A stretch of DNA of 64,000 nt from Eledone cirrhosa (Eukaryota): the NCBI GenBank assembly GCA_964016885.1, contig OZ024748.1, positions 8,370,001 through 8,434,000 on the forward strand, read 5' to 3'. Position numbers and translations under genes: made by a program. The notes under the pieces were generated by a model that saw only the letters and a program-made list of their open reading frames with translations, ran no database searches and was not told the origin of the DNA. Positions 1-64,000 of the stretch are shown here, piece after piece. Numbering within the stretch: position 1 is the stretch's first letter; every line of letters starts with the position of its first letter.

Positions 1-305
1 CATCAGGCGGGCTGTATGAGATATTGCTCATCATCAGGTGGGCTGCATGAGATATGGCTCATCATCAGGCGGGCCTCAAGCGCTAATTTACATTCGTGCT
101 GCCCACATTAAAAAAAGGGCGGTAACTCAGGTTGTTTTGATTTGTTTCTTCAGAATTCGTACACGTTGTTTTCCTCGATCGTAAAAATGATAGAAAGATA
201 AATTACGACTGAAAAGTTAGGGTAAAAAAAATCAGAAAGTTTTCACTTAGGTGACCTAGGTGAGTCATTCAGGAAGCTTCGCGGGCCGCAGGTTGCCAAT
301 GACTG
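1..305. mobile_element. Terminal portion of a hAT-like (Charlie/Ac-type) non-autonomous DNA transposon
   Basis: Ends in GCGGGCCGCAGGTTGCCAATGACTG (reverse complement CAGTCATTGGCAACCTGCGGCCCGC, hAT-type TIR). Followed by CTCTATAC, resembling the 8-bp NTCTAGAN target. An internal 31-bp tandem repeat lies at 1-75. The other end is outside the window. Confidence 0.55.
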
Positions 306-549
306 CTCTATACCATATACTATAGAGGATATGTTTAAATGACAATATTTGTAGCAATATGCAGTATATGGTAGAGATTACTTATCGTTTGACCCTTAAC
401 TCTTTATAAAGTTGTAGGGACGCCGTAGGGACAGACACTATTTCTTGGCCTATTTTTAAACCTGGCGGAGTCCAGTTCCTCTCCATGATATTTCTTCCAA
501 TGAAGAAGAGAGAGAGAGAGAGAGAGAGAGAGAATGTAAAGGAATAATG

Positions 550-695
550 GACCCCAGTATTGGACTGGTACTTTTTTAGCTTCCTCGAAAGGACAAAAAG
601 GATAAAATAAAATACCAGTAACGTATTGGGGACGATTTAATCGACTTTACCCTCCCCCCAAATTTCTGGCCTTGTGCCTAAATTATAAATCATTA
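550..695. mobile_element. Degraded SINE family A fragments in opposite orientations
   Basis: GACCCCAGTATTGGACTGGTACTT (minus) and TACCAGTAACGTATTGGGG...CTGGCCTTGTGCCTAAA (plus) match the other family A copies in the window. Confidence 0.55.
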
Positions 696-2019
696 TTGTT
701 TTCTAACTTGAAGTTTCTATTCTTCGTAGTTCTACTTAAAGTCACATTGCTTGGTTTGATTACCTGAATAACTTTCCACAGGTTTCCCTAATTTCTATGA
801 TGTAAATATAAAGAGAAATGACCAACTTTATCTTATAAACGAAACCTTTAAAGAATTCAACAAGAGACACCTTTCGCTGCTTTGTAGCTGCCCTTATTTT
901 TCACATTTCCAAATATTATTTATGTTTCTTTTGCGTACTGTTGGCCTCCTCTATTCATTTATTTTATCCCTCTCTATCTTGTTTTTGTTTCTTAACTGTA
1001 AAGGGCACTAGATACCTCCACTAGACAGTCAATGCTTACCAGTTCCATACGGAAGTTTTAAATTGATTCAATATATAAACAAATATACTAATACAGTATT
1101 TGTCGATAAATTCAACGGATTTAATTCAGAGAAATTCTTCCTTCAATGCCAAACAGACACAAACATATTTTTCCATGAAACATTTTCTTTATGAAGCATT
1201 GAAGAAAGTTAAATATGATTTACCTAGTGTCAGCCAACAACTCCGCCAGTTGAGAACAATCGATATATTCTCTTGCATCTAATCGTTAATAATATCAGGT
1301 TTTTGAACATTCATTTCCCAACGACCAACTTTTAAGTCGAACCCATTATTATCACTCTAATATAATATATATATTTTTTCTGTGTTCTCACACAATCAAG
1401 TTGTAGACCTTTAGCGAACAATGCGACGAAATGCTAACACACTAGCTTTTCTTGGAATCTTTCTTAAATTTCATCTTACGTTATGTATCATCTGCAGGAA
1501 TTAATGAAAGAAACCTTCTGCAAAGTAAGAGAGAAAAAGAAAAAAAGACTTCTTCAGCTAAAGAGTCTCATAGAAGTTAATGACGAAAACGAATAATATA
1601 AAAAAAAAAAAAAGATAAAAAAGTAAAAAAATAAAAATGAATATAAGGAAAATACAACAGCAACAACAGCAACAACAACATCAGCAACAAAAGACTAGAA
1701 AAACAGACTAACTTCAAAGTGTAATTTACTTCGTATAGAAATCATCAAATATTTCCGTTAAGAAGTGCCTTTTTCTTGTGTGTCTTTTTACATTTACCAG
1801 TATAAGGAATCCTGAAAATCTATCATTAATTTCTAGCAAAAATCATTTTCACTTGTTCTTTCAAATCCTTATTTCACTCAGCTGACATCTTTTTCTTCTC
1901 TTTCTTTCTTTCGTTTTTGTTTCATTTCTCTTCCTTTTTCTTCTTTTTTTGTCCATTGATATAAGAGACGGCTAAGATAAAGATTTAGAGAAAAACACGT
2001 AGAAAGATACAAAACAACG

Positions 2020-2409
2020 AGTAGTAGTAGTAGTGGTGGTGGTGGTGGTAGTTGTGGTAGTTGTGGTAGTAGTAGTGGTAATGGTGGTAGTTGTGGTAGT
2101 AGTAGTAGTGGTGGTAATGGTGGTAGTTGTGGTAGTAGTGGTGGTGTTGGTAATGGTGGTAGTTGTGGTAGTAGTAGTAGTGGTGGTAATGGTGGTAGTT
2201 GTGGTAGTAGTAGTAGTGGTGGTAATGGTGGTAGTTGTGGTAGTTGTGGTGGTGTTGGTAATGGTGGTAGTTGTGGTAGTTGTGGTGGTAGTAGTAGTAG
2301 TGGTGGTAATGGTGGTAGTTGTGGTAGTAGAAGTAGTGGTGGAGGTAGTTGTGGTAGTTGTGGTAGTAGTTGTGGTAGTAGTAATAGTAGTGGGGTAATG
2401 GTGGTCGCT

Positions 2410-2453
<44 letters not shown>

Positions 2454-2858
2454 TGTAATTGTGTCGATGTTAGTATTAATAATAATAATAACTGCAATAA
2501 TAGAAAGAATAGATGCAGAAGCTCGGTATCACCATCATCATCATCAGCATCATCACCATCACCATCACCATCACCATCATCATCATCATCAGCATCATCA
2601 CCATCATCACCACCACCATCACCATCACCACCACCACCATCATCACCACCATCATCACCATCACCACCATCATCATCATCATCATCACCATCACCACCAC
2701 CATCATCATCATCACCATCATCACCACCATCATCATCATCATCATCATCACCACCACCATCATCACACCAATCATCATCATTATCACCACCACCATCATC
2801 ATCATCATCGTTAGTAGTAGTTATTGTAGTAGTTAGTAGCAGTAGTAGTATTGGTAGT

Positions 2859-2926
<68 letters not shown>

Positions 2927-2951
2927 CAGTAGTATTGGTAGTAGCAGCAGC

Positions 2952-2986
<35 letters not shown>

Positions 2987-3014
2987 CAGCAGTAGTATTG
3001 GTAGTAGCAGCAGC

Positions 3015-3061
<47 letters not shown>

Positions 3062-3122
3062 CAGTAGCAGCAGCAGTAGTAGTAGTAGTAGTAGTAGTAA
3101 TAGTAGAAGTAGTAGTAGAAGA
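2020..3122. repeat. Compound trinucleotide low-complexity array (GTA/GTG/GCA, then CAT/CAC, then GTA/GCA)
   Basis: Directly visible. 2020-2400 has a roughly 33-bp higher-order unit GTAGTAGTAGTGGTGGTAATGGTGGTAGTTGTG. Confidence 0.95.
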
Positions 3123-3328
3123 AGGAAGAGAAGAAGCAGAACAGGTGTAAGGATGAAAGGCTGGTGGTGGAGGTAGCACGCCCAAGATTTGAACCTTAAG
3201 CTGTAATTAAACGGTGTATGAGTTGCCATGGTGGTGTAAAGGATGTATGATATAATAGAGAGGAGATAACTTAATTAAAATCTAAGAAGAAGGTGCCAAC
3301 TATGTAGAGGGAGATCTAGGAAGCAACG

Positions 3329-3439
3329 AGAAGAAGAAGAAGAAGAAGAAGAAGAAGAAGAAGAAGAAGAAGAAGAAGAAGAAAAAGAAGAAGAAGAAGA
3401 AGAAGAAGAAGAAGAAGAAGAAGAAGAAGAAGAAGAAGA
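3329..3439. repeat. (GAA)n microsatellite
   Basis: Directly visible. Confidence 0.95.
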
Positions 3440-3672
3440 GAATCTTATTTTTCTTTTACACAATAAAAGGAAAAAGTAGTAAGACAGAAAATAAAATCTA
3501 TATATACGAACGTTCGCTTTCACACACAGGCACGTATATATGCACGTATATACATACATATACATACATGTACATACTCACATACATACATTCACACATA
3601 TGCAGATACATACAGATACACACACGTACATTCGCACAGATACACATACATATACTCACATACACATATACC

Positions 3673-3703
<31 letters not shown>

Positions 3704-3720
3704 ATATACATATATATGTA

Positions 3721-3789
<69 letters not shown>

Positions 3790-3861
3790 ATATCTACATG
3801 CACCCCCACATACACGTTCACATGCATTCATACACACACACATGCATAGCTATATAGGGAT

Positions 3862-3892
<31 letters not shown>

Positions 3893-4287
3893 CATACATA
3901 CATGCGTATATATACTCCCATATATTACTGAAAAAAGGAAACACCAACATGTACTGAGATGCATATATATTTATACACACAGTTGCATATACACATTTAC
4001 ACGGGCTTCCTGTGCATATAAACCTGCCTGTGCATGATATGCTAACATACATGTAGACATGTATGTAGAGAAAGGTATATACATACTTGTAGGTACATTT
4101 TCAAACATATACTTGCATATCTTAGTGAATATATATATAATAGTGATATTTATGAGAGTAAATTTTAGTCATTTACTAAGTGTATTTTGTTAATTATAAT
4201 AATTTTCAATATGTGGTATATCATTGTGGGAAGAAACGACTGTCAGTGATTAAATGTCTTGAACTTTTAATCGTTGGTTTGTAAGCA

Positions 4288-4345
4288 AGAGTTTAACCTA
4301 CATGAGAAGAGTTTAACCTACATGAGAAGAGTTTAACCTACATGA
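4288..4345. repeat. 20-bp tandem repeat, about 3 copies
   Basis: Unit AAGAGTTTAACCTACATGAG; GTTTAACCTA recurs at 4291, 4311 and 4331. Confidence 0.9.
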
Positions 4346-4806
4346 TTTAGCAAGCCTCTTAATCAATTATAATTATACTGACAATGGAAAGAAAAGTCAT
4401 TAGCATTAATAATAATTCTTGCGAAAAGAAGGGAGGGGAGATAACTTCGAAAATCTAATTGATTAAAAAGAGAGTGAGGACACATATTTAATAAATTTTC
4501 GTTTGAATACCTGAGAAAAGTAATTAGAATCAGTAAAAAAAGTACCAGTCAAGTACTGGGGTCGATTTTTCATCTATATCTCCTTCTCATATCCATTCTC
4601 TCATTCTCTATCTTTCTCTGAAAGAACTGTGCTGTAGATTTGGAGAGGAGAACGTACAAATCTAGACGTAGTTCGCATCTGTACATACTTCTATTTCCTG
4701 ATAGAGGCACGTGTACATGTAGATACTGACATTGTGTTGCTCGTATATATTGGGCAACTTCTAGAGATTACTAACATCGCAAATACATATATCCATAAAT
4801 CCATAA

Positions 4807-4851
<45 letters not shown>

Positions 4852-4990
4852 GGTTTGATTAGAATAACAGGAGGCCGGACTCAACATCAACGATAGATGA
4901 GTTGAGTAACGTGGAGTGCTTTTCCTACTAATACACCACGATTAACTAAACAGACTGACCAGTTCTATCCAGAGGTGAACCACTGAAGAT
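4852..4990 (+). mobile_element. TA-flanked dispersed repeat; diverged inverted relative at 59354-59475
   Basis: TGACCAGTTCTATCCAGAGGTGAACCA matches the reverse complement of TGGTTCACCACTGGATAGAATTGGTCA at about 59361. Starts with AATAACAGGAGGCCGGACT, like 59502 and 60018. Confidence 0.55.
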
Positions 4991-5044
4991 AAATTAATAT
5001 ATATATATCATATATATATATATATATCATATATATATATATAT

Positions 5045-5117
<73 letters not shown>

Positions 5118-5120
<3 letters not shown>

Positions 5121-5291
5121 AACGAGTAGGACCCGACGGCTGAGCTCAAGCCGTTTCGACGGCTAATTCGTCGAAACGGCTTGAGCTCAGCCGTCGGGGT
5201 CCTACTCGTTCCTATTACCCACTCTACTACCCTAAGAATTGAGTACTTTGGTGCGTTATGGTCCACCTGGTTCCTTACCACATTTCCTTCG

Positions 5292-5293
<2 letters not shown>
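5118..5293 (+). mobile_element. TA-embedded fold-back element, family P1 (Penelope-like pLTR remnant with 3' half of a hammerhead)
   Basis: Inverted arms 5118-5161 and 5169-5213 (one indel), then an unpaired 3' extension to 5293. Contains GAAACGGCTTGAGCTCAGCCGTC (GAAA, stem III, GUC). (TA)n on both sides. Confidence 0.8.
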
Positions 5294-5338
<45 letters not shown>

Positions 5339-5379
5339 ATTAAATAAATGGAAACTATATTTATAAAACCATATTTATT

Positions 5380-5437
5380 TCATTATATATATTTCGGGGA
5401 TATCATATTAACAATATGCTATGCCTTCCTCAGACAA
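5380..5437 (-). ncRNA. Type I minimal hammerhead ribozyme (family P2)
   Basis: Minus strand reads TTGT-CTGAGGA-aggcatagcatattgttaatatgatatcccc-GAAA-TATATA-TA-ATGA, then AATAAA. Stem II includes CATATT/AATATG; stem III is self-complementary; stem I relies on G-U pairs. Confidence 0.65.
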
Positions 5438-6002
5438 AATTTCCATTTATTTAATATTGTAAATATACTCCAAATATTTGTCGAGTGCTTTTATATCAGT
5501 TATAAATATTTACTAGTTGTAACCCAACAATTTTAAATATAACTTTCCATATATATATATATATATATATATATAATGTAATAATTGGGCTCAGATCTCC
5601 AGAAACAGTTTCTCTCTCGCTTAACTTATTATCAATTTTAATACAGGGTTTAATTTATGTGGGATAGAGGGTCAAAGAGGTAATAACTCGGTCCTTCCGA
5701 TAAATCCGGCCATGGGTGGCCTTGAGGTTCACAAATAAGATGTAGTTATTTGTATAAAATGTTTATTAACTCGACAAAAAACAAACTACTTTATTGGTTT
5801 TATTTAGTTATTAAACTGAGTTGTTTTAGTGGAGAACTTTAGTTAATGATGGCTGAATTCGTAGCCTTTTACAACTGTGTGCGTTAATGTGGGGAGTGGG
5901 TGTGAAAAACAAACAAGAAATAATTTAGAAAACATTGGCAAAACAGTCGACACAGAAATACGTGTTAGTAAATGATAAAAAAATACTACATTGTATAAAT
6001 AA

Positions 6003-6061
<59 letters not shown>

Positions 6062-6111
6062 ATATATATATTAATCTCTGTTTATATGTTTCCATAAATA
6101 TTTATCTAAGC

Positions 6112-6147
<36 letters not shown>

Positions 6148-6312
6148 GATATACACACGCATACGCATATAATTATTTGTGTATATCTATGTATATATAT
6201 GTATATATACAAACACACACACAAATACATAGCACATACATCAATATCTCTCTTTTCTCTCACCTTTACACATACACGTACATATATCAACATCTCTCTT
6301 TTCTGTCACCTT

Positions 6313-6387
<75 letters not shown>

Positions 6388-6930
6388 ACACACACACACA
6401 AAGACTTATACACACACACACACTCGCCCCTAACACACACACAGACGCTCTCTCTCTCACACACACACACACATATATACACGCATAAAGAGACAGACAA
6501 ACAAAGAATGAGACAAACACAGGTTTATCTACATAAGCGATTTCCATAGAACCTAATAATGTTCTCCACCGAATGATGTAATAAAGATTGTAAGAAATAA
6601 TCCGGATATCCTCTATAAGATTCTCATTGAGAAAGGAAATGTCAGCCTAGAAATGTCACTAGTTCAGAGGTGTGTGTGTGTATGTACATGTGTGTGTACG
6701 TGTGTGTGTATGTATATACGTGTGTGTGTGTGTACGTGTATGTATATACGTGTGTGTGTGTACGTGTGTGTATGTATATCTGTATATATGTGTATGTATT
6801 TATCTGTATATATATATATGTGCATATATATGTGCATATATGTGTGTATATATGCGTATGAATGTATTTGTATATGTGTGTACATGCACGTGTATATATA
6901 TATGTGTGTATATATGTATACAAATGTGTA

Positions 6931-6991
<61 letters not shown>

Positions 6992-7568
6992 GTTTATCAA
7001 AACACTGGCCACTTCCAGCCCTCTACCTTTACACCCCACCTCTTCTTTCTTTTCTTTCTTTCTCTCATTTTAAAAGGTTTACTTTTCTCTTTAATTAGAT
7101 CCCGCTTTGTCTGAAGTTCAGCTCTGGTCATGTTTAAAAAAAAAAAAAAAAAAACAAAGCCTAAAAAAGCAAAACAAGAAAACAACAAACTAATATAAAA
7201 ATTAAATTCAGTTTCATATTAGAAACCTCTCATGCCATTAGAGGGAGTTTTCTTTACACAGATTTTTAGCGAATATTTTACTGTCATTTTCATATCTTTC
7301 ATATCTTTCTTTCTTTCTTTCTTTCTGTCTTCTTCTTCTTCTTCTTCTTCTTCTTCTTCTTCTTCTATATTAATAATGTATGTTTGTGTTAACTTTGTTT
7401 GTTTGTGTTTGTTTTACCTTTCCTCTCACTTTTTTGTATTTTGCCTCTTATCTGAAGGTATAGAATTATAAATGTTGAAAATATCACCAAGACATTTTTA
7501 CCTAAATCTATGTAAAAATATATTGAGTTGAACTCAATGCACAAACAAACGCGTGCTATACACATACA

Positions 7569-7642
<74 letters not shown>

Positions 7643-7655
7643 GTATATATATATG

Positions 7656-7686
<31 letters not shown>

Positions 7687-7778
7687 TTATTACACACACA
7701 TACAAACATTACCGTTTTCTTTGTATATATATATACTACATATATATATAAATACACATACACATACACATACATACG

Positions 7779-7827
<49 letters not shown>

Positions 7828-7939
7828 GAATAAATGTTTGTATACCTGTGTATGTGTATGTTAAAGAGGGGGGGGGGGAGAGAAAAGGGCAGCAGAGATT
7901 TATTTAGATAAGCAGCAAATATTCATTTAATTCGAATCC

Positions 7940-8030
<91 letters not shown>

Positions 8031-8645
8031 GCATTATAGGGGATATATATATATATATATATCCCCTATATTGCTGGATACGAGGGAGCAGAGATGGTTA
8101 AGTTACTATTGTCACTAGTTCGTTACCAAACTGGTCTCGTTTCAAATCTCAACTGGGTAGAGATTCACGTTTCACCATTGGATTTTAATCAAATATATTC
8201 CACTATAAATTTGATTAATTTTAATTTACATAAATACTTTGCATAATAAAAGAGGTAGAAAGAAAAAAGAAATATAATATAAAAAAGGAGGACGGGAGGG
8301 AGGGACTGACTCCACCCATGTTTAGTGGGTGCCCAGCTGCACCCCCCACTGGCAAATTAGCAAAGACATTGCTACTGAGACTAGTCAGGGACACTTGCTA
8401 CACCACTCACTCCACCTCACATATCCTTCTTTATGTGAGATGCGTTGCCCACAACTTTTCGGAGGAAAACATCTCTCATGAATAGCGAGAAGACCGGAGG
8501 ACTCAACTATGACTGGGACGACAGGAAATGGTCAGTTAGATATTGGTGAGGAGGAATTCAAACAATTCAACAATTCATAGATATGTCATTTTAATGTAGT
8601 TCTTGATACGTTTATTGTGTGTTGTCATAATTGTTTTGTATATAT

Positions 8646-8832
8646 AATTGTTCCTACTTTTTGGCACAAGGCCAGCAATTATCCCAGTACATTACTGGTA
8701 CTTTATTTTATCGACCGCGTAAGGATGAAAGGCAAAGTTAACCTCGGCGGGATTTGAACTCAGATCGTAAAGGGACGTAACTATGCTGGAAAGCATGTCT
8801 GACCCTCTACCGATACTGCCAATTCACCGCCC
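8646..8832 (-). mobile_element. tRNA-derived SINE family A, full length
   Basis: Minus strand: GGGCGGTGAATTGGCAGTATCGGTAG head, B-box GAGTTCAAATCCC, central GCCTTTCATCCTTACG..GTCGATAAAATAAAGTACC domain (resembles the Meta-type conserved SINE domain), tail GGCCTTGTGCCAAAA. Confidence 0.85.
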
Positions 8833-9050
8833 TATTTTGTATATATAATGTTTTTAAGATAGGAACACGCCCCCCCCCCCCACCATATCAATTAATCATT
8901 CTAAGAACAATGGGAATATATGATCAATAATGAAATATATATAAACTATACACAGAGAGAGACAGAGTCTTGCACACAAATATATATATTTTTGTAAAAC
9001 ATGGTTATATATAGTTAGAGTTAAAAGTTAGCAAAATTGTGAAAATGTAG

Positions 9051-9112
<62 letters not shown>

Positions 9113-9129
9113 ACATATATATATATATC

Positions 9130-9340
9130 TCTGCCAGCAATGAAATCATATCCGCTCTCTTGCTCTGGAACCCTGACTCCAGCCTGACTAGGAGTAGGAG
9201 GCTGTCATTCCCTGACGTTATCTCTAGGGATACGGGAATCAGCAGACAGGACCTGGGGGCAGCGATGGGGGACAGGGGATTCTGGGGCATGAGAGTGAGA
9301 TCCATCATCTCGACAGTAGTCGACGAGTGATGATGATGAT
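9130..9340 (+). mobile_element. RTE-clade LINE 3' fragment with (TGA)n tail, within (TA)n
   Basis: Translates EIISALLLWNPDSSLTRSRRLSFPDVISRDTGISRQDLGAAMGDRGFW...*, an RTE C-terminal pattern (LLW.P...R...DTG......AM.DR..W), followed by TGATGATGAT. Confidence 0.7.
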
Positions 9341-9392
9341 ATATATATCAACTTTGATAAAGTTTACGAAGTATGCTGTGAGGATATAGAAA

Positions 9393-9510
9393 TTCTAACG
9401 TTTTGTGTGTGGACGTTCATCAGAAAAGAAATAAAAAGTATTTAAAAACTTTTCAAAACAATTCTTCTAATTAGTTCTCTGATGAGGGGTTTTACCAGAA
9501 ATGTTAGCAT
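9393..9510. ncRNA. Two degenerate hammerhead-like motifs in divergent orientation
   Basis: Minus strand 9393-9427: CTGATGAACGTCCACACAC-AAAA-CGTTAGAA. Plus strand 9479-9507: CTGATGAGGGGTTTTACCA-GAAA-TGTTAG. Both are decayed. Confidence 0.35.
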
Positions 9511-9644
9511 CCTCTTCTGTTTGTCGTACACAATATTATATTTTTTCCTGATTTTACCAACGTAAATCACCAATTCTTTCCTTATAACTTTGTAGTATAT
9601 ATTTATTGTTTGAGGTAATACTTCCTAATATATTCTAGGAGCGA

Positions 9645-10065
9645 GGAAGTTGATTACATCGACCTCCAGTACTTGACTGGTACTTTATTTATCGATCATG
9701 AAATAATAAAAGGTCAAGTTGATGTCGGCGAGATTTGAACTCAGAACGTAGAGTGCTAAGCATTAGTCCAACTGTTTAACGTTTCTGCCAATCTACCACA
9801 ATTTCCTTTAGTTAATATAATGGCGTATTATTTAGGCACAAGGCCAGCAAATTTGGGGAAGAGAAAGTCGGTTAAATCGACCCCAGTAATGGTTCTTACT
9901 CAGTCACGCGGCCCACATTTTCTGGGAGTTTTGGAGATGATTTAATCAACACCTAAAAATAACTGATACTTATTTTATAGTCGCCAATACGACTTGAACT
10001 TACAACTGAAGGAAGTGTAACTACAGTGTAGTTTGGTCACGGCTCTACCGATTCTACTAATTTAA
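9645..10065 (-). mobile_element. Cluster of degraded SINE family A copies
   Basis: ACTGGTACTTTATTTATCGA...GATTTGAACTCAGAACGTA...TCTGCCAAT and GGCACAAGGCCAGCAAATTTGGGG motifs. Confidence 0.7.
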
Positions 10066-10249
10066 CTGGAGGAGGAGTGCTGCTATTGTATCAAAGGAAA
10101 TTATCACATTCTCTATAAAATATAAAACTACGAAACATTTTGTTTATACAAACGAGTAACTTGCTGTTGTTGTTGTCATTGTTGTTGTTATCATTGTTGT
10201 TTTGTCTTTCTTGTCAGATAAAATTTCCAACAAATATTTTATAATATAA

Positions 10250-10329
<80 letters not shown>

Positions 10330-10839
10330 TAAAATAAGAAAATATTAAAATAAATTAAATTATTACTGGCAGAAAAAAATATATATACGTTGCTGATAAT
10401 GAAAAAAAAAAATTAAATTGAATTAACGTAAAATATACTTTCATCGAAAAATATACATTGCCTCAAATAGATCCTTATAGCTGTCAGCCACTTCTATAAT
10501 GAATAATTTTTTTTCTATCTCTTACATCTCATATCTTACTTCACTCTTTTCTTCCTCTTTTCACTCTCTCTCCCGTTTTCTTTATTTCCTCTTTCTTTCG
10601 GTCTACCTCCCTACACAACTACCCAACTCTATTTTTGTTTTTATCCCCGTCTCAATTTGTCTTTAGATTCTTTTTTTCCCCTTCCTCTGAACTAAATCAG
10701 TTGGCCCTTCTTGTATTTTCGTCTTCTTTCTTCCTATATCTCTCCTCTCTCTCCCCAGTCACTACAGTCTCTCTTCTCAGTCTCACACTCTCCGTTTACT
10801 GTATTCCACCACTTCCTCTACTTAATTTTCTCAAAATCT

Positions 10840-11145
10840 CTCTCTTCTTCTCGCTTCCTCACTTTCCTGCTCTATCTTCCTCACTCCTGTCCTCTCTCCC
10901 TTCCCCTCTTCCTCACCCCTGCTCTCTCTCCTCTCTTCCTCACTCCCGCTCTCTCCTCTCTTTCTCACTCTCGCTCTCTTTCTCTCTTCCTCACCCTTGC
11001 TCTCTCTCCCTTTCCCTCTTTCTCACTCTCGCTCTCTCTCCCTTTCTCTCTTCCTCACTCCCGCTCTCTCCTCTCTTTCTCACTCTCGCTCTCTTTCTCT
11101 CTTCCTCGCCCTTGCTCTCTCTCCCCTTCCCTCTTCTTCACCCCT

Positions 11146-11183
<38 letters not shown>

Positions 11184-11260
11184 GCTCTCTCTTCCTCACC
11201 TTTGCTCTCTCTCTCCTTCCCTCTTCTTCACCCCTGCTCTCTCTCTCCTCTCTTCTACTC
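10840..11260. repeat. CT-rich composite minisatellite (polypyrimidine)
   Basis: Recurrent CTCTTCCTCAC(C/T)C..GCTCTCTC units. Confidence 0.9.
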
Positions 11261-12007
11261 CCATTCAACTCTCTTTTTCTCTTCCATCGACCCTAACCAG
11301 ATTCTTTTTCTTTCACTCTAAAGAAGGATTTTACTTAAGCTTGTATCAAAATGTTGAATATCTTATTTTAAATGATAAAAAAAAGAAGAAAAAATATATA
11401 TTTTCCATCTTGTTTATGCATTAAATGAAGTTTGTTGAAATATTCGTTGAAGTGTTTGTTGAAATATTCCGATCTTCACAACTAGATCGACAGTTTTAAG
11501 TGTGTGGCTTTTTTTTCTGTGTAACTTTGACTTTTTGTGACGAGGTGTAGAGTAGTGTTCGTGAGGTTTCGTATGGTATAACTAAGCTTGTAAATGTATG
11601 TGTATTCATATGTAACCATATATATATATAAATATATATATAAATGTTAAGAGTGTTTAAATTTCTTTGCTATATCCATATACACGTGTCTAAAACATCA
11701 TGATGTTGTAATATATGATGCTATTGTTCGCTTTTATTTCATTATTTTAAGTTATTCCGGTCAATCCTCTTTAGTTTTTGCAAAATTTTATTATATTGAA
11801 ATTGAATTCGTGACAACTGTCGAGTGACGAATCAATCGCACAGAATATTGGAGCTATCCACGTTTGCTGGAAAGATTAACATTTCACTTGAGTGAATACA
11901 GGATAGCTTTTTTTAGATTGACAATATGAAACGGTGACTGTAGCCTTTTAAGATTTAGTCAAATCTAAGGGCCAGGTTAACTCGAAGTTAACCAGATGCC
12001 ATTATTG

Positions 12008-12185
12008 TTGGCAGTATCGGTAGAGGGTCAGACATGCTTTCCAGCATACTTACATCCCTTTACAATCTGAGTTCAAATCCCGCAAAGGTTAACTTTGCCT
12101 TTCATCTTTACGAGGTTGATAAAATAAAGTACCAGTAATGTACTGGGTAATTGCTGGCCTTGTGCCAAAAGTAGAAACAATTATT
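12008..12185 (+). mobile_element. tRNA-derived SINE family A
   Basis: TTGGCAGTATCGGTAGAGGGTCAGAC...GAGTTCAAATCCC...GCCTTTCATC...GGCCTTGTGCCAAAAGTAGAAACAATT. Confidence 0.85.
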
Positions 12186-12260
12186 GTATACGAGACATTA
12201 TTTTTACATGGAGTGAAATATTTTGACACACACACACACACACATACATATATATATATA

Positions 12261-12464
12261 CAGTGGTTCCTTGGTTCACAAACGCCTTTCATCACGAACA
12301 CATCGGTTTACGAACAATTTTTCCGAACATAAAAACGTCTTGGTTTACGAGTGGTGTCTCGAGTAACGAACACGCAAGTGGACAACAACAGTTTGGAGTA
12401 TCGACGGGCAGGAATAGTTAGTTACTATGGTGATATCTGTCTTTCACACAGTTTCTCTCTCCCC

Positions 12465-12501
<37 letters not shown>

Positions 12502-12610
12502 TGTTTGTTTCTCAACATTTCGTATGGGAAAAATAGTTTCGGCTTCCGAACATTTCGGGTGACGAACGGCCTTCAGGAAGGAGTTAAGTTCGTAAACTGA
12601 GGTTCCACTG
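12261..12610. mobile_element. Tigger/pogo-like MITE (Tc1/mariner superfamily), 350 bp
   Basis: TA|CAGTGGTTCCTTGGTTCACAAAC ... GTTCGTAAACTGAGGTTCCACTG|TA: imperfect TIR of about 23 bp, TA TSD and repeated internal ACGAAC motifs. Confidence 0.85.
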
Positions 12611-12704
12611 TATATTGTTCGTTAGTAGAAGTCATATGTAGCCACCTTTGTTCCCATCTTCAGGGATCTGAGTTCGAATGCCACCGAAATTATCTTCGCT
12701 TTTT

Positions 12705-12788
12705 ACTCAAGAGTGTGCCAGCCTTCCCTCAAGAGTGTGCCAACTTACACTCAAGAGTATGCAAGCCTTCACTCAAGAGTGAGTCAGC
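12705..12788. repeat. 22-bp tandem repeat, about 4 copies
   Basis: CTCAAGAGTGTGCCAGCCTTC-like unit. Confidence 0.85.
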
Positions 12789-13133
12789 CAACTTACTAAT
12801 GTTTTTTATATTTCCATCCATTTTGTCACAACTTAAATATTTTGTTAGATTAAAGGTGTGAAAATCGAAAGTTTGTTTGTGTCTGTTTTGCTTTAGTTAA
12901 AAAAAAAAACCCCTGCTACACACTACCAAGTCGTTCTCGATTGCAGGGGGTGGCTGAAATATGATAACATATGGAAGTCGTGATTAAGTATTGTTTAGAA
13001 TGGAAGTTGTAGTTGTCTATGCTGTTTAACTAGTCGTGTCGCCAGTGTAAGAGGTTTTCCGGTTCAAGTACAGACTTAATAAAATATTTAGAATATAACA
13101 TTTATACACATATACACATATACACAGAAACAT

Positions 13134-13167
<34 letters not shown>

Positions 13168-13491
13168 GCACACGCGCACACGCACACGTACACACACACA
13201 CACGCACACGTACACATACACACACAGTCGCATACACACAAACAGTCACTTACACACATACGCATACGTACACACACACATATACACACGTGACTGGTGC
13301 TGGGATGTCAGAGTGGTTAAGACATTCCCTTTAAAATCCTTAGGTCTTGAGTTGGATCACTTCGTGTGACATCTCAAAATGATTCAAACTTTGCGATTGA
13401 AATCAGAAAGACGAAATCTTTTGTCAGTCCATTTTCAAGACTCCTGACATGGCCGCTGTCTCTTTTATCTCCTTCCCGCCTATTCTCTACC

Positions 13492-13797
13492 TATGTAATG
13501 ATATGTATATCTGTGATATATATATATATAACTGTGATATGTATATCTGTAATATGGATGTCTGTTGTATGTGATATCTATGTGATATGTATGTCTGTGA
13601 TATGTATTGATATCTAAATGTATATATATATGTCTGTGATATGTATTGATATCTAAATGATATATATGTCTGTGATATGTATTGATATCTAAATGTATAT
13701 ATATATGTCTGTGATATGTATTGATATCTAAATGTATATATATATATGTCTGTGATATGTACTGATATCTAAGTGATATATATGCCTGTGATATGCG
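13492..13797. repeat. Minisatellite with a unit of about 36-42 bp
   Basis: TGTCTGTGATATGTATTGATATCTAAATG(TA)n repeated. Confidence 0.9.
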
Positions 13798-14332
13798 ATA
13801 AGTCCATGCATTATCCCCCCCTCCATCTCCATACATAAACACTGTTTAATACTTGAAGCGTGTGAGTGGGAAGGGATTCCTTTTTCATAACAATACACCT
13901 TTTTCTGCCATTTTACCTGATGTTCCATATATATCTAGAAGTTTCTCCTCTTCTCACCTAACATTTAATTCTCATTTATTTATTTTCATATTCTTTCTAT
14001 TTCTATTACCATGTGTCTATATTTTGAAATCTTTTGAAATCTTTGTTTTCTCCTTCTTCTGTTGGAATCAAGTTTCTTCTTGAAGTGAAACCTTGTCTTG
14101 TAATTCTACAGCCTTGAAGTGCATCAATAAGCCACCAAATTTCAAAAATATATTCTTCTTTTCACTGTCTTTCTTTTAAGTCTTATCTCACCCATTTCCC
14201 CCCAAGAACGTATCGGCGGTTTTTCTTATCAACATTATACGGAATTAAAATAGTTTACGCCAGCCAAATTCCATAGCTTACCCTGAGAAAGCTGTTATCT
14301 CCAGCTTGTTATATATATATATATATATATAT

Positions 14333-14451
<119 letters not shown>

Positions 14452-15965
14452 TATATATATATATTGTATCTTAACATTTATAAAATATATATGTATATAT
14501 AGCGGTTATATCTAGGTGATGCTCTTAGTGAAAGCACGGCATTACTTTCGGCTTCCTATATATGTAACAGTCATTTCTAGGCAATGTTCTTAATCTCTTG
14601 ATGATATTTTTACTGTAAATTCGATTTTTTCAATCCTCTCGGGAAGATTGTAGGATTTAACTTATTTTTACATAGAGATGCACTTTGATCTAAAATAGAA
14701 AGGATAGCATAATTTGCAACTTTTCCACGTCAACATAAAAGTCAAGTAAATTTAATAAAAAAAAAGAGAAATATATATATATATATATTTTGAATTATTA
14801 CAAAATATTTGAAAGATTTGAGAGAAGAGAATTATAAGACATTGAAAGTATTGTTCCTCGGTGAACTAAATGTTATACAATTCCTTGAAGTCTAGACCTA
14901 GAAATTATGAAATCGTTGCATAACACGGGTGCCTTATACAATGATTTCAAATATTCATAGGTTTCGATAGGGTGAAAATAAACATTATAATTAATACAGG
15001 TAATATATATTCTGAGGTTAAGGTAGATGATCTAGTGGTTAGGGTGTTGGAATGACAATCGTAAGGTTGTAAGTTCGATTTTAGTGCTCCTGTTACCGTG
15101 TTAGAGTAGAACATGGTGATTCATTAGAATATCTATCCACTGAACAAATGCAATGTTCAGACAGATTGAAGAAGTCCCGCATATAACAGTAACAAACCCA
15201 CCGTCAATAGAAAGCATGAATGGAATGGCAACAAACCCACAATCTAGAGATTGATGACCATATAAAGATATATACGAATAAATAAAATAGGAGTGTACAA
15301 ATAGGCATAAACACATCCTCGATAGAATACAGGAATAGAATAACAACCACCTAGTAACGGATGGGAAGGGGAATATATACACACGCTAAAAACATTGGAA
15401 GAGAAACAAGACCTACAGACACATACAAACAAGCATGAATGCCAAACAGAATTTTATGGAAGTAGCAGAACACAAAGATTCAAACACGCATGCGTAGACC
15501 ACATACATACATCAGAAGGACAAAAATGGAGTAAATAGAACAGGATCAAAACAAAAATGACACAGAGGAGCAAAACTAGTCACCGAGAAGGTCACACAGT
15601 GTGTGACGAAAGATTAGATTAGTTAACAAACTAATAATAAAGCTGAAGTGAAACTGTACATGGGTAACATGACTCTCCCAAAATATAACAAATATTTGTT
15701 TCAACATTTGACTTCACATCAAGTAACTTGCAAAACAAGAACCAAAACAAAGTGTATGTATGTGTGTATGTATGTGTGTATGTATGTGTGTATGTGTGCA
15801 TGTATGTGTGTGTATGTATGTATGTATGTATGTATGTATGTATGTATGTATGTTTGTATGTATGTATTCGGTTGCTTGACGCACCACTTAGTACACACAC
15901 ACACACACACACATATATGTATGTATGTATTCAGCTGCTTGGTGCACAACTTAATACGCCCCCTC

Positions 15966-16043
<78 letters not shown>

Positions 16044-16080
16044 GTATATATATATGTATATTTATATATATGTTTGTATA

Positions 16081-16147
<67 letters not shown>

Positions 16148-16802
16148 AAATAACATCGAATTTCATCTAAACTCGTCATTTCAACTTTATTGTACTAGGG
16201 GTCCTAAATATATATCAACTATTATTGAAAAAAAAAACCAACAATAACAACAACACCAAAAACAACAACAAAAAGAAACACCACCAACAACAACAACAAT
16301 CATCACAATATTCTGTTGTAAAATCATAGCAGCATATGTGGAAATAAAAGAATGGTGTTTTTTCTAGTAGGAATGACAGTTGCACAAACAGCACCGTATA
16401 GTTAAATCAGATTAGTACTATAATGCCAGAAGCTACGTAACTCCAAAGAAACGCCAAAGAATAGTAGAAACCAAGAATTAAAAATTGAAATTCATTTTTT
16501 TCTCCACAAAAATTCTAAAATAATCAAAAGTGTGTGTGGAAAATATGTGTGGAAAACTGTGTGTGTAAAACTGTGTAAATGTGTGTGTAAATGTGTGTGT
16601 AAAAGTGTGTGTAAAAGTGTATATAAAAGTGTGTGTAAAATATGTAAGCAAAAGAGAATTATAATCAACAAGATTGAACAATAAATGACATAGAAAGTAT
16701 AATACTGTGTGTATGTGTGTGCGTGTGTATGTATGCGTGTGTGTATATGTATGTATGTTTGTATGGATGTATATATATGTATGTATGCATTTATGTATGT
16801 AA

Positions 16803-16885
<83 letters not shown>

Positions 16886-18045
16886 AGTATGTATGTATAA
16901 TGTTTGAATGTATATATATGTGTATATATGTATATATGTATATATGTATATATGTATGTATGTACATATATATGTATGTATGTACGTACATGTATGTATA
17001 TATGTATGCATGTATATATGTATGTACGTATATGTATGTATGTACGTACATGTATGTATGTATGTATGTATGTACGTACGTACATGTATGTATATATGTA
17101 TATATGTATGTTTGTACGTACATGTATGTATATATGTATGTACGTACATGTATGTATATATGTATGTATATATGTATGTACGTACATGCATGTATATATG
17201 TAGGTTAACAAGAACGTCAAAATGGCGGCGAAAGAAATAATATTTTTGCCTGCTTCTTTCATTCCCATTTAAAACACAGTGTTGAAATAAATCAATAAAC
17301 AAAAACAAAAAGAGAGAAAAAAGATAAAAATAATCGAACTGAAGTATATAATAGCAATACCATAGCGTTAGTTTCTCTGACACTCTAAGACTGTATACGC
17401 CGTTTACTCGTTCAACTTTTATTTATCGAATGTAGAAGAGTTGTGTAACATATACATTATTGGTTTATTCTTTTCCTATTATTGTTCAGTTTAAATAGCA
17501 AAACGCTTTAAAACTCTCAGAAGCCAAATATAATTTTAAAATATTTCCATTGTTATATAATTTTGCCCAACTATAACTCTAAGCTGTGTGAGTCCTTATG
17601 GTATTACAAGACATCCATTTCTTCTACAGTAAATTTTGCGACCGACAAGAAACAATATATAAGAACACCAAAAGATATTTTTCTATGATTTCAATTATTA
17701 TCACTTCAAAGTATGTTTCTTTTAGCCTTAGATGTATATACTGATATATACAGATATTTAGATATATACTGGTATATATAGACACAGATATACAAATATA
17801 TACACATTTACAGATTTATGCAGATATACAGATATATAAATATATACAGATATATACAGGTATATAGATATACGTATATATATACAGATATATACATATA
17901 TATATACATGTATATAGATATACACAGATATATATATACAATCTTATACGCCTTCTGTAAGATTATGCATGATATAAATATCATGCATAATCTTACATGC
18001 AACACACGTTTACACACGGATATATATGTATACACACGCACGCAC

Positions 18046-18184
<139 letters not shown>

Positions 18185-19190
18185 AGTTTCCATGTAAATG
18201 TAATCATGCACACATACACATGCCTATAAACCTCCACCACACATATTTATATGTGTATAGTTTCTTTTGAAACAAAATAAAAGAGTTTGTGAGAGACCTG
18301 TTTGATCACCCTGTGAGTTTCCTCTACTAGAAAGATTCTGTGTTTTTCAGGAAGAATTCTAGTGAAAGGGTATAACAGGCACTGATGACCATAATCTGTA
18401 GCACGATCAGGAGGGAAGCTATACATATATGGTTTGAGACTTTGTCCTAATGCTTACTGCTCATTTTGTCTTAATATTTTTATCGCTTAGTCAGGAATAA
18501 GTGTATAACCACTTTTAGGGCCTCCAAGACGAGTTGTATGAAGAGGGGAAGGTCTCCTCAAACAAGACATGCTCTGACATAGGGCTCACTCAGGTGTTGC
18601 AGATGGGGGAACCTCAAATGTCTTAATTAATTTATAACTTAATTAGTGCTTATAATTACTAATATAATTTTATTTAAATATTATATCCATTAACGTAGTT
18701 AAATACTATTTTTACAATTACAAAAAATATGAAATAAAAATCAAGTCATTTCACTGTATTCGGGTTATAAGTGATCCTTATCATAACCGGAGATCATTAT
18801 TTAAATTATCTACTGAAGCTTGAAGATAGCCTGCTCTCTTTAGTAAAGGTGATAACCTTGTCTTTATAACGAAAGATAAATTACTGTTATATCATTGAGC
18901 TAATGTAATTGATTAATGAATTGTACTAAACTGGTAAAGCTATTAAACTGAATATCTCAAACACATGTGACAACATAAATTGGACAACAATATAGTTGAA
19001 TGGTTAAAGAGTTCACTTCCCGATCATTAGATCTTAGGTTCGATTCTCCTGTGTGACATCTTTTTTTTTTTTTTTTTTAAAGTAATTAAAAAATATATAT
19101 TTTTAAAAGTAATTTAAGGATTCATAAAGTCTGTGTTTGAATTAATGTTTAACAATAGGAAAACAACCGTCAATATTGGCTGCAGTATAG

Positions 19191-19341
19191 TCATCATCAT
19201 CATCATCATCATACTCCTCATCATCATCATCACCACCACCACCACCACTAACACCAATACCACAATCACCACCACCATCATCATCATCATCATCATCATC
19301 CTCATCACCACCACCACCTCCACTAACACCAACACCATCAT

Positions 19342-19373
<32 letters not shown>

Positions 19374-19490
19374 TCCTCATCACCACCACGACCACCACCA
19401 TCATCATCATCCTCATCACAATCACCATCATCATCATCATTGCCATCATCATGATAATCCTCCTCTGCTTCATCATCAGCATCATCATCA
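19191..19490. repeat. (CAT/CAC)n low-complexity tract; similar sequence resumes at 21270-21510 beyond the transposon
   Basis: Directly visible. Confidence 0.9.
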
Positions 19491-19499
19491 ATATGATTA

Positions 19500-21239
19500 C
19501 ACCGTGTAACATATTTGTTGTTCCCCGGTTCTAAGTGTCATTTCATGGTTTGTTATATCCCATTATTATTAAAAAACCCTATTATTTAATCAGAAGTTTG
19601 GGCTTGTGGGCAGGAGTTTGATATTTCAAAATTTTCATATTTTTCAAGAAAAAACACATTTTTTAAAAAATGTATCAGTTCATATAATTAAATCAACAGA
19701 GTATATATTTATTTCATTACACAAGTTTATCAAAAGCAAACAAGTAAAAACAAATAACACTTATAAAGCAACTTATACACGTCAGAAATGACTGGATTTC
19801 CTGGATTTGCGGTTGTAGTCCAGGTCGCATTCCCGCACTAGCCCCCAGATATAGTCCCCCATCATGTTTTCATTGTAGTGGCCCTGGTACCTCTGCTCTA
19901 TCTCTTTTCACATCTTGGTGGAATCGTTCACCTTGTTCTTCTGAGTAGGCGCCCATATTGTCCTTGAATTTTTCCAGGTGAGCGTCCAGCATATGGAGTT
20001 GAAGCGACATCCTGCATCCCATGGCGCCAAAGCCTTTATCAGATCCTGCACCAGTTGCTGGTAGTTTTCAGCTCTGTAGTTGCCCAGGAAGCCAATAACA
20101 ACTGCCTTGAACCAGTTTCATACTGTTCTCTCAATCCTATTGAGATTATTCGAGCACTCGGTAGACTCAAACACCTTCTTTATCTGAGGTCCAACAAAAA
20201 TTCCACCTTTGATTTTGGCCTCAGATAACTTGGGGAAGAACTCAAGAAGGTACCTAAAAGCGGCTGATTCTTGGTTGAAAGCCTTCACAAACAGCTTCAT
20301 CAACTTAATGTGCAGTGGCGGCATGAGCACAATCCTGGGATCAACCAGTGGCTCCCACATGACGTTCCGGGTCCCAACTACAAATTCTGTTCGTTGCTCC
20401 CAGTTCTTTCTTTTGTAGTGGTCAGAGGTGGCACTGCTGTCCCAAAGGCAGAGGAAGCATTGGAATTTGATAAAGCCTCCTTGGAGTCCAAGCAGGAAAG
20501 CCACCATCTTGAAGTCTCCAATTATTTCCCAATTGGACAGGTTGTATTGCAGAGCTTCCAAGATGACTTTCACACTGTAGTAATCTTCCTTCAGGCAGAC
20601 TGAATGAGTTAGGGGCAGTGTCGGGAACTTGTTTCCATTGTGGAGGAGGACAGCCTTCAAACTTGTGGTGGAGCTGTCTATAAATAGCCGCCACTCCTTG
20701 GGTACAAACGGCACCCCAATAACGTTAAACAGTCCAGGCACGTCATGGCAGAAGCAGAGGCCATCCCTAAGAGTGTAAAAGCCTGAGAAAGGTTCGTGTC
20801 GACTTCTCTGACTTGTCACCTGCACTTCCTCCTTGACCAAGTTCCACTGCTTCATCCTGGAGACGAATGCTTAAAACACAACTTACCCTTTATTCAGGGT
20901 GCGAAAATCCAGTATCAATAAATCTCTTTAATCCACTTTTTAACAATTTTATACTTTATTGCACTTTTATAATTTTCTTTAGGTATTACTCTTTATTTTA
21001 TAATTTTAATTTAACCTGAAACATATATAAAAAAAATCATTTAACATAAGCAAATTAAACTTACATACAACGTAAAATCCAGCATACAAATAATTCTAGT
21101 GAATAGCTTAGAACTTTTACAAACCCAAACTTTTAACTGTTTAATAGCACTTTTTTTATTTATTTATTTGGGACCTAAGCAACACAAAAAAAGTGATTAC
21201 AAGCCAGGAGCAGAGAAAATTTTTTTTTGTTACACGTTG
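19500..21239 (-). mobile_element. Chapaev3-type (CMC group) DNA transposon, internally deleted, 1740 bp
   Basis: TTA|CACCGTGTAACA ... TGTTACACGTTG|TTA: 11/12 terminal match and a 3-bp TTA TSD (TWA is typical of Chapaev3), enclosing a transposase remnant. Confidence 0.88.
19782..20865 (-). pseudogene. Chapaev3-like DDE transposase pseudogene
   Basis: EWRLFIDSS..SLKAVLLHNGN, GDFKM, CxxC (CFLCLWDS), PPLHIKL, KIKGGIFVGPQIK. Past the TGA at 20118-20120 it continues FLGNY. After a frameshift near 20030 it reads MGCRMSLQLHMLDAH...SEEQGERFHQD, and after a frameshift near 19907 RYQG...DYIWGLVRE, to a stop at 19782. The N-terminus is missing. Confidence 0.9.
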
Positions 21240-21779
21240 TTATCGTTCTCCCACTCATCTTCGCTCCAAAACAACAACAACAACAACAACACAGTAATTA
21301 TAGTGAAAATGATTATCCCTCCCCTCCTACTCCTCATCATCACAAGCACCGCCATCATCAACATCAATAACAGCAGCAGCAACAACAACAACAACACCAA
21401 CAACTATACAATCATCTTCATCATCTTCGCCAATGGCAGTAACAACAACAACAACATACAATCATCATCACCACCACCACCACCACCACCACCACCACCA
21501 CCACCACCATCAACTAAATATTAGATAAAGAATCTTAGTTATTTACATTTAGTTCAACAGAACACTTTATTAATAATATATATTCACATATTTCACATAC
21601 TTTTCTAGTAGTAACATTGTTTTATTTTTAACATCTCTTTCTTTAATAACTCTTTCTTTCCTTCTTTCCTTCTTTCTTTCTTTCTTTCTCTCTTTCTCTC
21701 TTTCTTTCTTTCTCTCCTCTCTCTGCTTATCTATTTTATTCATATTCTTTTTCACCTATCCACCTATAACACACACACA

Positions 21780-22413
21780 TATATATATATATAATGTGTA
21801 TATATATATATATATATATGTATATCTATATGTATATATATATATATAGATATATATATATACATATGTATATATATGTATATGTATATATATATGTATA
21901 TATATATATATATATGTATATATATGTATATATATATATATGTATATATATATGTATATATATATATATGTATATATATATATGTGTATATATATATATA
22001 TATGTATATGTACACATATATGTATATATATATATGTATATATATATATATGTATATATATGTATATGTATATATATATATATGTATATATATATGTATA
22101 TATATATGTATATATATATGTATATGTATATGTATATATATATGTATATATATATGTATATATATATGTATATATATATATGTATATATATATATGTATA
22201 TATATATATGTATATATATATGTATATATATATGTATATATATATGTATATATATATATATGTATATATATGTATATATATATGTATATATATATGTATA
22301 TATATATATATGTATATATATGTATATATATATATGTATATATATATGTATATATATATATATGTATATATATATATGTATATATATATGTATATATATA
22401 TATATATATGTAT

Positions 22414-22444
<31 letters not shown>

Positions 22445-22510
22445 TATGTTTATATATATATATATGTGTATGTGTGTGTGTGTATGTATATATATGTGTA
22501 TATATGATAT
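21780..22510. repeat. Long (TA)n/TG interrupted microsatellite
   Basis: Directly visible. Confidence 0.95.
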
Positions 22511-22666
22511 ATATTATGTATTAGTACCCACTAAAACAACCTCTAACCACAATCCACATTATACTGCTATTGATAAGTTCATAAATCCAATGTTCTTTTC
22601 TACTTTTCTATCGACACCACATACTGCTACATAACAGTCAAAACACATTTATTATTACTATTATTA

Positions 22667-22712
<46 letters not shown>

Positions 22713-23200
22713 CCGGGAAGGGCAGGCAATATTTATCTGTCTGGTGGCCATGGCGAAAGAGATAGTATGGTGGACACGTTTGAAAGGGCTGAAGACGAGC
22801 ACTTACCTCTTCGGTGATGACCTGATTAACTTTTTCAAATTTCATTTGAAAAGGAAAATCAGGGTAGAGAGGGAAGTGCTCTCTTCCCAGCATTTTGTTG
22901 AAAGATGGCTGAGAGAAGCAAGAATGGCTCGAGTGAATGGGCCTTCTCTGAGTATGTGTCTGTAAATTAAAGGTAGAAAACTGGGAGAGGGCACTTGCCC
23001 TGGTGGTCAGGGTCACTGTGGCCTTTTAATGGGCTTTTTCCACAAATGTCTCTCGGAAGTCTCCCCCCTATTGGAGAATTTTTCATTGTTATTTTTTGTT
23101 ACATCCTCTGTTTTTGTTTTTACACGCAGAAATGCCCATTTGTACCGTCCTGTATTATCCTTAATGTCTACTTTATATAAACCCTTGTGGTTAATAAAGA

Positions 23201-23203
<3 letters not shown>
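22713..23203 (+). mobile_element. Tx1/L1-clade LINE 3' end, copy 1, within (TTA)n
   Basis: Highly similar to 40008-40508. Reads ...LVAMAKEIVWWTRLKGLK...FVERW...SMCL*, then a 3'UTR with AATAAA. (TTA)n on both sides. Confidence 0.85.
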
Positions 23204-23267
<64 letters not shown>

Positions 23268-23300
23268 TAATGTCAGCCCTTGTGGCCAATAAAGTAATAA

Positions 23301-23344
<44 letters not shown>

Positions 23345-23766
23345 TGAAATATGATGGAAACAGTAAAACCTATCAACAAATAGAAAAGTGATGGAATGCC
23401 TCTCACATCTCTCTCACATCTCTCTCACATCTAGACATGATTCTAGAGAATATCTTTTTTTTTTTAAAGTTTCATATCTTTATGTTTTTCTAAGTTTCAT
23501 GTTTTAATGTTTTTCAAAGTTTCGAAACTAGTTTGATTTACTGATCCACAAAACAAAGAAGAGAAAATATTTTATTAAAAGATGAAAAGTAATGGAATAA
23601 CATCTTCTGGGCTAGATTAGGAATAAAATATTCATGGATACATTAGCGCCGCAAGAATATAAAATTTACCCAAACACAAACAACACAACACACCACCATA
23701 CACCAACACCAACACCAACACCAACACCAAACTATGAAAATAGAATAATTTGTCATGTAAACTATA

Positions 23767-23856
<90 letters not shown>

Positions 23857-24082
23857 ATTGTATATATATATTATATATGTTTTTTAACTTTTTATTTCAT
23901 TTTTTAAAATTTTGAATTGGCATTTTAAGGTCTTGATGAAAAAGGGGGAGTCTTGTACAGACTTTCACCAAAAATAAACAAGAGAAAAAGGGAGCGAAGA
24001 GGATGGGGGTTCCTTTTGCTAAAAATCTAACAGGAGCATATTGATGAATAAATTATTATATCTCTTGTGTCGACACAGTATA

Positions 24083-24155
24083 GCGGCGTGGTTAAGAGGT
24101 GCGGGTTTGTAATCATAAGGTCCTTGGTTCGAATTCACTGTATAGTATCTTGTTA
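24083..24155 (+). mobile_element. tRNA-like SINE head
   Basis: A-box-like GGCGTGGTTAAG and B-box GGTTCGAATTC, without an intact acceptor stem. Confidence 0.6.
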
Positions 24156-24159
24156 TGAC

Positions 24160-24300
24160 AGGCCATACTGTTACATCTGGTCATGTTGTTATGTCTAGTC
24201 ATTGTCTGGTCATCTTGTTAAATCTGGTCATCCTGTTATATCTAGTCATCCTGTTACATCTGGTCATCTTGTTATATCTGGTCATCTTGTTATGTCTGGT
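24160..24300. repeat. 18-bp tandem repeat, about 8 copies
   Basis: Unit CATCTTGTTATATCTGGT. Confidence 0.9.
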
Positions 24301-24934
24301 GACATTGGTTGGACTTTCCTCGCAATACTCGAGGTAATTCTACAGGTACCTTAGTCACATCACGTGTCTAGGCATCATTAGTGATAAGCAATTATGATAA
24401 TAAAATAATGATAAAACAAGAAACCAAAAAACAAGGTTGTATGAGACCTGAGCCAAGACAAACACCGAAGCTCTGACTGCGAGGAACAACAACTGTATCA
24501 TCGATTAAATGTTTGAAATTTATGTCATTAGGACGAAAGGTTTATTTATGCAACTGGAACTATAAAAGAAATCGAATTTGACATTGAAATCTTTTGTGGA
24601 GCCTCAACTAAAAGAAATGCATTTAAGATGATTGAATTAAAAAGAAAACCTTATCAGACCTAAATAAATTTGATTAGGGACTCATAAGCAAAAGCGGAGT
24701 ACAGATCTGTAAAAATCTAATGGGGAAAATATTGGGTTAAAAAGCAACAACGTATAAATAAATAAAGATAAGAATTTGATAAGAGACTGGGTTAGAAATA
24801 ATTACAATACCGCTAACAAATATAGAATTTGAGGTTCTGTGGGAAGAATATGAGGAGATTATATAAACAATAATAATTTAGAATAACAACACATGGCCAT
24901 ATATTTGTTGGTAGGGAGTAACCGTTTAAATCTA

Positions 24935-25320
24935 CCCCAGTAATTAACAAGGACATTTACTACTTTGACCACGGGTGGATAAAGGGCAAAGTTGACCTCA
25001 CTGAGATTTGAACTCAAAAAGTAAAGGGCTGGGACACATGGCTTAAAGCATTTTGTCTGGCATTCTAGCACAAGGTAGTTTGTCCAGAAATCTTCCACTT
25101 TCCAATGGTTGATGAACGAAGAAGCAATAACTGTTTCTACTTTTAGCACAAGGCCAGCAATTATCCCAGTGCATTACTGGTACTTTATTTTATCACCCCG
25201 TAAGGATGAAAGGCAAAGTTAACCTCGGCGGAATTTGAACTCAGAATGGCAAGGGCCGTAACTCTATGCGTCAAAGCATGGCGTCCGACTCTATACCGAT
25301 ACTGCCAATCCACCACCCAC
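24935..25320 (-). mobile_element. Two tandem SINE family A copies: old (24935-25070) and younger (25132-25320)
   Basis: Same motifs as 8646-8832. The younger copy is flanked by a direct repeat, ACGAAGAAGCAATAAC (about 25116-25131 and 25319-25334), a probable TSD. Confidence 0.85.
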
Positions 25321-25584
25321 GAAGAAGCAATAACATCAGCTTACTTTGGGAAACTCCGAGTATCTAGGAAGGTTTATACCAGTGTACCATGTTTTATATA
25401 ATATAGTATATTCACCTCTATGTTTATATATTGATTACTCTTTGAGTGATTACAATCTCACATTTAGGTAACATTCCTGTCTCCCCCCCTCTCTCTCTCT
25501 CTATATATATATATATATTATATATATTGAGTATATGTTTGTTGTTTAATAAACGAAGCCAAATTTTAAATATTTGACTTAATT

Positions 25585-25645
<61 letters not shown>

Positions 25646-25724
25646 AGAGAGAGAGAGAGGGGGGGGGAGATATAAACAGATGTTCTTATAAAAACGATTG
25701 AGAAGAGACTGAATATTTATGTGT

Positions 25725-25760
<36 letters not shown>

Positions 25761-25899
25761 CACCCCCACTCGCACAAAACGCCACCACCAACAGTTTTGC
25801 AAGAGATGTCAACATGAATAGACCTATTATTTTTATCTAAAGACATTTTTTCCGACTCCATCCCGCCCGTCCCCCCAATCTATTTTATTTATCATTCTT

Positions 25900-25935
25900 T
25901 CTTCTGATGAAGGACTAGCGTTCGAAACGTTAAGA
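25900..25935 (+). ncRNA. Minimal type I hammerhead ribozyme (family P3; element extends to about 26020)
   Basis: TCTT-CTGATGA-A-GGAC-TAGC-GTTC-GAAA-CG-TT-AAGA. Stem I TCTT/AAGA, stem II GGAC/GTTC, palindromic stem III ACGT. Confidence 0.7.
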
Positions 25936-26201
25936 CCCCGCTTCCTGCTATATCAAGCGTTAACCTAATATATACTTTCCATATACTGTACCGATTGTGT
26001 TGTTATTTCTGTTTACCTTTTACATACATATATATGTATATATATATGTATATATATATACACACATTCCCTCTCATCTATATGCAAAGACACACATACA
26101 TACATACATACATGCACATGTATATATATGTGTATTTGAAGGAGAGAGATTGTGTGAGATAGAGTTAGAGAGGGAGAGAGAAATATATATACATATATAT
26201 G

Positions 26202-26333
<132 letters not shown>

Positions 26334-26412
26334 TAAAGAGAGAGAGAGAGAGAGAGAGAGGTAGAGGGAGTGACAGAGATGAAAACTTACATGCATAGAT
26401 GGAAATTGAATG

Positions 26413-26469
<57 letters not shown>

Positions 26470-40774: not shown

Positions 40775-41063
40775 TTGATACGATCAATGGAACAGCTTTC
40801 TCATGAAGTTAAAGTGCAAGTGGCTGAGCATTCCACAGACACGTGTACCCTTAACGCAGTTCACAGAGAGATTCAGCGTGACACAGAATGTGACAAGGCT
40901 GGCCCTTCGAATTACAGGTACAATTCATATTTGCCAGCTGAGTGGACAGTGGAGCAACATGAAATAAAGTGTCTTGCTCAATGCGCCACCAGGAATCAAT
41001 GCGCCACCAGGAATCGAACTCACGAACTTACGATTGTGAGCCGTGTACACTAACCACAACGCC
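40775..41063 (-). mobile_element. tRNA/CORE-type SINE family C, near full length
   Basis: Minus strand: GGCGTTGTGGTTAG head, GAGTTCGATTCCTGG B-box, TTGAGCAAGACACTTTATTTC CORE-like block. Internal duplication of TCAATGCGCCACCAGGAA. Confidence 0.8.
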
Positions 41064-41466
41064 AGAATTTTGAGACATGTAGTATTGTGCCAGCAACAAT
41101 ATCAAGACTTATTGAATTTGGTAGTTATATACTTCAGGATATCACTTGTAATAAATTGAAATAGTTTTTTGTATAAAGAAATTAGGTGGCATAATTAAAA
41201 TGAATTCGTTGTTGTTTGTTGGGAGAAAACGATAGAACACGAAGCATAGAGAATATTATTTTGTGCGATAAACTTCACATTCCTTTAATAATACATAACT
41301 TCTACATTGGTTTAAAAATATCAACTATTTTAAAATTTCTCTGCTTTTCGTAAACATCGACATTTCAAATTTCATATTAATTTCCACGATATTTTAGTTC
41401 AAAGCAGGTGATCGGACAGAGGAATTTTTTAAATAATGCTTCTGATATTATATACATATGTTTATA

Positions 41467-41615
<149 letters not shown>

Positions 41616-41861
41616 ATAATTATATGTTTATGTATATATATATATATATTATATTTATATATATAATTATATGTTTATATATATATATTATATTTATATA
41701 TATAATTATATGTTTATGTATATATATGTATATATATATATATATATTATATATATATATATCTGTTTATGTATATATATGTATATATATATATATATTA
41801 TATATATATCTGTTTATCTATGTATATATATGTTTATGTATGTATATATATATGTATATAG

Positions 41862-41896
<35 letters not shown>

Positions 41897-41975
41897 TTAT
41901 GTATGTATATATATGTATATATATATATTATATATATATGTATATATCTATATTATATATATATATATGTTTATG

Positions 41976-42011
<36 letters not shown>

Positions 42012-42036
42012 TATATATGTGTGTGTTTGTGTATGA

Positions 42037-42081
<45 letters not shown>

Positions 42082-42977
42082 TGGAAAGTTAAACTATTTT
42101 TCTCTTATGAATAATTTCAAAATTCAACAAAATATAGAACTAGAATTTAATAAAGGTTCTTACATCGACGTATATAGAAGTTTCTCTATTTATAACTCGT
42201 TGGCGTGACTGTTCGGAAAGGGCTAATTATATGGAAAACAAGCCGAAATATGGGAATGTTTCTCTGATTTAAGATTTTACATCTTAGGAATATAAATAAT
42301 GGAAAAAAAAAAAAAATTGCAATTTTCCATTTATGACGAATCGTATTACAAAAGTGGCCACTATGAAGAATCACAAGTTTATCTTTCGATAATCTCGCTC
42401 CAATCAAAGACTTGGAAGAAATATATCAACATTCAGTTGTTGGACAGTTTCTGTCGATCAAATCCTTCTAATTACGAAGAAAAGAAAAAGATATTATTTA
42501 CAATATTGAAAGGACTGGAAAATACGGAATTTTGTATATTGGCGTTAGATTCTGATGCTATTAACATTGGCTATATGATTGTTATCGATCTGTATCAAAT
42601 ACCGCTTATTGGTTTTTGATTCTGATAAAGATGTTTTTGGTGTAGTAGGTGGTAGTTATGTTGATATTGTTCATTTCTGTTCTATGTTGAATATTAATTG
42701 TAGTATGTATAGTTGGTTAATAATTAAGTACAACTAATAACTGCTAATTATTTTAAGACAGTTAATAGCTGTTAATATATCTAAGGTAGCCATTAACTGC
42801 TAATTAATAACGCTTGGTTATTTCACTCCAATCAGTAACTGCTAATTATTCCAGTTTTACTGCAATAGCTGCAGTGAAGTTGATAACTGTACACCATATT
42901 AAAACATTATCAAAACCTTGAAAATATCAACAAAATACTGAATTAAATATTTCATCGACTACACAAAACTTTCGTAA

Positions 42978-43692
42978 ACACCTCCTATATAACTGGGTAG
43001 ATGACAGTATGTCATATACACTTCCTATATAACTGGGTAGATGACAGTATGTCATATCCACCTCCTATATAACTGGGTAGATGACAGTATGTCATATACA
43101 CCTCCTATATAACTGGGTAGATGACAGTATGTCATATACACCTCCTATATAACTGGGTAGATGACAGTATGTCATATACACCTCCTATATAACTGGGTAG
43201 ATGACAGTATGTCATATACACCTCCTATATAACTGGGTAGATGACAGTATGTCATATACACCTCCTATTTGACAGTAGATGACAGTATGTCATATCCACC
43301 TCCTATAGAACTGGGTAGATGACAGTATGTCATATACACCTCCTATTTGACAGTAGATGACAGTATGTCATATACACCCCCTATAGAACTGGGTAGATGA
43401 CAGTATGTCATATACACCTCCTATAGAACTGGGTAGATGACAGTATGTCATATCCACCTCCTATAGAACTGGGTAGATGACAGTATGTCATATACACCCC
43501 CTATAGAACTGGGTAGATGACAGTATGTCATATACACCTCCTATATAACTGGGTAGATGACAGTATGTCATATACACCTCCTATATAACTGGGTAGATGA
43601 CAGTATGTCATATCCACCTCCTATAGAACTGGGTAGATGACAGTATGTCATATACACCTCCTATATAACTGGGTAGATGACAGTATGTCATT
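42978..43692. repeat. 40-bp minisatellite, about 18 copies
   Basis: Unit ACACCTCCTATA(T/G)AACTGGGTAGATGACAGTATGTCATAT, with internal hairpin ATGACA-GTA-TGTCAT and two shorter variant units. Confidence 0.97.
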
Positions 43693-43727
43693 TCGGCTTG
43701 AGCTCTGCCGTCAGGGTCATACTTTTT

Positions 43728-43731
<4 letters not shown>
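43693..43731 (+). mobile_element. Family P1 short fragment ending in (TA)n
   Basis: CGGCTTGAGCTCTGCCGTCAGGGTCATACTTTTTCCTATA matches the P1 right arm. Confidence 0.75.
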
Positions 43732-43772
<41 letters not shown>

Positions 43773-44315
43773 CCAACTGTTAAACAAGGTTCATTGATTA
43801 TTCAATGAATATAGTTTTACAATAGATATAGATATACAATACATTAACAGAGAAAGCCTTAAGCGATACTCCGACCAACTCCATCTCACTCAACAAACAT
43901 TAGGATATACCTAAGTATTATCCCAATTTAGTGTTTGGGGTGCTAACTAATCAGTATTTCGTGGATAGCTGGTTGTATTATTTTATATGAGACATTATTA
44001 AATAAATATCTCTTTCCTTCCAGACGGCCGTTTCGTTATAAGATTTCTACAATTTGGGATAAATAATTTCCAGGTTATGTAGAAACTTGTATATAATCCA
44101 TAGTTTTATACACAAGCGGGCTCTTATAAACTCATCAGTAGATGCCCAAATAGATATGTAGAGATATATATATAAGGTCTGAACACAATGGAATCAAGCT
44201 GCCATTGTCACTGCCTCCTATCCTATAGTAATTGTTGGCGTCTGGTAAAGACTGTCAGGTTTCGAGAGTTGAATGATTTGTTCTGAGTTGGTCAGGTTTC
44301 TCTGAACTGCTGCAG

Positions 44316-44502
44316 TATACTACGTTATAAGCTATACTACGTTATAAGCTATACTACGTTATAAACTATTCTACGTTATAAACTATACTACGTTATAAAC
44401 TAGACTACGTTATAAACTATACTACACAATAGGATAATATACAGTGTGGTAGAATACTACGTTATAACCTATACTACGTTATAAGCTATAATACGTTATA
44501 AC
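44316..44502. repeat. 17-bp tandem repeat, interrupted
   Basis: Unit TATACTACGTTATAA(G/A)C. Confidence 0.92.
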
Positions 44503-44539
44503 ACATTACATTTTATGGTAGTAAACTACCTTGTAAACT

Positions 44540-44586
44540 GTAGTAGTAGTAGTAACAACAGTAGCAGCAGCAGCAGCAGTAGCAGC

Positions 44587-44621
<35 letters not shown>

Positions 44622-44808
44622 CAGCAGCAGAAGCAGCAGTAGTAGTAGTAGTAGCAGCAGCAGCAGTAGCAGTAGCAGCAGCAGTAGTAGTAGTAGTAGT
44701 AGTAGTAGTAACAGCAGCAGCAGTAGCAGCAGTAGTAGTAGTAACAGCAGCAGCAGTAGCAGCAGCAGTAGCAGCAGCAGTAGCAGCAGCAGCAGTAGTA
44801 GTAGTAAC
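44540..44808. repeat. (AGT/AGC)n microsatellite
   Basis: Directly visible. Confidence 0.95.
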
Positions 44809-46104
44809 AATATGATAGGTACATTAACCAAAAGGAAGAATGTAAAGGTGATATAAAAGTGACTTTAACTCTATTCCACAGATCAACTCCAGATGAGTCA
44901 TAACATTATATCTATAATTAAAGCTCTATATCACATATTAACACTACAGTAGCTTCACCACCAGATACTTTATATCACTGTCTCTCTCTCTCTCACTATT
45001 TATATATATGTCCCTCTCTCTCTCACTCGCTCTCTCTCACTATATATGTCCCTTTCTCTCTCTCTTTCTCGCTATCTATGTCCCTTTCTCTGTCTCTCTC
45101 TCACTATCTATGTCCCTTTCTCACTATATATGTCCCTTTCTCTCTCTCTCTCGCTATCTATGTCCCTTTCTCTGTCTCTCTCTCACTATCTATGTCCCTT
45201 TCTCTCTATATATGTCCCTTTCTCTCTCTCTTCATGTCCTTTTCTCTCTGTCCCTTTCTCTCTCTCTCTCTATTTCTTACTCAATATGTGTCTCTCTCTC
45301 CCTCTCTTTCTGCCCCTTTCTCTCCTCCCTGTCTCTCACCCTCTCTTCCCCCTTCTATCCCCCCCTCTCTACATCTCTCACAGATCTTACATACGTCCTT
45401 TCGTCTCACATTTATCCCTTACTGCTAATGTTGTGTTGTTGTTGTTGTTGTTGTTAATGTTGTTGTTGTTGTTAATGTTGTTGTTGTTGATAATGTTGTT
45501 GTTGTTGTTGTTAATGTTGTTGTTGTTGTTAATGTTGTTGTTGTTGTTGTTGTTAATGTTGTTGTTGTTGTTAATGTTGTTGTTGTTGATAATGTTGTTA
45601 TTGTTGTTGTTGTTGTTATTAATATTGTTGTGCTTGTTGTTGTTAAACACCAGGTCACCCCTAATGTTGACATTCCACCACAGAAACATAACATGTATTA
45701 GTGTCCCTATAATTGAGGACCCACCAACATCACCTTTATCCCCGACAAGAATCACGTGATATAGATAGTCCTTGGTCCTTGACCCTAAGTAATGGAATGG
45801 GGAGAGACCAGAGAGTTGTGGTGCTTTGTAAGACCTCATATTTTCTTTATGTGCAGTCGACACACATGACTGATAAACTGACACCCACCCATGGACACCG
45901 TTAAGTTTTTCAACTATAGAATTGGTAAGAAATTGAAAGTGGTGAAGGATGCCCGAAATACTAGAAAGTCTAGGGTTCATATACCCCTGAGTCTGTTGTT
46001 TTGTTGTATGTTCAGTGTGTATTTATTCTATTTGCAGTCAACCCTTTCAAAGACCATCAATTCTGAATCACGTCTTATAACATTTTCCTGATAGTTTAAA
46101 AAAA

Positions 46105-46320
46105 TTTTTTTTTTTATTAAAGACTTTAAATAGGTTTATTTACAATAGTTTATAACTTTGTCTATTAATCCGTATGGTGAGAAAATGGGGTCCCACGTGC
46201 TGGCCTCCCCATAGCTCCGGCGGACAGGATGGAGAAGGGGTTTCCCCGTAGGATGGTAAGGGAGATGCGCTGGAAGAGCCATTCCAACTCGCGAGGATCA
46301 CACCTCAGAGCCTCTGGTGG
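46105..46320 (-). mobile_element. CRE-like non-LTR retrotransposon 3' end with poly(A) tail
   Basis: Minus strand translates DPRELEWLFQRISLTILRGNPFSILS (pattern D.R...FL.QR.S.A..RGNA.S.L). AATAAA and an A-run follow at about 46105-46118. Confidence 0.7.
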
Positions 46321-46525
46321 TATCGCAATAAACTCACTCTAAGAAATTCATTTTATCTTTGACTTGATTAGTCTTGTCTGTTCTTCACAGGTTTCTGCTG
46401 AGGTTTTGTGGATTTCATTTTAAATAGCCTTGGTTATATTCTAAATTGATTTTGTTTGGCTCTGTTTCTAGTGAAACTTTCTTTCGTACTTGACTTTGTT
46501 TTTCATATCCATGTTGTTTACCAAG

Positions 46526-46526
<1 letters not shown>

Positions 46527-46616
<90 letters not shown>

Positions 46617-46700
46617 CTTCTTCTTCTTCTTCTTCTTCTTCTTCTTCTTCTTCTTCTTCTTCTTCTTCTTCTTCTTCTTCTTCTTCTTCTTCTTCTTCTT

Positions 46701-46730
<30 letters not shown>
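46527..46730. repeat. (CTA)n abutting a long perfect (CTT)n
   Basis: Directly visible. Confidence 0.97.
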
Positions 46731-46731
<1 letters not shown>

Positions 46732-47244
46732 ACTCCTGATGAGTGTCACATCAGAAGATATGTACATCATAGATCAAGACCACCAAATGAAGTAGTAACC
46801 ATGAAACAAAGGAACTATTTAACCTACTGCTAGCAATCATGTTGGAAGACAACCCCAGTATACATTAAATTGTACCCTAAGGCGCCGAAGTGTAAGACTA
46901 TGCAGGGAGTTCCTCTTTGCTACTTTTCCTCAGCCATATTTGACTGGTAATTTATCTTATCGACCCCAGGAGGCCCAAAAGCTCAAAAGGTCAAGGTGTT
47001 CTCAGTGATATTTGAGCTCACAGCATAAAATTGTGGTCAGGGAGATTCGCTTTTTAGTTCTATTTGTTTTTCAATTAACTTTTTAGCGAAGTTCCATTTT
47101 ACCTTTCACTCTTCCGAAGTTTAGAGAATAATTACTTAAGTACCAGTTATATGATGGGGAGGAGGGGGGGTGTTGCTTTAATTGACTATAACCCCCCCCC
47201 CAAACAAATCTAAGACATTAATATTCAACTAACTAGTTTATAAT

Positions 47245-47539
47245 CTGATGCTGTTGCTGACGTTGCTGCTGTTGCTGTTTCATTTACAACTGCTGCTGAT
47301 ATTGTTGATGATGCTACTCTTCAAGATGTTTCATTAACCACTGCTGCTGTTGTTGCTGCTGCTGCTGTTGTTGATGGTGTCTCATTAACAGCTGCTGCTG
47401 TTGCTGTTGCTGCTGTTTCATTAAGCACTGCTGCTGTTGTTGTTGCTGTTACAACCGATGCTGTTATTGATGTTGATGTTGTCTCATTAACTACTGTTGC
47501 TGCTGTTGCTGCTGCTGCTGATGACAATGACTTATCATT

Positions 47540-47597
<58 letters not shown>

Positions 47598-47950
47598 GCT
47601 GCTGCTGCTACTGATGATGATGATTACTTATCATTAACCACTGCTGCTGTTGCTGATGCTATTTTATTGACTATTGCTGCTGTTGTTGCTGATTCCGCCT
47701 CATTAATTGCTGTTGCTGCTGCTGCTGCTGTCATTAACTACTGCTGCTGCTGCTGTCATTAACTACTACTGCTGCTGCTGCTGCTGCTGTCATTAACTAC
47801 TGCTGCTGCTGCTGTCATTAACTACTGCTGCTGCTGCTGCTGCTGCGGCTGCTGTCATTAACTACTGCTGCTGCTGCTGCTGCTGTCATTAACTGCTGCT
47901 GCTGCTGCTGCTGCTGTTGCTGCTGTCATTAACTGCTGCTGCTGCTGTTA
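47245..47950. repeat. TCATTAAC-(TGC)n composite minisatellite
   Basis: TCATTAACTACTGCTGCTG units with variable (CTG)n. Confidence 0.9.
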
Positions 47951-47991
47951 TCTGTAGCACACTAAGCTGTAGAGTGTCCATACCATTATTA

Positions 47992-48163
47992 CCGGTAGAA
48001 GGTCGGACGCCATGCTTTCCAGCACAGTTACGTCCCTTTATGTTCTGAGTTCAAATCCCGCCAAGGTTTACTTTGCCTTTCATCCTTACGGGGTTGATAG
48101 AATAAAGTACCAGTAATACACTGGGTAATTGCTGGCCTTGTGCCTAAAAGTAGAAACAATTAT
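47992..48163 (+). mobile_element. SINE family A
   Basis: CGGTAGAAGGTCGGACGCCATGC...GAGTTCAAATCCC...GGCCTTGTGCCTAAAAGTAGAAACAATT. Confidence 0.85.
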
Positions 48164-48200
48164 TATCATTTATGGCTATTGTCATCCCCCTCCCCTCCCT

Positions 48201-48239
<39 letters not shown>

Positions 48240-48599
48240 CCCACACCACCTGTCTGTCTCTCAGTCTCTCTATCTGTCTGTCTGTCTGTCTGTCTGTCAG
48301 TCTATCTATCTGTCTGTCTGCCTGTCTGTCTGTCACACACTCTCTCTATTCCTCTTTCTACCTCTATAATACATTCTATCACTCTCTCTATCACACACCC
48401 TCTGTCTATCTCTTTCTCTCTGTCTCCCTCTCAATACTCTCACTCCCCCCCCGTCACTATATGTCATACGCTCTTCTATCGCTAACCCCCCTCCCCCCTC
48501 CACTCTCTTTAACTACGTATAAGCTCCACTGATAACCACACACACATGCACACATGCACACACTCATGCACACACACACATATCTGTGCACCTACACTC

Positions 48600-48943
48600 A
48601 AACACACACACACCTACACAGCCATATATATATATATATCCCAGCACACAAACACACACACAGCTACACAGTCATACGTATATATCCCAGCACACACACA
48701 CACACACACCTACACAACCATACATATATATATATCCCAGCACACATACACACACACCTACACAGCCATACATACACATACATCCCAGCGCACACACACA
48801 CACACACCTACACAGCCATACATACACATACATCCCAGCACACACACACACACACACACACCTACACAGCCATACATACACATACATCCCAGCACACACA
48901 CACACACACATACACCTACACAGCCATACATACACATACATCC

Positions 48944-48978
<35 letters not shown>

Positions 48979-49119
48979 CACAGCCATACATACACATACA
49001 TCCCAGCACACACACACACACACACACACACACCTACACAGCCATACATACACATACATCCCAGCACACACACACACACACACACACACACCTACACAGC
49101 CATACATACACATACATCC

Positions 49120-49154
<35 letters not shown>

Positions 49155-49403
49155 CACAGCCATACATACACATACATCCCAGCACACACACACACACACA
49201 CACATACACCTACACAGCCATACATACACATACATCCCAGCACACACACACACACACACACACCTACACAACCATACATACACATACATCCCAGCACACA
49301 CACACCTACACCTACACAGCCATACATACACATACATCCCAGCACACACACACACACACACACACACCTACACAGCCATACATACACATACATCCCAGCA
49401 CAC
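48600..49403. repeat. Minisatellite CCTACACAGCCATACATACACATACATCCCAG-(CA)n
   Basis: Constant core of about 32 bp with a variable CA spacer, more than 12 copies. Confidence 0.95.
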
Positions 49404-49482
49404 AGCGAGACATTGTGTGTCTGTGTGTTTGTGCAAAGAATTAGATATGTTCAACACTAAGCCAAGATATCTGTACATAGTT

Positions 49483-49642
49483 GCAGGTATGGTTGTGTGG
49501 TTAAAGTGTTTGTTTAGCAATCATGTGGATCTGGGTTCGGTTACGCTGCCCTGCAGCTGGGGTAAATATCTTGTTAATATAGCCCCAGGCTGACCAATGG
49601 TTTGTGACTGGTATTTGATAGACGGAAACTGCAGAACCAGTC

Positions 49643-49645
<3 letters not shown>
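49483..49645 (+). mobile_element. tRNA-derived SINE family D with (TA)n tail; relatives at about 13298, 18990, 29590 and 50655 (minus)
   Basis: GGTATGGTTGTGTGGTTAA...GGGTTCGGTT...ATAGCCCCAGGCTGACCAA...GACGGAAACTG. Confidence 0.65.
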
Positions 49646-49677
<32 letters not shown>

Positions 49678-49679
<2 letters not shown>

Positions 49680-49869
49680 AGACGATCGACTTTCGTCAAA
49701 TCGGATCGAGGGAACAATGTTTCCGTTGGTCTTTCCAATTGCTAATACTATCTATCGGTCGCAACTCCAGGTAGAAGGAGCAACGTGAAATAAAGTGTCT
49801 TGCTCAAGGACATAACGCATCGCCTGGTCCAGGAATCGAGGCGATGCGTTATGTCCTTGAGCAAGACAC

Positions 49870-49876
<7 letters not shown>
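49678..49876 (-). mobile_element. TA-embedded CORE-type SINE fragment with 5' fold-back inversion
   Basis: Perfect 38-bp arms at 49788-49825 and 49839-49876 around a 13-nt loop containing the B-box complement CAGGAATCG. (TA)n on both sides. Confidence 0.8.
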
Positions 49877-49924
<48 letters not shown>

Positions 49925-50095
49925 GCACACACACACACATACACATACACATACATATAAAAGTATGGAGGAGGTGTCAAATTTTCATTAAGTTTATTCA
50001 GGTGTGACGCGTGTTTTGCGATTGATCAGATCAAAGTTCGATCTCTATCGATCGGTCCCGACTCTGGAATCAAAAGCTCACCAGACTTCTGTTAC

Positions 50096-50125
<30 letters not shown>

Positions 50126-50126
<1 letters not shown>

Positions 50127-50236
50127 GGAACCAGTAAGACCCCGACAGCTGAGCTCAAGCCGTTTCGACGGCTAATTCTGGACTCAGAATTAGCCGTCGA
50201 AACGGCTTGAGCTCAGCTGTCGGGGTCTTACTGGTT

Positions 50237-50239
<3 letters not shown>
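50126..50239. mobile_element. TA-embedded fold-back element, family P1
   Basis: Perfect 55-bp arms at 50126-50180 and 50185-50239, loop GACT. Confidence 0.9.
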
Positions 50240-50317
<78 letters not shown>

Positions 50318-50774
50318 GTTCAGCAGACAATCCATGGATAATCATATATATAGAGAGAGAAATCAGTGTCAAAATCGATACAGACACAGAGTTTAGTAAT
50401 TAGTAAAATATCAAGGTAAGGTCCACTCAGTTTCGGATGACCTGCACCACGCCCACTGTCTTTCAACTTTCTCTCTATTTGTGTGAATGCGCGTTTAAGT
50501 TTGGTTTATATACGCTTTACTTTTTTTCTGTCTCTGGACTACGCCCATGATGGAGCATCCCCTTGGTAAGTTATGGGGACGTTAACAAACCAACAAGCAT
50601 TGGTGGGAGCGCAAACACAAACGCAAAGACACACACAGACATAGATACATATATATGACGCGCTTCTTTTAGTTTCGGTCTATTAAATCCATTCACAGGG
50701 ATTTGGTCGGCCTGGGCAGAGGGACTGAACCCGGAAACATGTGGTTGGGAAGCAAGCTTCTTGCCTCACTGCGC

Positions 50775-50829
<55 letters not shown>

Positions 50830-51079
50830 CAAGTTAACAATGAAAATAAAAAGAACGAAGTCAAGTTACTTTATAACTTTGTTTTTATTTTGTTGTTTTA
50901 TATATATATATATATAAATATATATATTATAGACACACACACACAGACACACATATATATATATTTTTTTTTTCCAGTCCGGTCTACCTTTGGATAAAAC
51001 TCAATGTAATCTTGTAAACTCCATAGAGAAGTTCTGTGTTTCACTGAATTAATTCTTTAGGTATCTTAGGTATTAAATT

Positions 51080-51119
<40 letters not shown>

Positions 51120-51206
51120 CTACATACATACATATATACATATATACATTTACCTATGTATATAGCTATGCATTTATATTTAAGTGTGTACGGATGTTGA
51201 CAAGAT

Positions 51207-51330
51207 TTATGTTTTTTCTTTGGTAAGGAGAAAATTTTGACTCCAGATTTTAACACCTAGGGATATTAAATACAACAGCTCGGGCTGAAAGTTGACCAGG
51301 TTCTCAACCTCATCAAACACCGACGCCGGC
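51207..51330 (-). CDS. Candidate terminal coding exon of an unidentified host gene
   Basis: CAG|G acceptor after a CA microsatellite. Reads (R)PASVFDEVENLVNFQPELLYLISLGVKIWSQNFLLTKEKT* and is phase-compatible with 51663-51821. Confidence 0.35.
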
Positions 51331-51662
51331 CTGTGTGTGTATATGTGTGTATGTATGTATGTATGTATGTATGTATGTATGTATGTATGTATGTATGTAT
51401 GTATGTATGTATGTATGTATGCATGCATGTGTGCGTATAACCATTGCTTCTTTTTCTTGTCATTTCTGTTGTTCTTGTAACTGTTTTCAAAGTTGAAGTT
51501 GTCCTTATTTTCATTTTCTTTGATTTCTTTCGTTTTTCTTTTATCTCCCTAGGGAATTCATTGACAAGCGTCTTTTATTTCTTCGTTTTCTTCGTTTTCT
51601 TCATTCAAATTCATTCACACTGGCTATCTCAGGGACGCACAAATATGGCTTATAAAACTTAC

Positions 51663-51821
51663 CTAAGTAAATGGCCTTCCAGTGCGCCCCTAGCGCTCCC
51701 CAAAACTTCAAACGCCCCCCTAACGACCCCCTTGCTCCAAAACGACCCCCCCACCCCGTTGAGGACCTTTGTTCTAGGAGAAGGCAACTCAGGAAACTGG
51801 GATAACTTCGACACATAAAAC
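51663..51821 (-). CDS. Candidate internal coding exon (159 nt) of an unidentified host gene
   Basis: GC-rich non-repetitive island. CGCAG|G acceptor with a weak pyrimidine tract and a consensus AG|GTAAGT donor. Open frame FYVSKLSQFPELPSPRTKVLNGVGGSFWSKGVVRGAFEVLGSARGALEGHLL. Confidence 0.35.
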
Positions 51822-52038
51822 CTGCGGCTCAGTAGTTACCGATGATGTTGATCTTTTCTTCCGTTCGGGTTATAGCTACTGTCGCTCAGAGAGTGGGATT
51901 GGCTCAGTGCACAGTCTTTCCTCACTTAAAAAAATATCTTCACGCACAGGCATTGCACGATAGAATTAATTAATAATTATTAATAATGGTATATCGTGCA
52001 AAGGCCACACTCGATAACGAGGGGGCTGCTATCATATG

Positions 52039-52073
<35 letters not shown>

Positions 52074-52078
52074 GTATG

Positions 52079-52131
<53 letters not shown>

Positions 52132-52428
52132 GCTTGGTGGTCCCCGATCTGTCCAGTTGGTTTGTCTACCAGCTTATCAGGAAAAAATTATACATTTTCT
52201 ATGTATTTTATCTGAGGAGGACATGTTTTGCTTTATGTTATATATAAAACTTTGCACCTTGCAAAAAAATAATGATGATATAAAGTATATATCTTTCGTT
52301 TATTACTATTATATATATATATATATATATACGTACATACACACTCTGATACCAAACGACCATATATATATATGGAACGCAACAGGTGCGTGTGTTTTTA
52401 TTGGCAGCAGGACCCTCCCAATGTATAA

Positions 52429-52510
<82 letters not shown>

Positions 52511-52770
52511 AACGAAGGAAATGTGGTAAGGAACCAGATGGACCAAAACGCACCAAAGTACTCAATACTTAGGGTAGTAGAGTGGGTAATAGGAACAAGT
52601 ATCACCCCGACGGCAGAGCTCAAGCCGTTTCGACTCAGAATTAGCCGTCGAAACGGCTTGAGCTCTGCCGTCGGGGTGATACTTGTTCCTATTACCCACT
52701 CTACTACCCTAAGTATTGAGTACTTTGGTGCGTTTTGGTCCATCTGGTTCCTTACCACATTTCCTTCGTT
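52511..52770. mobile_element. TA-embedded fold-back element, family P1, 260 bp
   Basis: Perfect 124-bp arms at 52511-52634 and 52647-52770 with a 12-nt loop TCAGAATTAGCC. Confidence 0.92.
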
Positions 52771-53312
52771 ATATATATATATATATATTTACACACATAT
52801 ATATATATATTTACACATATATATATATATTTACACATATATATATATATATTTACACATATATATATATATATTTACACATATATACACAAGGTATGTA
52901 CATATGTTTGTGTATGATGTGTGTGTGAGGTTAGCGACGCTCAGTAGTCAGATATCAGCTAAACTATCACAATCTGTTGCATGTTTGGGTTGTTGACCGA
53001 TAAATACAGAACAGTTAACAGTAAAATAAAACAAAATACATTAAACTTAACAGACAGCTTTTATCTCCTGTTTTCAAGTTATGTTCTATATAGTCAAAAG
53101 TATTGATTGTAGGTAAACTGGGGAAGTTATATCCTTATGAGTATACAATGACCTGTTACATAAGATACTCTCCTATGGTTTTGAGTGTAAAAAGTGGGTC
53201 CCTACTTCATATTTTTAAAAGTTTAATAGGGAGTCTTCTATAAAATGAAAAGAAAAGTTATATATATATATAAAAGTATTATTATATTACATATATATAT
53301 ATAGATATATAC

Positions 53313-53403
<91 letters not shown>

Positions 53404-53416
53404 AGTATTATTATAT

Positions 53417-64000: not shown

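Follow-up and report, generated by a model that had tools for sequence, protein, structure and literature searches.

Short palindromes in the Eledone cirrhosa genome as probable head-to-head cDNA products of a Penelope-like element

Short palindromes of the P1 family, three of which lie in the window analyzed here (64,000 nucleotides of Eledone cirrhosa contig OZ024748.1, positions 8,370,001 to 8,434,000, assembly GCA_964016885.1), are the front ends of a Hydra-clade Penelope-like element (PLE), probably made as two separately primed cDNAs that both run off its RNA at the 5′ end and then become fused head to head. According to this model, transcription would start at the A located 18 nt before the GAAA of a hammerhead ribozyme, A(-18), inside ribozyme stem II, and the front of the RNA would therefore bear only the 3′ half of the ribozyme. 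The endonuclease would cleave both strands of a (TA)n target, and each target end would pair through its TA and prime at one of two internal positions, which lie 58 and 138 nt from the cap. Synthesis of the 58- and 138-nt cDNAs would run off on reaching the cap, frequently with the addition of a C, and host end-joining would fuse the two cDNA 3′ ends using 0 to 2 nt of microhomology, accompanied by trimming or filler.

The original prediction, made from the window alone, had placed three palindromes here and described their centers and arm identities, all of which were confirmed. All three copies are embedded in (TA)n. Copy A (5119 to 5292) is a typical palindrome with a short left arm, a long right arm, and the center GCTAATT (5162 to 5168); its left arm is one G short relative to the right arm. 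Copy B (50127 to 50238) has two short arms of 54 nt each, an exact match, around the center GACT. Its minus-strand arm begins at an A (50184), the putative transcription start, which is preceded by a single non-native G (50185). Copy C (52512 to 52769) is a long/long palindrome whose 123-nt arms (52512 to 52634 and 52647 to 52769) match exactly on either side of a 12-nt center. On the plus strand of copy C, the hammerhead 3′ half (52650 to 52672) comprises the GAAA (52650 to 52653), stem III, and the predicted GUC cleavage triplet (52670 to 52672). It is followed by the stem I 3′ strand with a bulge (52673 to 52689), ending in TTCC, and by an 80-nt PLE tail (52690 to 52769), ending in CCTTCGT. 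The native next bases are TA at both termini, and the short 3′ end at 52689 and the long 3′ end at 52769 are the candidate reverse transcriptase (RT) start sites 1 and 2, respectively. Copies B (short/short) and C (long/long) are atypical in their tail pairing. The window further contains a solo, 5′-truncated short arm of the P1 family followed by (TA)n (43694 to 43732, plus strand), an older, diverged solo arm (55871 to 55923, plus strand), and a short, diverged fragment (57475 to 57502, minus strand), the last two each from a related subfamily. Two inverted structures of other origin were also seen: a near-perfect palindrome of an unrelated repeat adjoining copy B (49790 to 49875) and a 342-nt inverted repeat, 94% complementary and unrelated to P1 (59657 to 59998 and 60343 to 60684).

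Genome-wide, the 19-nt P1 core had 62,608 exact matches in the 3.0-Gb assembly, compared to 0 for the reversed control; the P1 palindromes are therefore not a chance occurrence. By center length, 11,523 palindromes had centers of 0 to 30 nt, 5,814 had centers of 31 to 60 nt, and 506 had centers of 61 to 90 nt, in agreement with the claim that breakpoints cluster near the GAAA and are not uniformly distributed. These counts come from exact patterns and are lower bounds, so the genome contains at least 17,000 P1 palindromes. The exact-match patterns, together with the use of samples from the start of contig C1, favor young copies.

The parent of these palindromes was identified at locus L161, where an inverted 578-nt copy, a 5′-truncated copy, and a full 3,118-bp unit display the PLE architecture of a partial tandem of the pseudo-LTR (pLTR), an inverted 5′-truncated copy, and an optional tail. 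The full unit encodes an intact 719-amino-acid ORF with RT and GIY-YIG domains, for which 2,054 homologs were found among 8,000 scored sequences; a Pfam search with this ORF returned 0 families. A model built from an alignment of 96 rows reached a pLDDT of 92.5 (the single-sequence fold reached 32), and its best fold match was the telomerase TERT. The YRDD and VIY..YIG motifs are conserved in 94 to 96 of the 96 aligned rows, and the ORF further carries RWR37, DKT117, C572xCx5C, C670xxC, and C698xH, also conserved in homologs, with no GxK[FY]. The parent is thus an endonuclease-bearing (EN+) PLE with a single ORF, a telomerase-like RT, and a GIY-YIG domain at the C terminus. Copies end 3′ at either of two sites 80 nt apart (TTCC and CCTTCGT), with TA as the next bases of the parent at both, and copies of the parent family are inserted in (TA)n. 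These motifs and (TA)n insertion define the Hydra clade of C-terminal EN+ PLEs in the available part of the description (PMC8557442), and the parent fits this definition by motifs and target. Many diverged Hydra-like ORFs were detected by tblastn in neighboring loci.

In a set of 64 palindromes, 57 combined a long with a short tail, one was long/long, none was short/short, and six were unclassified. At L161, where the arms are far longer, a long tail is again paired with a short one, so that the mini-palindromes would rank as the shortest examples of the inverted-pLTR structure already known. Measured with strict column sets, the further-reaching arm was the long one in 24 cases and the short one in 18 (18/42 of those decided), with 15 ties. 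The extra C described below was borne by the long arm in 12 cases, the short arm in 12, and other arms in 3 (n = 27).

The two arms of a palindrome are more alike than arms drawn from different copies, diverging by 1.8 per 31 nt within copies versus 4.7 between copies, and they belong to the same subfamily in 33/40 palindromes versus an expected fraction of 0.21. Two freely sampled RNAs are thereby excluded, and one RNA or source locus serves both arms usually, with mixed pairs occasionally. The original proposal that each palindrome forms at insertion is upheld in this sense, the template being mostly that of one subfamily. Its further claim of variants private to each copy holds for copy C, whose GATAC is rare (3/322 arms, two of them its own); copies A and B, by contrast, carry the common subfamily words CCTAC (55 of 322 arms) and CTTAC (124 of 322). 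Since both arms of copy C share this rare variant, arm-to-arm copying is suggested there, and the long/long copy C may have been perfected in this way after its formation. P1 arms are also joined head to head to an unrelated family, X (see below), at three loci (L031, L049, and L057). At L099:1500 and L197:1500, one AGCCG arm and one ACCCG arm occur on opposite tail types, which suggests two templates per insertion; segmental duplication as the source of this resemblance was rejected because the flanks are unrelated.

These observations bear on the alternative that a single run-off cDNA folds back onto its 3′ terminus, at the RNA 5′ end and not in the ribozyme helix, and copies itself, with internal TA resolution setting the short end and trimming blurring the center. 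Such a course would account for the usual match in subfamily between arms, for the B junction, in which a GACT loop can be read as closed by a C:G pair, and for the rare variant in both arms of copy C. It requires, however, that the long arm be made first and reach furthest, and the cases in which the short-tail arm reaches further oblige the copying of a first arm to be followed by trimming. The short-tail arm also bears the extra C in 12/27. Rare variants, moreover, were shared by both arms 3 times and confined to one arm 41 times among the 52/64 palindromes kept, the latter count being also inflated by later mutation. The cross-family junctions and the 29/49 centers with 0 to 2 unpaired nucleotides also weigh against self-copying, which we regard as quite unlikely.

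The second regularity is the point at which the arms stop. For 99 of the first 100 core matches on contig C1, the arm ends were placed: 58 had 5′ ends at -12 to -22 relative to the GAAA, 2 at -27 to -44, and 18 past -45. The ends pile up at A(-18), within the initiator-like sequence T(T/C)AGT. In the first 100 of 5,247 matches, read by eye, the -18 base was followed by a non-native C in 86 and by a non-native T in 14; where both arms end at -18 (434 palindromes, the first 50 also read by eye), 45 were C/C, 5 were C/T, and none was T/T. Position -19 in the long copies is T or C only (33/33). An extra, non-native C at the arm stop is as would be expected for a cap, and A(-18) is accordingly the candidate start site and capped base. 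Other origins are available for about a third of the single extra Cs and for 19 C/C cases: approximately 16/86 single Cs read C-CAGAA, for which the partner arm is a possible source; approximately 13/86 read C-AGTCC and could be supplied by the TTCAGT subfamily; and 19/45 C/C cases share one 3-nt filler, which a single C together with templated synthesis could yield. Nor is the 5′ end sharp to a single base, since many arms terminate at -19 to -21 with A-runs and the ends are spread over -17 to -21. In the public run X1, summed contig depth immediately downstream of the stop site exceeded that immediately upstream of it approximately 20-fold, a ratio derived from contigs of unstated kind, which does not represent copy number and possibly comes from the same sample. 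The arm-end pile-up and the extra C together suggest a promoter and transcription start inside the pLTR. The Penelope promoter has been located in its pLTR, an Inr-like motif has been reported in rotifer pLTRs, and for L1, a terminal G in genomic copies has been taken as cap evidence, as far as the accessible portions of these reports go (PMC2377424, PMC3846280, and PMC2831318, respectively). A splice acceptor (TTTAG) was considered as the cause of the stop and rejected because the AG is included in the arms and no common upstream exon or leader is present. A TATA-like TATTTAA (L161:3520-3528) lies 29 nt before the putative start; it is part of stem II and is not conserved in all subfamilies.

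Two further palindrome families in the window permit a comparison. Family Y (54045 to 54212, approximate ends) is unrelated in sequence to P1 and comprises 1,463 palindromes genome-wide with long/short tails; besides the window, it was seen at L029, L031, L040, L041, L043, L138, L150, and L241. Its arms stop at TTAGTT, and of 37 arm ends read by eye, 17 had C next, 12 had the native A, 5 had T, and 3 had G. A hammerhead-like core (U4A) starts 5 nt past the stop by hand reading, which the minimum free energy (MFE) fold did not reproduce. Family X (54245 to 54725, approximate ends) comprises 145 palindromes, found also at L276 to L280, that are centered on GAATCATATGATTC and have long/short tails; they turn at a self-complementary ATAT that shows no evident initiator, and a canonical minimal hammerhead lies approximately 130 nt downstream of this turn. 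Parent ORFs of families X and Y were not found adjoining them at the loci examined, and their ribozyme-like fold, tails, and TA target suggest that both may be PLEs. Because the two families turn at other positions relative to the ribozyme, the turn does not track a helix; it follows an initiator-like motif in two of the three families (P1 and Y).

It could be supposed instead that the two joined cDNAs owe their common 5′ end to an RNA break, a processing site, or pausing of the RT in the A/U-rich stem II loop rather than to a transcription start. The spread of ends over several positions, with A-runs, and the turn of family X at a site without an initiator-like motif would both be in keeping with this, and the terminal transferase activity of an RT is able by itself to add a C. 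Against it stand the two unrelated families that stop at TTAGT with the same extra C at different fold positions, as well as the natural variation of the site between TTAGT and TCAGT, both initiator-like. We consider a break or pause unlikely, and run-off at a capped 5′ end the preferred reading.

Centers were compared in 49 of the first 50 palindromes listed on contig C1. There were 34 distinct centers among the 49, of which 29 had 0 to 2 unpaired nucleotides. Contrary to the original claim, the junctions are not distinct for every copy: the B-type junction occurred in 4/49 and the A-type in 1/49, and the center of copy C (52635 to 52646), compared with copy B by direct reading, equals the B-type junction with 14 nt removed from between two GAC repeats. 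This loss would be a secondary deletion or a template slip; the T preceding CAGAATT in the same center is non-native. The B-type junction is present on at least four subfamily backgrounds. In listings of centers of 31 to 90 nt, unrelated DNA or A-runs sometimes separate a pair of arms each ending at -18 or -19. Some centers on contig C1 (e.g., L213) repeat the arm end several times or contain long stretches of A/T, a pattern similar to that of templated insertions or reiterative synthesis.

The fixed outer ends at TA, the recurrence of some junctions, and the large number of cores could also be explained by a MITE-like, palindromic, nonautonomous element remobilized as a unit, its arms homogenized by gene conversion. 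The diversity of centers, the several backgrounds of the B junction, and the prevalence of unequal arms all argue against such a unit, as does the identity of the outer ends with the two 3′ ends of the parent retroelement; we judge it very improbable. A constant interior between equal terminal inverted repeats, as expected of a MITE, was thus not what we found, given 34 centers in 49 copies and unequal arms in 57/64. Target-site duplications are unreadable inside (TA)n.

The P1 arm holds the 3′ half of a hammerhead (GAAA, stem III, and GUC, the predicted cleavage site), as the original prediction had recognized, and this hammerhead is of type I; the missing core, however, is UUGAN(A/G)A, approximately 50 nt upstream, and not CUGANGA. 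Long copies carry ACCCC-UUGAN(A/G)A-G at this distance from the GAAA. In 33 long copies, the core read TTGAAAA in 10, TTGAAGA in 8, TTGAGAA in 6, TTGATAA in 6, CTGAGAA in 2, and TTGACAA in 1, with all four letters at N7 and CTGANGA in none, contrary to the expectation that longer copies would carry it. A search for native CTGANGA upstream of GAAA gave 47 matches, and all 30 inspected were junction by-products or chimeras. U3-A8 cores occur in PLE hammerheads, according to the accessible part of a previous survey (PMC4209133). The MFE fold of a natural copy (L161:3488-3612) is a type I three-way junction with an energy z of -0.42, which is not exceptional; the junction includes the core, the GAAA, the NUH, the G10.1-C11.1 pair, and the 3-8 pair, the last paired in 30/32 rows. 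Stem covariation in 32 close copies, with 0 two-sided changes, was not above shuffles. The window holds half copies only, and no hammerhead was present among the best 150 of 296 Rfam rows for it; those rows are microsatellite and hairpin noise. At the loci examined, there was neither an arm-end pile-up at the predicted GUC cut nor a head-to-tail junction of cap and cut. Canonical CTGANGA..GAAA motifs resembling minimal hammerheads occur in other families in the window (9479, 25904, 57913, 59600, 60115, and 5433). An alternative hairpin, AGCCGT-CGAA-ACGGCT, masks the GAAA if the ribozyme 5′ half is absent (L161:3558-3573; window 52643 to 52658).

The original prediction attributed the palindromes to a cDNA that snaps back at hammerhead stem II and primes its own second strand, which would fit the position of the breakpoints in the stem II region and the center of copy C, which resembles a GAC/GTC hairpin. 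The native stem II 5′ strand, however, is G(A/C/T)TCGGCTA and not GAC. It was absent from all 107 palindromes examined and present in 1/50 of a listing of palindromes with longer centers. The arms stop approximately 30 nt short of this strand, so the stem II helix cannot form in the cDNA. The order of the arms is also wrong for self-priming, since the short arm reaches further in 18/42, and 29/49 centers have 0 to 2 unpaired nucleotides. Snap-back at stem II is thus largely refuted, and we assign it only a minimal likelihood. What survives of the proposed self-priming hotspot is the hotspot itself: the turn-around site is real, while families X and Y turn at other positions of the ribozyme. 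The ribozyme fold probably does not set the breakpoint but overlaps the putative promoter, and with a start inside stem II, most P1 copies would hold half a ribozyme.

A broader reading, which we offer tentatively as possible rather than likely, is that PLEs use a strong-stop step like that of retroviruses, in which RT proceeds from near the RNA front to the cap and normally jumps to the RNA 3′ end by way of a 41-nt terminal redundancy, building the pLTR and the partial tandem. The redundancy would span the transcription start to the hammerhead cut. The mini-palindromes would then be the fossils of jumps that failed, tens of thousands in number and one per strand of the double cut, and a promoter within the ribozyme would keep the RNA front uncut and the back cuttable. 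Retroviral minus-strand strong-stop DNA is likewise a short cDNA ending at the cap; the P1 proposal shares this cap-ended product and dispenses with a tRNA primer and RNase H.

The parent resembles the Hydra-clade PLEs, as far as the available text describes them (PMC8557442), in its single ORF with RW(K/R), DKT, CxCX5C, GIY-YIG, CxxC, and CxH and no GxKF/Y, and in its (TA)n target, hammerhead, partial tandem with an inverted 5′-truncated copy, and optional tail. It differs in its 3.1-kb unit, in its tail of 80 nt versus 30 to 40 nt, and in its U3-A8 or U3-G8 core and stem II of approximately 55 nt, versus the canonical CUGANGA in four Hydra entries; the same text describes no counterpart to the tens of thousands of mini-palindromes bounded by a transcription start site. 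The origin of inverted pLTRs and one-sided tails in PLEs is described there as unresolved. For the Poseidon element PAc, the accessible sections report that both target strands are cut and extended in vitro and that two internal RT start sites bound the tail (PMC11167929). The AT-rich target and the two tail-bounding sites are shared with P1, and the PAc hammerhead is dispensable for insertion; PAc, unlike the P1 parent, belongs to another clade and primes without TA homology, and those sections report no head-to-head product, cap run-off, or one-long-one-short rule. The P1 palindromes may thus tie this two-strand, two-site chemistry to genomic architecture. PLE hammerheads in the accessible survey text (PMC4209133) are likewise type I and located in the pLTR, with ribozyme pairs on opposite strands 100 to 700 bp apart and a U3-A8 core from Schistosoma; P1 has a monomer-like stem III of 5 to 6 bp, a long stem II, and a putative transcription start inside it. 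Nothing bearing on P1 palindromes was present in the available parts of PMC12910113 and PMC6962438. Published work already covers inverted pLTRs, tails, targeting of (TA)n, and U3-A8 hammerheads. In the accessible literature, no earlier description was found of the run-off boundary with its extra C, of the one-long-one-short rule, or of a transcription start within the ribozyme.

Head-to-head joining of run-off cDNAs would likely explain the inverted ends of Penelope-like elements. The P1 family offers more than 17,000 natural products that follow single-base rules: two 3′ start sites used once each, a shared 5′ stop bearing a cap-like C, and joins across families. This suggests that genome sequence by itself suffices to locate where PLE transcription begins and that, in such genomes, many sequences that look like MITEs or hairpins are by-products of retrotransposition. 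In L1 twin priming, both target strands also prime and the inverted parts do not overlap, whereas in P1, both primers would copy the same 5′ segment and yield a true palindrome. MITEs and foldback elements are likewise short, high-copy, palindromic, and located at TA; the P1 palindromes differ from them in their variable centers, unequal arms, and retroelement parent.
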